Source: an uncultured Acidobacteriota bacterium (GTDB lineage Bacteria; Acidobacteriota; Thermoanaerobaculia; Gp7-AA8). From it: a stretch of DNA of 64,000 bases. The notes under the pieces are model-generated. The model saw nothing but the letters and a program-made list of their open reading frames with translations. It was not told the DNA's origin and made no database searches. The position numbers were made by a program, and so were the translations under genes. Numbering within the stretch: the first letter of the stretch is position 1; every line of letters starts with the position of its first letter. Shown here in pieces: positions 1 to 64,000 of this stretch. The stretch spans positions 160,001 to 224,000 of the forward strand of contig CAVUKB010000006.1 of NCBI GenBank assembly GCA_963741955.1, in the 5' to 3' direction.

Positions 1-476
1 ACTACAAACGGAATGGCACGACGACTTTGTTCGCCGCCTTGGATACCCTCGAAGGTCGGGTCATCGCCGAATGCATGCCACGTCATCGCCACCAGGAATG
101 GATCCGGTTTCTCAAGAAGATCGACGCTGAGGTCCCGGCGGAACTCGACGTTCACTTGATCGCAGACAACTACGCGACTCACAAGCACCCGAAGGTCCGG
201 CGATGGTTGGACCGGAATCCTCGCTTTCACATGCACTTCACTCCGACGAGCAGTTCCTGGCTCAATCTGGTCGAGCGATTCTTCCGAGATTTGACGGACA
301 AGAGAATTCGCCGAGGCGCCTTCCATTCCGTAGATCAGCTGGTTGCAGCGATTCTCAGCTATATCGATGCGCATAACGAAGCCCCTTGGCCCTTCGTTTG
401 GTGCGCTCGCTCGGAGGAGATCATCGAGAAGGTTGGGCGAGCCCGTTTCGCCATGCAAAAGTCAATAACTGAATGA
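1..476 (+). CDS. IS630-family transposase, C-terminal part (5' end outside window)
   Basis: Frame is open from the window start: [14 protein letters not shown]...[10 protein letters not shown]...[20 protein letters not shown], the typical IS630 DDE C-terminal motifs. Confidence 0.95.
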
Positions 477-489
477 AACACTACACTAG
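1..489 (+). mobile_element. IS630-family insertion sequence, right end
   Basis: Transposase stop is followed immediately by AACACTACACTAG (CTAG at 486-489), consistent with an IS630 terminus at a TA/CTAG target. Confidence 0.8.
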
Positions 490-750
490 CTCGGGCGCTA
501 CGAAAACGCGGAGCAGCTCCGCCCGATCGCGGCGACTCTCCGCCTCGGAAGCACCGCCCACGTCTCGAACCTGATCTCGCGTTGCGAGCGCGAGCTCGCG
601 AATGATCCTCTCCTCCGCGTTCTCGCCAACCAGTGCCTCGCGTCGCTCCAGGCCGGAGTTCCCGAATCCCCCGAGCGGCCCGTCCCGATCTGGCCGATGC
701 TCCCGGTGGCAGACGTTGTCCGCGACTCGCCGGGCCCGCCGCCGTTCTGA
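490..750 (+). pseudogene. 3' remnant of a gene abutting the IS630 end, possibly the HTH-like tail of a REP-associated (Y1) transposase
   Basis: Start-less open frame LGRYENAEQLRPIAATLRLGSTAHVSNLISRCERELAND...PPF* beginning directly after the IS end. The family assignment is from recollection only. Confidence 0.45.
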
Positions 751-1055
751 CGCGAACCGAGCTCCCCGAAAACCAGAAACCGATCCGTTCCGGCGTGGCT
801 TAGCACTGTCCGAGATCGAACGAAATCCTGGTACTTGCACGAGAACCACAGCATATCGCGCGCGTTTTGGGCCCGTGCGGCAGTTCGGTGCGATTTGAGC
901 CATCGCTTACCTCACCATTCAAGGCTCCTCCGACGAACTTAACCGACAAGCGAAGTCGTGACCCTCTTCTTTCCACTTCTAAGTGGCGCCGTGGCAAAGG
1001 TTTATGATGGCCGACCGACGAGCGAAGGTTTGACCCTGTTCTTGGGTGAGGTGAA

Positions 1056-1245
1056 ATTGCCCGCATCGCCGAAGCACTCGAGATCTCAGCCGACGAGCTC
1101 CTCGGCATGAAGGAGGCTCGCCTCGGACCGAAAGCCAGCCGCCGCGTGCTCCGCCGCGTCGAGCGCGTCGAAGAGCTCCCACCCTCAGCAGCAGGCGACT
1201 CTGCTTCGCACCATCGACACCTTCCTCAAAGCTGCCGGAAAGTGA
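1056..1245 (+). pseudogene. XRE-family HTH regulator remnant (5'-truncated, frameshifted)
   Basis: IARIAEALEISADELLGMKE...RRVLRRVERVEELP, then a frameshift to QQQATLLRTIDTFLKAAGK*. This matches the C-terminal half of XRE regulators often found near Rhs genes. Confidence 0.7.
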
Positions 1246-1292
1246 GAACGGCGGTTTCCCGCGCCGCAATGCGATTGCACTGATCGGTCTTC

Positions 1293-1568
1293 TCAGATGA
1301 ACGGCCGTTGGTATCCGATCATCTCGATGACTCCAGCGCAACCCGCAAGAGCGAACCACAACAGAATAGCCACCGCGACAACCAGGCACGTTCCCAGGCG
1401 CGTGCGTCCCCACAGTCGTATCGAGTAGAACACTGTTATCGCGAGAATGACCGCTGTTGAAGCGTAAAACGGCACGGCAACTGACCGGAAGTGATAGCGA
1501 TCTCCCCGCGGCGCCGCAAAGATGGCAGCCGCAGCCTCCTGGCCCCGGAACTTCGAGAAAAAGCCTAT
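1293..1568 (-). pseudogene. Small membrane protein, probably 5'-truncated (candidate orphan Rhs immunity remnant)
   Basis: Two hydrophobic stretches in ORF 1293..1475. The frame stays open upstream to the point where the Rhs fragment stops, and GC is lower than in the flanks. Confidence 0.4.
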
Positions 1569-2227
1569 ACGCTCGTGAGGCGGTTGAGGGCGTCGAAGAC
1601 GTAGATCGTATTCGCGGAGGCGTGTCGCTCGTCACGAACGGTGAGGAGATTTCCGCGCGTGTCGTACGTGTAGGCGATGCTGCTCGCGTCCGGATGCGTC
1701 ACGGTCACGAGACGTCCCTCGGCGTCGTAGCCGAACGTATCGCTTCGTTTCGACACCCAGCTGCCGCAGCTCGCTGCGGGGGTGGAGCATTCCTCGTACG
1801 ATTCATGAGTCTTCCGCCCGATCGTGTTGAGGGTGTAGACGACGCGCTCGTGCTGGTTGCCGCTCGCGTCGAGACGCGTCACGCCGAGGAGCCGGTTCGT
1901 GCCGTCTTCCCATGAGCTCACGGTGGCGTTGCCGAGGGGGAGAGTGGTTTGCGTGAGCCGGTCGCGACCATCGTACGAGAAGCCCGTGACGTAGTCGGCC
2001 CGTTCGGCCGCATCTCCGGCGGACTGAACCGAGCGGATCTCGGTGACGCGGCCGCGAGCGTCGAGTGTGCGACGGGTCTCGACTCCGTTCGGATCGAGCG
2101 TGGATCGCGCGGTGCCGTAGACGTCGTAGTCGTCGAACGAGGTAGTGAGCGATGACGAGGCGCCGGTCGTCACGACGGTCTGGAGAAGGCGTCCCCGGCG
2201 GTCGAGGTTCGCGTCGGCGTCGGAGGC
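1565..2227 (-). pseudogene. Rhs/YD-repeat protein internal fragment
   Basis: Multiple YD-type repeats (YDVYG, LDARGR, YDGRDRL, YDAEGRL, YDTRGNL, FDALNRL). It ends abruptly with no Rhs core signature or toxin tip. Confidence 0.85.
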
Positions 2228-2394
2228 GTGGCTCCACGGATTTTCGTGACGAACCGCGGCCAGGAGGCGAGGGCGTACTCGTACGTGGAACACCGGCGAG
2301 ACCGTCCTCACCGAGACCATCTCAGGGTATCTTGCCTCCACGGATTCCTCTCCCACCACACGCACCACGACCACGAGCTTCGACTCGCGCTGGA

Positions 2395-3000
2395 TCATCC
2401 GGTGTTGATCAGGCGTACGGTGAATGTGGCGCTCGAGCCATCGCACGCCGCGGCTGTTTCAGGCATCCAGAGGCCTCGTTCGAAGAGTGCCGGTTGAGTA
2501 CTCGTGAACACTGGCGAGCCGTTCTTTCTCAGTGATAGCGCGATGTTGTATGAGTCGTCCCGCATCGGCCAGACGGACCACCCGCAGGTTGTCCCGAAGC
2601 CGTCATCCCAGAATTGACAATAATTGCAGGGAAACGTGTAGCTCGCGAAGAATCGAATCCGCAGAGTCCCATCGGCGGCGGGAACGAACTGATAGGTCGG
2701 TGCCGATTCCAGGGTCGGATCCGAATCGCACCACATGTTGAAGTTCGAACAAAGGCCGCTCGAGTCGGGGTTGCACGTCGGATTGGCCCGCTTCATCTGG
2801 AACGCCGCGCGCTTTTCATACGCGGAGCACATGTAGCAGCTAGCGTTGCCGGGGGGTGGTTCGACCGTAGCCGAATCACAGGGATAGATCTGGTACGGAG
2901 GAATTGGCCACACCGCAAGGAGCGGTGTCGCATTGATCGCCAGAAACAACAGAGGAGCCCAGCGTGCAATGAGGCGAAGCGAACGGATTCTCGACATCAC
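2395..3000 (-). pseudogene. Signal-peptide-bearing, Cys-rich N-terminal part of a secreted protein, likely the start of the broken Rhs gene
   Basis: Signal-like N-terminus (RSLRLIARWAPLLFLAINATPLLA), AAGGAAG RBS, many Cys. Same strand as and directly upstream of the YD fragment. Confidence 0.6.
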
Positions 3001-3126
3001 TCACTTCCTTTTCGTTCGGAGTCGTCGAATCGGGGCGGACCCGATCCCTTCTACCCGGGGAGTTCCCGCAGCGGGGCAAAACGGTACCCTTGGTGACGAA
3101 TGGCGACGAAACAGGTGAGTAGCGCG

Positions 3127-3283
3127 AGCTACCCGGCACCCGACGGACGAGATGGGTGTGAGCATCAACAAGCTGCGGAACCACATCCGGTCGATCTACG
3201 ACAAGCTCCACGTCAATTCGAATTCGGAAGCGGTCAGCAGGCCGATGCGCGGGAAGATCGTGCAGGTCATTACCACGACTTGA
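3127..3283 (+). pseudogene. LuxR/NarL-type HTH C-terminal remnant
   Basis: DEMGVSINKLRNHIRSIYDKLHVNSNSEAVSRPMRGKIV is a degenerate LuxR HTH, with no receiver domain upstream. Confidence 0.75.
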
Positions 3284-3328
3284 AAGCTCGGCCACAACGC
3301 ATATGCTTGTCGCGGAGGTGAACTTCCG

Positions 3329-4384
3329 ATGAAACAGCTTCTCTGGATACTCCCGATCCTGATGGTCACGCCGCTGTTCGCCCAGAAGCGTCCGGTGCAC
3401 ACCTTCTCCATCGTCGCGCGCGACGCGACGAGCGGCGAGATGGGCGTCGCGGTGCAGTCGCACTGGTTCGCGGTGGGACAGATCGTCCCGTGGGCGGAAG
3501 CCGGAGTCGGCGCGATCGCGACGCAGAGCTTCGTCGATCCTTCGTATGGAAAGCTCGGGCTGGAGATGATGCGCACCGGAAAAAGCGCGCCCGACGCTCT
3601 CCGCGGCCTCCTCCAGTCGGACCGGTCGTGCCAGGTCCGTCAGGTGGCGATGATCGACACCGCGGGAAACGTTGCGACGTTCACCGGCTCGAAGAACATT
3701 CAGGCCGCTGGAGGGATTGCGGGAGGAGAGAAGACGGAGAGCGTTCACTTCGACTGCGGCACCGGAGGAGGGACGATTTCCGTCGGGAAGGACTTTTCGG
3801 TTCAGGCGAACCTCATGTCGAACGACCGGATCTGGCCGGCGATGGAAAAGGCGTTCCGCGAGACGAAGGGCGACCTTGCCGACCGGATGCTCGCCGCGCT
3901 CGATGCCGCACAGGCGGTCGGAGGCGACATCCGCGGGAAGCAGTCGGCCGCACTGATCGTGGTGAAGGCGCAGTCGTCCGGAAAGCCGTGGGAGGATCAG
4001 ATTTTCAACCTCCGGGTCGACGATGCTCCCGAGCCGCTTCCCGAACTGCGGCGGCTGGTCGCGCTGCAGCGTGCCTACAATCACATGAACGCCGGCGATC
4101 TCGCGACGGAGCACGGCGACAACGCGGGCGCTCTCCGCGAGTACTCGACTGCGGAACAGATCGCGGCGACGACGCCCGGGATCCCGCAGAGCCGTTACGC
4201 GGAGATGATCTACTGGCACGCGGCGGCGCTGGTGAACATGAACCGCGTCGACGAAGCGATGCCGCTCTTCGCGAAGGCGTTCGCGATGGAGCCCGGCTGG
4301 CGGACGCTGACCCCGCGTCTTCCGGCGGCGGGACTCCTTCCGGACGACCCGGCACTGATCCGCAGGATCGTCGGCGCGAAGTGA
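3329..4384 (+). CDS. Secreted DUF1028 (Ntn-hydrolase-like) protein with C-terminal TPR-like helices
   Basis: Signal peptide, then HTFSIVARD...GVAVQSHWFAVG...VPWAEAGVGAIATQS, GGDIRGKQSAAL and LRVDD. GGAGGT RBS. Confidence 0.9.
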   Translation: MKQLLWILPILMVTPLFAQKRPVHTFSIVARDATSGEMGVAVQSHWFAVGQIVPWAEAGVGAIATQSFVDPSYGKLGLEMMRTGKSAPDALRGLLQSDRSCQVRQVAMIDTAGNVATFTGSKNIQAAGGIAGGEKTESVHFDCGTGGGTISVGKDFSVQANLMSNDRIWPAMEKAFRETKGDLADRMLAALDAAQAVGGDIRGKQSAALIVVKAQSSGKPWEDQIFNLRVDDAPEPLPELRRLVALQRAYNHMNAGDLATEHGDNAGALREYSTAEQIAATTPGIPQSRYAEMIYWHAAALVNMNRVDEAMPLFAKAFAMEPGWRTLTPRLPAAGLLPDDPALIRRIVGAK

Positions 4385-4575
4385 TCCGCGGCAGACCGTC
4401 CGGCACGAGTGTGGTGCGTTTCCCCCGCACGCGAGCGAAGAGAGCCGCAGCATTGTGTCTGCCTGGGAGTCTCCCTGATCGCGTGCGATCGCGACCATCG
4501 CACCACACTCGGCCCCGGCTCCGGGCAGACTGATACAATCGAGGCGTCCGCACCGACTGCTGATACCGCGAGCCG

Positions 4576-5424
4576 ATGACTCCCGAAGAGCTGTTTCTGA
4601 AGAACCTTCCCCGCATCGAGCGCCTGGCGCGCTCGATCTGCGTGCGTCACCGTGCCTCCCCTGACGAGACGGAAGAGTTCCTCTCGAATCTGCGCCTGAA
4701 GCTGATCGACGACGATTACCGCGCTCTCCGCTCGTTCGAAGGGAAGAGCTCTCTGGAGACCTTTCTCTTCGTCACCATCCAGCGGGCTTTCTACGACTAT
4801 CGAGATCAGCAGTGGGGACGGTGGCGCCCCTCGACCGAAGCGACCAGGATGGGTGAAGCGGCTGTGACTCTGGAGAGGTTGATCTGGAGGGACGGATGGT
4901 CCTTTCCCGAAGCGCGCGACCATCTGATCCAGAGGGATCCTTCCCTCACCCCGGAGGAGGTCGAGACGATCCATGCCGGCCTTCCGGCCCGGTGGCGGCG
5001 GCCTCGCGCAGAGCCCGATCCCGAGCCGGCACTGGAGAAGGCCGTCGGGGCGGAGGGGGCCGACGCGCCGCTGATCGAACGGGAGAGACGTGAGCGTGCG
5101 GCGAGGCTCAGCACCACGGTGAGCGCCGCGCTCCAGTCACTGGACGAGGAGGATCAGCTGATCCTCCGGATGCGTTTCGCGAGCGGCCTCAAGATCGTCA
5201 CCATTGCGACGGTCCTCGGGCTCGATCAACGCCGTCTCTACCGGAGAGTGGAATCACTGATCGCGACTTTGCGGAGAGCCCTGGAGGGGGGCGGACATTC
5301 GGCGGAAGAGGTCCGGGAAATTCTGGAACATGGATGTGATGGATTCGAAGTCGACTTTCGGCCGGCGGAGGAAATTTCCCCGCTGCATCCGTCCAACGAC
5401 CGAAGGGGACTGGATCGTGACTGA
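4576..5424 (+). CDS. ECF-type sigma-70 factor
   Basis: Region 2-like segment (EEFLSNLRLKL...LRSFEGKSSLETFLFVTIQRAFYDY) and region 4 HTH (LDEEDQLILRMRFASGLKIVTIATVLG). Directly upstream of a zf-HC2 protein. Confidence 0.85.
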   Translation: MTPEELFLKNLPRIERLARSICVRHRASPDETEEFLSNLRLKLIDDDYRALRSFEGKSSLETFLFVTIQRAFYDYRDQQWGRWRPSTEATRMGEAAVTLERLIWRDGWSFPEARDHLIQRDPSLTPEEVETIHAGLPARWRRPRAEPDPEPALEKAVGAEGADAPLIERERRERAARLSTTVSAALQSLDEEDQLILRMRFASGLKIVTIATVLGLDQRRLYRRVESLIATLRRALEGGGHSAEEVREILEHGCDGFEVDFRPAEEISPLHPSNDRRGLDRD

Positions 5425-5445
5425 GCGGGCGGAAGGAGTCAGGCG

Positions 5446-8400
5446 ATGACCTCAGGAAGTCATCCGCCAGCCGGAACGCTGGCCGCATTTGCGGAAGGGC
5501 GCCTCGACGGGCAAGAGCGACGCGACGTAGTCGAGCATCTCGCCGGGTGCCGCGGGTGCTACGAGCTGTTCGAGGCGACCGCGCGCTTCGTCGAAGAGAG
5601 AGATGCGACGGGCGGCGAAACCGGGACAGTGGTCCAGTTGAGGAAGGAGTCCGGCGTATCCCTCCGCTGGGTCGCCGCGATCGCGGCGATGCTCCTCCTG
5701 ATCGCCGCGGCGGCGCTGGTACTCCGTACACGAGTCGCCTCGCCGTTCGACACGCTGGTCGCGTCGGCGAATGATCTCCCCAACCGAGTCACCACAGGAC
5801 GTCTGGATGCGGATTTCGCGTACCGGCCACCTCCAGTGGTGACCCGCGGGGCGACCGACGAGCAGAGCCGGAATCCTAAGTGGCTGAAGCTGGAAGGATC
5901 CGCGGGAGATGTACTGGAAGAGAATTCGGCGTCCGCACGCGAGCGGGCGGTCGCGATGCTGCTGACGGGCGACCCGCAGCGGGCGATCGATCTTCTGGAG
6001 AGTGAAGTTCGGAAGCATCCTGACGATGCGTCGGCGTGGAACGATCTTTCCGCAGCGAGGCTGGCGGCAGGCGAGAAGCTGCGAGACCCGTCACTGGCGG
6101 TGAAGGCGCTCGCCGCGGCGGACCAGGCCCTGAGGATCGAGCCGAACATGGCGCCGGCAGTGTTCAACCGTGCGCTCGCTCTGGAGGAGATGGGCCTGCT
6201 CGTACAGGCTCGCGAAGCGTGGCAGCACTTTCTCGAGCTCGATTCGTCGTCGGGGTGGGCTGCGGAGGCGGAGGCACACGTCCGGAAGCTGTCGTTCCAG
6301 AGCGAATCGAAGCGATGGAAGGAATCGATTCCAGAGCTCGAGTCGGCTGCGGTGGGAGGGAATTCGAAGCAGGTGAGCCGAATCGTCGCCGAATTCCCCG
6401 AGGAAGCGCGCCGGTGGGGAGAGGCGGTGTACCTCGGCGCGTGGGCTGATGCCCGGCAGAAGGGAGATGCGACGGGCGCCGCGAGGCAACTGACCATCGC
6501 GCGCGAGCTCGGAGAGGCCCTGCACGAAGTGAATGGGGAATCGATGCTGCGCGATGCGGTGGCGGCGATCGACTCGAGTCGCGGCGACGCGCTCGACGCT
6601 CTCACCCGCGGCGAGTTCCTCTATCGGGAGGGGCGGATTCTCCACAGCCGTAATCAGGCGACTGCCGCCGAGAAAATGCTGCGCGATTCGGAGAGTCTCC
6701 TCCGCCGTGGCGGCAGCCCCATGGCCCTCGTCGCGCGCTACTACGTCGGCAGCACCCTGTACGCTCAGACGAGGATCAGAGAGTGCGCGGACCTTCTCGA
6801 CCAGCTGGCGGCGGAGCCGCTCGAGTCGAAAGGGTACGACGCGCTTGCGGCCCAGATCGCATGGGAGAGAGGGCTTTCACATTGGGTGATGGGAGAAGCG
6901 GACGACGCGCTGGAGATCCTGACCGCCGGACGCGATCTCGCCAGCCGTCAATCGGAAAACGATCTGCGTGCATCGTTCGACGTATTCCTCGCGGACTACC
7001 ACGAGCATCTCGCCGAGCCGGCGCTGGCGTGGACCTACCGGCGCGAAGCACTGGAGTCGCTCGCGCGGCAGGGCAACGTGTTCCGGTCGAACGTCTGCCT
7101 CGACGCTCTGAGCAGGACGCTCGCCGAGCGCGACGACTGGGCCGGAGTGACGTCGGTGGCATCTCTTCTGGTGGAGCAGGGCGACGCGGAGAATCCGCTT
7201 CCGAACCACCATGCGCTCCTGTGGCGCGCGATGGCCTATCTGGAGAGGGGCGATGCGGCGTCCGCACGCGCGGACCTTGCACAGCTCGACCGGTGGATTG
7301 CGATGGAAAAGGACCAGGCGATTCACGAAGGACTGGTCTCGGATCGGGAGAGGCTCGAAGCGCTGATCGACGGCGAGAGCGATCCGTTGCGAGGAGCGGA
7401 GGAGATCAGCCGTACCATCGATTACGCGTCATCGCGGGATCTCGACGTCGCGGTACCTCAGCTTCTGCTCGAGCGAGGGCTGCTGGAGCGGAAGGGAGGA
7501 GCGTTCGAGAAGGCGCAGAGCGATCTCGACCAGGGTCTCCGGCTGGCGGAGGAGGAACGAGGAAAGGTCTCGGATCTCACGAACCGCGCCTCGCTCGACA
7601 CTACATGGGACGGACTCTTCGACGCGGCGATCGATCTCGCCGTCGAACGGAGAGAGGATGATCGAGCGTTTTCCCTGGCGGAGCGCCGCCTTTCCCGCGA
7701 CTTCATCGACGCATCGAAAGGAGATGCGATCGCCGCGACACCGGCGTCGCTCCACGATCTGGAGACCGCGTTGTCGGCGGACGCGGCATTGCTCGAGCTC
7801 TCGTCACTTCCGGACAGCGTCGCAGTGACTCTCGTCCGTCGCGGGTCATCGATCACCTGGCGACGGCCGGTCGGGCGGCAGGATCTCTCGTCGCGAGCCG
7901 GCGCGTTGCTGAGCGAGGAGCCGAACCGTTCCCGCGAGGCGGCAGAATCACTTTTCTCCGAGCTGATCGCCCCGGCGACGCAAAGTCTCGCCGGGGTCAG
8001 GTCTCTCGCGATCGTCGCGGATGCGCATTTCCGGAAGATTCCCTTCGCTGCCCTGATCGATCCGGCCGATGGGAAGCTGCTCGTCGAGAAGTTCCAGCTG
8101 ATCGAACCCCCGTGTGCCAGCATTGCCCTCGAGGCATCTCAGAAAATCAAGCGCAAAGTGCGCCACGACGGGATCGCCCTGCTGGTCGATCCGCAGTCGA
8201 GAGATCCGCGGTACGCCGCGCTTTCCGGGGCGGAGGCAGAGGTGGACCGGCTCGCAGCGCTCTATCCGAATGCGGTGACGCTGCGCGGCGACGACGCGAC
8301 GCGAGAACGGGTGCTGGCGATGCTCCCCACTGCTGCCCTGGTCCATTTCGCAGGACACGGAGAGGCCGATCCGGCTCACCCGCGGAGGTCGAGCCTTCTT

Positions 8401-8781
8401 CTCTCCGGTCCGCACGGCGCCGCGACGCGCCTCGAGGCTGCGGAGATCGCATCGCTGAGGCTCCCCGCCACCGCTCTGGTGGTCCTCGGCGCGTGCGATT
8501 CCGGGAAGAGTCTCGGGCGGAACGGGATCGACAGCGTCGGCGCGGCGTTCCTCGCCGCCGGTGCGACTCGGGTTGTGGCCTCACGCTGGAAGATCGAAGA
8601 CGCTGGCGCGGCGGAGCTCCTCTCGCGTTTTCACCGGCGGCTGACCCGCGGGGAGACGCCCATCGCCGCTCTCCGCGGCGTGCAGATCGACGCGGCACGG
8701 GCGAGCGACGGAAGCTTGCGACCTCTTCGCGAGTGGGCGGCGCTCTACCTGATGGGCGGTTCCGAAGAACTGCTAAACTGA
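5446..8781 (+). CDS. zf-HC2 anti-sigma / single TM / TPR / CHAT (caspase-like) protease fusion
   Basis: N-terminal HLAGCRGC (HxxxCxxC), TM WVAAIAAMLLLIAAAALVL, TPR-like repeats (AWNDLSAA, AVFNRALALEEMG), and C-terminal CHAT motifs IPFAAL, VHFAGHG, LVVLGACDSG, AFLAAGA..VVASRWKI. AAGGAG RBS. Confidence 0.92.
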   Translation: MTSGSHPPAGTLAAFAEGRLDGQERRDVVEHLAGCRGCYELFEATARFVEERDATGGETGTVVQLRKESGVSLRWVAAIAAMLLLIAAAALVLRTRVASPFDTLVASANDLPNRVTTGRLDADFAYRPPPVVTRGATDEQSRNPKWLKLEGSAGDVLEENSASARERAVAMLLTGDPQRAIDLLESEVRKHPDDASAWNDLSAARLAAGEKLRDPSLAVKALAAADQALRIEPNMAPAVFNRALALEEMGLLVQAREAWQHFLELDSSSGWAAEAEAHVRKLSFQSESKRWKESIPELESAAVGGNSKQVSRIVAEFPEEARRWGEAVYLGAWADARQKGDATGAARQLTIARELGEALHEVNGESMLRDAVAAIDSSRGDALDALTRGEFLYREGRILHSRNQATAAEKMLRDSESLLRRGGSPMALVARYYVGSTLYAQTRIRECADLLDQLAAEPLESKGYDALAAQIAWERGLSHWVMGEADDALEILTAGRDLASRQSENDLRASFDVFLADYHEHLAEPALAWTYRREALESLARQGNVFRSNVCLDALSRTLAERDDWAGVTSVASLLVEQGDAENPLPNHHALLWRAMAYLERGDAASARADLAQLDRWIAMEKDQAIHEGLVSDRERLEALIDGESDPLRGAEEISRTIDYASSRDLDVAVPQLLLERGLLERKGGAFEKAQSDLDQGLRLAEEERGKVSDLTNRASLDTTWDGLFDAAIDLAVERREDDRAFSLAERRLSRDFIDASKGDAIAATPASLHDLETALSADAALLELSSLPDSVAVTLVRRGSSITWRRPVGRQDLSSRAGALLSEEPNRSREAAESLFSELIAPATQSLAGVRSLAIVADAHFRKIPFAALIDPADGKLLVEKFQLIEPPCASIALEASQKIKRKVRHDGIALLVDPQSRDPRYAALSGAEAEVDRLAALYPNAVTLRGDDATRERVLAMLPTAALVHFAGHGEADPAHPRRSSLLLSGPHGAATRLEAAEIASLRLPATALVVLGACDSGKSLGRNGIDSVGAAFLAAGATRVVASRWKIEDAGAAELLSRFHRRLTRGETPIAALRGVQIDAARASDGSLRPLREWAALYLMGGSEELLN

Positions 8782-8843
8782 CCCCACGCAGATACCGCAG
8801 GAAAAGGGTCCGCGAATTCCTTGATCCCGAAGGAGGAGGAGCC

Positions 8844-9599
8844 ATGCAGTTTCGCATTCGGTTTTTCGGAATGGTCTGTCACGTTCTCGACGGCGAACCG
8901 GTCCGGGCAGTGTTCCTGAAAGAACCGTCCGGGGAAGATCCGAACCACAAGGCACGCATGATCATCGACGAAGATCTCGTCGATCCGCAAAGCGTGCAGC
9001 AGATCTTCCCGGGCACCACGCCGACTGGAGGAAAGTACACTCTTCCACTGACCCATCGCGGACTCGCTTTCGCTGGTGCCACGACAACGAAGCCGCAGGC
9101 GGCGGGATCGTTCAGTGATCTCGTTCCGAGCCTCGTCCAGATCACCGAAACGATGATGAGCGAGATCAATGCGGGAGTGTACGCGTCCGACACGACGGCG
9201 TGGGACGTGATACAGGCGTGGTTCGATTATCCCGGCGGATCATTGACTGCAACGCCCTATCCGCAGCAGGGAAAGGTGGTGTGGGACCACCACCCGGGGC
9301 GGCCGTCCTACCTTCGCCCGGTCGGGAAAGAGGTCTATCTCCAGTGCGAGAACGACGAGGCCGTTCTCCTGGTCACCGACGGGTCGACCGATCCGGCGAA
9401 GAGGCTGATTCTGACGCCCCGGGGGCAGCGTCTCGACTTCAGCCTGGAGAACGGATCGACGTACGGCAGCGGTCACTGGAAGCTGAACTACTCGTTGAGC
9501 GTGAAGCCTGTTCCGGACGACCCCGATCTCCTCCCCGAGAGCGACGGTCCGACGCTGCAGAGTGACGTTCCGGGTTGCTCGAATTCGCAGTTCCCCTGA
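8844..9599 (+). CDS. Uncharacterised 251-aa protein ending in SDVPGCSNSQFP (CHAT-associated)
   Basis: Strong AGGAGGAGGA RBS before ATG 8844, protein-like beta-rich sequence, no signal peptide. The true start is inside the 8112..9599 ORF. Confidence 0.85.
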   Translation: MQFRIRFFGMVCHVLDGEPVRAVFLKEPSGEDPNHKARMIIDEDLVDPQSVQQIFPGTTPTGGKYTLPLTHRGLAFAGATTTKPQAAGSFSDLVPSLVQITETMMSEINAGVYASDTTAWDVIQAWFDYPGGSLTATPYPQQGKVVWDHHPGRPSYLRPVGKEVYLQCENDEAVLLVTDGSTDPAKRLILTPRGQRLDFSLENGSTYGSGHWKLNYSLSVKPVPDDPDLLPESDGPTLQSDVPGCSNSQFP

Positions 9600-9676
9600 G
9601 GGGGAATGGAAATTTCCGGCGTTCGTCCGTCCAACCGACGGGAGCAGTCATCGAGACGCTCCCGTCGGAGGCCGAG

Positions 9677-10363
9677 ATGTCGCGCAAGCTCGAATCTTTT
9701 CATCGGATTACGTCGACGAGTGCCCATCACATGGTGCTCCGGCGGCGGCTGGTCGCACTCTGGAGATCCCGACGCCTCGCTGCCGGAGCCATCGATCATC
9801 TCGCGTTCGGCGTGGTGATTCTCGACGGCGGCCGGCGCGTGCTCTCGATGAACAGGGCCGCGAGCGCGATCGTGGATCGCCGCGATGGGCTCTCGCTCAG
9901 CGAAGGGTCGATTCACCCGACCGACCGGCGCACCCGTTGCGCGTTCGACGAGTTCGTCAGAGAGGCGCTCGCACCGCGCTCCAGGCCATCCGGTGACGAC
10001 GCCGTGCTGACCATCGATCGCGCTTCGGGCTCACGCCCCTACACCGTGGTGGTTTGCCCGTTGAACGATCAGGCCTCGTTTCACGGCTCGTTCCGAGCCG
10101 CGGTCGCACTTTTCATCATGGATCCCGATGCGCCGGTGGAGCTCAGGCCGCAACGTCTGCGAGCGCTCTATTCGCTCACCCCCCGTGAGACGGAGCTCGC
10201 CAGCCGCCTCCTCGGAGGTTCGACGCTGGACGACATCGCACACCAGCTGGGAGTCACCATGAACACCGTCCGCTGCCAGCTCAAGAGAATCTTTCAGAAG
10301 ACCGGCACCAGTCGCCAGTCGGAGCTGGTGATTCTGCTCGGCTCACTGCGCATGGTCGCGTGA
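9677..10363 (+). CDS. PAS-like + LuxR HTH transcriptional regulator
   Basis: AIDHLAFGVVILDGGRRVLSMNRAA (PAS-like) and YSLTPRETELASRLLGG...TVRCQLKRIFQKTGTSRQSEL (LuxR HTH). The start position is uncertain. Confidence 0.85.
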   Translation: MSRKLESFHRITSTSAHHMVLRRRLVALWRSRRLAAGAIDHLAFGVVILDGGRRVLSMNRAASAIVDRRDGLSLSEGSIHPTDRRTRCAFDEFVREALAPRSRPSGDDAVLTIDRASGSRPYTVVVCPLNDQASFHGSFRAAVALFIMDPDAPVELRPQRLRALYSLTPRETELASRLLGGSTLDDIAHQLGVTMNTVRCQLKRIFQKTGTSRQSELVILLGSLRMVA

Positions 10364-10461
10364 GGCCGCTGCCGCCGCACCTGCTGCGGCGGAATGCGGC
10401 GCAAACTCAGCGAAGGAGCAGAGCAGCGGGGAGGAATGCGAATCCTTTCAGCGGGATCCGA

Positions 10462-10850
10462 AGGTGTCTCGACCGTACCGGTCGGACGAAGGCTTCGCTC
10501 GAGCCACAAGGATCCTCTCGATCCGCTCTGAACGTGATCGCCGCGGCGGATCTGAGGATCCGCACCCCACAGCTACATCTCTCTTTGGAGTGCAGGTGTC
10601 TCGACCGTACCCGTCGGACGAAGGCTTCGCTTTCAGCCACATGAGTCCTCTCGATCTGTTCCGAACGTGATCGCCGCGGCGGATCTGAGGATCCGCACCC
10701 CACAGCTACATCTCTCTTTGGAGTGCAGGTGTCTCGACCGTACCCGGTCGGACGAAGGCTTCGCTCGAGCCACAAGGATCCTCTCGATCCGCTCTGAACG
10801 TGATCGCCGCGGCGGATCTGAGGATCCGCACCCCATAGCGACATCTCTCC
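10462..10850. repeat. Three tandem 132-133 bp units, each carrying a REP-like palindrome
   Basis: Units start at 10462, 10594 and 10727 (AGGTGTCTCGACCGTACC...). Each has GCGGATCTGAGGATCCGCACCCCA(C/T), whose reverse complement is GTGG-GGT-GCGGATC-CTCA-GATCCGC. Confidence 0.9.
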
Positions 10851-10894
10851 CTGGGGCAGAGTCCTCCGATCCGCGTCGAGAATCGGCGACGGCC

Positions 10895-11437
10895 TCACGG
10901 CCATCCTCTCATCGGCTGCAACCTCGCCGCGTCGCGGCAGGCGGGACAGAACCTCGGTTCTTTGACGTCGATCAGCTCGACCGAATGCGCAGATGCCATC
11001 ACGCAACGGTAATCGTCGCAGTGCCTGAGACCGAGCATGTGTCCGGTCTCGTGGATCGCTTCCTTCAGGAGGCGACCGGTAAGGAGGGGCAGCTCTTCTT
11101 CGAGCCCGTAGAACGTCTGCCGGAGACGGTGATAAGAGACGACTCCGGCGACCCCTCCGAGCTGGGCCTCACCGAAGACGAACGTGAGAATCGGGATGTA
11201 GAGGTCGAGGGGAGTGACTCCGAGAACGAGCTCGCGTCCGTTCTTCCTGGCAGCCAGCTTCTCGATCAGCTCCGATGAATGGAACTGCTGCCGCTCGGGA
11301 TGCAGAGTTCCCGACGGATCGAGCGGAGATTCGTCGATGCGGGCGCTGTATCCGAGCTCCTGGAACATCGGAAAACGGATCGCGTCCACCAGCGGAGGAT
11401 CGGGCGAGCCGATCCTGACGAGGCGGATCGTTTTCAT
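10895..11437 (-). CDS. Archaemetzincin-family Zn metalloprotease (peptidase M54)
   Basis: DLYIPILTFVFGEAQLGG, KEAIHETGHMLGLRHC..YRCVM, terminal FCPAC. ATG overlaps the upstream stop (ATGA). Confidence 0.9.
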   Translation of the reverse strand: MKTIRLVRIGSPDPPLVDAIRFPMFQELGYSARIDESPLDPSGTLHPERQQFHSSELIEKLAARKNGRELVLGVTPLDLYIPILTFVFGEAQLGGVAGVVSYHRLRQTFYGLEEELPLLTGRLLKEAIHETGHMLGLRHCDDYRCVMASAHSVELIDVKEPRFCPACRDAARLQPMRGWP

Positions 11438-12795
11438 CGTGCGTGCGCAGTCTGCCGAGACCAGCCGTACTTCTTGAGCTTGTTGTGCAGCGTCACCCGG
11501 TCGATGGCGAGAATCTCCGCCGCCCTGGTCTGATTCCCTCCGCACTCCTCCACGACCTGGAGGATGTAGGCACGCTCGATGTCCTCCAGCTTCTTGATCT
11601 CGCTCTCGTGGCCGTCTCCATTCGGACGGACCGCGAAGTCGTTCTCCCTCAGCTCTGACGCTGTGGCCACGACCATGGCTCGCTCGACGGCATTCTCGAG
11701 CTCCCGGATGTTGCCGGGCCAGTCGCAGCGCTGCAGCAACTCCATTGCAGCAGGGGTGATCCCTGAGACCTTCTTGTTCATCGACATCGCAAACTTGCGG
11801 ATGAAGTGCGCGGTGAGGAGCGGAATGTCCTGCTTCCGTTCGCGGAGAGGCGGGAGCTCCACCCGGAAGACGTTCAGCCGGTAGAAGAGGTCCGGACGGA
11901 ACTTCCCTTCCTCGATCAACGTCTCGAGGTTCTTGTTCGTCGCGGCGACACAGCGGAAATCGACTTTGATCGCCTGGTGACCTCCGACTCTCGTCACCTC
12001 GCGCTCCTGGAGGACGCGCAGCAGATCCGTCTGGGTCTTCAGGGAGATGTCCCCGATCTCGTCGAGAAAGACCGTTCCCCCTTCGGCGACCTCGAATTTT
12101 CCCTTCTTCCGGTACTGCGCGCCGGTGAAGGCCCCTTTCTCGTGACCGAAAAGCTCGCTCTCGAGAAGCGTCTCAGTGAGTGCGCCGCAATGGATGGCAA
12201 CGAGAGGGTGGAATCTCCGGGGACTCGCAGCATGGACTGCGCGCGCGACGAGCTCTTTCCCGGTGCCACTCTCGCCGGTGATCAGCACGGTTGCATCCGT
12301 GGGGCCGACCGTTTCGATCGAGTCGAGCACCTTGCGCATGGGGGGACTCTGTCCCACGAGCTCGGAAGGAAGAACGCTGCTGGCGATGGTGTCGCGCATC
12401 CGGAGATTCTCGGCTTGTGCGTGTCGCAGGTTCAGAGCGTTCCGGACGATGTGAGTGATGTCGTCGGGGTCGAGCGGTTTGGTCACGTAGTCGAACGCGC
12501 CGTTCTTCAATGCGGTGACGGCGGTGTCCACCGAGGCGTAGCCGGTCATGATGATCACCGAAAGATCCGGGTCGATCTCGTGGATCCGTCGCTGGAGCTC
12601 GATCCCATCGGTGCCGCGCATCTTGATGTCGACCAGCGCCACGTCCCAGCGCCGCTCCGCGAGACGGGTCAGTGCGGCGTTCGCGTCTTCGGCCGATCCG
12701 ACCTCGTAATCCTCGTCACGGAACCAGCGTCCGAGTGAATCGCGGACACTCAGCTCGTCGTCGACGATCAGTATGCTTCCTTTCGATTGGCTCAC
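11434..12795 (-). CDS. Sigma54-dependent response regulator (NtrC/AtoC type)
   Basis: Receiver domain (ILIVDDE, DIKM), AAA+ with [14 protein letters not shown] and FLDEIGD, C-terminal Fis-type HTH. Confidence 0.97.
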
Positions 12796-12811
12796 GGGAT
12801 CCTCCTTGGTC

Positions 12812-14455
12812 TCAAACCGCGCACGACTCGGGGACGGGATCGGTTGCTGCGACTTCGGCCGGGAAGATCACCGTGAACTTCGTCCCTCTTCCGGGAGACG
12901 AGTCGACTTCGATCCTTCCGCCGTGTCTTTCGACGATTCGTTTACTGATTGCGAGCCCCAGTCCGACTCCATGTCCGTCGCCTTTCGTCGTGACGAACGG
13001 CTCGAAAAGATTCGGGAGAACGTCGTCGGGAATGCCGCAGCCGTTGTCTTCGACCACCAGCGCGACCTCGTGCGGCTCGCTTCGGGATGACGTCGCGATC
13101 CGCAGCGCACCCTCCTGGTCCATCGCGTCGATCGCATTGATCACCAGAGCCAGGAGAACCTGCTCGATCTGAGACGGATCGCCGTGAACGGTCGGAAGGT
13201 CGTCACTCAGATCGAGAGTGGCGGTGATGTTCGCCAGCTCCAGCTTGTGGGCCACGAGCTGCATGCAGCGGCGCACCACCGGATTCACCTCCACGTGCTG
13301 GAGGTTCATGGGCGAGGTACGGGCAAAGGTGAGGAGGTTCCTCACGATCTCCCCGCAGCGGCGGCTCTCGCTCTCGATCAGCTGGAGCGATTCGCTCATG
13401 TCGGTCCGTCGATCCTCGATCCGCTCTCCCCGGTCGATCCATTTCCGGATCAGTTTCGCGTAGGTGAGAATGCCCGAGAGGGGGTTGTTGATCTCATGGG
13501 CCACGACTGCGGCCATCTTTCCGAGTGAGGCGAGCTTCTCCGCCTGCAGCATCTGAGCGTGTATCGACTTCAGCTCGTTGCTCTTCTCTTCCACCCGGTC
13601 CTCGAGCGTGCGTGCCCACGCGGTGCTCTCCTCGTGGGCTTCGGCCAGCTGCCGGCTCATCTGGTTGAACGAGAGTGAGAGCTCACCGAGCTCGTCGCTC
13701 GACGAGACGTGAATCTGGACTCCGAGCTGGCCGCCGCCGAGCCGGTCCGTCGCTCTGCGTAGTGCGCGAACGGGGCGATGGACCACACCCCACACGAAGA
13801 GGCCGATGAAGATCGCGACCGCGAGAGCGCCGAGGAGACTGTAGAGGAAAAGCCGGTGAAAGCTGCTGGCGAGATTCGCATCTGCAGAAGCGAGAGAGAG
13901 ATTCGTGTCGAGTACGCCGAGTACTTTCTGGTCCGGCGAGTGGGCGTGGCATGCGGCATTCCAGCAGCTCGGCTGGTTGTAGATGGGATTGATGATTCCG
14001 AGCACCCGTTCACCGCCCGCCTGGTAGATGCGGAAGCGGTCCGGGCGGGTCAGGTGAGTCAGCGGTTGGGATTGAGCGTGACAGCCATAGCAGGCTTCGG
14101 CACTCTTGTCGACGTAGCGGTCCACTTCAGAGGGGTGACTGGAGAAGCTGATCTTTCCTTCCCGGTTGAAGATCCGCACCCGGACCATGCCCGGTTCGTC
14201 GGCCATGGTCCGGATGATGTGATAAAGCCCGTCGCGATCGTTCCGCAGCATGTAGTACGTCGTGCTGCGGTGAAGCACGTCGCTGACCCGGCCGGCGCTC
14301 TGGAGCGTCGCCGATTCGAGGTCACGACGGTGGAGGCGGATGGTGAGGAAGCCGAGCGTCGAGATCACCAGCAGAAGCGTGGCGAGAAGCATGAAGAAAA
14401 GCTTCCCGCCGACACTCCGGCGAATCCGGTTGAACGCTGACATTCGCTTCCGCAC
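12812..14455 (-). CDS. Membrane sensor histidine kinase with HAMP domain and heme-c-like motifs in the extracytoplasmic domain
   Basis: Two TMs flank a sensor domain with CYGCH and CWNAACH. HAMP, H-box AHEINNPL, and G-boxes DNGCG and GVGLGL. Start could be ATG 14443. Confidence 0.93.
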   Translation of the reverse strand: MRKRMSAFNRIRRSVGGKLFFMLLATLLLVISTLGFLTIRLHRRDLESATLQSAGRVSDVLHRSTTYYMLRNDRDGLYHIIRTMADEPGMVRVRIFNREGKISFSSHPSEVDRYVDKSAEACYGCHAQSQPLTHLTRPDRFRIYQAGGERVLGIINPIYNQPSCWNAACHAHSPDQKVLGVLDTNLSLASADANLASSFHRLFLYSLLGALAVAIFIGLFVWGVVHRPVRALRRATDRLGGGQLGVQIHVSSSDELGELSLSFNQMSRQLAEAHEESTAWARTLEDRVEEKSNELKSIHAQMLQAEKLASLGKMAAVVAHEINNPLSGILTYAKLIRKWIDRGERIEDRRTDMSESLQLIESESRRCGEIVRNLLTFARTSPMNLQHVEVNPVVRRCMQLVAHKLELANITATLDLSDDLPTVHGDPSQIEQVLLALVINAIDAMDQEGALRIATSSRSEPHEVALVVEDNGCGIPDDVLPNLFEPFVTTKGDGHGVGLGLAISKRIVERHGGRIEVDSSPGRGTKFTVIFPAEVAATDPVPESCAV

Positions 14456-14466
14456 GTGGCTCTCCC

Positions 14467-15633
14467 CTACTGCGCGACCGCCGGTTCTCCGGCGACCATC
14501 GGTTCCTCTTCCACCGTTCCGACTTCATGCGAGAAGATCGGAAGGTACTTCACTGCGAGGGCGAAAAGAGTGACGCCGACCGCGACGATGCTCATCGTGA
14601 TCGCGACCTCCGGCCACTTCGGGACGTAGGTCACCCCGGCTGCGCCTTCCATTCCGGTGATACTGATGTTCAGCCGGTTGATGACGAACCCGAACACCAC
14701 GAGGATGGAGATCAGATAGAGACCCTTCGGATTCTCACGGAACTTCGGGATGAGAAGAAGGATGATCGGAATGATCAACGCGGTCGCGATCTCGAGGAGG
14801 AAGAGATTCGCTTCGTAAGAGCCGTCGAAGATGTACTTCAGTGCGTCTCTCCGATAGAGGCTCTGGAAGCGCATCACCGCGTAGAGGATCAGAACCACGG
14901 TCAGGATCTTCCCGAGCCTGGCGAGAATCGACGGCTGCAGCTGATGCCCGAAGTGTCGCGCGGACATGGTCGACTCGAAGATGGTCATCGCGATTCCGAC
15001 CGCGATCGCGGAGATGAAGAAGAACACCGGCAGAAGGCTGCTGTACCACAGCGGGTGGAGTTTGCCGGCCATGATCAGGTAGAGGCTTCCGAGAGACGAC
15101 TGATGGAGAGTCGAAAGAAGGACGCCGAGGATGACGATCGGAAGCGAGATCGCATGGATGATCCGCAGCGGCCGCTCCATCCGGAAACGCTCGAACACCA
15201 CTGGCAGGAACTCCAGCGTCAGGACCGTGGTGTAGAGCATCACACACCAGCCGACCTCGAACATCACCGAATGGGGATTCCACATCACCAGCGGATGCCA
15301 GATGTTCCATGGCTTGCCGAGATCGAACATCAGCGCCGCGCAGACCAGCAGATATCCGAGGTATGCAGTGAGCAGCGCAGGTCGTGAGACCGGCTTGAAT
15401 CGTTCGGCGTGAAAGATGTGCACGAATGCCATCAGGGTGAAACCGCCGGCGGCCAGCATCACGCCGCAGAGGACGTCGAAGCCGACCCAGATACCCCAGG
15501 GAAAGTCGTCGCTGAGGTGAGTCGCACCGCCCAGCCCCTGGGTGAAGCGGATCCAGGTGGCCCAGGCGCCGGCTGCGAGGATGAGGACGAGCACCACGCG
15601 CCAGAAAGTGATTCTGGGGGCTCGGAATGTCAT
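14467..15633 (-). CDS. NrfD/PsrC-family integral membrane subunit (HybB/HmcC-like)
   Basis: GLGGATHLSDDFPWGIWVGFDVLCGV, SVMFEVGWCVMLY, LSTLHQSSLGSL, about 10 TMs. Confidence 0.93.
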   Translation of the reverse strand: MTFRAPRITFWRVVLVLILAAGAWATWIRFTQGLGGATHLSDDFPWGIWVGFDVLCGVMLAAGGFTLMAFVHIFHAERFKPVSRPALLTAYLGYLLVCAALMFDLGKPWNIWHPLVMWNPHSVMFEVGWCVMLYTTVLTLEFLPVVFERFRMERPLRIIHAISLPIVILGVLLSTLHQSSLGSLYLIMAGKLHPLWYSSLLPVFFFISAIAVGIAMTIFESTMSARHFGHQLQPSILARLGKILTVVLILYAVMRFQSLYRRDALKYIFDGSYEANLFLLEIATALIIPIILLLIPKFRENPKGLYLISILVVFGFVINRLNISITGMEGAAGVTYVPKWPEVAITMSIVAVGVTLFALAVKYLPIFSHEVGTVEEEPMVAGEPAVAQ

Positions 15634-16415
15634 TCTGCACCTCCTTCGTCCCGCGGCTCACGATGGCGTTTCTCTTCACGCTCGACTGCGGCGACGTCGT
15701 TGCGTCGGTTGGTGATCCAGTAGATTCCGCCCAGCAGGACGAACCCGAGACTGGTGATGTCCGGGATCTTGGAAAGGGCCTGGTGGGTGAGCAGAGGCAT
15801 CGCCTCCTGATCGTAGTCGGGCTTGAAGCCGAATTTCTCGAACGGGATCGGAGAGAGGAGAAAGACCGACGTCCCGCCGACTTCCCGCTCGCCGAAGAGA
15901 TGGTTCATGTACTGGCCCGGGTTGTCCCGGATTCTCTTGCGGGCCTCGGCGAGGAGCTCGCCGCGGTCGCCGGAGATGGTCGCGCCGGTCGGGCAGGCAT
16001 CGGAACAGGAGGTCGCTTTACCGGCCGCGGTCAGGTCGGGGCACATGATGCACTTGCGGACGCGCGGAATCACCGCGTTCCATTCGTACTTCGGAACGCC
16101 GAACGGGCAGGCGACCATGCAGTACCGGCAGCCCATGCACTTGTCGGCGTCGTAGAGCACCGGGCCCCAGGCGGTCTTGTACAGCGCCCCGACCGGGCAG
16201 ACGGAGGCGCAGGAGGGATCCTCGCAATGCATGCAGAGCTTCCGCATGAACTTCTCATCGCCCGCGGTGAGAACGGTGGTGAACTTGTGCTCCGAGGTCC
16301 TGGTTTCTTCGGCGATCGCCGAATCGTAGGGGAGTGAGTTTTTTTGGGCGCAGGCCTCCTCGCATTGCTTGCAGCCGATGCAGAGTGTCGCGTCGTAGAG
16401 TAACGCTCTCGTCAT
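15630..16415 (-). CDS. 4Fe-4S dicluster protein (HybA/HmcB/FdnH-like) with C-terminal membrane anchor
   Basis: CIGCKQCEEAC, CMHCEDPSCASVCP, CMGCRYCMVACP, KCIMC...CSDACP, GEREVGGT, C-terminal TM. No Tat signal seen. Confidence 0.93.
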   Translation of the reverse strand: MTRALLYDATLCIGCKQCEEACAQKNSLPYDSAIAEETRTSEHKFTTVLTAGDEKFMRKLCMHCEDPSCASVCPVGALYKTAWGPVLYDADKCMGCRYCMVACPFGVPKYEWNAVIPRVRKCIMCPDLTAAGKATSCSDACPTGATISGDRGELLAEARKRIRDNPGQYMNHLFGEREVGGTSVFLLSPIPFEKFGFKPDYDQEAMPLLTHQALSKIPDITSLGFVLLGGIYWITNRRNDVAAVEREEKRHREPRDEGGAE

Positions 16416-16505
16416 TTCACAGTCTCCTGCGCAGGCCGGCGGGAGTCGCGCTGCGCAAATTCGTTCGGAGCGGAGGAGGTCCCGGGTGGTGGGAGTCCCC
16501 TTTCG

Positions 16506-16841
16506 CTACTTCTCGAGAGTGCGGATGAAGCTCACCAGAGCCTTGATCTGTTCGCCGCTCACGCCTTTCTTCGCGAAAGCGTGAGAAGCCTTGCCGTCTT
16601 TTCCTTCGCTGATGATTTTCGTCAGCTCGGCGTCCGAAAGGCTCTGGACTTCGGGCGAGCCGAGATCAGCGAGCTGGTTCTTCTTCCCGAACATGGTGTC
16701 GCCGCTCCCGTCCGGCCCGTGACAGGCGGCGCACCTGGCCTTGAAGATCGCCGCGCCGTCTTCGGCCGCGAGGGCAGTCGCCGGCACGGCTGCGATCGCG
16801 GCGAGGAGCGCGACGAGGCAGAGAGTTGCAGTCCTTTTCAT
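16506..16841 (-). CDS. Periplasmic monoheme cytochrome c
   Basis: Signal peptide MKRTATLCLVALLAAIAAVPATALA, CAACH motif, GAAAGGA RBS. Confidence 0.9.
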   Translation of the reverse strand: MKRTATLCLVALLAAIAAVPATALAAEDGAAIFKARCAACHGPDGSGDTMFGKKNQLADLGSPEVQSLSDAELTKIISEGKDGKASHAFAKKGVSGEQIKALVSFIRTLEK

Positions 16842-17052
16842 CGATTGTCCTTTCATATCGTTCAAACTTCGGCGGCGCTGACGGGCGGCGTTCACTTTTC
16901 ATCGGCGGGAACGCTTCCCGAGCTCGCGCCTGCGTGAATATTGATCGGTCCGCGGAAGGCGAAAGGGTGTGATTCAAACACCCGGCAATTGTGACGGAGA
17001 CCCTCGGGAGCCCGGTCAGTCGCTGTGATTCGCCACATCCGTACACGCGAAT

Positions 17053-17070
17053 CTGATGCAAACGCATCAG
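17053..17070. promoter_or_regulatory. Palindrome CTGATGC-AAAC-GCATCAG, putative activator site upstream of the cytochrome/HybAB-like operon
   Basis: Perfect 7-bp inverted repeat about 210 bp upstream of ATG 16841. Similar motifs occur at 48042 and 48128. Confidence 0.45.
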
Positions 17071-17275
17071 GGAGAGCATGAGAATCGCGCGCTGTGGCCG
17101 TCCTCCGCGCCTGATGTCTCTGATTTGTGAACAAACGTAAACTAATACCCCGATGGGAGTGTCGCAGGGAAGCGCGATTCTCGACGCGCACGGTTGCACG
17201 CTTTCACGCTGCGAAATTCTCCTCCGTCCGGCGTCACGCCGCCCCGCTTTCGTTGCACGGCGCCGCAGTTGTCCC

Positions 17276-18870
17276 AGGAGTCTGCGCGATAGGACGTAAG
17301 TTCGGCGCTTCCTGATGATCTCGGGTGACGTCCGCTCGCGAGCGGCAGAACCGGGCCATCGAAGCGCCTTGGGGTTGATGGAGCCGTTCTCGGGGAGGTG
17401 GCAGCGCGAAACACTTGCTCGGCGGGACTTTTCGGGGTTGGATACTGCTCTGCCGGGGCTATTCGACCGCAACCAGAGCGCTCATTCGCTTCAGATTGAT
17501 CACCAGGCACACCAGAGCCCATTCGCCGGCAACTTTGCGCGTCCCGCGGAGACTGAATCGTCGAAAGCCGAGAACGTTTTTGACCCAGCCAAACACCGGC
17601 TCAACGATCGCCTTTCGCCGGCGATAGACCGCCTTGCCTGCAGGTGAGTCCAACTTCTGCTTCATCCGCAGAGTAGCGGGGAGCGTCGTCTCAGCTGCGG
17701 TTTCTTTGCCTTCTCGTCCGAGAGAAACATACGCATCGATCTTCTTCTCCTCCAACTCGATGAACGAGCTTTCCGACTTGTAACCGGTGTCGGCAACAAC
17801 CTGGTCGGGGCTTGTTTCGCAATTCTGTTCGACCACCTCGACCAAAGGCACGAGTGATCCGCTGTCCGCCGCAGATTGTGTGATCTCGAATCCGACGATG
17901 AGTTGGTTATCGGCATCGACTGCGATCTGCGCGTTGTAGCACTGCTGAAATCCTTCCTGGGACTTCATGATTCGGCTCTCGGAATCGGTGAAGTTCTCTT
18001 GCGCTTTGTCCTCAGGTACGCCGAACTTCCGTTTGAATGGCTTACCCTTCTTCCTGGCCGGATCATCGTCGCCTTCGGAGCGACCAGCCTTCGTGTCCAG
18101 TTCCCGCTGTCGCTGTTCGAGTCGCTCTCGTGCATCTCTGATCTTTCGGATGCGTGTTTCCCGGCGCTGGAGCTCTTCGGGCAACTCATCCCCGCGTCGA
18201 TCAACCCCGTACTCGGCATCCTCCCGGGCATCCTCTTCCGCCGCTGTGGCCAAAATCTCCGCGATCTCCTTCTCGAGCTTCGCTTCTTCCTTCTTCATCC
18301 GATCGTAGCTCATCGCCTTGTGCTTGCTGGCATTCGCTCGCACCTTCGACCCGTCGATTGCGATCCTCCCGAGCGTAACTAACCCTGCCTCCTGAGCGGT
18401 CCGAATGATCTGGACCAGCAATGAGCTGAATGCGTCCACGTTTTCAAGCCGAAAGTCGCAGATGGTCCGATGCGATGGAAAGTTCCCGGCTGCAAGATAC
18501 CGGACGGCGATATCTTCATCGATCCGCCGGGCAATCTTGCGCGAGGAGAACGTTCCCGTCAGGTACGAATAGGTGATCAACTTGAGCATCATCCTCGGCT
18601 CGTAGGGCTGCTTCCGCCTGCCGTCGCCCTTGTACCGCTCGTAGAATGCACTCAGATCAAGCTGATCGATCATGTCGGAAACGAAGTGCGCCAAGTGACC
18701 CTCAGGGAGCCACTCGTATGGCGAGGGCGGAAGCAGCAGCGACTGCTCCGGTCGGTATGGCCTATACGTGGTCGGCATGACCTAATCTTAACATATTATC
18801 GTTACTACTAACCATTCACCTTTTATCATGCCGATTTGCCGCGAACCGGGTTTCTACCGCGCAGACTCCT
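17276..18870 (-). mobile_element. IS1182-family insertion sequence, complete (~1.6 kb)
   Basis: Terminal inverted repeats AGGAGTCTGCGCGATAG (17276-17292) and CTACCGCGCAGACTCCT (18854-18870), 16/17 match. Ends overlap CCAG/CTAG; GC is lower than in the flanks. Confidence 0.92.
17459..18778 (-). CDS. IS1182-family transposase
   Basis: LLPPSPYEWLPEGHLA, PYEPRMMLK...SSRKIA, IAIDGSKVRANASKHKAMSY, NFTDSESRIM, YNAQIAVD, ADTGY, YRRRKAIVEPVFG. Confidence 0.96.
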   Translation of the reverse strand: MPTTYRPYRPEQSLLLPPSPYEWLPEGHLAHFVSDMIDQLDLSAFYERYKGDGRRKQPYEPRMMLKLITYSYLTGTFSSRKIARRIDEDIAVRYLAAGNFPSHRTICDFRLENVDAFSSLLVQIIRTAQEAGLVTLGRIAIDGSKVRANASKHKAMSYDRMKKEEAKLEKEIAEILATAAEEDAREDAEYGVDRRGDELPEELQRRETRIRKIRDARERLEQRQRELDTKAGRSEGDDDPARKKGKPFKRKFGVPEDKAQENFTDSESRIMKSQEGFQQCYNAQIAVDADNQLIVGFEITQSAADSGSLVPLVEVVEQNCETSPDQVVADTGYKSESSFIELEEKKIDAYVSLGREGKETAAETTLPATLRMKQKLDSPAGKAVYRRRKAIVEPVFGWVKNVLGFRRFSLRGTRKVAGEWALVCLVINLKRMSALVAVE

Positions 18871-19117
18871 AGCCTGCATTTCTCACACTATCTCTGCTGC
18901 GGAGACGGATAGCGGCCTGTCTACTACGTTGTGCACATCTTCGGCTCCTCGACATAGTCACCACTATGCCTTCGTCGCCGAAGCTGCGCGCACCTTGTAT
19001 CCAGGCCGTTCTCCGCCCCCTCGCGACGAGACGGTGTGAGAAATGCGGGCTGGAGGCGACCGCTGGCACCGTCCCTGAATCGGCGATTGCTGAGCCAGCA
19101 CCGGGAAGAGATCACTC

Positions 19118-20080
19118 ATGCCTTTCGAACATCCAGCCGATCTCCCTTCGTTCATCGAATCGCAGCTGCCGTTTCGGCGGCGGAGGTATCGTCTCGAGAC
19201 GGGTGGATATCGGGAAGAGCGGATGAGCTTTCTCGAGCAGCCTCCGGACGACGGCGCCGCAGTCCTCCTCCTCCATGGAAACCCGACCTGGAGCTTTCTG
19301 TGGAGAAAGGTGATGGTGCGTCTGCCCGGGTTCCATTGCGTGGCACCCGACCTGATCGGCTTCGGCCTCTCGGACCGTCTCCGCCGGATCGAGGAGCACT
19401 CGCTCGCCGGGCATGCGGACGCGGTGGCCGAGTTGGTGGCGCGGCTCGACCTGAGAGACGTCATCCTCGTCGGACAGGACTGGGGAGGCCCGATCGCGGC
19501 GGCAGTGGGTTCACGCCTGCCGGATCGGGTTCGCGGCCTGTTGCTCGCCAACACGTCGGTACTCGTTCCGCATCGATGGCGGGGAACGAAGTTTCACCGC
19601 TTCGCGCGGATGCCGGTCGTGAGCGACATCGCGTTCCGTCTGCTGGGGTTTCCCCAGAACCGGCTGGACCGGGTACAGGGAGATCCGGCGTCCATTCGTG
19701 GCGAGGTGGCACGCGCTTACCGCTGGCCTCTTTCGCGCTGGCGCGATCGGGCCGGCCCTCTCGCGCTCGCCAGAATGGTGCCTGACTCCGAATCTCACCC
19801 GAGCGTGGCCGAGATCCGGAGGGGTGAAGAGTGGGCCCGCGGATTCGGGGGACCGATCGCCCTCGTCTGGGGAGAGCGCGATCCGATTCTCGGGCGGATG
19901 CTTCGGAGACACGAAGAAGCATTTCCTTCCGCGCACGTGGTGCGAACCGAGGCGGGACATTTCCTGCAGGAAGAAGTGCCCGACGCGATCGCATCTGCGA
20001 TCGTCGAGCTCGATCGCGCGATTTCTCCGGAAATTCCGCCCGAAACGAGCGCGACGAAGCTGCCCGAAGCTCAGGTGTAA
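19118..20080 (+). CDS. Alpha/beta hydrolase of the haloalkane dehalogenase/OleB-like subfamily
   Basis: LLHGNPTWSFLWR, APDLIGFGLSD, nucleophile motif GQDWGG, catalytic His in AGHFLQEE. Confidence 0.9.
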   Translation: MPFEHPADLPSFIESQLPFRRRRYRLETGGYREERMSFLEQPPDDGAAVLLLHGNPTWSFLWRKVMVRLPGFHCVAPDLIGFGLSDRLRRIEEHSLAGHADAVAELVARLDLRDVILVGQDWGGPIAAAVGSRLPDRVRGLLLANTSVLVPHRWRGTKFHRFARMPVVSDIAFRLLGFPQNRLDRVQGDPASIRGEVARAYRWPLSRWRDRAGPLALARMVPDSESHPSVAEIRRGEEWARGFGGPIALVWGERDPILGRMLRRHEEAFPSAHVVRTEAGHFLQEEVPDAIASAIVELDRAISPEIPPETSATKLPEAQV

Positions 20081-20269
20081 AGATCGTATTCCTCAGGCTC
20101 GGCTCCTCGTCAGCGGTGGCTCGATCGTTGCTCCCTTACTGAGGTGGCGGCTGTTCCTCGCGGTACGAACGCGGCCATCCCCCGCTGCGTCGGAGGGAGT
20201 GGTCCACCTCCGCGCCGGACCGGCGGCCATGAACCCGAACTGTTCAACTACGACCTGAAAGGAGGCCTC

Positions 20270-20791
20270 ATGTTTCCTCCGAACCGAGAGACCGGCCGGA
20301 ACCGCATTCCGAGTCAGGGGACCGAAGCGAATGGAAACCTTCCGGAGAAACTTTCCATGCACGGAGCTCAGGAGAAGCTCCGAGAGAAATCAGGCGAGAT
20401 CGTCCGCACGGCTCGCGACGCGATGCGCTCGTCGCTCGCCGAGGGATTGAGAACTTCCGCGGACGAATTTTCGGCGGCCTCACGCGTGCTGCGCGACGGA
20501 TCGCAGACGCTTCGTTCCGAAGAGCACCGCACGGCCGCGCGGGCCATCGATTCGATTGCCACATTCTGTGATCAGGCGTCGGGACGGCTCGGAAGGACCT
20601 CTGCCGACGACGTGATCGACCGTTCGGCGGATTTCGTCCGGCGGCACAGCAGTGTGGTTCTCGCCGGATCGATGCTCGCCGGCTTCGTTGCAGCGCGTGC
20701 GATGAAGGGGATGGCCGCACAGCCGCGCCCGGTCTCCCGTCTCCAGGATCGCGAGACGGACCGCTGGATCCAGCGCGGAATCGAGAGCTGA
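20270..20791 (+). CDS. Helical protein with C-terminal membrane anchor (ElaB/YqjD-like)
   Basis: AAGGAGG RBS, amphipathic helices, C-terminal FVRRHSSVVLAGSMLAGFVAAR. Confidence 0.65.
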   Translation: MFPPNRETGRNRIPSQGTEANGNLPEKLSMHGAQEKLREKSGEIVRTARDAMRSSLAEGLRTSADEFSAASRVLRDGSQTLRSEEHRTAARAIDSIATFCDQASGRLGRTSADDVIDRSADFVRRHSSVVLAGSMLAGFVAARAMKGMAAQPRPVSRLQDRETDRWIQRGIES

Positions 20792-20807
20792 ACGAAAGGA
20801 GCCGCTG

Positions 20808-21290
20808 ATGATTGACGAATCGAACCAGGCGACCGGCGATGAAAACCAGGAGCAGAGGCGCGAAGAGCGGCAGACCCGGATCGCTCAGGCGAAAGAGCGG
20901 GCCTCGGAACTGACCGAAAGCGCGAGACAGAGCGTTCAACACGCACGGCAGGAGGCGGCGGAACGCGTCCGGCAGACTCGTGAGACGGCGAAACGGAGGG
21001 CCGGCGCATCGACACGCCGCGCGATCGATTTCGCCCACGACAATCCCCTCGTCGTTGCTGCCGCCGGTATTGCGGCAGGCGCGGTGATCGGGCTGATCCT
21101 TCCGGAGAGTGAACGGGAAAGGAGGACCTTCTCCCCTGCAGGCGAACGCATCCGCGATCGCGGCCGAAAGGCATTGGATCAAGCGAAGGAGCATGGGCGA
21201 TCGATCGCGAAAGAAGCCGCGGACGCCGCCGGAGAGGCAATCCGCGAATCGGTGAACAGGCAGGTGGAAGAGGCGCGGAACCGCCGATGA
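20808..21290 (+). CDS. DUF883/DUF3618-like (ElaB/YqjD-related) membrane-anchored protein
   Basis: Charged helical N-terminus, DNPLVVAAAGIAAGAVIGLILPESERE motif, AAGGAG RBS. Confidence 0.7.
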   Translation: MIDESNQATGDENQEQRREERQTRIAQAKERASELTESARQSVQHARQEAAERVRQTRETAKRRAGASTRRAIDFAHDNPLVVAAAGIAAGAVIGLILPESERERRTFSPAGERIRDRGRKALDQAKEHGRSIAKEAADAAGEAIRESVNRQVEEARNRR

Positions 21291-21329
21291 GGGTACCGGT
21301 GCCGGCGGGCGCGCGCGACGGGAGTTGAC

Positions 21330-22277
21330 GTGGCACAGGAGGGATCGAAAGTCGTCGTCTACGCAGCGCTCGCCGGAAACGGCGCGATCGCCGTGAGCAA
21401 GTTCGCGGCGGCTGCGTTCACCGGCAGCTCGTCCATGCTCAGCGAAGCGATGCACTCGACCGTCGACACCGGAAACGAGGCGCTGATGCTTCTCGGGTTG
21501 AAGAAGAGCCGAAAGCCCGCCGACCGGAGTCACCCGTTCGGCTACGGAAAAGAGCTCTACTTCTGGACGTTCGTCGTCGCAATCTCGATCTTCGCGGTCG
21601 GCGGCGGGATGTCGATCTACGAAGGAATCAAACACATCCTCCGGCCGGAAAAGCTCGAGAGTCCGCTCTGGGCCTATGCCGTGCTCGGGATCGCATTCGT
21701 CTTCGAGGGAATCAGCTGGTTCATCGCACTCCGGAAAGTCCTTCACCGGAAGAGTGACGACGAGAGCATCCTGGATCGGATCCACCGAAGCAAGGACCCG
21801 ACCGTCTTCACGGTGCTCCTCGAGGACTCCGCCGCGCTGGTCGGGATCATCTTTGCGTTCGCAGGGGTCGCGCTCTCACACCTGTTCGAGAAACCGTGGA
21901 TCGACGGAGCGGCATCGATCGCCATCGGTCTGACTCTGGTCGCAGTCTCCCTCGTGCTCGCCTACGAGAGTAAAGCGCTGCTGGTTGGTGAGAGCGCCAG
22001 CCAGTCGATGATCGACGAGATCCACCAGATCGTGAACGAGGACCCCGACGTCGAACGCGCCGGCATCCCCCTGACCATGCAGCTCGCACCGGAGGAGGTC
22101 CTGCTGAATCTGGAGATCGGGTTCCGGGACGGAATCTCGTCGCGCGATCTGGAGAAGGTCATCGACCGGCTGGAAGCTGCGATCCGCGAGAAGCACTCGC
22201 AAGTCGGGCGGATCTTCATCGAAGTGGAAGGACTGAAGGAGCTCGATTCGAGAGACGACTTCGCCGATATTCGGTGA
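21330..22277 (+). CDS. Cation diffusion facilitator (CDF) transporter
   Basis: TGSSSMLSEAMHSTVDTGN, HPFGYGKELYFW, EDSAAL, WIDGAASI, C-terminal dimerisation domain. Confidence 0.95.
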   Translation: MAQEGSKVVVYAALAGNGAIAVSKFAAAAFTGSSSMLSEAMHSTVDTGNEALMLLGLKKSRKPADRSHPFGYGKELYFWTFVVAISIFAVGGGMSIYEGIKHILRPEKLESPLWAYAVLGIAFVFEGISWFIALRKVLHRKSDDESILDRIHRSKDPTVFTVLLEDSAALVGIIFAFAGVALSHLFEKPWIDGAASIAIGLTLVAVSLVLAYESKALLVGESASQSMIDEIHQIVNEDPDVERAGIPLTMQLAPEEVLLNLEIGFRDGISSRDLEKVIDRLEAAIREKHSQVGRIFIEVEGLKELDSRDDFADIR

Positions 22278-22292
22278 AGCATCCGGTGAAGC

Positions 22293-22378
22293 ATCTATTA
22301 TCTATTATCTATTATCTATTATCTATTATCTATTAGCATATACTTAAGCTATCAGTTAATAGATAACAGATAATAGGT
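22293..22378. repeat. AT-rich heptamer array (ATCTATT x6) with three inverted copies
   Basis: ATCTATT x6 at 22293-22334, then AATAGAT AACAGAT AATAGGT at 22358-22378. Lies between convergent genes. Confidence 0.9.
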
Positions 22379-22384
22379 GTCTTG

Positions 22385-23842
22385 TTAGAGATTGAGTACG
22401 GGGCGGGCGATGGTGAACAGGATCGCGTTGATCAGCACGATGAAGATCAGGTTCAGCCACAAGCCGGCCTTCGCCATCTGCGGGATGGTGACGTCGCCGC
22501 TTGCGTAGACGAGCGCATTCGGCGGTGTCGCGACCGGCATCATGAACGCACAACTCGCGCCGAGAGCAGCAGGGACCGCGAGGAACAGCGGATTCATTCC
22601 GAGACCGATCGCAAGCGATCCGACCAGCGGGAGGAAGGCCGCCGCGGTCGCGGTGTTGCTGGTCAGCTCCGTCAGAAACACGATCACGGTCGTGACCACC
22701 AGGGTGATCACGACCACCGGGAGCCCTTCCAGGCCCGACATCCTTCCGCCGATCCATTCCGCGAGACCAGTGCTCTCGACCGCGTGAGCCAGGGAGAGGC
22801 CGCCGCCGAAGAGGATCAGCACTCCCCACGGAAGACGTTCCACGTCTTTCCACGAGATCACGCGCTCCCCACTGCGCCAGCGGGTGGGAATCACGAAGAG
22901 TGCGAGTCCTCCCGCAATCGCAATTCCGGTATCGGAGAGCCCGTGAACGAACCTGGCCAGAAGTGGCCGGAACATCCAGGCGAGTGCGGTCAGGCTCCCG
23001 ACGATCGCCACGATCGCTTCGCTTCGCCCGAACGCGCCGAGAGAACGGATCTCCCGCGCAATGATCTCGGCGCCCCCTTCGATCTCGCGGTTCCGGGCAG
23101 GGTAGAGAATCTTCGCGAGAAGCAGCCAGCAGAGAGGGAGCGAGATTGCGACCAGGGGGACGCCGACCAGCATCCACTGCCCGAAGCCGATCTCGACGTG
23201 GTAGCTCTCCTTCACGAATCCTGCGAGGAGCGCATTCGGCGGCGTTCCGATCAGTGTGCCGAGACCTCCGATACTTGCGGCGTACGCGATGCCGAGCAGC
23301 AACGAAGTGGCGAGATTCCGGTCCGGCTCGGCGCTCCGTTCGTTGGTCAGGCGGATCACCGAGAGAGTGATCGGAAGCATCATCATCACCGTCGCGGTGT
23401 TGCTCACCCACATGCTCAGCAGGGCTGTGGCGATCATGAAGCCGCCGACCAGATTTGCAGACCTGGTCCCGACCACCCGGATGATCGAGAGGGCGATGCG
23501 GCGATGCAGCCCTGATTCTTCCAGCCCCGCCGCGAGGATGAACCCGCCGAGGAAGAGGAAGATGATCGGATTCGCATAGGGGGCCGCAGCTGCATCGATC
23601 TTCAGCACCCCGAGGAGCGGAAAAAGCACCAGCGGCAGGAGCGCAGTCGCGGCGATCGGAAGGGCCTCGGAGATCCACCAGATCGCCATGAAGATGCCGC
23701 ACGCGGAGGTATGCCAGGCCGGGAGGGTCATCCCCGAGGGAGGGTTCGCGGAGAGCATCAGGGCGAATATGACCGGCCCGGCGATCAGGCCGATTCGCTC
23801 CCGGGTCATGAGCGAGCGCTCATTCGGACTCGCGTCAGGCAT
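22385..23842 (-). CDS. DASS/SLC13 sodium-coupled anion (dicarboxylate/sulfate) symporter
   Basis: SMWVSNTAT, GTLIGTPPN, TELTSNTAT, AFMMPVATPPNA, many TMs. Confidence 0.95.
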   Translation of the reverse strand: MPDASPNERSLMTRERIGLIAGPVIFALMLSANPPSGMTLPAWHTSACGIFMAIWWISEALPIAATALLPLVLFPLLGVLKIDAAAAPYANPIIFLFLGGFILAAGLEESGLHRRIALSIIRVVGTRSANLVGGFMIATALLSMWVSNTATVMMMLPITLSVIRLTNERSAEPDRNLATSLLLGIAYAASIGGLGTLIGTPPNALLAGFVKESYHVEIGFGQWMLVGVPLVAISLPLCWLLLAKILYPARNREIEGGAEIIAREIRSLGAFGRSEAIVAIVGSLTALAWMFRPLLARFVHGLSDTGIAIAGGLALFVIPTRWRSGERVISWKDVERLPWGVLILFGGGLSLAHAVESTGLAEWIGGRMSGLEGLPVVVITLVVTTVIVFLTELTSNTATAAAFLPLVGSLAIGLGMNPLFLAVPAALGASCAFMMPVATPPNALVYASGDVTIPQMAKAGLWLNLIFIVLINAILFTIARPVLNL

Positions 23843-23961
23843 GGACGTGCTTCATTCTGCTGCACGAGCCGGCTGGAGCGCAAACCCGGGGAAATCGATC
23901 GGGTGCGCAGCGCGGGTGCAGCGACGCGTCACGAACCGGAATCCCACCCCTGCCGGATCGC

Positions 23962-24678
23962 CTACTCCACCATGCTGCCGTAACGCACGACCTGATACGA
24001 CGGGGGGAGCGCCTCGATCGAAGAACTTTCGGGATGATAGATCCAGAGAACGTCGTGGTCGATGCAATCGGGCCCGTAGAGACGGTCGCCTGCAGGAGAG
24101 GTCCGTATCACCAGGTGCCCTTCGGGAGTGAAACCTTCGGGTTCGCGCCAGACCGAGCACTTCTTCGCATACTTCCCCCGCAGCAACCCGTCGATGTCGA
24201 CCTGTGTCACCCGATGTGCGAGCGCGTCGTAGAGAAGAATCAGCGGAGGATTCTCTTCCGTGTGATACGTCCAGGTGGGCATCCGGAGAAGGAGGGTCCG
24301 GCCGTCCGGCGCCCAGTCGACGATCGACAGCGAATTGCCGTTCTCCCCCTCCGCGGTGGGATTCTGAGTGAACACGTTCTCGAAATGATTCGAAGGGCCC
24401 GAGACGTAGAGTCGCGACACGTTGTGACAGGTCCTTCGATCGGGATCGTTCGTATCTTCGGCGAGGGCTTCCACCACCGCATACGCCTGAAACTGGCGAT
24501 CCGGCGAGACGACTACCGGACTCTGCGCGAATCGCGGTCCGAACGGGGCGCCGGGCGAACTGCCCCAGCAGCTCACGCGTGACGTGTCGGAAAGGACCTC
24601 TACGTATCGGTGCCCGCGCATGGTGGAGCACGATGCCGCGGTCACGAGGGCGGCAAAGGCCGCGGCGAGGGGAAGCAT
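23962..24678 (-). CDS. Hypothetical lipoprotein (beta-propeller-like segments)
   Basis: Lipobox-like LVTAASC, and SPD/WAPDG repeat-like motifs. The start position is uncertain. Confidence 0.6.
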   Translation of the reverse strand: MLPLAAAFAALVTAASCSTMRGHRYVEVLSDTSRVSCWGSSPGAPFGPRFAQSPVVVSPDRQFQAYAVVEALAEDTNDPDRRTCHNVSRLYVSGPSNHFENVFTQNPTAEGENGNSLSIVDWAPDGRTLLLRMPTWTYHTEENPPLILLYDALAHRVTQVDIDGLLRGKYAKKCSVWREPEGFTPEGHLVIRTSPAGDRLYGPDCIDHDVLWIYHPESSSIEALPPSYQVVRYGSMVE

Positions 24679-24790
24679 TCTCGTCTGCACGCTCGTGGCC
24701 GGTGCGAATGATGTGCCCACGAGAGGACAGTACCGGGCAACCCGCCGGGTCTATACTGCGAGATACCGAATGGTTGGAGGAGATCTGACG

Positions 24791-25219
24791 ATGAAGATGA
24801 CCCGATTCGCGTTTCTTGCCGTGTCCGCTCTCGTGCTGCTGCCACTCTCCGCAAGCGCGGCCGACCACCCGAATATGAAGCCCGGCAAATGGGAGGTCAC
24901 CACGAAAATGGAGATGGAAGGAATGCCGATGGCCATGCCTCCGGTCACCGTGACCCATTGCTACAAGCAGGAAGACATCGAGAATCCTGAGAAGTCGCTG
25001 CCGAAGGGATCCAATCAGGGCGACTGCAAGATGCTCGACTACAAGCTCGACGGAAACAAGGTGACCTGGAAGGTCGAGTGCACCGGCAAGCAGAAAGTGA
25101 CCGGATCGGGCGAGGTCGTCTACAGCGGCGACTCGTACGAAGGCACCATGAACATGGAAATGGAACAGCACAAGATGAAGATGAACTTCAAGGCGCACCG
25201 GCTCGGCGATTGTGAATAG
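24791..25219 (+). CDS. DUF3617-family secreted protein
   Basis: Signal peptide, MKPGKWEVTTKMEM, conserved Cys residues, terminal AHRLGDC. GGAGGAG RBS. Confidence 0.88.
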   Translation: MKMTRFAFLAVSALVLLPLSASAADHPNMKPGKWEVTTKMEMEGMPMAMPPVTVTHCYKQEDIENPEKSLPKGSNQGDCKMLDYKLDGNKVTWKVECTGKQKVTGSGEVVYSGDSYEGTMNMEMEQHKMKMNFKAHRLGDCE

Positions 25220-25245
25220 CCGTTTCCTTCAGCGTGCACCGGTTC

Positions 25246-25270
25246 AGGGGCTCCGTTGGAGCCCCTTTTT
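25246..25270 (+). terminator. Rho-independent terminator
   Basis: AGGGGCTCC-GTT-GGAGCCCCT followed by a T run, after the DUF3617 gene. Confidence 0.85.
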
Positions 25271-25464
25271 CGTATGCAAATGGAGTCGAACCGACCTCGA
25301 AAAAATATATTGCAGGAGAGGGGTAGGGAAACACCATGCTCCGGACACTCCTGTAGTGAGACCCGATTGTCGGGTTGAACTCGCCGGGCATCGTACCGGC
25401 TCGTCGATGGGCGGATTGACGAGCGGGCGATGTCTGGCGACTTTACGCGTCCCAGGAGGACAAA

Positions 25465-26277
25465 ATGAAACGTAGAATTCTTCTGATTGCCTGCTGTGCA
25501 TTTCTTTCATCGATGTTTCTCCATGCAGCGGCCCCCACCGTTCCCGCGGGGCATCACGCTCTCACTCTTCCGGTGGTCGGTGACGTGGAGGGAGGCGGTG
25601 GAGCCCATTTCCGCACCGATGTGACGATCTCGAATACCCGCGAGATGCCGCAGATGGTGCGGCTCGAATGGCTACCCCGTGCGGGCGAAGCGGCGCCGGT
25701 CACGAAGACCGTGACTCTCGACCGCTACACCATCCGGGTCTTTCGCGACTTCACGACCGACGTTCTGCAGACCACCGGACTCGGTTCGCTCCGCGTGACC
25801 GCACTTCTGGCGGACGGAGCGACGCTCGACGAGGGGAGCGCGATCGATGGATTCGCGAGGATCTATGCCACGGTCGGAGACGGCGAGGGAACGGTCTCGC
25901 AGTCGTTCTCTGCGGTGTACGACTCTCAGCTGGTCGATCCCAACAGCGCGGTTCCGAACGTCGTGCTGATGGGGCTCAGGCAGGACGCGGACTTCAGGAC
26001 GAATATCGGCATCGTGAATCTCGATTCCGAACGACGCCACCAGTTCTACGTCGTCCTCCACGGAAGCAATGGCGATGACACGTTCGTCGTGACGGTCGAG
26101 CCGAATTCGCTCGCGCAGGTCGCACTCCCGGATGGCGACTTCGGAGACCTGACCCTCAACATCGTCGAACACGATTCTCCGGGCGGCTACTGGACGGCGT
26201 ATGCGTCGACGGTGGACAACCGGAGCGCGGACGGCTGGATCTCTCAGGACGCTCATCGCCAGTTCCGGGGAGATTGA
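25465..26277 (+). CDS. Secreted protein consisting of one uncharacterised beta-rich domain (shared with the multiheme cytochrome C-terminus)
   Basis: Signal peptide and AGGAGG RBS. Motifs GAHFRTDVTISN, GTVSQSF, GLRQDADFRTNIGIVN, AYASTVDNRSAD. Confidence 0.85.
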   Translation: MKRRILLIACCAFLSSMFLHAAAPTVPAGHHALTLPVVGDVEGGGGAHFRTDVTISNTREMPQMVRLEWLPRAGEAAPVTKTVTLDRYTIRVFRDFTTDVLQTTGLGSLRVTALLADGATLDEGSAIDGFARIYATVGDGEGTVSQSFSAVYDSQLVDPNSAVPNVVLMGLRQDADFRTNIGIVNLDSERRHQFYVVLHGSNGDDTFVVTVEPNSLAQVALPDGDFGDLTLNIVEHDSPGGYWTAYASTVDNRSADGWISQDAHRQFRGD

Positions 26278-26466
26278 GGCCCGCACCGATCCGGATCGCC
26301 GCAGTTCTGCAAGTGGTTCGTTCCTCCGGAATGCAACGGTTCGGCGCCATGCGCCGGACCGCTGCTTCAGGAGACGCCGCTCCGGCACTCGCCCGGGCGC
26401 CGTGAGTGAGAACCGAACGACCGATTCCGGTCGACGCGAGATTGCACGGAGCGATACACTCGCCGG

Positions 26467-27366
26467 ATGCCGGCGCCAGGAGCTCCGCCTCATCACCCAG
26501 GGCCCCATCTCCTCGTCGCCGGGCGCGTCATCGGGATCGGCTGCCTTCTGGCTCTCTCCGTCGCGTTCCTCGGCGCCGCCACCGTCGGACTCATACGTGC
26601 CCTGGGGGCATCCAGGCCAACCCTCGATCCGGACATGGCGGTGCTTCTCGTGGCCGGAGGGCTTCTCTTCGCTCTCATCGGCGCCGCGGCTCTCCTTTCC
26701 GCCATACGGTCTCTCACCACCGTTCGAAGCGACGCCGCGGGATCCTATCCTGCACGGATCCGCGCGAGAGGAAGCAGGCCTGCCGCAGTTCTCTGGCTGC
26801 TCGCCGCAGTCTGGTGGGGCGTGGCGATCCCCGGTGCGATTCCATGGCTCCGCGGTCATGGACAGGGGGTGCTCGGCGTCGTTGCCCTGGTGATCCTCGG
26901 GTTTTTCGGAGCGGCTCTGGTGATCCTCGCGAGTGAGACGACGGTCAGGAATCTCCGGTTCGGGAAATCGGTGCTGACCCTCCGGAAAGCGCCCCGTGTC
27001 GGCATGCAGCTCGACGGGTTGGTCACTCTCCCCCGTCGGGCCGTCTCCGGAGAGGTTCGGGCCGAGCTGAGGTGCCGCCGCAAGTTGCCGGAGGGGAGCG
27101 ATGGCGCCGACGAGATCCTCTGGACGTCGTCCGATGGGACCCGGATGGACGAAGGCGGCGCGGACGGCCGGAACCTCCGGATTCCCGTCATGGTCGAGAT
27201 TCCCGCAGGCCTCCCCGGAAGTGGCGACGCGGTGCATTGGATTCTTCGGGTCAGCGGTTCCCGTCAGGGGACCGGCTACCGGGCGATCTTCGACGTCGAG
27301 GTAAATCCGGAACGCCGTTCGGCGGGCTTGTCTGGTGCCGAACTTGAAAGCGGTGAGGGAGAGTAG
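26467..27366 (+). CDS. Hypothetical membrane protein (four TMs plus C-terminal beta domain)
   Basis: Four hydrophobic segments followed by RFGKSVLTL...VHWILRVSG...YRAIFDVEV. The start position is uncertain. Confidence 0.65.
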   Translation: MPAPGAPPHHPGPHLLVAGRVIGIGCLLALSVAFLGAATVGLIRALGASRPTLDPDMAVLLVAGGLLFALIGAAALLSAIRSLTTVRSDAAGSYPARIRARGSRPAAVLWLLAAVWWGVAIPGAIPWLRGHGQGVLGVVALVILGFFGAALVILASETTVRNLRFGKSVLTLRKAPRVGMQLDGLVTLPRRAVSGEVRAELRCRRKLPEGSDGADEILWTSSDGTRMDEGGADGRNLRIPVMVEIPAGLPGSGDAVHWILRVSGSRQGTGYRAIFDVEVNPERRSAGLSGAELESGEGE

Positions 27367-27440
27367 ACCGGCGCGATCGAAGCCCTTTCTTCCGCGCAGG
27401 CTCCGAGGACGCACCCAATCGTTCGAATCGAGGTGAAACG

Positions 27441-28445
27441 ATGCATGCAGTGGAAATCGAGCGGCACGGAGGCCCCGAAGCGCTCACGTGGAAGGAAATG
27501 GCAAGACCTGACCCCGGGAAGGGCGAGGTTCTGGTCCGTGTCGGCGCAGCCGGAGTCAACTTCATCGACGTTTATCACCGCACCGGCCGCTACCCGACGG
27601 AGCTTCCGTACCGGATGGGACTCGAAGGATGCGGCGTCGTGGAAGAGCTCGGGCGCGATGTGAGCGGTCTCGAGCCGGGGGACCGAGTTGCGTGGTCCTC
27701 CGTTCCGGGGAGCTACGCCGAGTTCGTCAGGGCTCCCGCCGATAAGCTGGTCAAGGTGCCGAAAGGAATCTCCGATCAGGAAGCGGCCGCGGTGATGCTC
27801 CAGGGGATGACCGCGCAGTACCTCAGCGCTTCGACGTTTCCCCTGAAAAAGGGCGATGTGGCTCTCGTGCACGCCGCGGCCGGCGGGGTGGGGCTCCTCC
27901 TGGTGCAGATGGCGAAGTCTCGTGGAGCGAAAGTCATCGGCACTGCCTCCACGAGAGAGAAGGCGAAACTCGCGACGGACGCGGGCGCGGACCAGGTGAT
28001 CCTCTACACCGAGCTCGATTTCGAGCTGGAGGTCAAACGGCTCACCGGAGGTGGAGGGGTCGACGTGGTATACGACGGAGTGGGGAAAGCGACATTTCTC
28101 AAGGGCCTCGACTCTCTTCGGCCGCTCGGGATGATGGTTCTCTTCGGCGGGGCGAGCGGTGCGGTCGAGCCGTTCGATCCGATTCTTCTGAGTCAGAAGG
28201 GATCACTCTTCCTCACCCGCCCGACGCTCTTCCATTACACCGGGGACCGGGAGAGCCTGGTCAAGCGGGCGACCGAGGTGCTGGAGATGGTTGCTTCGAA
28301 GCGGTTGAGGGTCCGCATCGAGCGGACCTATCCGCTCGAAGACGCGTCCCTGGCGCACCGGGATCTCGAGTCGAGGAAGACCACCGGAAAGCTTCTCCTG
28401 ATTCCTCCCGGAGAGAACTCTCAGGCCGGGGCGTCGCGGAAGTAG
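27441..28445 (+). CDS. qor: NADPH:quinone oxidoreductase (zeta-crystallin/MDR family)
   Basis: AGVNFIDVYHRTG, VHAAAGGVG, VVYDGVGK, KGSLFLTRPTL, AHRDLESRKTTGKLLL. Confidence 0.92.
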   Translation: MHAVEIERHGGPEALTWKEMARPDPGKGEVLVRVGAAGVNFIDVYHRTGRYPTELPYRMGLEGCGVVEELGRDVSGLEPGDRVAWSSVPGSYAEFVRAPADKLVKVPKGISDQEAAAVMLQGMTAQYLSASTFPLKKGDVALVHAAAGGVGLLLVQMAKSRGAKVIGTASTREKAKLATDAGADQVILYTELDFELEVKRLTGGGGVDVVYDGVGKATFLKGLDSLRPLGMMVLFGGASGAVEPFDPILLSQKGSLFLTRPTLFHYTGDRESLVKRATEVLEMVASKRLRVRIERTYPLEDASLAHRDLESRKTTGKLLLIPPGENSQAGASRK

Positions 28446-28768
28446 CGCGCCCGGAGTTTCCGGTTCGAAAAGACGAGTCCAGAGAGCGCGGTGAAGAGAG
28501 CCACGCCGCCGAGGATCGCGGCCATTCGGATCCAGGGCGCGCCGAGCGTCGAGCGGATGGCGTAGATCGACAGGAGTGTGTGAATCCATTCCGCCGCGCC
28601 GAGAATGAGTGCGAGCTGGACGGTGCGCACGGCCCATCGCCGGGGGACGAGGAGCAGAAGAGGAAGCGCAAGTGCCACGGCGACGAACAGGTAATTTCCG
28701 GCTCGAAAAAAGTGCGCGCCGAGGAGCAGTGAGGAGAGAGTGACCGGGAGCGTTCGAATCGCGTTCAT
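28421..28768 (-). CDS. Small four-TM hypothetical membrane protein
   Basis: LSSLLLGAHFFRAG...GAAEW...GAPWIRMAAILG, hydrophobic throughout. Confidence 0.8.
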   Translation of the reverse strand: MNAIRTLPVTLSSLLLGAHFFRAGNYLFVAVALALPLLLLVPRRWAVRTVQLALILGAAEWIHTLLSIYAIRSTLGAPWIRMAAILGGVALFTALSGLVFSNRKLRARYFRDAPA

Positions 28769-28774
28769 CAGACC

Positions 28775-28817
28775 ATTCTGATCCGATGGAGAGCAGAGAG
28801 CTGTGACTTTGGTCGCG
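28775..28817 (-). promoter_or_regulatory. Putative Crp/Fnr class II promoter for a leaderless transcript
   Basis: TGTGA-N6-TCGCG at 28802-28817 is centred 41.5 bp upstream of ATG 28768. CAGAAT lies at -12..-7 and there is no SD. Confidence 0.55.
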
Positions 28818-29094
28818 CCCCGGTCAGGGAACCGGACAGATCCCGTGCAGCATCTGCCAGACGAACGCTCCCGAGATCGCAGCGATGACCACTCCGTAAA
28901 AGAGCAGTGTGGATCGAGAAAAACGGGGGGGACGACTCGAGATGTCAGCCATACGAAAATCAGAACGCGGCCGGCGATGATGGCGATTCCATCACTCCCC
29001 CATCAGCACGCAGCGATTTTTTCGCCGGATTGGAAATCCGCTCGCCACGTTGCGGCCGCCTTGCGGCCCCGGAGTGCGGACGGGCAGAGAATGA

Positions 29095-29122
29095 AAAACC
29101 GGGCCCTCGCGGACCCGGTTTT
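29095..29122. terminator. Intrinsic terminator after gltA (possibly bidirectional)
   Basis: AAAACCGGG-CC-CTCGC-GGA-CCCGGTTTT. Confidence 0.75.
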
Positions 29123-29145
29123 CACGAGCTGATTCGGATGTCCGA

Positions 29146-30432
29146 TCAGACTTCGACCATCACCTGCTCGCGCTCGTCGACCGGAACGAAATTCCGCTCG
29201 GTGGCGCCGGTGTAGATCTGTCGCGGACGGTAGATGCGCATCTTCGGATCGTCCAGAAGCTCTTTCCACTGAGCGATCCACCCCGGAAGCCGGCCGAGTG
29301 CGAACATCACCGTGAACATCTCGGTGGGGATGTTCATCGCGCGATAGATGATGCCGCTGTAGAAGTCGACGTTCGGGTAGAGCTTCTTGTCGATGAAGTA
29401 CGGATCGGTGAGAGCGACTTCCTCGAGGTGCCGTGCGATATCGAGGAGAGGGTCCTTCCGCCCGAGGCCGGCCAGCACCTCGTCCGCCGCGTTCTTGAGG
29501 ATGCGCGCGCGAGGATCGAAGTTCTTGTAGACGCGGTGACCGAATCCCATCAGTTTGAAGCCGGAGTTCTTGTCCTTCGCCTTCTCGACCCAGACTTTGT
29601 AGTTCTCGCCGCTGTCGCGGATCATCTGCAGCATCTGGATCACTTCCTGGTTCGCGCCGCCGTGCCACGCACCCCAGAGGGCGCAGACGCCGGCGGAGAT
29701 CGAGGCGAAGAGGTTGGCCTGGCTGCTGCCGACCATCCGGACCGTCGAGGTCGAGCAGTTCTGCTCGTGATCGGCGTGGAGGATGAGGAGGAGGTTGAGC
29801 GCGCGGTCGAGCACCGGGTTGATCACGTACGGCTCGGCGGGGACCGCGAACATCATGTGCAGGAAGTTCTGGGTGTAGCTGAGGTCATTCCGCGGATACA
29901 TGAAGGGCTGACCGATCGACTTCTTGTACGAGAAGGCAGCGATGGTCTTCGCCTTCGAGAGGAGGCGGATGATGTTCAGGTCGCGATCCTCTTCGTTCGT
30001 GTAGTACGCGGAGAGCGATGCGATCATCGCCGAGAGGATCGCCATCGGGTGAGCCGAAGTGGAGAATCCCTCGAAGAACTTCTTCATGTCCTCGTGGATC
30101 AGGCTGTGCCGGGTGAGGTTCTCGTTGAACGTGTCGAGCTCGGCGCGATTGGGAAGCTTGCCGTAGATCAGCAGATAGCAGACCTCGACGAAGCTCGCGT
30201 TCGCGGCGAGCTGCTCGATCGGATAGCCGCGGTAGCGGAGGATTCCCTTCTCTCCGTCGATGAAGGTGATCCCGCTCGCGCACGATCCTGTGTTGCCGTA
30301 GCTCGGGTCGAAGGTGACCGCACCGCTCTGCGCGCGCAGAGCCTGAATATCGATCGCTACTTCGTTCTCCGTCCCTACGATGACTGGAAGTTGGTACTCC
30401 TTACCGTTGAGAAGCAGTGTGGCAGTTGTCAT
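29146..30432 (-). CDS. gltA: Citrate synthase (type II)
   Basis: ITFIDGEKGILRYRGY, LILHADHEQNCST, HGGANQ, LMGFGHRVYKNFDPRA, YPNVDFYSG. Confidence 0.98.
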   Translation of the reverse strand: MTTATLLLNGKEYQLPVIVGTENEVAIDIQALRAQSGAVTFDPSYGNTGSCASGITFIDGEKGILRYRGYPIEQLAANASFVEVCYLLIYGKLPNRAELDTFNENLTRHSLIHEDMKKFFEGFSTSAHPMAILSAMIASLSAYYTNEEDRDLNIIRLLSKAKTIAAFSYKKSIGQPFMYPRNDLSYTQNFLHMMFAVPAEPYVINPVLDRALNLLLILHADHEQNCSTSTVRMVGSSQANLFASISAGVCALWGAWHGGANQEVIQMLQMIRDSGENYKVWVEKAKDKNSGFKLMGFGHRVYKNFDPRARILKNAADEVLAGLGRKDPLLDIARHLEEVALTDPYFIDKKLYPNVDFYSGIIYRAMNIPTEMFTVMFALGRLPGWIAQWKELLDDPKMRIYRPRQIYTGATERNFVPVDEREQVMVEV

Positions 30433-30773
30433 CGATCCTCTCCGATCTCCTGGTGCCGCGGGCTCCGGGAAGTCTCGTTGCGACAGCAGCGTCCTCCGCG
30501 AAGCTCTTGGCCCGAAATGTCTTCATCCGCGATTCCGCACCGGCGAAGTCGCTGAGCCCCGATAGGTATCCGGGGTGTCTCGAATGAGCTGGTCATGCCG
30601 GCTCGGATCCGACGGGTCCGATGAACCGGCTGTACTGGTGATTCAATGCTAGTTCCAGATCACACCCCGTGACGTTACGAGAGTCACAAATATGTGTGAT
30701 CCATGGGCTCGGAACCGGTGAGAAGAGATGGTTAGGATGGGGCCGGAAGAATTTCTTCCGCGAGGTGTGACCC

Positions 30774-31388
30774 ATGGGACTCAAATCACAGGCGGAAGCC
30801 GTGGAAGGAAGACCGCGCCCGGCGGTGGCGAGCTGGCTCGAGCCACGCCCCGCGTTGTCGATCGAGATGATCGGCTGCACGGGAGCGGAGCTGTCCGCCG
30901 CGGTGCTCGACGTCGGCGGCGCAGCATCGAACCTGGTCGATTATCTGATCGACCTCGGCTACGAGGATCTGACGGTTCTGGACCGCTCACGCGATGCGTT
31001 GGACCGCGCGCGGCAACGTCTCGGATCGTGGGCCGGACAGGTCCAGTGGATCCATTCGGAGCTCATCGGCTCGAAGCTGCCCCCGCTCCGTTACGACATC
31101 TGGCACGATCGGTCGATGTTTCTCCGTATGACTCAGCCCGAAACACGGAAACGGTACGTGGAGCTCGTCTGGCGGGAAGTCAAGCCGGAAGGCCATGTGA
31201 TCATCGCCACGCCGGGCCCGGACGGTGAGCTCGAGATCGAGGGCGAACCCGTCGTCCGCTTTTCTCCCGACCAGCTCGTCGACGAGCTCGGACCCGGGTT
31301 CGAGCTGCTGGAGCACTGCTTCGAGACGCTTCCCGGACCGAACGGAATGCAGCCGGGACTTCTCTACTCCCTCTTCCGGAAGGAGTGA
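30774..31388 (+). CDS. Class I SAM-dependent methyltransferase
   Basis: VLDVGGAASNLVD, LTVLD, YDIWHDRSMF. Confidence 0.88.
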   Translation: MGLKSQAEAVEGRPRPAVASWLEPRPALSIEMIGCTGAELSAAVLDVGGAASNLVDYLIDLGYEDLTVLDRSRDALDRARQRLGSWAGQVQWIHSELIGSKLPPLRYDIWHDRSMFLRMTQPETRKRYVELVWREVKPEGHVIIATPGPDGELEIEGEPVVRFSPDQLVDELGPGFELLEHCFETLPGPNGMQPGLLYSLFRKE

Positions 31389-31415
31389 ATCCTTCGCCGC
31401 GGTGACGGCTCCCGG

Positions 31416-33545
31416 TCAGCGCGTACGTGCGCGTACGACGACGAACGTCATGTCGTCGTTGAGCACGGCGTCTTTCTTCCATCGATCCGCGGCCGCGACG
31501 AGCTGCTCGATCACCTGAGCCGGATCGGCGGAGAGCGTCTCGCGGAACGCGTTCTGCGCAGCGACGTAGCCGAGCGGATCGCCTGCGGGATTCAGCAGTT
31601 CCGGGAAACCGTCCGACATGAGGAGGACGATGTCGTCCGGCGCGAGTGTGACCTCGACCTCTTCGTAATCCTTCGCGAACGTCCCGAGAGGGGACGCATC
31701 GATCGAGAGCTCCGTCACCTCGCCGGTGCTGCGCAGAACCAGCGCGGGGGGCATGCCGGCGGTGGCGAGGGTCATCCGATTTCCCTCCAGCCGCACGAGC
31801 GAGAGGGCCATCGCCATCCGGCCGAGATCCATCCGGCGGATGGTGTGATTGGCCTCGGTGAGGAACGTCGAGAGCCTCTTCTCCGGCGGAAGCGAAGAAA
31901 AGAGGCTCTTGATCACCGTGACCATCGTCCCGGCGCGCGCGCCGTGCCCCGTCGCATCTCCGACCGCGATGGTCAGTGCTCCGTCGTCGCTCTTGTGGAA
32001 GTCGTAGTAATCGCCGCCGACCTCTGTGGCCGTCTTCATGTACACCGCGATCTCGAAGAGCGGATGTTCCGGGAGAGACTTCGGCAGCAGCGAGAGCTGG
32101 AATCTCCGCGCCTCCTCCAGTTCCTCCGTCTTCCGGTCGAATTCGGCGGTGAGCAGCCGTTCACGAATCTCCTGCTCCTTCCGGAGCCGCTCCTCTTCGA
32201 CCAGTCGCTCCTGGTGCTCCCGGAGATCGCGGGCCATCTGGTTGAATGCGAGGGCTAGCTGACCGAACTCCCCTTTTCCGCGGACCGGCACCTCGACGTC
32301 GAGGTCGCCCGCTGCAATCCGCTGCGCGCCGTGGGTGACCGCACCGACGTCGCGGGTGATGTGGCTGGCGATCGGGATGATCCCGAGGAGAGCGATGAAG
32401 ATCAGCCCGAGTCCGTAACTGAAATTTCGAATTGCAGTGAGGCGGACTTCATTGAGCGGCTTGTCGAGTGGCCGGGCCAGTCCGAAGGTCAGCCCGCTCG
32501 AAGCGTCCTTCGTCATGGCGATCACCCAGTTGTCGAGAATGGTCCGGGACGTCGTGCCGCTGACGGAAGTGGTCGGGAGGGGGAGCGAGGTGAGGGTCGC
32601 CTTTGCTTCGGGGCTCGCGGTGTAGAGGGTTCCGTCTCCGTCGATGGCGAAAGGAATCGCGCCGTTCCGGGTCGGAGTCGACTCCCACACCCGCCGGAAT
32701 ATCTCATCGCTGCGTAGCCGCGCCGAGAGGTGTCCGACGATCGTGTCGCCATTCCTTACCGGAACCTCGAGATCCGAGCCGAAAAGCGCAGTGAGGCGGT
32801 CCTGCGCTGCCTTCTGCGCCTCGGCACGCTTCTCCACGCTCTTCATCCTCGCTTCGAGCTGAGCGGCGCGCTGCTGGTTCGCTTTGCGCAAATCCGACTG
32901 GATCTTCTCGGCGAACTTCTTCCATCCCGCCGGGTCGGTGACGTCCGAAGGAACGGCGGGGAGAGGCGGCTCTCCGCCCGTGACGTCCGGAGGCTGAGGG
33001 GGAGCGGGAGCGTGCTCCGGGGGCGTTCCGACCTGAACGCCGCCGGCCCGGATCGCGGCGAGTCCGCTGCGAATCTCGGTTTCGGTCCCGGGCGGAAGGC
33101 TCCCGCCCGCCTTACGTACCTCGCTGAGAATCTTCCCCACGTCGATGAATACGGGAGATGCGGGAGCGGCGGGAGTGGCGGCGTCCCGTGCCTGCGAATC
33201 CGCAGCAGAGGGAGTCGGCGGCTCGGGGACGAATTCCACCGAGCCGAGGAAGGGAGCGATGCGGCTCAGAGTGGCGCGGGAGGCGGCGCTCGATTCCGAT
33301 GCCGCGGCGTCGTTTCCGAGGAGAGATCCGAGAGGCATCCGGCTGAGAACTTCGACTCCGGAGTGGACGTCCTTCCGGAGCGAGGCCATGCGGGAGTCCA
33401 TCTCGCGGGTCAGTCCCGCGGCATCCGCCTCGATCGCGCCGCGCACGGCGCGGATCGAACTACTGTATGAATAGAGTACGATGCCACTCAGCGGAAGGAC
33501 CGCGAGGAGTAGAAATGCGAGTACCAGCTGGGCTCGTATCTTCAT
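31416..33545 (-). CDS. Membrane PP2C/SpoIIE (RsbU-like) Ser/Thr phosphatase with HAMP domain
   Basis: Two TMs, HAMP, then EVGGDYYD, GDATGHG, SDGFPE, DDMTFVV. Start set at ATG 33545. Confidence 0.93.
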   Translation of the reverse strand: MKIRAQLVLAFLLLAVLPLSGIVLYSYSSSIRAVRGAIEADAAGLTREMDSRMASLRKDVHSGVEVLSRMPLGSLLGNDAAASESSAASRATLSRIAPFLGSVEFVPEPPTPSAADSQARDAATPAAPASPVFIDVGKILSEVRKAGGSLPPGTETEIRSGLAAIRAGGVQVGTPPEHAPAPPQPPDVTGGEPPLPAVPSDVTDPAGWKKFAEKIQSDLRKANQQRAAQLEARMKSVEKRAEAQKAAQDRLTALFGSDLEVPVRNGDTIVGHLSARLRSDEIFRRVWESTPTRNGAIPFAIDGDGTLYTASPEAKATLTSLPLPTTSVSGTTSRTILDNWVIAMTKDASSGLTFGLARPLDKPLNEVRLTAIRNFSYGLGLIFIALLGIIPIASHITRDVGAVTHGAQRIAAGDLDVEVPVRGKGEFGQLALAFNQMARDLREHQERLVEEERLRKEQEIRERLLTAEFDRKTEELEEARRFQLSLLPKSLPEHPLFEIAVYMKTATEVGGDYYDFHKSDDGALTIAVGDATGHGARAGTMVTVIKSLFSSLPPEKRLSTFLTEANHTIRRMDLGRMAMALSLVRLEGNRMTLATAGMPPALVLRSTGEVTELSIDASPLGTFAKDYEEVEVTLAPDDIVLLMSDGFPELLNPAGDPLGYVAAQNAFRETLSADPAQVIEQLVAAADRWKKDAVLNDDMTFVVVRARTR

Positions 33546-33669
33546 TCTGGATCGATCTCTGCAACACGGCCGGATGCCGGCCGTGAAAGAATAGGCCGGA
33601 TTCCGCTCGTAAGGTATACGCAGGATCCGGCTCTGGGATTCCGTCACAGAGTGACGGAGGCGGAAACAG

Positions 33670-34056
33670 ATGAAACGGATCGACAAGCTGCTGTTCGTCT
33701 ATGCGGCAGATTCGGGCAAATGGAGTGCGTTCGTCGACAGCGCACGGAAACTCTTCATGATCAAGGGATGCGCACTCTGCAGCATCACCCACGGCCTGGC
33801 AGGCGAAAAGGACGAGTGGAAGAACTGCCGGGACGAGCTGGGAGTGCCGATCGAGTATGTACACCGCAACGAGTTGGGGCCACCCCTCGGAGATCTGGTG
33901 GAAAAACAGCTTCCGTGCGTGGTCGCGCAAACGAGCGAGAAACTCGTGGTGCTGGTCGGTCCGAGCGTCCTGGAACGCTGCCGCGGGAGCGTCGCGGACT
34001 TCAAGGGGCGGCTCAAGACGTACGCGGCGATGAACGATCTCGAGTTCCCCCTCTGA
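33670..34056 (+). CDS. Conserved hypothetical protein with CxxC motif (thioredoxin-like fold suspected)
   Basis: LLFVYAADSG...CALCSITHG...LPCVV, GGAGG RBS. Confidence 0.75.
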   Translation: MKRIDKLLFVYAADSGKWSAFVDSARKLFMIKGCALCSITHGLAGEKDEWKNCRDELGVPIEYVHRNELGPPLGDLVEKQLPCVVAQTSEKLVVLVGPSVLERCRGSVADFKGRLKTYAAMNDLEFPL

Positions 34057-34064
34057 GGCTTCCC

Positions 34065-34493
34065 ATGCGAAATGGGCTGCGCGTTGTGGGAGTTCCGCTG
34101 TTATGCTTACTCACGGCCGGATGCCGGATCTCCCAGCCGATCGAGATTCCGGAGGAGCCGGGAAAGCCACCGCATTTGAACGTCGCGCCACCTCCTTCCA
34201 TCCCACCGGTCGATGTGGTTGCAGCGGAAGGCTCTTCGGCCGAGATGCCGGTCCTGCTCCACCGCGGCTTGAAAGAGCATGGACTCGCATTCGAACGGGA
34301 GTGGATCCGGGATCACTACGGGTTGGTGGATTTCCTCTCGCTTTCGTTCGGACAGCGGCACAATCGTGTATATGACATCTGGGACATCCGCCTCCCGGCC
34401 GGTCAGGAGAAGACGATCTGGTTCGACGTGACGGAGATCTGGATGGAGACCGCCGGGCAGCCGGCGCCGGAGAGCGGCGCACCGCACCGATGA
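34065..34493 (+). CDS. Hypothetical lipoprotein
   Basis: Lipobox LTAGC, Pro-rich linker, C-terminal YDIWDI...IWFDVT. Confidence 0.7.
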   Translation: MRNGLRVVGVPLLCLLTAGCRISQPIEIPEEPGKPPHLNVAPPPSIPPVDVVAAEGSSAEMPVLLHRGLKEHGLAFEREWIRDHYGLVDFLSLSFGQRHNRVYDIWDIRLPAGQEKTIWFDVTEIWMETAGQPAPESGAPHR

Positions 34494-34558
34494 AGGATCC
34501 AGGGATGCGTCCCTGATCCGGTCTCCTCCGAAGATTAATACTTTCAACTGGAGTAATT

Positions 34559-36892
34559 GTGACGAGAAGAATGCTGGTCAATGCGCAGAATCCGGAAGAG
34601 CTGCGCGTTGCAATCGTGGAGGGATCCATCCTCCAGGAGTTTCAGGTCGAAGCTTCCGAACAGGGCCTCAGTCGGGGAAACATCTATCGTGGAGTGGTCA
34701 CTTCGCTCCATCCCAGCCTCAACGCCGCCTTCGTCGATTACGGCTCGGAGCGCAACGGCTTCCTTCCCTTCCACGACGTGGTCGAACAGGCGTGGCACCA
34801 TTCGCCGAAGTCGGGGCGCGCGAAGGTGGAAGACGTGCTGGAGCGCGGACGCCCGCTCATCGTGCAGGTGACCAAGGACGCCGTGGAGCAGAAAGGCGCC
34901 GGGCTGACCACGAATCTGAGCCTCGCCGGCCGCTACCTCGTGCTCACTCCGTTCGACGAAGTCCGCGGGGTGTCGCGGAAGGTCGAGGATGAGGAGATGC
35001 GCAAGCGTCTTCGGGAGCAGGCGGAGAAGCTGAACGTTCCTGCGGGGGCGGGCTTCATCGTCCGGACCAATGCCCTCGAGCAGACCAAGACGGTCCTCAA
35101 CCGCGATTTCAACGCGCTGCTCCGTCTGTGGAAGAAGATCGAGACGGAGAGCCGGAAGGGACAGGGGCCGAAGCTCCTCTACAGTGATCAGGACATCATC
35201 GTCCGCACGCTGCGCGATTATCTCGATGCAGCGATCGACGAAGTGATGATCGATGACGAAGAGACGTTCGAGCGCGCAGAAGAATACGTGCGCCTCTTCA
35301 TGCCGCGCACGAAAACGCGAATCGTCCGCTACGGCGACCGCGAACCTCTCTTCTCCCGCTTCGGTCTCGAGGAGCAGATCGATCGGATCTACGAACGGAG
35401 TGTTCCACTCCCGAGCGGCGGTGGAATCGTGATCGACCGCACCGAAGCGCTCGTCGCCGTCGACGTGAACTCGGGCCGATCCACCCGCGCCGCGACTCAG
35501 GAAGAGACTGCGTTGAACACCAATCTGGAAGCGGCCAACGAGGTCGCCCGCCAGCTGCGACTTCGCGACATCGGCGGTCTGATCGTGATCGACTTCATCG
35601 ACATGCGGAGCCGCAAGGGGCGCGCGCGCGTGGAGCGGACCATCCGCGATGCGATGAAAACCGACAAGGCCCGCTCGAGCGTGGGACGCATCAGCTCGAA
35701 CGGACTTCTCGAGGTCAACCGTCAGAGACTCCACCAGGCACTCGATCTCCGCACCCATCGCGCATGTCCGACCTGCAAAGGCACCGGACGGATCGCGAGT
35801 CCGGAGATGGTCGGGCTGAACCTCCTGCGAAGGATCGAAGCACGTGCCGCGACGACCAATCTCGAAAAGGTGCGGATCTCACTCCATCCCGAGCTCGCCG
35901 ACGCGTTCCAGAACCTCAGGAGGAAGGAGATCGCCGCGCTGGAGCAGGAGTTCTCGATTCGCGTAGAAGTCATCGCGTCGAATCGCCTCCACCGTCCCGA
36001 GCAGGAGATCGAGTGGGTCGCCCGCGCCGGCGAGAAGGTCCGGGTGCAAAGCCAGGCGGGAGAGGTCTCAGCCAGCGCCATCCCTTCGATCGCCCGCCGT
36101 GGAAAGGGCGAGCGACAGGAGCCGGAGCCTGCTGCTGCATCCGCACCGGCCAAGCGCTCCCGACGCCGGCGCCGCCGCCGCCGCGGAGGTGAGGCCGCAG
36201 GTCCGAACCTCCCCGCCGAGCTGCCGTCGCTCGAGCCGCTGGAGGAAGGAGAGCCGATCGAGCCCTTCTTCGACTGGGGTGAGGAGGAACCTTTCGAAAG
36301 TCCCGAAGAGCCGCTCGGAGAGGAGGAGGACGAAGCCGCGGAAGACGTGGCGGAAGACGTGGCGGAAGAACCGGCGTCCCCTCCCCCGGAGCGCCCTTCA
36401 CGCCGTCGTCGCAGCAGGAGGCGGAAGCATCCCGCCAGCGACGCCCGGACGCCTGCCATTTCACATCCCGAGCCGGAACCCTCCGGTGAGGGTGAGGATC
36501 TCCCCGTCGGGCCTCACGACCGCGAGCCCGAACCGATGCAGCCGCAGGAAACAGACGGAGGGGCGGACCACGAGTCGGAACCAGCAGCGGCCGCTTCCGA
36601 GCCGCACGAAAAGCCCCGGCCGCGACGACGAAGACGAAGGAAACCGGCACAGAAAGAACCGGTCTCCGGCGAGGACGTGAGCGGCGGTCCGAAAGTCGCT
36701 GAGCCGCTGGAAGCGCGAGAAGAGGGATCCGCCGGAGAGGAGCCGGGATCGCCCGAAACGTCGCACCCGCCGCGGAAGCGACGTCGCCGGCGCCATACCA
36801 AAAAGAGTCCGGTACAATCGGACGCGGCACCGGCTGGCGAAGGCGCAGGTGAACCCTCGGAACCGACCGGCTCGACGGAGGTGGATCAATGA
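34559..36892 (+). CDS. rne: Ribonuclease E/G family with long disordered C-terminal region
   Basis: GNIYRGVV...LNAAFVDYG (S1), DVNSG, TNLEAA.EVARQLRLRDIGGLIVIDFIDM, Zn-link CPTCKG, Arg-rich and acidic tail. Confidence 0.95.
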   Translation: MTRRMLVNAQNPEELRVAIVEGSILQEFQVEASEQGLSRGNIYRGVVTSLHPSLNAAFVDYGSERNGFLPFHDVVEQAWHHSPKSGRAKVEDVLERGRPLIVQVTKDAVEQKGAGLTTNLSLAGRYLVLTPFDEVRGVSRKVEDEEMRKRLREQAEKLNVPAGAGFIVRTNALEQTKTVLNRDFNALLRLWKKIETESRKGQGPKLLYSDQDIIVRTLRDYLDAAIDEVMIDDEETFERAEEYVRLFMPRTKTRIVRYGDREPLFSRFGLEEQIDRIYERSVPLPSGGGIVIDRTEALVAVDVNSGRSTRAATQEETALNTNLEAANEVARQLRLRDIGGLIVIDFIDMRSRKGRARVERTIRDAMKTDKARSSVGRISSNGLLEVNRQRLHQALDLRTHRACPTCKGTGRIASPEMVGLNLLRRIEARAATTNLEKVRISLHPELADAFQNLRRKEIAALEQEFSIRVEVIASNRLHRPEQEIEWVARAGEKVRVQSQAGEVSASAIPSIARRGKGERQEPEPAAASAPAKRSRRRRRRRRGGEAAGPNLPAELPSLEPLEEGEPIEPFFDWGEEEPFESPEEPLGEEEDEAAEDVAEDVAEEPASPPPERPSRRRRSRRRKHPASDARTPAISHPEPEPSGEGEDLPVGPHDREPEPMQPQETDGGADHESEPAAAASEPHEKPRPRRRRRRKPAQKEPVSGEDVSGGPKVAEPLEAREEGSAGEEPGSPETSHPPRKRRRRRHTKKSPVQSDAAPAGEGAGEPSEPTGSTEVDQ

Positions 36893-37314
36893 AATGCCCG
36901 CGTGACGGAGCAGTCCTCGAAGTGGCGAAGGTTCACGGAGTCGAGGTGCATGTCTGTCCCGAGGATGGAGGTCTGTTCGCCGATCACGGAGAGCTGAACA
37001 AGGTCGCCGAGCCGACCGAGGGCGACCTCGAGTTTTCGACCATCGACATGGATTCCTTCCAGCACGAGGACGACTACCCACCCATCCAGTGCCCGCGCGA
37101 TCCCGACGTCACCATGAAGAAGGTGGAGTTCAACATCTACACGAACATCATCCTCGACTGGTGCGATCGTTGCGGAGGATTCTGGATCGACCGGAAGGAG
37201 CTCGACCGGATCAACGACGAGGTGCGAGAGCTGAACCGCGCCGCGTCGGAAGTGCCCGATCCTCCGATGCTCTGGTTCGCGCAGTTCGTCTGGAATCTCC
37301 CCTTCCCCCATTGA
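36889..37314 (+). CDS. Tandem zf-TFIIB-like zinc-ribbon protein
   Basis: MKCPRD...CPEDGGLFADHGEL and CPRD...CDRCGGFWIDRKEL. ATGA overlap with rne. Confidence 0.85.
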   Translation: MKCPRDGAVLEVAKVHGVEVHVCPEDGGLFADHGELNKVAEPTEGDLEFSTIDMDSFQHEDDYPPIQCPRDPDVTMKKVEFNIYTNIILDWCDRCGGFWIDRKELDRINDEVRELNRAASEVPDPPMLWFAQFVWNLPFPH

Positions 37315-37348
37315 GGCGCGAGGATTGTTCTGTGACACGGCAAATTAG

Positions 37349-37393
37349 AAGAATATAATTCTGTTTTTCTGCTTAAAACAGAATAATATTCTT
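37349..37393. promoter_or_regulatory. AT-rich 19-bp inverted repeat, putative operator upstream of acuI
   Basis: AAGAATATAATTCTGTTTT-N7-AAAACAGAATAATATTCTT, 18/19 complementary. Confidence 0.6.
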
Positions 37394-37521
37394 TTCTTCG
37401 ATCCGTAGACCGAATTTTAGGCGGTGCCGATCGAGGCGTGACCGGTCACGCCTCGCCGGAGTGTCCCGCGATGACAACCCGCAACAACCGAGCACTGGCG
37501 AACCGCACTGGCGAGCTGACG

Positions 37522-38514
37522 ATGTTTCGAGCATTCTTCATCACTTCTCTCGACGGCACCCCATCGCACGAGATCCGCGAGATCGATACGGCCGATCTTC
37601 CTGCCGGGGACGTGGTCGTCGACGTGTCGCACTCGAGCGTCAACTACAAGGACGGTCTCGCCATCAGCGGGAAGGGAAAAATCATCCGCGGCACGTTGCC
37701 GTTCGTCCCCGGGATCGATCTCGCGGGGACGGTCATCTCGTCGGACTCCGAAGACTTTCGCCCGGATGACCGGGTGCTCGCGACGGGTTGGGGGCTGGGC
37801 GAGAAGAACTGGGGGGGCTACACCGAACGAGCCCGCCTCCATTCCGAATGGCTCGTCCCGATCCCTTCGGATCTCTCGAACCGCGAGGCGATGATTCTCG
37901 GCACCGCGGGACTCACCGCGATGCTCGCGGTCATGGCGCTCGAGGGCCACGGCGTCCGCCCCGACGAAGGCGAAGTCGTGGTCACCGGTGCGTCGGGGGG
38001 AGTCGGATCGATCGCGGTCGCGCTTCTCTCGCGGCTCGGTTTCACGGTCGTCGCTTCGACCGGGAAAGAATCGGCCCACCCCTTTCTCCGGGCTCTCGGC
38101 GCGTCGCGCTTCATCGGCCGCGACGACGTTTCACAGTCGGCAGGCAAGCCGCTCGCATCGGCCAGATGGAGCGGTGCCGTCGACACGGTCGGAGGCGAGA
38201 CGCTCGCCGGAATCCTCGCCGAGCTCCGGACGCACGGATCGGTCGCGTCGTGTGGGAACGCGCGGAGTGCCGAGCTTCACACCACCGTCTTTCCGTTCAT
38301 CCTCCGCGGCACGAATCTCCTCGGCATCGACTCGAACACCGCTTCGGGAGAACAGCGCCGGAAGGCGTGGCAGCGGCTCGCGACCGATCTGCCGAAACCG
38401 ATCCTCTCGAGCGTCGAGTCGCGCGCCATCCCGCTCGCCGATCTTCCCGCTGCGGCAGAGGAGATCACCCGGGGAGCGGTCCGCGGCCGGATCGTCGTGG
38501 ACGTGAAAAGCTGA
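37522..38514 (+). CDS. acuI: YhdH/AcuI-family acrylyl-CoA reductase (MDR)
   Basis: SSVNYKDGLA, VPGIDLAG, GTAGLTAML, VTGASGGVGS, TTVFPFILRG. Confidence 0.85.
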   Translation: MFRAFFITSLDGTPSHEIREIDTADLPAGDVVVDVSHSSVNYKDGLAISGKGKIIRGTLPFVPGIDLAGTVISSDSEDFRPDDRVLATGWGLGEKNWGGYTERARLHSEWLVPIPSDLSNREAMILGTAGLTAMLAVMALEGHGVRPDEGEVVVTGASGGVGSIAVALLSRLGFTVVASTGKESAHPFLRALGASRFIGRDDVSQSAGKPLASARWSGAVDTVGGETLAGILAELRTHGSVASCGNARSAELHTTVFPFILRGTNLLGIDSNTASGEQRRKAWQRLATDLPKPILSSVESRAIPLADLPAAAEEITRGAVRGRIVVDVKS

Positions 38515-38536
38515 AAGCTGAAACCGGGAGGAAGCC

Positions 38537-39448
38537 TCAGCGGGCGATTACCGGATCGCGAGGAATTCGCCCCGGCTCGAAGAGGGTCACGGCTTCAGAA
38601 AGAATTTCGGCGCACGACCCCTCCCCCGTGACGATCCCCAGAATTCCGAGCGCATCCCGAAGGCTCTCGCGGACTTTCTGCTCGTCGAGGCTCGGAAGGG
38701 GTAGAGCGGCATGTCGCTTCCCGATCTTCTGCCCATCCGGACCGACGAGAAGAGGGAGATGGGCGTATGCGGGTGTGGCGAAACCGAGTGCGCGCTGCAG
38801 CGCAATCTGCCGGGGAGTCGAGTCGAGGAGATCTCCACCGCGCACGACCTGCGTGATCCCCTCCTCCGCGTCATCGACGACCACTGCGAGCTGGTAGGCG
38901 AAGAGGCCATCCGCCCGCCGGATGACGAAGTCTCCGGTCGCGCGTGCGATCTCCTCCTCGACCGGGCCGTGGACCAGGTCGTCGAACTCGATCACGACGT
39001 CGGGTACCCGGAAGCGCACCGCCCGCGCATCTCGTCCGGCCGGTAGCCCGGCTCGGCAGGTACCGGGGTATACGCTCCCCTCACGCGGATCGGAAGAATC
39101 CGGAGCAGAAGCCGCGCGCTGCAGCTCCGCACGCGAACACGCGCAGTCGAAGACGTCACCCGATTCGCGAAGCTGAGTGAGCGCCGCTTCGTACAGTGCG
39201 GTCCGTTCCGACTGCCGGACCGGCTCTCCGTCCCATTCGAGTCCGTACCTCTCCAGAGCGTGAAGAATCTCGTCTGCGGAACCAGGTACGACACGCGGAG
39301 TGTCGAGGTCTTCGATCCGGACCAGCCATCGCCCGTTCTCCCGTCGCGCAAAAAGCCACGAGCCCACTGCCGCGACGAGACTCCCCATGTGAAGGGGTCC
39401 GGTCGGGGACGGAGCGAAGCGGCCGACGCTTTTCGAACGGGACGTCAC
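38537..39448 (-). CDS. gluQ: tRNA glutamyl-Q(34) synthetase GluQRS
   Basis: GRFAPSPTGPLHMGSL, RIEDLDTPR, CACSR...YPGTCR, YQLAVVVDD, RGGDLLDSTPRQ. Lacks the anticodon-binding domain. Confidence 0.95.
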   Translation of the reverse strand: MTSRSKSVGRFAPSPTGPLHMGSLVAAVGSWLFARRENGRWLVRIEDLDTPRVVPGSADEILHALERYGLEWDGEPVRQSERTALYEAALTQLRESGDVFDCACSRAELQRAASAPDSSDPREGSVYPGTCRAGLPAGRDARAVRFRVPDVVIEFDDLVHGPVEEEIARATGDFVIRRADGLFAYQLAVVVDDAEEGITQVVRGGDLLDSTPRQIALQRALGFATPAYAHLPLLVGPDGQKIGKRHAALPLPSLDEQKVRESLRDALGILGIVTGEGSCAEILSEAVTLFEPGRIPRDPVIAR

Positions 39449-39494
39449 CGATTGAGAAACACGTGAAGCGTGCGAGGGAATTCGCGAGGAGTGC

Positions 39495-39521
39495 GAGGGT
39501 CGTACGCAACGTACGACCCTC
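39495..39521. terminator. 12-bp-stem hairpin after the PDZ gene (terminator-like, no T-tract)
   Basis: GAGGGTCGTACG-CAA-CGTACGACCCTC. Confidence 0.45.
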
Positions 39522-39533
39522 CGCACCCGGGTC

Positions 39534-40277
39534 TCACTTCTTCAGTGATTTTTCGAGCGCCTTGAGCCGCTTCTCGAGATCGGACAGGCGGGTCTGAAGG
39601 TCACCGCAGTCGCCGAGGCTCTCTATCTTCGCGTTCCATTCGGGACCCTGAACGACGGTCTCCAGGCGTTTCATCGCCGGAGCGAGGCCTTCACCGATCA
39701 CCAGCGGCCTGCCGTTCATCTCCCCTTTGAAGACGAAAGGTGCGACATCGACCTCCGAGAGCTGGTGCTCGGAGATGGTCACCGTCGCACGCCGGGCCGC
39801 GCCGTTGCGCAGGAATCCGACCGTTACCCGGTCGCCACTCTTTTTCGAACGTACGTTCTTGCGGACGTTCCAGGACGAACGGACCTTTTCGCCCTCGATC
39901 GATGTGATCAGGTCGCCGACCTGAATGCCGGCCCTGGCCGCGGGACTCCCCTCTTCGACTTCGCCGACCAGAACTCCCGCGTCTTCCGGCGCCCCGAAAT
40001 GTTTGCGAAGCTGCGGCGTGATGTCGAGCAGCTGCAAACCGAGCCAGCCTCTCTTGACCAGGAATGACGCGTCGGGAGCGAGTCGTCCCTCGGAGTCGCT
40101 GGTCCACACCTTTCCATCCTTCACGATCACGGCCCGCGGGGCGACCTCGATGCGAATACTCTTCTCAGGCGCGGCGGGAGGAGCGGGTGGTGCCGGCGCT
40201 GCAGGATGTTGTGCGGCCGCGGGGAGAGCCCCCGCCAGCAGAATGCCCAGAATGAGTGCGATTCGGGATCTCGACAT
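39534..40277 (-). CDS. Secreted PDZ-domain protein with no protease domain
   Basis: Signal peptide, RGWLGLQLLDITPQLR, GSPAARAGIQVGDLI, C-terminal coiled coil. GAGGAGG RBS. Confidence 0.88.
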   Translation of the reverse strand: MSRSRIALILGILLAGALPAAAQHPAAPAPPAPPAAPEKSIRIEVAPRAVIVKDGKVWTSDSEGRLAPDASFLVKRGWLGLQLLDITPQLRKHFGAPEDAGVLVGEVEEGSPAARAGIQVGDLITSIEGEKVRSSWNVRKNVRSKKSGDRVTVGFLRNGAARRATVTISEHQLSEVDVAPFVFKGEMNGRPLVIGEGLAPAMKRLETVVQGPEWNAKIESLGDCGDLQTRLSDLEKRLKALEKSLKK

Positions 40278-40288
40278 GACGTTCCTCC

Positions 40289-40696
40289 TCAATCGAATCG
40301 GTTCGTAGTGACGCGGGGACGGGAAACGGGATGGACGTCGTCCCTCGCCGCCGTACGTAGGTCGAGAACGAGATCGACGTTCTCGTAGCCTCCGAGATAG
40401 ACCACTGGATCGCGCTGTTCGGTGAGCCGGCGGAGCTCGTCGATCTGGAGCCGTATCGCGGCCTCCTCCGCTCGAAGTCTCGACAGGCGCTGCTCTTCGT
40501 GATGCCGATGAAGGAGCCAGCCCGACGCACTGCCGAAGATCAGGACTGAAGAAACGACTGCAGTCACGAGGCGCCGCATGGATCGTCGCGGCGGGTGGCC
40601 GGAGCCGAGTCGTTCCATCAGTTCGGCGACGAAACTTCCGTCCGTCTTCTCCCGCGGGAGCTGTCGCAGGAGCTCGGTCAGGGGATCTCGATTCAT
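40289..40696 (-). CDS. Single-TM putative anti-sigma factor
   Basis: ATGA-coupled to the ECF sigma. Short cytoplasmic region, one TM, coiled coil. Confidence 0.7.
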   Translation of the reverse strand: MNRDPLTELLRQLPREKTDGSFVAELMERLGSGHPPRRSMRRLVTAVVSSVLIFGSASGWLLHRHHEEQRLSRLRAEEAAIRLQIDELRRLTEQRDPVVYLGGYENVDLVLDLRTAARDDVHPVSRPRVTTNRFD

Positions 40697-41256
40697 GAAG
40701 GGTCTCCGTTCCAGTAGGGGCTGAGCATGCGCCGCAGCAGTTCGCGACCACGACTGATCCTCGACTTGACCGTACCGAGGCTGCAACCGAGTGAATCTGC
40801 GATCTCCTGGTACGACCACTCTTCCATCTCGTAGAGGACGATGGCGGAGCGATAGATCAGCGGAAGCCGGGATATCGCCCCGCGGACGGCCTCTTGTGCC
40901 TCCTCGGAGAGGATCTCGCTCTGTGGTGACCGGCTCTCGTGACCGTTGTGCTCATGGCCGTTGCGCGTGAGATAGGAAAGCCAGCGGAAAACCGAGCGCT
41001 GTTCCGATCGCACCAGGTTCGTTCCGATCCGGAACAGGAGGGGAGCCAGTTTGCTGCACTCTTCGTAACGCTCGAGATTCCGGTACAGCCGCACGAACGT
41101 CTCCTGTGTCAGTTCCTCGGCCTTGTCGCGATTTCCCGAGAGATGGGTGAGGTAGTTCAGCAGAGAATCCTTGTAGCGGTGAACGATCGCCGAGAAAGCA
41201 TCGCGGTCTCCCTCGCGGGTTCGGACCATCAGCTCGCCGTCGCTCACGCCGTTCAT
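40693..41256 (-). CDS. ECF sigma-70 factor (RpoE/SigW-like)
   Basis: GDRDAFSAIVHRY, AEELTQETFVR, SYQEIADSLGCSLGTVKSRISRGRELL. Confidence 0.95.
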   Translation of the reverse strand: MNGVSDGELMVRTREGDRDAFSAIVHRYKDSLLNYLTHLSGNRDKAEELTQETFVRLYRNLERYEECSKLAPLLFRIGTNLVRSEQRSVFRWLSYLTRNGHEHNGHESRSPQSEILSEEAQEAVRGAISRLPLIYRSAIVLYEMEEWSYQEIADSLGCSLGTVKSRISRGRELLRRMLSPYWNGDPS

Positions 41257-41363
41257 TTCCTGAAGAACTAACGGAGAAGTCGGGCGAAAGTTCCATCCCG
41301 GACTCGCGTCAAGGCGGGAGATTGGACCGGATTCGGTGGCGCTCTCCATCGAGAGGCGCCCGA

Positions 41364-42269
41364 CTACTCCCGTCCGATCCATTCCTCGATCAGCCGTCGA
41401 GCAATCGAGTCCATCCCCGGAAAGCGAGGCGACTCGCTGAATCGCTCCCGGAGCTCGTCGCGCGTGAACCACCGCGCCTCCTCCAGCTCCTCGAGGTCGA
41501 CGATGATCTCCGTGGTGGTCGCCCGTGCGTTGAATCCGACCATCAGCGATGCAGGAAACGGCCAGGGCTGCGAGGAGTGGTAATGAATGTCGGTGACCTC
41601 GATCCCCGACTCCTCCCGGATCTCGCGGCGGACGGCATCCTCGAGCGACTCGCCCGGTTCGACGAACCCCGCGAGAGTCGAAACCATCCCCGGAGGCCAC
41701 ATCGCTTTCCTCCCGAGGAGACAGCGATCGCCGTCGGTCACGAGAACGATCACCGCAGGATCGGTGCGCGGGAAGTGGTGGGTTCCGCATTCCGGACTGG
41801 TGCACTCACGGAGGTGGCCGGCTTCGGCGACGCGCGCCGGAGCGCCGCAGACCGAGCAGAAGTGATGATGGTCGTGCCAGTTCTTCAGCGCACGCGCGTA
41901 CGCCAGAAGGGAGAGCTCGGAAGCGGAGATCACGGCCGCGGCTTTTCGGAGCTCCAGCATTTCACCCCTGCCGGCGAGTGCCGGATCCGCGAGCGGGTCC
42001 TGAAGCGCCGAGAGGTCGACCGCAAACCACGCTGTCCCTTCGCGCTCGCCGAGGAAGTAGACGTCGCTGGTCGGCTCGCTGAGAGCCACCGCTTCGGGGA
42101 GAGGGAGCGCGACGATGGCGCTCGCATCGGGGGCGACGAGAGCGGAGGTGTTCCAGAGGACGATCGCCTGCGAAGCCGGGTCGGCGAGCTTCGAAGCAAT
42201 CCATGACGCATCCTTCCGATGATGCGCGGCGCGGTCGATCTGATTCGAGTAGACGTTCGGCGGTTTCAT
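41364..42269 (-). CDS. nudC: NAD(+)/NADH diphosphatase
   Basis: FCSVCG...CTSPEC zinc ribbon, FPRTDPAVI, Nudix box GFVEPGESLEDAVRREIREESG, SQPWPFPASLM. Alternative TTG start at 42284. Confidence 0.95.
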   Translation of the reverse strand: MKPPNVYSNQIDRAAHHRKDASWIASKLADPASQAIVLWNTSALVAPDASAIVALPLPEAVALSEPTSDVYFLGEREGTAWFAVDLSALQDPLADPALAGRGEMLELRKAAAVISASELSLLAYARALKNWHDHHHFCSVCGAPARVAEAGHLRECTSPECGTHHFPRTDPAVIVLVTDGDRCLLGRKAMWPPGMVSTLAGFVEPGESLEDAVRREIREESGIEVTDIHYHSSQPWPFPASLMVGFNARATTTEIIVDLEELEEARWFTRDELRERFSESPRFPGMDSIARRLIEEWIGRE

Positions 42270-42345
42270 CTCCGCCGTCAGCAACGAGCGAAGACGAATG
42301 TCGATTCCGCGAACCGACGCTTCGTCCGCCCGCTCGCTGCTCCCC

Positions 42346-43350
42346 TCACCCCTTTCGCTTCGACGTCGCCGGAATCAGGAGGGCAATCGGCGCGAGGAGA
42401 AACGACAGCGGAAAAAGGAGCGCGTATTCAGGTGGTTCGCCGCTGCGGATGGCGACGCGAAGCCGCAGCCAGAGTGCGATGAGTGTCGCCACGATCCAGG
42501 GGAAGTCTCGGGCGATCACCGCCACGACAGGGGGAGATGCGAAAAGCGCGGCCAGGATGAGCGAGAGGAAGACGGCAATCGTTCGCCCGCCGGTCAACGC
42601 CGCAAGCCGTGATTGGAACCGCGCGAGGTCGGCGCTCGACGCACTCTCGCGGACGACCGGCGATCCTTCGATCGTGCCGAGCCCCGGCTCCGAACCGCCC
42701 TCGAGCGGTTGGCCGAGGGCTCGCGGTCCATTCACCAGAGGGGCGAACTCCGCCCTCGCGACCAGAACGCCGCCGGACAACCTTGCCGGCTCGACCGTTC
42801 CTGCGCGAAGTCGCGTCGCGGTTCCTCCGGTCAACGTTCCGACGAACCGCAGGAGGGGAATCAGCAGGAGTCCCGTGGTGGAATGAAAAGTCGCCCGCGG
42901 GAGAACCGACGCGACGTCCAGGTTCTCACGCGTGGAGGTCGTGACGATCGCGGCGATCGCACGCTCATCGAGGAGAACACGATCGTCGAGGAGGACCACG
43001 TAGTCGGTGGAGAGAGATGCGAGAGCTGCGGCCGGGTCGACGATCTGAACGGAAGGGATGGCGATCCGGAGAGTGTGAAGCTCACCAGCCTCCTCCTCCC
43101 TGGCCGCGAGTGCGATCTGCATCTCCCCCGGATACTTCTGAGCGGCAAGTGAACGGAGCGCCGCTTGCATCGCCGACGGGGAGCCGGTGGCCTCGAGGAT
43201 GACGCTGACGGAGGGAAGCGTGTCGCCGGGAGATGCGAGCGCGATCGTCGATCGGATGGCCTTCGCCTGACGCACCAGGAGCAGCAGGAGAACGAAGACC
43301 ACGGACCAGCCCGCAATCGCGAGAGACGAGACGTCGCCGAGATCGATCAT
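42346..43350 (-). CDS. Membrane glycosyltransferase family 2-like protein (divergent)
   Basis: N-terminal TM, LPSVSVIL, LRSLAAQKYP, TDYVVLLDDRV (DxD-like), LDVASVLP, C-terminal TMs. Confidence 0.65.
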   Translation of the reverse strand: MIDLGDVSSLAIAGWSVVFVLLLLLVRQAKAIRSTIALASPGDTLPSVSVILEATGSPSAMQAALRSLAAQKYPGEMQIALAAREEEAGELHTLRIAIPSVQIVDPAAALASLSTDYVVLLDDRVLLDERAIAAIVTTSTRENLDVASVLPRATFHSTTGLLLIPLLRFVGTLTGGTATRLRAGTVEPARLSGGVLVARAEFAPLVNGPRALGQPLEGGSEPGLGTIEGSPVVRESASSADLARFQSRLAALTGGRTIAVFLSLILAALFASPPVVAVIARDFPWIVATLIALWLRLRVAIRSGEPPEYALLFPLSFLLAPIALLIPATSKRKG

Positions 43351-43460
43351 CGTGACTGCAAATCCGGCCAGTCGCCGATATATTGCAGAAGAACCAAATG
43401 ATTGGACACCCGTCCACTAGTCGGATGTGGATGTTCGGGATTTCAACCGGAGGGTCAGGT

Positions 43461-44441
<981 letters not shown>

Positions 44442-44467
44442 GGAGAATCGGTTCATTCTTCTCGTGA

Positions 44468-44686
44468 GTGGGTCGCGCGGGACGCGCGATTCAGGCCGGC
44501 GTCGCGCACCGCCCGCTGGCGGAGAGCACCGGTCCATCCGGCGCGGATCGAGCAAACGCGAATGTCGCAAGCGCCGGGAGATTTCGCGTCTGGGACGCAT
44601 CGCTCGCGGCGGGACGCCACTCGCCATCGCGCGGGACGCGCGACCCACATGGGCGACCCCACACGCGCGACCCACATGGGCGACCC
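44468..44686. repeat. Inverted REP doublet (REPIN-like) plus a 27-bp-period tandem duplication
   Basis: GTGGGTCGCGCGGGACGCGCG (44468-44488) faces CGCGCGGGACGCGCGACCCAC (44628-44648). ACGCGCGACCCACATGGGCGACCC occurs at 44636 and 44663. Confidence 0.8.
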
Positions 44687-44704
44687 GCTCACGTCGCGGG
44701 TCAC

Positions 44705-44737
44705 AAAAAAAGGGCGGCAGCCGAAGCTGCCGCCCTT
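44705..44737 (-). terminator. Rho-independent terminator of the multiheme cytochrome gene
   Basis: Minus strand reads AAGGGCGGCAGC-TTCG-GCTGCCGCCC-TTTTTTT. Confidence 0.9.
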
Positions 44738-44761
44738 CCGTTGTCCTCTGATCCCCGAGGA

Positions 44762-47700
44762 TTACTGCTTGGCCTCGATTGTCGTCGGGTCATTGGTCTT
44801 GAGATCGATCATCGACGCGGAGGTCCGGATGTTCGTTCCCTGCATGACGGTCACCGTCGCGAAGCCCCAATCGACGTCGGGTGCATTCGCGCGGGCCTGG
44901 AACGGAGCGAGATCCTGGACCACCTGAGCCACCGGGATGGTGAGCTCGTAGGAGGTCAGAGCGTTGCCGCTGGCGTCGTACAGAGTGATCGCCACCTTGG
45001 CATCGGTCTTTCCACCATTGGTCACGCTGATGTTCGAACGATAGGCGTCGGTCTTCTGACGGAGGCCGATGAGGCTGACCGTCTGGCCGGCGTTGTATCC
45101 GAGGTTCGCCACGTGTCCGTCGAAGTTCTGTCCGAACGTTCCGGTCGCGGCCTGGTTGAAGTTGCGTCCGGCGACGAGGAGAGGCTTGTCGGAGCAGACT
45201 TCGAGAGAACCCTTGTTGTTGGTTCCGCCGAGAGTTGCGACGACGTCCTCGAACGCCTTCTGCGAGTAGCCGGTGACCGTGCCGTTGACGGTGAGGTCAC
45301 TCGCGCCCTGATGGAGGAAGAACGTGACGTTGGCGTCGGTCGACGCGAGGTTGCGCGCGACGACGTCTGTGCGCCACTGGCTGTCGTAAGCGCCTGGCGC
45401 ATGCGCGGCGATCTCGACCCAGTAGACGTACGGAGTGGTGCAGGAAATGGCGCCCTCACCGTTGCCGAGACCACCACCCATCGCCGCTTCGGCGCTGGTG
45501 GGGGACGAAGCCTCGGTGTTGACGTTCTTCACCGCGAAGGTGGCGACGTCGAGTGCCGACTTGACGAACACAGGGTTGTGAACGCCGAGGCTGGCATCGC
45601 TCTCGACCATGAAGAAGTTCCATCCCGCCTTCGCGATCGAAGGATCGACGGTCGAATAGAACGCGACCTTCGAGCCGTTCGGACGGACCACATTGACTGC
45701 GCTCATCGCCACCAGCGGAGCATTGGTACCGTCAGCGAGCGTGACCAGCATTCCCTGGGCGCCGTGACTCTCCTGGAAATCGACTGAAGCGATGTCCGCA
45801 GCGTTGACCACGACCGTGCCGCCGATGTCGATCTTGTTTCCAGCGCGGATCTGCTGCTGCATGGTGTTCTTGAGTGCGAGCTCGATCTCACCCTTCAGGT
45901 GCTCGAGCTTGGTCTCGACCACACTCTGGACGGATTCGAGCGTGATGTCGGTGTGGCACTTCACGCAGATGTCTTTGCTGGCGTAGAAAGTGTGATTCGT
46001 TCCGTTGTTCGGGAGGGAGAGAGTCGATGGCTGCGCAGCCTTCTCCATATGGCAACTGACGCAGGAGTTGGTGATCATCGAATGGTAGCTGCGCTGGCCG
46101 ACCGGGACGAAGTAGAGATTCTGTCCCATGATGATGTCGGCCTGGGGTCCGACGTGCGGAGCGCGTGCGGCATCGGAGGCGCTCGGGTTGAAGTGCGCGT
46201 CGTCGCGGAGCCCGCGGCGGCCGTTGTGGCACATCATGCAGAGCGCGCCGCTGCCGACGCCGGTCGCCTGGAAGCCTGCGTCGAGCATCGGAGTGGTTCC
46301 CGAAACGCGGACGCTGGCGTCGTTGGCGGCGAGACCGGAAGTGGTCCCGACGAAATGCGGATCATGGCAGGTGGCGCAGGTCTGGGCCTGGACCGTATCC
46401 TCGGTCCAGTCGACGGTGATCGCGCCGCTGCCGAATCCGCTGTTCGCCCACTGTACGAATCCCTGGGCGCTGTGGCATTTCGCGCAGCTGGGGTTGGTCC
46501 CCTCGGAGATCGCAGTCTCGAGGTTCGCGTGTCCGGAGAGCTGCCACTGCTGGAAGCGGCCGTGGCGAGCAGGCTCACCGTGGCAGCTGCCGCAGATGTC
46601 GGAGGAGAGATTCTGACGAGAGCCGTCGCGCGCGGTGTGCGCGGCGCTGTCCTGCGGTCCGTGGCAATTCTCGCATTGAATGTTCGCGAGCTTGGCAGAG
46701 GCCGGGTACTGGGTCAGGATCTGGTTCCAGTTGTCGGTCGCGCCATGCTCGATGAGACCCGAAGCGGCAAGCGCCTCGAAGTCCGGCGCGTCGTCCATCC
46801 CGCCGTTCTTCACGTCCTTGTTGAAGCCGACGCTGTGGCAGGAGAGGCAGCTCTGGCTGTAATGGCCGGCCACCGACACGTTCTGGCTGAAGATCTGCGC
46901 ATGGCCGGACTTCTTCCACGGCGTGAACATGTCGAAGTTCGGGGTGTTCGGCACGTGGCAGGTGGTGCAGGCCGTGTCGACGATCGGCGCGCCGCTCTCG
47001 TCCTGTCCGGTGATGATACCGCGCCAGGTCCCGGCGTAGACGACCATGGTCTTCTCGGAGTTGTCCGCGAGGTCGGTGACCTTGACTGTGTATTTACCCG
47101 CCATGTCCGGCGTGAACTCCGGATTCTGGGTGGTGGCGTCGGTGAGAACCGATTTCGATCCGGCCGGAGGAGTCAGTGTCCAGTTGTAGCTGGTTTGATT
47201 CTTTCCGTGGAGAACGACCGGCAGTAGGGTCGGAACGTTCCGGATACCGGTCGCCTCGGTCCAGGGAATCGTGGTCGCGATGGAGTTCTTGCTGTGATAC
47301 GTACCGGAGGAGGTCACGACCGTGATGTCGAAGCCGATCGCGCCCGCCTCGGCGAGTGCATGCGGCGAGACCGCGGCAACGCCGAAGCGATTCGCCAGTC
47401 CGCCTTCGTAGCCGGCCGGATACGGCACGCTCGGAGGAAGGACGTCGGCGGTTGCCGGCGGCTCCTCGAGGACCAGGGCCAGTTCTTCACGGTAGGCCTT
47501 CCGGTCGGGAAGGGTCACCGTGATCGTGTTGGTCGTCGCGCCGCTGATCTGTGCAGTGGCGCCACTGACCTGCTTCCATTGGATGCTCTGCAGTGAGGAT
47601 CCGTCGTTGATGGTGACAGTCGCTTTTGCGGATACCGTCGCTCCAGGAACCGCTGTACCGGTGACTCCGATTGCTACCGTCACTGGCGGATCGGCTGCGA

Positions 47701-47782
47701 GGGCGCCTGCCGCAATCAACGCGACCATCATCGTAAAGAGCACGAGGAGTGTTCTCCCGTTGAGGTGATGTGGGCGATTCAT
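44762..47782 (-). CDS. Large secreted multiheme c-type cytochrome (9 CxxCH) with N-terminal PKD/Ig-like and C-terminal uncharacterised domains
   Basis: Signal peptide. CTTCH, CLSCH, CENCH, CGSCH, CAKCH, CATCH, CMMCH, CVSCH, CVKCH, then DASLGVHNP. GGAAGGAAGG RBS before ATG 47782. Confidence 0.93.
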   Translation of the reverse strand: MNRPHHLNGRTLLVLFTMMVALIAAGALAADPPVTVAIGVTGTAVPGATVSAKATVTINDGSSLQSIQWKQVSGATAQISGATTNTITVTLPDRKAYREELALVLEEPPATADVLPPSVPYPAGYEGGLANRFGVAAVSPHALAEAGAIGFDITVVTSSGTYHSKNSIATTIPWTEATGIRNVPTLLPVVLHGKNQTSYNWTLTPPAGSKSVLTDATTQNPEFTPDMAGKYTVKVTDLADNSEKTMVVYAGTWRGIITGQDESGAPIVDTACTTCHVPNTPNFDMFTPWKKSGHAQIFSQNVSVAGHYSQSCLSCHSVGFNKDVKNGGMDDAPDFEALAASGLIEHGATDNWNQILTQYPASAKLANIQCENCHGPQDSAAHTARDGSRQNLSSDICGSCHGEPARHGRFQQWQLSGHANLETAISEGTNPSCAKCHSAQGFVQWANSGFGSGAITVDWTEDTVQAQTCATCHDPHFVGTTSGLAANDASVRVSGTTPMLDAGFQATGVGSGALCMMCHNGRRGLRDDAHFNPSASDAARAPHVGPQADIIMGQNLYFVPVGQRSYHSMITNSCVSCHMEKAAQPSTLSLPNNGTNHTFYASKDICVKCHTDITLESVQSVVETKLEHLKGEIELALKNTMQQQIRAGNKIDIGGTVVVNAADIASVDFQESHGAQGMLVTLADGTNAPLVAMSAVNVVRPNGSKVAFYSTVDPSIAKAGWNFFMVESDASLGVHNPVFVKSALDVATFAVKNVNTEASSPTSAEAAMGGGLGNGEGAISCTTPYVYWVEIAAHAPGAYDSQWRTDVVARNLASTDANVTFFLHQGASDLTVNGTVTGYSQKAFEDVVATLGGTNNKGSLEVCSDKPLLVAGRNFNQAATGTFGQNFDGHVANLGYNAGQTVSLIGLRQKTDAYRSNISVTNGGKTDAKVAITLYDASGNALTSYELTIPVAQVVQDLAPFQARANAPDVDWGFATVTVMQGTNIRTSASMIDLKTNDPTTIEAKQ

Positions 47783-47954
47783 ATTGTTCCTTCCTTCCAC
47801 AGGGTTTTCGGCCGACAGCGATCGCGTTGACACGACGGCTGCCGAATCCCGTTACGTCGGCCCTAACTTTCTATTGTTTCTGTGGAAAGGCAAGAGGAGT
47901 CACGAAGATGGATGACGGTGGTCCGCCGGAAATTGTTCGTCGTGACTGAAGCCG

Positions 47955-48146
47955 AGTGACGCGGGTCACGTGCTGACGTTCGGCGAGATAGCCAATGACA
48001 TCGACTCTTTTCAGCGCATCGTGATCCCTACGGAATGCACATGATGCATATGAATCAATTTGCGCATGTTCGCATCGATTCACTCATAGTCGGCGTTCTC
48101 TACACTGCACTATGAATGTCGTTCGCGTGATGCATTTGAATCAATT
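47955..48146. promoter_or_regulatory. Putative regulator sites upstream of the multiheme cytochrome
   Basis: Crp/Fnr-like AGTGA-N6-TCACG (47955-47970). Direct repeat TGATGCATWTGAATCAATT at 48042-48060 and 48128-48146 (18/19 identical). Confidence 0.5.
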
Positions 48147-48173
48147 GTGCATCGATTTGCATCGGCACGTCCG

Positions 48174-48785
48174 TCAGCGACGTCCACTGCGAAGCACTCC
48201 GAGCGCGACCGGTGTGATACATGCGACCCACTCCGCGTACATTCTCATCGAGGGGTGCAGTCCATCTTCGGCGATCAGTCCGGAATCGAATGCGGCGCGG
48301 CGACTCTCTGCAGTGACGTCGATCCAATTGGCTCCCGCCTCACGGGTGGCGGACTCGGCGAGCTCATTCAGCTCGTCGATGCGCCGGCCGATCTCCACGC
48401 GGTTGCGGCCGTCGGCGAACCGAGTCACGCTCCAGTCGGGGATGGAGATCACGAGAACGCGATGGGGGTAGCCGCGGGCGAAGGCGACCGCCCTCGAGAT
48501 CAGTCGCCTCAGGGTTCGATCGTATTGGTCGGGAGGAGTTCCGCGGTACTGATCGTTGACACCGACCAGGAGTGACACGAGATCGAAGACGTCTTCGAGC
48601 GCCTGGTCCTCCAGGGCCGCTTCGAGCTCGACGCTCGTCCACCCCGTCCGCGCCACGAGAAGCGGTTCGGCGACCGGGAAGCCTTCCTTTCGGAGTTGCG
48701 CGGCCAGAAGGGACGGCCACCGCTCCGACGGGGTGACCGCTTCACCGATGGTGTAGGAGTCGCCGAGAGCGAGAAACTGGATCAT
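48174..48785 (-). CDS. SGNH/GDSL hydrolase
   Basis: LALGDSYT, GVNDQYRG, DGLHPS. Confidence 0.93.
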   Translation of the reverse strand: MIQFLALGDSYTIGEAVTPSERWPSLLAAQLRKEGFPVAEPLLVARTGWTSVELEAALEDQALEDVFDLVSLLVGVNDQYRGTPPDQYDRTLRRLISRAVAFARGYPHRVLVISIPDWSVTRFADGRNRVEIGRRIDELNELAESATREAGANWIDVTAESRRAAFDSGLIAEDGLHPSMRMYAEWVACITPVALGVLRSGRR

Positions 48786-48845
48786 GATCTCTGCCGTTCC
48801 TCCGGGATCGCCCTCGCCCGGCCCAAAGCCAGCGGTGTCCCGGTG

Positions 48846-48880
48846 AAAAGAAGAGGGGCAGACCTGACGGCCTGCCCCTC
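48846..48880 (-). terminator. Intrinsic terminator downstream of the GGDEF/EAL gene
   Basis: GAGGGGCAG...CTGCCCCTC stem followed on the minus strand by TTCTTTT. Confidence 0.7.
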
Positions 48881-49000
48881 GAGAAAAATTGCCGGCGAAC
48901 CCGCGTCATTGAAGGGATCAGGAGGACTAATCGGACGGGCTGAGGCCGGAACGCCGGCAAACTGTTGAGCGTGTCGTCGGTTCGGTTTCGAAAACTCCTT

Positions 49001-50665
49001 TCAATGCTGCAGACGGAGCGTCGGTTCGAGAATGGCCGCCGGCGCTGGCCGGCCGAAGAAAAAGCCCTGCATGTCGAGACAGCGGTGATCGCGCAGAAAG
49101 GCCATCTGCTCTTTCGTCTCGACTCCTTCTGCGACGACGCGGAGCCCGAGGCTGCGCGCCATGAGAATCATCGCATCGATGATCGCCGCGTCTTTCGGAT
49201 CGCGCGGCGCATTGCGGGTGAAGGTCGAGTCGATCTTGATGGTGTCGATCGGAATGCGCTTGAAGTCGTTGAACGAAGTGCAGCCGGTGCCGAAGTCGTC
49301 GATCGCGATCTGCACGCCGAGATCTTTCAAGCTGCGGATCGCCACCGCCGCGCGGTCGTAGTCGTGGAGCGTCGCATCGCTCAGCTCGAGCTCGAGACTG
49401 GAGGGTTCGATCCCCGTTTCATCGAGGATACGCTGCACGTTTCGCTTGAGGGCCGGGTCGCGGAGCTGCCCCACCGAGAGATTCACCGAGATACGGTTTC
49501 CGATCATCCCGGCTCGGCTCCAGCTCGCGATCTGGCGGCTCGCCTCGCGAAGGACCCAGTCCCCGATCGGGAGAGTCAGTCGCGCTTCTTCGGCGGCGAC
49601 CAGAAACGTTCCCGGCTCGACCGCTCCGTACAGAGGATGATTCCATCGGAGCAGCGCTTCGATGCACTCGATCCGGCCGTTCTGGATGTTCACCTGCGGC
49701 TGGTAATGGAGCGAGAACTCGCCCATGTCGACCGCTTTTCGAAGGTTCGAGATCAGGAAAGAACGCTCGAAAGCCCGGGCGTTCATGGAAGGCTCGTAGA
49801 GCTGATACGTATTGCGTCCCGCTTCTTTCGCGCGGTACATCGCGTTCGCGGCGTTGTCGATCAACGCTTCTGCTTCCGTGCCGTCCTCGGGAAACAGAGC
49901 GATCCCGATCGAAGCGTTTACGAAGACCTGGCGGTCTTCGATCACGAACGGCCGCGAGATCGTATCGAGAATGCGTTGAGCGATGATGGCGCTGTTCTCG
50001 GCGGAGCCGAAGTCCGTCAGGAGGAACATGAACTCGTCGCTTCCGTGGCGCGCCACGCTGTCTTCCATCCGCAGCGCCTCGGTCAGGCGGAGAGACAGGC
50101 CCTTGAGAATCCGGTCGGCGTTGTCTCCTCCGAACGTCGCGCTGAGGAGGCCGAAGTGATCGAGGTCGACGTAGAGCACGGCGACCAGACGTTTCTGCCG
50201 GCGTGCCCGCGCGAGCGCCACGTTCAGGCGGTCGATGAAGAGAGCGCGGTTCGGCAGCTCGGTGAGAGGATCGTGCTGCAGTTGAAACTCGACTCGTTCC
50301 GCCTGCTGCCTCTGGTCCGTAACCTCGAGAAGTACTCCGTCCACGACTTCCTGTCCTTCCGGTTCGACGGTCCGCAGATGAACGTTGCCGTACACCCAGG
50401 CGAGCGTTCCGTCCTTCCTTCGAAGGCAGATCTCGAGATTCGGCAGAGTGCCGAGATCCCGGAGTGCCGAGAGCATCATTGTCTGGTCCGAGGAGTTGCA
50501 GTAGGTGAAGGAACCTTCGCCCATCAACTCATCACGCGACTCGTAGCCGAGGATCTGGGCGCACGCTTCGTTGCAGTCGAGAAGACGGCCGTCGACGGTC
50601 TGACTGAAGACGCCAGCCATGCTCCGTTCGTACACGGACCGGTAATCAATCTCAAAGGCGGACAT
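49001..50665 (-). CDS. PAS-GGDEF-EAL c-di-GMP signalling protein
   Basis: PAS/PAC, HDPLTELPNR, degenerate RHGSDEF, EALLRW, DDFGTG, VVAEGVE. Confidence 0.95.
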   Translation of the reverse strand: MSAFEIDYRSVYERSMAGVFSQTVDGRLLDCNEACAQILGYESRDELMGEGSFTYCNSSDQTMMLSALRDLGTLPNLEICLRRKDGTLAWVYGNVHLRTVEPEGQEVVDGVLLEVTDQRQQAERVEFQLQHDPLTELPNRALFIDRLNVALARARRQKRLVAVLYVDLDHFGLLSATFGGDNADRILKGLSLRLTEALRMEDSVARHGSDEFMFLLTDFGSAENSAIIAQRILDTISRPFVIEDRQVFVNASIGIALFPEDGTEAEALIDNAANAMYRAKEAGRNTYQLYEPSMNARAFERSFLISNLRKAVDMGEFSLHYQPQVNIQNGRIECIEALLRWNHPLYGAVEPGTFLVAAEEARLTLPIGDWVLREASRQIASWSRAGMIGNRISVNLSVGQLRDPALKRNVQRILDETGIEPSSLELELSDATLHDYDRAAVAIRSLKDLGVQIAIDDFGTGCTSFNDFKRIPIDTIKIDSTFTRNAPRDPKDAAIIDAMILMARSLGLRVVAEGVETKEQMAFLRDHRCLDMQGFFFGRPAPAAILEPTLRLQH

Positions 50666-50783
50666 GAGTGATCCCAAGGATCCAAGCTACGACGACGGCC
50701 GGGAGAACGGTAGCTGTCTTGAGTTAGGGTGGGCACCCTATCGAAGGTTAAGGGTAAAAAATGTAAACTTTCGCCGTAACCGG

Positions 50784-51419
50784 TTACAGGATCCCCTTCT
50801 CCTGCGCATAGAGGGTGAGCTCGACCCGTCCATGAACCTGAAGCTTTTCGTAGATGGTGTGGAGGTACGACTTCACGGTTCCTTCGCTGATCGAGAGCTT
50901 CATGGCGATCTCTTTGTTCCGGAGCCCTTCGGCGACCATCCTCACCACGTCCGTCTCGCGCGGAGAGAGGAGGCGTTCGACTTCCTTCATCGCCTGGTGC
51001 TTCCGCGACATCCGGTCGACGGCACGGGTGACCAGACTCGGGTCGAGGGCACGTTCACCACGGGCGACGCGCTGCACCGCGTGAACCAGCTGGACCGACG
51101 CGGATTCCTTCAGGACCAGCCCCCAGACGCCTGCCTGCATCGCTTCCAGAACGCCGTCGTCGTCGAGAATCGCCGTGAGGAGAACCACTCGGGTGCGCAG
51201 TTTTTCTTCATGAATCTCCCGGAGGACCGCGAGTCCATCCTTGCGCGGCATCTGAATATCGAGGACCAGTACGTCCGGCTGATAGCGGCGGACGGCTTCG
51301 AGTGCCTGATCTCCGTCGGTGCAGGTTGCGACGACTTCGAACTGCGAATCTCGACGGAACAGCTGTTCCAGTCCGTCGAGAATGATCCGATGGTCATCGG
51401 CGAGTGCAATGCGAATCAT
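50784..51419 (-). CDS. NarL/LuxR-family response regulator
   Basis: LADDH, LDIQMP, LSPRE...GLRNKEIA...TVKSYLHTIYEKL. Confidence 0.96.
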   Translation of the reverse strand: MIRIALADDHRIILDGLEQLFRRDSQFEVVATCTDGDQALEAVRRYQPDVLVLDIQMPRKDGLAVLREIHEEKLRTRVVLLTAILDDDGVLEAMQAGVWGLVLKESASVQLVHAVQRVARGERALDPSLVTRAVDRMSRKHQAMKEVERLLSPRETDVVRMVAEGLRNKEIAMKLSISEGTVKSYLHTIYEKLQVHGRVELTLYAQEKGIL

Positions 51420-52694
51420 CTAGTCTCCTCGGTAACCCAATGGTATCGAGATTTCGAGCCGCGATCCGGTGTCGCGTGATTCCACGGTGACGTCCCCGTT
51501 GAGGGCAGTGACCCGCTCGCCCAGCGTGGACGGCGCCTGATGCATCTCCGTGAGCTCGGCGAGCGAATGGCGGCCGCGAAAAGGAAATCCGCACCCGTTG
51601 TCGTCGACCACCACGGCGAGACGGTCATTCCCGGACGAGATCTCGACGCGCGCGTGGGTCGCCTGTCCGTGTCGCACTGCGTTCGTGAGCGCTTCGGTGA
51701 TGATGCGATAGGTCTCCCAGCCGAGAGATTTGGCCACCAATGGATCGATCGACCCGAAGGAAAGTTCGGTCTCCAGTCCCCACTGGATCCGGTAACGCTC
51801 TCGCAGCTGCTCGATCTGGGCCTGCAGATCGAACTCTCGTTCCACGCGACGAGGCTGGGGACGGAGCTGCTCCACATAGAAGCGGAGGTCGCGCTGGTCG
51901 GCCATGATCATCCCTTCGGTCTGGGTCAGAAGGGATCGTGCCTCGCCCGGGTTCCGCTCGAGAAGCTCGTGTACGGTCTCGAGTTGCAGGACTACTCCGG
52001 TGAACGACTGAAGGAGGCCGTCGTGGAGATCGCGGGCGACGCGGACCCGCTCCTTCCTCACCGCGTCATCCCTCGACTCCACCATCCGGCTCGAGTGCTC
52101 GAACCGGGAGACGAAGACGTCGGCAGCGAGAATTGCTGCCATGAAGCTCTCCCGGTCCGGTTCCGGAACGTCGAGGAGGAACAGGTGTCCCTGAATGATT
52201 TCCCCTGAAATCGGAAGTACGAGCGCGCGCCGGATCGAATGTCGCTCGCAGAAAGCCTTCTGAACGGGAGCGGTCACGGACCGCCGGCTGCGCGCGGCCG
52301 GACCCTGAACGAGCACACGGTCGCTGTCACAGTCCGCGAGATGGAACGGTAGTGAATCCAGCGAGGAATGGACGACCTCTCCCAGCTCGGTGGGCGGATC
52401 GCTCCTCATCTCGAACTCTCCCCTGAACACACGCGCGAGATGCAGCCACGGTTCGTCATGCGCTTCGAACAGCGCCATGGCTCGTTCGGTCTGAAAGAGT
52501 TCGGCGATCTGCTGGAGCGCCTCCCGGATCAGAGTCGCCGGCTCGAGCGGAAGCTCGTCTCCCAAAAAGGAGCCGAGTGTGCGGAGACGGTATGCGAGTC
52601 CCCGCCTCAGGCGGCCGGTCGAAGATCTCTTCCCTTCGCCGGAGGGTCGTCGCGCACGTGGATCGCCGGAAGAACGTGAGGGTGACATGATCAA
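51420..52694 (-). CDS. Cytoplasmic NarX-type (HisKA_3) sensor histidine kinase with GAF-like domain
   Basis: ERVRVARDLHDGLLQ, EALTNAVRHG, DDNGCGF, no TM. The start position is uncertain. Confidence 0.9.
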   Translation of the reverse strand: MIMSPSRSSGDPRARRPSGEGKRSSTGRLRRGLAYRLRTLGSFLGDELPLEPATLIREALQQIAELFQTERAMALFEAHDEPWLHLARVFRGEFEMRSDPPTELGEVVHSSLDSLPFHLADCDSDRVLVQGPAARSRRSVTAPVQKAFCERHSIRRALVLPISGEIIQGHLFLLDVPEPDRESFMAAILAADVFVSRFEHSSRMVESRDDAVRKERVRVARDLHDGLLQSFTGVVLQLETVHELLERNPGEARSLLTQTEGMIMADQRDLRFYVEQLRPQPRRVEREFDLQAQIEQLRERYRIQWGLETELSFGSIDPLVAKSLGWETYRIITEALTNAVRHGQATHARVEISSGNDRLAVVVDDNGCGFPFRGRHSLAELTEMHQAPSTLGERVTALNGDVTVESRDTGSRLEISIPLGYRGD

Positions 52695-52904
52695 ATCGAC
52701 CGAGATGATCGGATGTTACTGCCGAACACGGCCTCTTCGCCAGTCGCACCGGCCGTGCGTACCGGAGAGAGAACTCGAACATCGCGCGCGTGACCTCGGG
52801 AACTCCGCGACGAATGCGCTATCTTTATAGCGGCGAAGCGTAGCGGAATCGGATGGAGGAGCCGAACTTTGCAGCGACCGGAGCGTGAACCGCCTCTGCA
52901 CCAG

Positions 52905-53645
52905 ATGCAACCGACCAGGCGGTTTGCGGACCGGGCGCAGGAATACGCACGTTTCCGTCCGGACTACCCGGCAGAAGCGATCGATGCGATTCTCGACTCG
53001 ATCGGTGATCCGGCACATCTGGTGGTCGCCGACCTCGGCGCCGGAACCGGAATCGCGTCCCGCCAGCTGGCCCGGCGAGGAGTCAGGGTCATCGCGATCG
53101 AACCGAACGGCCCGATGCGCGGGAGCGCCGCCCCGGAAGCGGGAATCGAGTGGCGTGAAGGCTCCGCCGAAGACACCGGCCTCCCCGATCAGTCGGTGAT
53201 GCTCGCCACTGCATTTCAGGCCTTTCACTGGTTCGATCCCGAACCTGCACTGCGGGAGATGCATCGGATCCTCGTGCCGGACGGGCGGCTGGCCCTTGTC
53301 TGGAACCAGCGCGATCCGGACGATCCTCTCACCGCCGCATACAGCAGAATCGTGCGAGCTCTGTCGGATCAGCATCCGGCGGAAGAGCGGCCGAACGTCA
53401 CCGATCCACTCTTCGCTTCATCCCTCTTCGCCGGAGTGCGGCATCGGAGCTTCGCACATGGCCAGGACCTCTCGCTCGAAGGTCTGCTCGGTCGTGCGGC
53501 GAGCGTCTCGTATCTCCCGAAGGAAGGACCGCGTCACGAAGAACTGACTGAGCGTCTCCTCGAGCTTCATCGTGACTGGGGCGACTCTCACGGGATGGTG
53601 CGGCTGGCCTATCGCACCGAGGTGTTCCTCGCCACACGTGCCTGA
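52905..53645 (+). CDS. Class I SAM-dependent methyltransferase
   Basis: YARFRPDYP, ADLGAGTG, FQAFHWFD. Confidence 0.92.
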   Translation: MQPTRRFADRAQEYARFRPDYPAEAIDAILDSIGDPAHLVVADLGAGTGIASRQLARRGVRVIAIEPNGPMRGSAAPEAGIEWREGSAEDTGLPDQSVMLATAFQAFHWFDPEPALREMHRILVPDGRLALVWNQRDPDDPLTAAYSRIVRALSDQHPAEERPNVTDPLFASSLFAGVRHRSFAHGQDLSLEGLLGRAASVSYLPKEGPRHEELTERLLELHRDWGDSHGMVRLAYRTEVFLATRA

Positions 53646-53647
53646 GC

Positions 53648-53880
53648 TTCGAGGCTCGGGGCTCGAGATTCGAGGCTCGAGGCTCGGTAACGGCGACGGC
53701 ACGTCACTCGCGATCCCGTTTTCGATTCTCACTTCTCAACCGTCGACATCTGATCTTTGCTCCTCGATTCTCGATCCCAGATTCTCGATCCTCGATCCTC
53801 GATGCCTTTCAGATCCTCGATGCCTTTCAGATCCTCGATGCCTTTCAGATCCTCGATCCTCGATCCTCGATACCAGATAC
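53648..53880. repeat. Inverted heptamer arrays with an embedded 18-bp x3 tandem repeat
   Basis: YTCGAGG-type heptamers from 53648 and CTCGATY-type heptamers from about 53763. GATCCTCGATGCCTTTCA x3 at 53794-53847. Lies between convergent genes. Confidence 0.85.
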
Positions 53881-54960
53881 CTACGCTCCCCCCTGCCAGT
53901 TCTCTTTCACCGGCTCGCGTGGCAACCACTCCGGAAGGCGCATGCGGAGGTGCAGCTCGAGCGCGATGGCATAGGGCTCGTACATCGCCCTGAGCTCGCG
54001 AAGCTTCGCGTCGGCTTCGTCGCCGTCGCGCAGCGGGATGCCGGCGGATTCGAGCTCCTGACGAAGGCGGGAGAGATCCTCGGCCGAAAGCCGCTCTCTC
54101 GACGGCTCACGAGGTGCGACGTGAAGCACGCTGCACATGTCCACCATGGCGTGGCGAGCCATGGCGAAGGTCAGCCACGCTGGTCGTGTGGGAGCACCGT
54201 CGATCCCGACGACGACCAGAGCGGCCGAATCGAGAACGGTGGTGAGAGCGCCGAGCCAAGACTGGTTGTCGTGTTGCGAGCGAAAGAACGCGAGCACCGG
54301 AAAAGAGATGTGGCTCTCGAGGAGCTCGGACGACCAGCGCTCCCAGTCGTGAAGGAAGTCCGACAGATCGCGGCATCCGGCGACATTGCCGTGGCGCCGC
54401 AAAAGCTCCAGCGCAGTGGGAGGAGAGCCTGCCCGCGCGTCGAGCAGAGCGATGTTCACCTCGCGGCGGGAGAACGCTTCCGAGAGCCCCGGGAGAAATC
54501 CGATCACCAGCGCCAGAAATCCGAACCCCGTTCCTGCTTCGATCACCGTGAGCACGCGGCCGAACGTGGTAATGGGGCGTACATCACCCAGTCCCAGAGT
54601 GAAGAACGTGCTGCCGCTGAAGTAGAGATGCGCGGAGAACCCTTCGGTCTCCGGCGGAACGTGCATCACTGTGCCTGCACCCCAGTAGAGAAGAGCGAAC
54701 CCGGTGATCAGCGTCCCGGCCCAGATGCCGAGCAGGAGGACGAACGACAACGGTCCGTAGATGCTCAGAAAGCTCTCGCGCCGGTTTCCTCCCGGGACGA
54801 ATCCCGACAACCTGGCCCATGGCGTCCAGGTCAGCGTGTAGAAAGCTCGAGTGATCCGCAGTCGCCGGGCGACCCGGCGAGCCATCAGGATCGTCTCGAA
54901 TCCGTCCCAGAGAACGATGTAGATGAGGATCACTCCCCCGGCGATGGCGACGTGGTTCAG
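53881..54960 (-). CDS. Potassium-channel-family (Ion_trans_2) membrane protein
   Basis: Pore helix and filter LYFSGSTFFTLGLGDV, DARAGSPP, ESHISFPVLAFFRSQH. Probable CTG start at 54960 behind GAGGTG; alternative GTG at 54933. Confidence 0.88.
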   Translation of the reverse strand: MNHVAIAGGVILIYIVLWDGFETILMARRVARRLRITRAFYTLTWTPWARLSGFVPGGNRRESFLSIYGPLSFVLLLGIWAGTLITGFALLYWGAGTVMHVPPETEGFSAHLYFSGSTFFTLGLGDVRPITTFGRVLTVIEAGTGFGFLALVIGFLPGLSEAFSRREVNIALLDARAGSPPTALELLRRHGNVAGCRDLSDFLHDWERWSSELLESHISFPVLAFFRSQHDNQSWLGALTTVLDSAALVVVGIDGAPTRPAWLTFAMARHAMVDMCSVLHVAPREPSRERLSAEDLSRLRQELESAGIPLRDGDEADAKLRELRAMYEPYAIALELHLRMRLPEWLPREPVKENWQGGA

Positions 54961-55088
54961 TGATTCACCTCTGAATGAGAATAAATTTCGAATTCAAAAT
55001 TCAGAACCTGTAACAATGATACAAAAGCAACGCGTATAGATATGATCTATTTTAGCGTCGTGTTTTCATTCTGCTGCGAAACTCCCCC

Positions 55089-55188
55089 GCCCCTTCGGGG
55101 TGCGACGAATGATCGCGCTCCTCTCTGTCTTTCCGGTGGTGGCCGCTTCGCGGCAGCCACCGGCTAATCTCCGTTGCCCCTTCGGGGC
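55089..55188. repeat. Composite palindromic REP/MITE-like element
   Basis: GCCCC-TTC-GGGGY hairpins at 55089 and 55176 flank a CCGGTGG...CCACCGG hairpin (55133-55163). Confidence 0.65.
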
Positions 55189-55308
55189 AGAAGGACGATT
55201 CTTGAATTCGCTCTCGTCATTCGTTTGGTCAAAGGTGGCCGTCGCCCACCGGTGGCGCCCGAATTCAGGGTCCTGCTGAATCGCTAAACTGGCTTTCGAT
55301 TCATCTTC

Positions 55309-58300
55309 TCACGCCGTCGCCTGCTCCGGAACCTCCTCCTTCGGCGTCCCCCGCCATACTCTCCGGAACCACTCCGCTGCTCCTTCCACCGCCGAATCGA
55401 TGGTCGGAAGAACGATCAGCGTGAGAAACGTCGACGACACCAGACCTCCCATCACCGTTCGTGCCAGAGGGAAGTAGAAAAGCCCCCCTACCGATGAGCC
55501 GCCGATCGCGAGCGGAAGGAGACCGATGATCGTCGTCGACGCGGTCATGAGGATCGCGCGAAGTCGGTCTCGCCCTGCCTGCAGGACGGACTCCTCCCGA
55601 GACAGCCCGCCTGCCCGGAGCTGGTTCATGTGATCCAGCAGGACGATCCCGTTGTTCACCACGATCCCCATCAGGATCAGAAGGCCGATCTGCGCCATCA
55701 GATTGAAAGGAGTCCTGGTGATCGCAAGCATCCAGATCGCTCCCGGGAGCGCGAACGGAATGGAGAACAGAATGGCGAAGGGCTGAGCGAGAGATTCGAA
55801 CAGCGAAGCCATCACCAGATAGACCAGCGCCAGGGCGAGAAGGAAGTTGATCCCCATCTCCTTCCCCTGGGTGTCCTGCTCGAGGATCCGGTCGTCCCAG
55901 GACCAGCTGTATCCGGGGGGAAGCTCGAACGCATCCATCAGCCCGGTGATCCTCGTGCGCGTCTTCGGCCAGTCCTTCCCTTCGTACGTCGCACCGACCA
56001 CCGCACGAACCTTTCGATTCTCTCGCCGGATCGCGTCGGGAGTGCGCACCACATCGAAAATGGCGATGTCGCCGAGCTGCAACTGTTTTCCGCCCGAGGT
56101 CACGATCCGGATGTGGCGGAGGTCGTCGAGATTTTCGCGATCCGAGCGCCGAAGCGCGACCCACGTCTCCACTTCCCGCGCTCCGGCGTTGAAGCGGTTC
56201 AGACGCATACCGCCGAGCGTGAAAGAAAAGATGTCGGAGATATCCTGAGCGCTCAGGCCGAGCTTGAGCGCGCGGGCCCGATCGATGGTCACCTGCACTT
56301 CCCGGCGCGGATTGCGGTTACCGACATTGATGTCCGCCACTCCCTCGATCGTCCCCAGCCGCCGCTCGGCTTCCTCCGCCAGCTGCTGGAGTACGGCGCT
56401 GTCCTGGCCGAAGAACTTCACCGCGAAATGAGTGCTGTCGCCTCCCTCTTCGGAATCGGTGTCGAAGAAGAGACGGACCCCGGCGATCGGCGGGAGCGAT
56501 TCGCGGATCTTCTTTCGCAGTTCCGCGATTTCCGTATCACTCAAACTCGGATCCGCCAGAGTCATCGTGGTGGCCGCCTCGCTGTCGCCGAAATAGCTGT
56601 AGAGACCCTTGATGCCGAACGCCTGCCGGTTCTTCCAGAGGTGCTTTTCGACCACGTCGACCGCTCGCTCGCTGTCCGACTTGTACGAAAAATCCTTGAA
56701 GTCGTAAGAGAGCTGGATCCGTTCGTTCCGGTGCGCCGCGAAGATCGCGGCTTTGACCCACCCGGCAGCGAACGGCACCACCGTCAGCCCGCCGACCAGA
56801 ACGATGGCGGCGAATGTCTTCACGCGATGCCGCTGGGTCCAGGCGAGAACCCGAACGTACCGCTCCTCGAGCCACACGATCAGCGGATTCGGCCTCCGCT
56901 CCCTGTGCTGGAGGAAATGCGCCGACATCAGAGGGATCAGCGTCAGCGACGCGAGGAGCGAACAGACCAGGGCGAGAGAGATCGCGATGCCGACCTCGCC
57001 GAGCCAGATCGTCAGCTCCGAGGCGCCACCGACGATCAGCGGGAGGAAGACGATCAGCGACGTCGCGGTCGATGCGATCACCGCAAGACCGACCGCACCG
57101 GCTCCTTCCAGCGCGGCCCGGCCCGTGTCGGTCACTTCGCGCTGACGCCGGTCGATCGACTCGAGCACCACGATGGCGTTGTCGACCAGCATTCCCACCC
57201 CGAGCATCAGTCCCATCATCGAAAGGACGTTCAGCGTCTTCCCGAGAAAGTACATCACCCCGATCGCGGCAATGATCGAAAAGGGGATGGAGAGCGACAC
57301 GATCAGCGTGGCGCTGAAACGGCGCAGGAAGAAATAGAGGACCAGTACCGCGAGGAGTCCGCCGATGAATCCCGACTGAGTCAGACCGCGGATACCGCCG
57401 GTGATCTGCTCGGCCTGATCATTCCAGGTGAAGAGCTTGATTCCCTTCAGGAGCGGATCGCTCCCGATGTCGTTCTCGATGACGTTCATCACCGCACGAA
57501 CGACGTCCACCGTATTGGCGGTCGATTCCTTGTAGACGTTCAGCGCGATCGCGTACTTTCCGTCGAGGTGCCGGCCATAGTCGATCGGAGGCTCGTCGTA
57601 GCGGACGTCCGCGACGTCGCCCAGTCTCAGCCCTCGTCCATCGATCACCAGGTTCCGGATCTCGTCGACGGAACGAAGCTGGCCGAGAGCACGTACCGTC
57701 AGTCGCGTACCCTTCTCGGTGACCTGCCCGAGGACCATGTTCGACGAAGCGCCTCGAAGGCGTTGAATCAGGGTTCCGACGTCCACCGAATGCTTGTTCA
57801 CGTCGTCGATGCGGAGATCGATGTTGATCTCCCGCGGGGCGACGCCGTCGATGTCGACGCGCGCGACACCCGGAACGCGGCGGATCCGGTTCATCACCCG
57901 CGCCTCGAGCAGGTCGTAGTTCTTCGAGAGGTCCACCCCCTCGGCTGCGATGCGCGCCTCCACCACCGGGATGTCGTTGGTGTTGAACGAGAAGATCAGA
58001 ATCTGCCCGATGTCCTCCGGGAGCGATGGGCGAATCTGATCCATCTTCTCGCTCACCTGCATCCGGATCACGTCGAGGTCGAGTCCCCAGTCGAATCGGA
58101 GATCGATCTGGGAGGAATCGGCGGTCGAGCGCGAGGTCAGTTTCTTCACGTGGGGGAGTGTCGCGAGCACCTCTTCGACCGGCTTGGTGATCTCCTTTTC
58201 GATCTGCGTCGGATTCGAGTTCGGATGCGCGATCCGGATCCCGATGAATGGCGCGTCCACCTCCGGAAGGAGCGCGAGCGGAATCCGGGTGATGGTGATT

Positions 58301-58377
58301 CCCCCGATCACCAGCACCGAAATGATGAGCATGATGGTCGTGACGGGTCGATGCACTGCGAGCTTCGGAAGCGTCAT
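55309..58377 (-). CDS. RND efflux transporter permease (second subunit)
   Basis: AVHRPVTT, GMLVDNAIVVLE, MASLFES, GIVVNNGIV, RLRAILMT. ATGA overlap with the upstream permease. Confidence 0.96.
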   Translation of the reverse strand: MTLPKLAVHRPVTTIMLIISVLVIGGITITRIPLALLPEVDAPFIGIRIAHPNSNPTQIEKEITKPVEEVLATLPHVKKLTSRSTADSSQIDLRFDWGLDLDVIRMQVSEKMDQIRPSLPEDIGQILIFSFNTNDIPVVEARIAAEGVDLSKNYDLLEARVMNRIRRVPGVARVDIDGVAPREINIDLRIDDVNKHSVDVGTLIQRLRGASSNMVLGQVTEKGTRLTVRALGQLRSVDEIRNLVIDGRGLRLGDVADVRYDEPPIDYGRHLDGKYAIALNVYKESTANTVDVVRAVMNVIENDIGSDPLLKGIKLFTWNDQAEQITGGIRGLTQSGFIGGLLAVLVLYFFLRRFSATLIVSLSIPFSIIAAIGVMYFLGKTLNVLSMMGLMLGVGMLVDNAIVVLESIDRRQREVTDTGRAALEGAGAVGLAVIASTATSLIVFLPLIVGGASELTIWLGEVGIAISLALVCSLLASLTLIPLMSAHFLQHRERRPNPLIVWLEERYVRVLAWTQRHRVKTFAAIVLVGGLTVVPFAAGWVKAAIFAAHRNERIQLSYDFKDFSYKSDSERAVDVVEKHLWKNRQAFGIKGLYSYFGDSEAATTMTLADPSLSDTEIAELRKKIRESLPPIAGVRLFFDTDSEEGGDSTHFAVKFFGQDSAVLQQLAEEAERRLGTIEGVADINVGNRNPRREVQVTIDRARALKLGLSAQDISDIFSFTLGGMRLNRFNAGAREVETWVALRRSDRENLDDLRHIRIVTSGGKQLQLGDIAIFDVVRTPDAIRRENRKVRAVVGATYEGKDWPKTRTRITGLMDAFELPPGYSWSWDDRILEQDTQGKEMGINFLLALALVYLVMASLFESLAQPFAILFSIPFALPGAIWMLAITRTPFNLMAQIGLLILMGIVVNNGIVLLDHMNQLRAGGLSREESVLQAGRDRLRAILMTASTTIIGLLPLAIGGSSVGGLFYFPLARTVMGGLVSSTFLTLIVLPTIDSAVEGAAEWFRRVWRGTPKEEVPEQATA

Positions 58378-61300
58378 GGCGCGGCCTCCGTCGATCCGGA
58401 CATCACCGGGGACGTCCACTGCTCGCCAGCCGGCGTCGTCTCGAGATCTGCTGCGAACCTCTTGCGGTCGAGCAGAGAATAGATCACCGGAATCACGATC
58501 AGAGTGAGCGCCGTCCCGACGGTCAAGCCGCCGATCACGGTGATCGCGAGTGGAGCGCGAAGCTCCGCGCCATCACCCAGCCCGAGCGCCATCGGGAGAA
58601 GCCCGAGGATGGTGGTCGCCGAGGTCATCAGAATCGGCCGCAGCCGGTTGCTTCCGGCCTGGATCAGCGCGTCGCGTTTCGGCAGTCCGCTCTTCCTCAG
58701 CTGATTCACCGCGTCGATCATCACGATCGCGTTGTTCACCACGATTCCTGCGAGCATCACGATTCCGATCATCGCGACGATGCTCACCGTGCGGCCGGTC
58801 AGCGCGAGCGCTCCGACCACACCGATCGCGCCGAGCGGGAAGGTGAAGATGATCACGAAGGGATGGAGGAGCGATTCGAACTGAGAGGCCATCACCAGGT
58901 ACACCAGGAACAGCGCGAGGCCGACCGCGAAGAGCAGCGATCGGATGGAGCGCTGCATCTCCTCTTCCTGTCCGCTCAGGGACGCGGTGGTTCCGGCCGG
59001 AAGAGGAGTGGCGGCGATCATCGCGCGGACGTCCGCGGCGACTGCACCCATGTCGCGGCCGGAAAGGTTTCCGGAGACCACGGCTGCGCGCTTCTGGCCG
59101 ATGCGGCGGATCTCCGTCGGTCCTTCCGCGGTGCTCACTTCGGCGACGGAGTCGAGGTACATGGGACGGCCCTCGCGTTCTCCGATGATCAGGTTCTTCA
59201 CTTCATCGACCGAGGCGGCTCCTTTCTCTACCGAGCGCACCACGATGTCGATCTCGCGGTCGCCCTGCGTGAACCGCGTCGCGGTCTCTCCCTGGATCTT
59301 GTTCCGTACCGTTGCGGCGACCTGGGAGAGGTCGAGTCCGAAATTCGCGAGCTGCTCGCGATTGAATCGGATCTGAAGCTCCGGGTTCCCGAGCTCCGCA
59401 CTCGTTTTCACGTCGACCAGTCCGGGGATCTTTTCCATCTTCGCCCGGAGGGCGCGCGAAACCTGATGAAGCTCGTCGAGATCGTCACCGTAGATCTCCA
59501 CCTCGATCGGAGTACGGAACGTGAAGTACGTCGGCCGCTCCACCTTGAAGCTTCCGATACCGGAGCTCTCGAGCCGTTCGCGGAGGAGCGCGACCACCGC
59601 CTCCTCGTCGTCGCTGGTCGCTCCGTGTTTCATCTGCACCTGGATGCGCGCGCTGTTCTCACCCTCCGTCCCGGTGTTCGATAGAGAGAGACCGACGCCG
59701 CCGGAGATGGTCGACCATGATGCGACGTTTTCCTGACCGTCGAGAACGGTCGAGATCCCCTGGATCAGCCGGTCCGTCGACTCGAGAGGGGTTCCCTCCG
59801 GCAGCTCGACGCGGAAGCTGAATTCTCCCTGCGTGAATGCCGGCATCAGGTCGAGGCCGAGGCGAGGCGCCCACGCCGCGGCGGCACCGGCGGTGAGAAG
59901 AACCACGAGAAGGACCGGCCCGCGATGATCGAGGGCCTTTCCGACCAGGATCGGATACGCACCGGAGAGGGCTGCCATCGCACGGTCGAAGAGCCGCGAC
60001 AGGGGACGTACGATGAATGCGACGAAGGCGGACGATCTCACCGCTGCGACTCGGATCCAGCGCACGAGATGAGACGGTCCTCCGGTGAAGATCGCGCGCA
60101 GGACGCGACGCACTTTTCCGGCCGGCCGGATCGGCTCGCCGGAAGGCGCAGCAACGGCGGCACCCGGTGACGACATCAGCGCGGCCATCATCGGGATGAG
60201 CGTCAATGAGACCACCAGTGATGCGATCAACGAGAAGGAGACAGTGAGCGCCTGATCCTTGAAGAGCTGCGCGGCGATTCCTTCGAGGAAGACGACCGGA
60301 AGGAACACCGCGACCGTGGTGAGTGTCGACGCGACCACGGCCATCCCCACTTCCTTCGCACCGTCCATCGCCGACTCGAGCACCCCCATCCCCGCTTCGC
60401 GTTTACGGAAGATCGATTCCAGGACCACGATGGCGTTGTCCACCAGCATTCCCACCCCGAGCGCGAGCCCGCCGAGAGACATGATGTTCAGCGACGTGCC
60501 GGTTCGGTACATCAGGAAGAACGTGGCGATGATCGAGATGGGGATGGAGACTCCGATGATCACCGTGCTTCGCACGTCTTTGAGGAAGAAGAGAAGCACG
60601 ATGATGGCGATGATGCCGCCGAGCACCGCATTGCCGAGCACTTCGTCCACCGCGGAACGGATGAAACGCGACTGATCCACTCCGGTGACGACCTCGATCC
60701 CGGAGGGAAGCTCTTTCTTCACGCGATCGAGCCGGCTCTGAATCGCTCGTGCGACCGAGACGATATTCGCGTCTCCTTCTTTGTACATCGCCAGCTCGAC
60801 CGCTTCCTTCCCGTCGAAGCGGGTGATGACTTCGCGCTGCTTGTGCCCGCGAATCACCGTCGCGACGTCGGACATCTTCACGTTCCGTCCGTCGCGCGCG
60901 ACGAGCACGGTATCCATGATGTCCTGAAGACTCTCGAACTCGTTCCGCGCGCGCACGAGATAGCGCGCCTCCTTTTCATAGAGGCTGCCGCCGGCCTGGT
61001 TGACGTTCTCCCGCCGAAGCTTCTGGTCGACCTCGTCGATCGGAACTCCGAGCAGTGAGAGCTTCCCCTCATCGACCCGGACCTCGATCTCCTCCTCGTA
61101 GCCGCCGTTCACCTTGATCGCCGCGACGCCCTCGGTCGATTCGAGATCCTTCTTGAGCACCTCCTCGGCCACGTAACGGAGCCGGTACAGATTGTCGGTG
61201 CCGGTGACGTAGAGACGGACCACCGGATCGTTGGCCGGATCGAAGCGGAGGATCACCGGCTTGTCGGCTTCCCGCGGGAGGGTCAGCAGATCGAGTTTCT

Positions 61301-61628
61301 GACGAACGTCGAGGGCCGCGAAATCCATGTTGCGGCCCCAGTCGAACTCGAGCGTGACCTGGGAGAGCCCGGGCCGCGAGACGGAGGTCATCCGCTTCAC
61401 CCCGGCGACCACACCGACGGCCTCTTCCACCTGGCGCGAGATGAGAGTCTCCACCTCGCCCGGAGCCGCACCGGTGAAGCGGGTCTCCACGGTGAGGCTG
61501 GGGTAGGAAATGTCGGGCAGAAGATTCATCGGGAGCCGCGTGAATGCGACGATTCCGAAGAGGACGACCGCGACGGCGCACATCGACACCGTCACCCGGC
61601 GCTTCAGTGAAAACTCGATCAGACGCAT
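58374..61628 (-). CDS. RND efflux transporter permease (first subunit)
   Basis: LLPDISYP, SLGGLALGVGMLVDNAIVVLE, MASQFES, RLRPILMT. Confidence 0.96.
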   Translation of the reverse strand: MRLIEFSLKRRVTVSMCAVAVVLFGIVAFTRLPMNLLPDISYPSLTVETRFTGAAPGEVETLISRQVEEAVGVVAGVKRMTSVSRPGLSQVTLEFDWGRNMDFAALDVRQKLDLLTLPREADKPVILRFDPANDPVVRLYVTGTDNLYRLRYVAEEVLKKDLESTEGVAAIKVNGGYEEEIEVRVDEGKLSLLGVPIDEVDQKLRRENVNQAGGSLYEKEARYLVRARNEFESLQDIMDTVLVARDGRNVKMSDVATVIRGHKQREVITRFDGKEAVELAMYKEGDANIVSVARAIQSRLDRVKKELPSGIEVVTGVDQSRFIRSAVDEVLGNAVLGGIIAIIVLLFFLKDVRSTVIIGVSIPISIIATFFLMYRTGTSLNIMSLGGLALGVGMLVDNAIVVLESIFRKREAGMGVLESAMDGAKEVGMAVVASTLTTVAVFLPVVFLEGIAAQLFKDQALTVSFSLIASLVVSLTLIPMMAALMSSPGAAVAAPSGEPIRPAGKVRRVLRAIFTGGPSHLVRWIRVAAVRSSAFVAFIVRPLSRLFDRAMAALSGAYPILVGKALDHRGPVLLVVLLTAGAAAAWAPRLGLDLMPAFTQGEFSFRVELPEGTPLESTDRLIQGISTVLDGQENVASWSTISGGVGLSLSNTGTEGENSARIQVQMKHGATSDDEEAVVALLRERLESSGIGSFKVERPTYFTFRTPIEVEIYGDDLDELHQVSRALRAKMEKIPGLVDVKTSAELGNPELQIRFNREQLANFGLDLSQVAATVRNKIQGETATRFTQGDREIDIVVRSVEKGAASVDEVKNLIIGEREGRPMYLDSVAEVSTAEGPTEIRRIGQKRAAVVSGNLSGRDMGAVAADVRAMIAATPLPAGTTASLSGQEEEMQRSIRSLLFAVGLALFLVYLVMASQFESLLHPFVIIFTFPLGAIGVVGALALTGRTVSIVAMIGIVMLAGIVVNNAIVMIDAVNQLRKSGLPKRDALIQAGSNRLRPILMTSATTILGLLPMALGLGDGAELRAPLAITVIGGLTVGTALTLIVIPVIYSLLDRKRFAADLETTPAGEQWTSPVMSGSTEAAP

Positions 61629-61686
61629 TCGCTTCTCCCGGTCAGCGTGAGTGGTGGCTCGATTCGAGACGAGTGAACTCTGAAAC

Positions 61687-62844
61687 TCAGGTGGCGGGAA
61701 GGATGCGGATCGGCGATCCGTCCTTCAGCCCCCCCTGGCCGGCGACGATCACCTTTTCGCCAGACCTGACCCCCGAAAGGACTTCGACCCGGTCTCCCTC
61801 TTCGATCCCCAGGCTGACGGCGCGTTTTCTCGCGGTGGCCCCGTCGGCGACGAATACATGGGCCTCCTGGAGCTCGCGGATCACCGACTCGCGCGGAAGG
61901 AGGAGTGCCTTCGGGTGCGTCTCACGCACGATGTCGATGGTGACGAACGTGCCCGGACGCACCGCCGCCGGCGGACGGAGAGCGACGACTTTGAGCTTCA
62001 CGGTGCCGGTTGCAGTGTCGACCACGGGGCTGATCTGATCGATCCGACCGTCGAAGCGGATGCGTTCGTCGGCCTTGAGCGTGATTCGCACTTTCCGTCC
62101 CTCGTCGAGACCGAAGACGTCACGCTCCGGAAGGTAGATCCAAGCGATCAGCGGATCGAAATCCGAGAGAGTGAAGAGCTCCGCGCCCGCCGCGACGTGC
62201 TGGCCGAGCTGCACTTTGCGCTCGGTGATCCTTCCGTCGAAAGGAGCGCGGATGATGGTCTTGCCGAGCATCCATTCCGCTTCCGCGAGCTCCTGCTCCG
62301 CCACTTCCTTCTCCATCTTGGCTTTGTCGTAATCGGTCCGGCTCAGGAGGTCCTTCGCAGCCATCTCACTCGCCCGCTGGAACGTGACCCGGGCGTTATT
62401 CGCCTGAACCCGAGCCTTGGTGTACGCGATCTCCGCGTCGTCTTTCGCCAGTCGAACCAGAGGCTGGCCGCGCCGGACCATCGCCCCCTCGTCGACCAGG
62501 AGATCGGAGACCCGCCCGTCCGCTTCGGCGATCACCTTGACCTCCTGGTCGGCAATCAGGTTGGCTGTCGCCGAGAGGTAGGAGGAGACGGGTGCGACGG
62601 CGACGCCGGCGACCTTGACCGGAACCGCTTCCTTTTCCTTCCCGTTGGTCGAACCGTTCTTCCCAGTGGCGGCCGCGGCGGCGGCGCTCGTGTTGTTCGG
62701 ATCGCTCTGCTTTCCGCCGGATCCCTTCATCCAGAACGCGGCTGCGACGGCGATGATCGCGATGAGTGCCACCACGGCCGTCGGAACGAGAATCCGCGGT
62801 CGCATCAACGGTGAATTCATAGGCGCTTCCAGTCGTGCTTCCAT
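61687..62844 (-). CDS. RND periplasmic adaptor (membrane fusion protein)
   Basis: N-terminal TM, lipoyl halves (VDEGAMVRRGQPL, IRAPFDG), ISPVVDTATGT. Confidence 0.95.
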   Translation of the reverse strand: MEARLEAPMNSPLMRPRILVPTAVVALIAIIAVAAAFWMKGSGGKQSDPNNTSAAAAAATGKNGSTNGKEKEAVPVKVAGVAVAPVSSYLSATANLIADQEVKVIAEADGRVSDLLVDEGAMVRRGQPLVRLAKDDAEIAYTKARVQANNARVTFQRASEMAAKDLLSRTDYDKAKMEKEVAEQELAEAEWMLGKTIIRAPFDGRITERKVQLGQHVAAGAELFTLSDFDPLIAWIYLPERDVFGLDEGRKVRITLKADERIRFDGRIDQISPVVDTATGTVKLKVVALRPPAAVRPGTFVTIDIVRETHPKALLLPRESVIRELQEAHVFVADGATARKRAVSLGIEEGDRVEVLSGVRSGEKVIVAGQGGLKDGSPIRILPAT

Positions 62845-63191
62845 CTCAAAACCTCCCGGCCAGGTACTTCCCGGGAGGTATGTACGGATTACGATTCAGA
62901 AAGTTCGCACGGACGAAACGGTGAGTGGTGAGTGAGGGCGGGAGTGGCGTTGGGGGAGCGCGGATCTCGCTTCGGGGGATCCGCCGGCACGATCGGAGGC
63001 TTCGAGATCAGGACAGGCGCCGCGGCTTCCGCCGCGGCCGGCACGGCAGAAGCCATGCCGCCCCACTGGCAAAAGCGACTTGCGCAAGGCTGCGCTTCAA
63101 TGATGCCGGGGAGCGCATGTGCTGCGATCTGCGCGGCGGATTGCGAATCCGCATTCCAGGAACGGAGGAGGGGCGCCGCGGCGAACCGAGG

Positions 63192-63500
63192 CTACTTCTC
63201 GCCGAACATCGTCCGGATCCTCGTTGCGAGGTCCGGATCCGGGATCTCCTCGGCGATCTCCCCCGCAAATGTCCGCAACTGTTCCCGATTCACGTCCGGT
63301 TCGCTGCGAAACCGCCGGCGGAGCACGCTCACGGCGAGTGCGAATTTCGTGGTCGAGAGAGTCGCGAGTCCGGGAAGCTCCGCGAGCAACCGTTCCAGCG
63401 GCCGCTCTTCGAGCATCTTCGCGAACTCGGCCATCTCCAGAAATGTCGCCGCCCGCGTGCCGCGGCGGATCAGAGTCGTGTCCAGCTCTTCCGCGTTCAT
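63192..63500 (-). CDS. Hypothetical helical protein (102 aa)
   Basis: ATGA-coupled to the upstream small ORF. Protein-like amphipathic helices. Confidence 0.7.
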   Translation of the reverse strand: MNAEELDTTLIRRGTRAATFLEMAEFAKMLEERPLERLLAELPGLATLSTTKFALAVSVLRRRFRSEPDVNREQLRTFAGEIAEEIPDPDLATRIRTMFGEK

Positions 63501-63727
63501 TTCCGTTTCCGCGAGCTCTGGTCGCTCTCGTGGCGCCGCTCTTCGGCCTTCTTCTCCATCTCGCTCTTCGATTCCGAGCCCGGCAGCCTCCTCTTTCCTT
63601 CCCGCTGCTCGCGTTCGCGCGTCTTCTCCATCTCCTGCCGGTGAAACTTCTGCACCGTCTCTTCCCCCTGCCGGGTGCTTCCCTTCGTCTTGTATTGATT
63701 CGGATGAACGTTCTTCTTCAGAGTCAT
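63497..63727 (-). CDS. Small, highly charged hypothetical protein (76 aa)
   Basis: GGAGGA RBS, MTLKKNVHPNQYKTKG..., rich in E/K/R. Confidence 0.7.
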   Translation of the reverse strand: MTLKKNVHPNQYKTKGSTRQGEETVQKFHRQEMEKTREREQREGKRRLPGSESKSEMEKKAEERRHESDQSSRKRK

Positions 63728-63806
63728 TGCGTCCTCCCGTGCGAGGGCTGGTTGCCCGTCGTGGCGAAAGATGCGAGGGATATGCCGTTCGCCTGTCTCT
63801 CTCCAA

Positions 63807-64000
63807 TTACGGCTCCTGCGCACCCTCGAACGGCGCTGTCGCGACCCGGAACAGCCCCCACATCACTGCGGCGAGGAGCACCAGGCCGATGAAATTGAAG
63901 TGGTGTGTGCCCCAGAATGCCAGCACGTCCGAGCGCCCCGCCAGCACGATCGGAATCGCCATTCCGATTCCGATGAGCGCTTCGCCGGTGATCAGCCCCG
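63807..64000 (-). CDS. OPT-family oligopeptide transporter, C-terminus (5' part outside window)
   Basis: Hand translation gives GLITGEALIGIGMAIPIVLAG...LVLLAAVMWGLFRVATAPFEGAQEP*. GLITGEAL is a typical OPT C-terminal motif. Confidence 0.8.
   Translation of the reverse strand, partial: GLITGEALIGIGMAIPIVLAGRSDVLAFWGTHHFNFIGLVLLAAVMWGLFRVATAPFEGAQEP

Follow-up and report, generated by a model that had tools for sequence, protein, structure and literature searches.

An acidobacterial protein family with a conserved C-terminal cysteine motif is encoded beside TPR-CHAT genes

We analysed a window of 64,000 nt from an uncultured Acidobacteriota bacterium (Thermoanaerobaculia; Gp7-AA8; assembly GCA_963741955.1, contig CAVUKB010000006.1, positions 160,001-224,000) and found that the 251-aa product of the gene at 8844-9599 (forward strand) is, as judged from homology, a member of an undescribed protein family. 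Its members end in a near-fixed cysteine-containing tail and are almost always encoded next to a membrane-bound, caspase-like TPR-CHAT protease, here the sensor region of a DdvA-like anti-sigma factor. This combination of tail and neighbour makes the protein, which we call the partner, a good candidate for the protease's substrate or ligand. To our knowledge, DdvA is the sole TPR-CHAT anti-sigma factor studied to date, and a co-evolving acidobacterial partner gene with a short, easily mutated tail offers a testable ligand or substrate candidate for such proteins. We tentatively propose, giving it slightly less than an even chance, that the partner is a substrate or pro-protein with a cysteine-bearing tail that packs against its own body and that TPR-CHAT reads and probably cuts. 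An earlier sequence-only reading of this DNA had taken the tail for a cleavable inhibitory or signal peptide recognised by the neighbouring protease, an interpretation that our analysis partly supports.

The partner gene and its TPR-CHAT neighbour

The module opens with a Sigma-70/ECF-type sigma factor gene (4576-5424, forward strand; 282 aa; TIGR02937, E 3.8e-20; Sigma70_r2 and r4), followed after a gap of 21 bases by the anti-sigma gene (5446-8781, forward strand; 1111 aa; zf-HC2 E 5e-5, TPR families, CHAT E 2.9e-50). The product of the second gene carries a zinc-finger anti-sigma motif (5479-5559, forward strand; residues 12-38; PF13490 zf-HC2, 23.8 bits against a cut-off of 22.2), a membrane helix, WVAAIAAMLLLIAAAALVL (5668-5730, forward strand; approximately residues 75-95, hydropathy 2.7-2.9), with no second segment of this kind ahead of the TPR region, and a CHAT domain (7936-8757, forward strand; residues 831-1104, PF12770) containing His971 (8356-8358) and Cys1017 (8494-8496). 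All 45 aligned TPR-CHAT proteins linked to a partner have these two residues, which we take to be the catalytic pair from the caspase motifs GHG and ACxSG. With its zinc finger, single helix, C-terminal His-Cys TPR-CHAT region and upstream sigma gene, the protein is DdvA-like, and residues 6-292 are matched by PDB chain 8rot_B (DdvA; E 3.5e-17), 8ROT being the structure code given for DdvA in PMC11506125. The sigma factor found no match among solved sigma structures at E 0.001, leaving kinship to DdvS itself unsupported.

The sequence-only reading had pictured a cytoplasmic anti-sigma finger and an outward-facing TPR-CHAT region, and the order of zinc finger, one helix and TPR-CHAT agrees with the solved DdvA layout (PMC11506125); by analogy with the DdvA structure, the TPR-CHAT region encoded at 5446-8781 is predicted to face outward. 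The DdvA-DdvS pair of Myxococcus xanthus (8ROT, 8RW5) resembles the present module in having an ECF-type sigma factor and then a protein with zinc finger, helix and periplasmic His-Cys TPR-CHAT region, but the portion of PMC11506125 available to us mentions no co-encoded partner, whereas a third gene is present here. The same text calls the signal sensed by the periplasmic TPR-CHAT region unknown and probably a protein, and its authors' search returned DdvA-like proteins only from Myxococcota and one Comamonas (PMC11506125); here the DdvA-type design occurs in Thermoanaerobaculia, with an almost constant third gene.

That third gene, the partner gene, ends in KPVPDDPDLLPESDGPTLQSDVPGCSNSQFP-stop, with GCSNSQFP as the terminal octapeptide, and is preceded by a strong ribosome-binding site, AGGAGGAGG (8831-8839, forward strand), read directly from the sequence 4 bases 5' of the ATG at 8844. 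Conservation at the protein level together with this Shine-Dalgarno sequence rules out that 8844-9599 is not a gene; the open reading frame, and the earlier observation of it, are real. The ribosome-binding site pins the start codon, from which the absence of a signal peptide follows, and the in-frame stretch upstream likewise contains no hydrophobic segment. The next gene downstream, for a LuxR/GerE-type regulator with a PAS-like stretch (9678-10363, forward strand; GerE E 1.5e-7; start chosen by eye from an upstream GGAGG), has no homologue in the other 63 loci and probably lies outside the module.

No named family accounts for the partner. The 251-aa protein matched nothing in Pfam or NCBIfam at E <=0.1 or in PADLOC at E <=0.01, and a word-indexed homology search with this single protein as query recovered the query alone. 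Searching with the family was no more revealing: 90 members gave only scattered chance matches against Pfam, each by one or two members, and a profile search of PDB sequences reached a best E of 0.11. A literature search found no description of the family.

To explore the genomic context, we compared 64 loci of one Thermoanaerobaculia family. A TPR-CHAT gene lies within 5 kb of a family member in 57 of them, usually as its direct neighbour and on the same strand save for one copy in L076, so that the linkage to CHAT genes anticipated from sequence alone holds for most loci. Three of the seven exceptions are cut by contig ends; the other four (L054, L057, L058, L107) have full flanks and a family member with no CHAT gene nearby. 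Of the 64 loci, 23 also have a homologous sigma gene upstream of TPR-CHAT. Related genomes are not independent samples, so these counts overstate the statistical weight of the linkage. The pairing is old: in 5/5 loci taken from five further families within the phylum, a TPR-CHAT gene is directly followed by a distant member of the partner family. The source genome has just two CHAT genes in 5.4 Mb, and the second (on contig C10) has no family member nearby.

Conservation and locus specificity of the C-terminal tail

The terminal octapeptide G-C-S-N-S-Q-F-P (9573-9596, forward strand; residues 244-251; Cys245 codon at 9576-9578, stop at 9597-9599) is joined to the body by a Pro/Asp-rich linker (9525-9572, forward strand; residues 228-243). 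Among 90 aligned family sequences, the equivalent of this linker (Pro227 to Cys245) is Pro/Gly/Ala-rich and varies from 7 to 76 residues (median 22), and the strongest conservation in the family falls on the terminal motif: Cys245 is kept in 90/90, Pro251 in 87/90, an aromatic residue at position 250 in 86/90 and Asn or Asp at 247 in 77/90. Conservation of the last 8 residues, which the earlier reading had named as a check, was thus upheld. Within the body, His35 (codon 8946-8948, forward strand) is His in all 90 sequences, Asn203 is conserved in 88, and position 211 is occupied by His in 67 and by Asp in 19.

Fifteen homologues recovered from 1.84 billion representatives all end in C-[SAT]-[ND]-[STN]-x-[WYF]-P, and in the 64 loci C-x4-[WYFL]-P-stop ends 65 of 70 family ORFs, with Asn or Asp at position -5 from the C-terminus in 54 of these 65 tails. 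Set beside the linkage to CHAT genes, these counts bear out what the sequence-only reading had suggested, namely that proteins ending in C-S-N-S-x-aromatic-P occur beside such genes. In the source genome, 1 of 26,917 frames with a length of 100 aa or more ends in the strict motif, against 0.04 expected, so that chance is no explanation. In the loci, the strict motif ends 58 of 4150 frames, 57 of which are family members; the 58th, outside the family, lies directly 3' of a TPR-CHAT gene. Distant relatives have another ending in place of the motif and retain only a Cys, 7-14 residues from the C-terminus, indicating that the octapeptide is specific to this clade. Scanning 185,579 species genomes with a DNA pattern yielded 19 stretches, or 17 distinct sites once L120-L122, which overlap on a single contig, are merged, and nine of the stretches are true family members, all from Thermoanaerobaculia or Acidobacteriota and all beside TPR-CHAT. 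The ten stretches from other phyla do not fall at the end of a family ORF and look like chance matches.

The distribution of the motif bears on the idea that the tail is a sorting signal, with the CHAT domain acting as a sortase-like transpeptidase that cuts off the tail and joins the body to an acceptor in the cell envelope. Type IX secretion uses the clan-CD peptidase PorU in this way, and legumain-type ligases act similarly; here, too, the motif sits at the extreme C-terminus, would provide a short leaving group after the conserved Asn/Asp, and has a clan-CD peptidase with an intact His-Cys pair next door. Its confinement to a single protein family, evident from the genome and locus counts above, speaks against such a role, as the sorting signals known to us serve many families. 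Signal-less members would moreover be out of reach of an envelope sortase, the tails differ between loci, unlike a shared sorting tag, and the membrane helix and basic tail that come after the motif in an LPXTG/PEP-CTERM-type layout are absent, the stop codon following directly after Pro251. We regard this reading as very improbable.

We then asked how the tail varies where one locus encodes more than one family member. In nine within-locus paralogue pairs (seven loci), the bodies share 29-57% identity (for several, just over a short local alignment), while the last 8 residues match at 8/8 in six pairs and at 7, 6 and 5 of 8 elsewhere. Between loci, the mean tail match is 4.2/8, with a full match in 1.2% of 2994 pairs. 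The tail codons of paralogues differ synonymously in five of the seven loci (L087, L055, L017, L056 and L120), which argues against recent gene conversion; at L080 the tails are identical in DNA, and gene conversion could account for that locus. The occurrence of the same tails on diverged bodies, written in synonymous codons, suggests that the tail is read in trans by something locus-encoded.

Predicted fold and proposed role of the tail

Structure prediction from the single partner sequence was poor (pLDDT 39) and was replaced by an alignment-based AlphaFold2 model with a mean pLDDT of 91.5, in which 15 strands and 6 short helices give the beta-rich body that had been expected. The accompanying expectation of a flexible tail fared less evenly: residues 231-240 are modelled at a lower pLDDT of 72, whereas the last ten residues reach 88 and include a predicted strand at 248-250, so that the terminal motif is predicted to be docked on the body, not free. 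Foldseek searches of PDB and BFVD with this model gave zero matches at E <=0.001, and VIA-align, run in wide and second-look modes, gave none at Z >=2. An empty VIA-align list is atypical (the best Z is typically 7-8) and may reflect either an unusual fold or a technical failure. Mu-homology domains made up 8 of the first 31 Foldseek matches, at E of at least 0.025 and TM-scores of about 0.1, and are a weak lead only. A confident predicted fold with no match, an invariant Cys-His pair and a split between exported and signal-less members make the partner of interest in its own right.

These searches also address the earlier comparison with bacterial gasdermins, which would make the partner a pore-former from which the CHAT protease removes a short C-terminal peptide. 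Bacterial gasdermin operons do show the traits seen here, a protein of about 250 aa with a beta-rich body and a short C-terminal segment packed on it (a predicted docking in the partner), encoded beside a caspase-like protease. No gasdermin or pore-former fold appeared among the Foldseek matches against PDB (E <=0.001) or in the two VIA-align runs (Z >=2), a test that the emptiness of the VIA-align lists weakens, and the Pfam searches with 90 members likewise disclosed no sequence likeness. The bacterial gasdermins that we know of act from the cytoplasm, to which a family with signal peptides or lipoboxes on about 24 of 70 members, about a third, and an outward-facing protease is a poor fit. 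We find a gasdermin-like role hardly credible.

In the substrate or pro-protein reading, which we prefer, the octapeptide would in the resting state fold back on its variable Pro-rich linker onto the beta-rich body, and this docking would set Cys245 near a polar site formed by His35, Asn203 and the His or Asp at 211. TPR-CHAT would then recognise approximately the last 10-14 residues and cut within or beside them, possibly after the conserved Asn/Asp, the residues after which the related legumains cut, and cleavage would free the partner body from its Cys plug. In loci of the present type, where a DdvA-type anti-sigma factor has this protease as its sensor domain, engagement of the partner would therefore be linked to freeing of the sigma factor, here the product of 4576-5424. 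The 8 conserved residues, with Asn/Asp fixed at -5, equal in number the P4-P4' span of a protease's substrate-binding pockets, a size that suits a protease site, and a predicted docked tail on a linker of variable length is also in favour of a substrate. The proposal resembles the cysteine-switch zymogens, such as matrix metalloproteinase pro-peptides, in that a conserved Cys on a removable segment would plug a His-containing site; it differs in that no metalloprotease motif or fold is found here and the Cys-His contact is a putative one. Docking of the tail on its own body, as AlphaFold2 places it, would on the other hand compete with capture by the protease. A complex prediction with TPR-CHAT residues 363-1111 and the full partner, using both alignments, scored 0.00 against a mark of 0.32; the modelled part began C-terminal to three invariant TPR-region residues (Arg322, Glu326 and Trp333), and the score speaks neither for nor against binding.

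A Cys and a His that are both invariant would also suit a catalytic or metal site intrinsic to the partner, for which no protease is needed. Here, Cys245, His35, Asn203 and His/Asp211 would form a Cys-His-Asn/Asp catalytic centre or a metal site, and the partner would act as an enzyme, or would sense metal or redox state and signal to TPR-CHAT uncut, much as CnrX signals to CnrY. The complete or nearly complete conservation of His35, Cys245 and Asn203 is as expected of such a site, the exchange of His for Asp at 211 is typical of ligands or triads, the tail is confidently docked in the AlphaFold2 model, and distant relatives, though otherwise unlike in their motif, still have a Cys near the C-terminus. 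An intrinsic site gives no account, however, of variable tail positions that are identical within loci and vary freely between them, and neither structure nor profile searches found a known enzyme or metal-protein fold. We consider it unlikely.

Export signals and relation to known protease-partner systems

The lack of an export signal on the partner, noted from the sequence alone, holds for the source protein and recurs elsewhere, the CHAT-adjacent partner being signal-less in 22 of the 23 sigma-linked loci. With a signal-less partner and a periplasm-facing TPR-CHAT region, the two proteins as drawn could not meet. In L016, L055, L056 and L017, one operon encodes paralogues that end in the same tail but of which some are exported and others signal-less, and the signal-less copy is directly 3' of the protease gene, with gaps of about -190 to +60 bases. 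The charges flanking the membrane helix did not separate loci with exported partners from those with signal-less partners.

Such operons could be explained if the partner were a dedicated inhibitor, its tail occupying the CHAT active site as a pseudo-substrate and keeping protease and anti-sigma factor inactive; signal-less copies would guard the cytoplasm before the protease is exported, and exported copies would act in the periplasm. Securin blocks separase in this manner, and cytoplasmic staphostatins block secreted staphopains encoded just upstream, so that the signal-less copy directly 3' of the protease gene is placed as staphostatin genes are. Linkage and locus-specific tails fit an inhibitor equally well. 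AlphaFold2, by contrast, puts the tail on the partner's own body, the need for an invariant His35 and Asn203 in that body would go unexplained, and a TPR-CHAT protein awaiting export would be unfolded if it takes the Sec route, perhaps making protection in the cytoplasm needless. An inhibitor is in our view unlikely.

Alternatively, the signal-less copies, the present one among them, could be deliberate cytoplasmic baits whose locus-specific tail reaches the outward TPR-CHAT region only after the inner membrane is breached, for example by a phage holin, a pore-forming toxin or the lysis of kin cells. The earlier reading had likewise raised danger sensing. We think this improbable. If it were true, a DdvA-type anti-sigma factor would be a leak or danger sensor with a built-in ligand, and TPR-CHAT anti-sigma factors would have in this family their first identified protein signal.

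Returning to the substrate reading, a TPR-CHAT protease that is governed by, or acts on, one dedicated partner has precedents in separase-securin and in Craspase (Csx29)-Csx30, and the outcome of Craspase activity feeds into a sigma factor. Both systems differ from the present one in being cytoplasmic, and their partners are unrelated in sequence and have no fixed C-terminal motif; unlike securin and Csx30, the partner here has a beta-rich body whose predicted fold is without match. A free C-terminal aromatic motif also acts on an envelope protease that controls an anti-sigma factor in the E. coli sigma-E pathway, where DegS is activated by the C-terminal YxF of outer-membrane proteins. The PDZ domain of DegS reads many misfolded porins, whereas here a single operon-encoded family is the candidate ligand, and protease and anti-sigma factor form a single polypeptide. 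Other proteases recur in the partner loci, namely an S8 subtilase (8 loci), a trypsin-like peptidase (4 loci) and a clostripain C11 peptidase (4 loci), which is also in keeping with a substrate.

The 251-aa protein and its family

The 251-aa protein is encoded at 8844–9599 on the plus strand by 251 open codons ending in ...DVPGCSNSQFP-stop, with a ribosome-binding site (AGGAGGAGG, 8831–8839, plus strand) 4 bases ahead of the ATG at 8844. The reading frame upstream of 8844 is open into the preceding gene; because that stretch holds no hydrophobic segment and a ribosome-binding site precedes the ATG, we place the start at 8844, leaving the protein with no signal peptide. Pfam, NCBIfam and PADLOC held no match to it. 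Among 1.84 billion representative proteins, HMMER detected 15 relatives (28–37% identity), all terminating in C-[SAT]-[ND]-[STN]-x-[WYF]-P, and a profile search added 12 family proteins, one recorded as from a Thermoanaerobaculia bacterium and every one ending in CSN[ST]QWP. The window genome carries a single family copy. Profile matches occurred in 66 of the 124 genomes of its bacterial family, at most 7 per genome (64/122 once the unpublished G492 and G493 are set aside). When the phylum was sampled evenly, 5 of 401 genomes matched the first profile, each from that same bacterial family; a broader profile gave weaker matches in five additional genomes, which represent five further families of the phylum.

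We compared loci that reached as far as 8 kb to either side of 60 matches, comprising 59 of the strongest listed matches and one on contig C27 of genome G004; G492, G493 and one 2.2-kb contig were left out, and matches in genome G000 and on contigs G008:C55, G011:C509 and G025:C191, already in hand, were not among the 60. Adding the window and three earlier loci gave 64 loci (L numbers) with 70 family ORFs. A TPR-CHAT homologue lies within 5 kb of a family member in 57 of the 64 loci, usually directly adjacent; all share the family member's strand apart from one copy in L076. Three of the seven remaining loci end at contig ends (L061, L079, L110), and no TPR-CHAT gene was found in L054, L057, L058 or L107 despite long flanks. 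The window genome has only two CHAT genes, with no family member near the second. Of the 64 loci, 23 also carry a homologous sigma gene. In five loci from other families of the phylum, a family-like ORF directly follows the TPR-CHAT ORF in all five.

The terminal motif and its predicted docking

The sequence-only reading had suggested that proteins with this ending occur beside CHAT genes in related genomes; the TPR-CHAT linkage bears this out, as does the tail itself, C-x4-[WYFL]-P-stop closing 65 of the 70 family ORFs and the strict motif C-[STAG]-[NDSTQE]-[STNA]-x-[WYF]-P fitting 57. The five exceptions are L057 (a Gly-rich extension after the motif), L075 (one residue shorter), L076 (Val at −2), L073 and L097. 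Across the 65 tails, Cys at −7 and Pro at −1 are constant; −8 is mostly Gly (36) or Glu (12), −6 Ser (49), −5 Asn (48) or Asp (6), −4 Ser (42) or Thr (15) and −2 Tyr (28), Trp (23) or Phe (12), while −3 varies. In a 90-sequence family alignment His35 and Cys245 are invariant and Asn203 and Pro227 (88 each), Phe7, Gly9, Gly132 and Pro251 (87 each) nearly so; at position 211, 67 sequences have His and 19 have Asp. In the five distant loci, the tail differs: only a Cys 7–14 residues before the end is kept, mostly followed by Pro/Ala/Thr and then Gly, this Cys being equated with Cys245 by eye, beyond the point where the profile alignment stops.

The tail is limited to family members. The strict motif ends 58 of 4150 frames in the loci, of which 57 are family members; the remaining one comes immediately after a TPR-CHAT gene, and its tail is nearly that of the adjacent family copy. 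In the window genome just one frame among 26,917 of 100 aa or longer ends in the strict motif, where shuffled tails predict 0.04. A degenerate DNA pattern (G-C-S-N-S/T-Q-W-P-stop) scanned over 185,579 species genomes found 19 stretches at 17 distinct sites, L120–L122 being overlapping windows on one contig. Genuine family members account for nine of the stretches, all in Thermoanaerobaculia or Acidobacteriota records and all adjoined by TPR-CHAT; the other 10, in other phyla, close no family ORF. That the tail is a sortase-like sorting signal is very unlikely.

Structure prediction without an alignment was poor (pLDDT 39), and with the 90-sequence alignment was confident (pLDDT 91.5, pTM 0.90), giving 15 strands and 6 short helices. 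Residues 231–240 are modelled more weakly (pLDDT 72), and residues 241–250 confidently (pLDDT 88) with a strand at 248–250; the linker is therefore probably flexible and the terminal motif predicted to dock on the protein body. Between Pro227 and Cys245 the family has 7 to 76 residues. We infer a Cys245–His35 contact; an intrinsic Cys-His catalytic or metal site, acting without cleavage, would employ the same two invariant residues and is a rather unlikely alternative. The suggested gasdermin or pore-former similarity did not materialize: neither Foldseek searches of PDB and BFVD nor either VIA-align mode returned a match to the model. Since the wholly empty VIA-align lists are an atypical outcome, our claim is that no fold match was found rather than that a new fold is proven. 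A gasdermin-like pore-former is highly improbable.

Paralogue tails and a candidate reader

Seven loci hold two or three family paralogues, making nine pairs whose bodies are 29–57% identical, several only across short local alignments. The last 8 residues are identical in six pairs, and the remaining three agree at 7, 6 and 5 positions, as against a mean of 4.2 of 8 between loci, where 1.2% of 2994 pairs are identical; the paralogue loci come from related genomes, making this comparison indicative, short of a formal test. Shared tails extend over 10–14 residues, such as HLSVECSNTLYP in L087 and GILETTxACSNSGYP in L055, covering positions at which different loci are free to differ. The shared residues are written in different synonymous codons in L087, L055, L017, L056 and L120, which speaks against recent gene conversion; the L080 tails are identical in DNA, and gene conversion is possible there. 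From these sequences it looks as if the tail is read in trans, with TPR-CHAT the likely reader because it is the sole gene common to nearly all loci.

The window TPR-CHAT protein (5446–8781, plus strand, 1111 aa) combines a zf-HC2 anti-sigma motif (residues 12–38), a single membrane helix at about residues 75–95, TPR repeats and CHAT (831–1104), and follows a sigma factor gene (4576–5424, plus strand). It matches PDB 8ROT chain B (E 3.5e-17), from DdvA–DdvS of Myxococcus xanthus. The study of that pair places the DdvA TPR-CHAT in the periplasm, proposes self-cleavage on a signal followed by RseP cleavage, describes the signal as probably a protein of identity not known to its authors, and lists DdvA-like proteins in their search from Myxococcota and one Comamonas only (PMC11506125). 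The sigma/anti-sigma design is already known from DdvA; the literature searched held no description of the obligate partner family, its invariant tail or locus-specific tails. In 45/45 linked TPR-CHAT proteins His971 and Cys1017 are invariant, and Arg322, Glu326 and Trp333 in the TPR part match this catalytic pair in conservation; these three may form the site where the free C-terminus of the partner binds.

We tentatively propose, at somewhat less than even confidence, that the 251-aa protein is a dedicated TPR-CHAT substrate: the Cys tail would dock on the protein's own body at a site that contains His, and TPR-CHAT would read and probably cut the docked tail, coupled in the window locus to sigma release. 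The eight conserved tail residues would fit a protease P4–P4′ span with Asn/Asp at −5. A possible cut after Asn would resemble the one made by legumain, another clan-CD peptidase. That the 251-aa protein is instead a securin- or staphostatin-like inhibitor is unlikely.

Compartments and neighbouring genes

By-eye reading of N-termini places a signal peptide or lipobox in about 24 of the 70 family members, whereas about 44 begin at the first conserved strand, as the 251-aa protein does, and two are ambiguous; automatic signal flags disagree with this reading at L055, L061 and L071. Nearly all TPR-CHATs with a complete N-terminus have one hydrophobic segment before the TPR region, after the zinc-finger domain or at the very start, and its flanking charges show no difference between classes with exported and signal-less partners. 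The mismatch first noticed in the window, of a TPR-CHAT predicted to face outward with a partner lacking an export signal, is real and recurrent: the copy closest to TPR-CHAT is signal-less in 22 of 23 sigma-linked loci, the exception being L018. The sigma-linked L016, L055 and L056 and the truncated L017 additionally have an exported paralogue whose tail is identical or almost so. In the boldest reading, which is improbable, the signal-less copies would serve as cytoplasmic bait for a sensor of membrane leakage or danger.

In genome G477 (L054) an exported family member has no CHAT gene closer than 8 kb, and its 12-residue tail SVDVGCSNSAYP is identical in signal-less copies beside sigma and TPR-CHAT genes in the sister genomes of L078 and L081. 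In L059, L074 and L113 the module is split, in the order sigma gene, short zinc-finger/membrane/TPR protein (~280–520 aa), separate TPR-CHAT with an N-terminal hydrophobic segment, and family member, the anti-sigma and protease parts thus residing in different proteins. Around the pair, extra proteases turn up repeatedly (S8 subtilase in 8 loci, trypsin-like peptidase in 4, clostripain C11 in 4), which hints at a multi-protease module; a second protease gene lies between or beside the family member and TPR-CHAT in L063, L064, L067, L068, L073, L070 and L097.

In the window, an exported DUF1028 protein with a C-terminal TPR-like stretch (3329–4384, plus strand, E 2.6e-65) lies directly upstream of the sigma gene. 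Farther upstream on the minus strand, an RHS-repeat protein fragment (1565–2446, RHS_repeat E 4.7e-20) and an exported, Cys-rich protein of 201 aa that matches no family (2395–3000) could be a polymorphic-toxin locus. Downstream, also on the minus strand, are a Peptidase_M54 (archaemetzincin-like) metalloprotease (10895–11545, E 9.7e-20) and, consecutively at 11434–16415, a sigma-54-dependent response regulator, a HAMP histidine kinase, an NrfD-type membrane subunit and a 4Fe-4S protein, an arrangement suggesting a two-component system next to a polysulphide-reductase-like complex. A DDE transposase (DDE_Tnp_1, DUF772; 17459–18778, minus strand) lies in a stretch of lower G+C, 0.57–0.59 against ~0.63–0.66 nearby.
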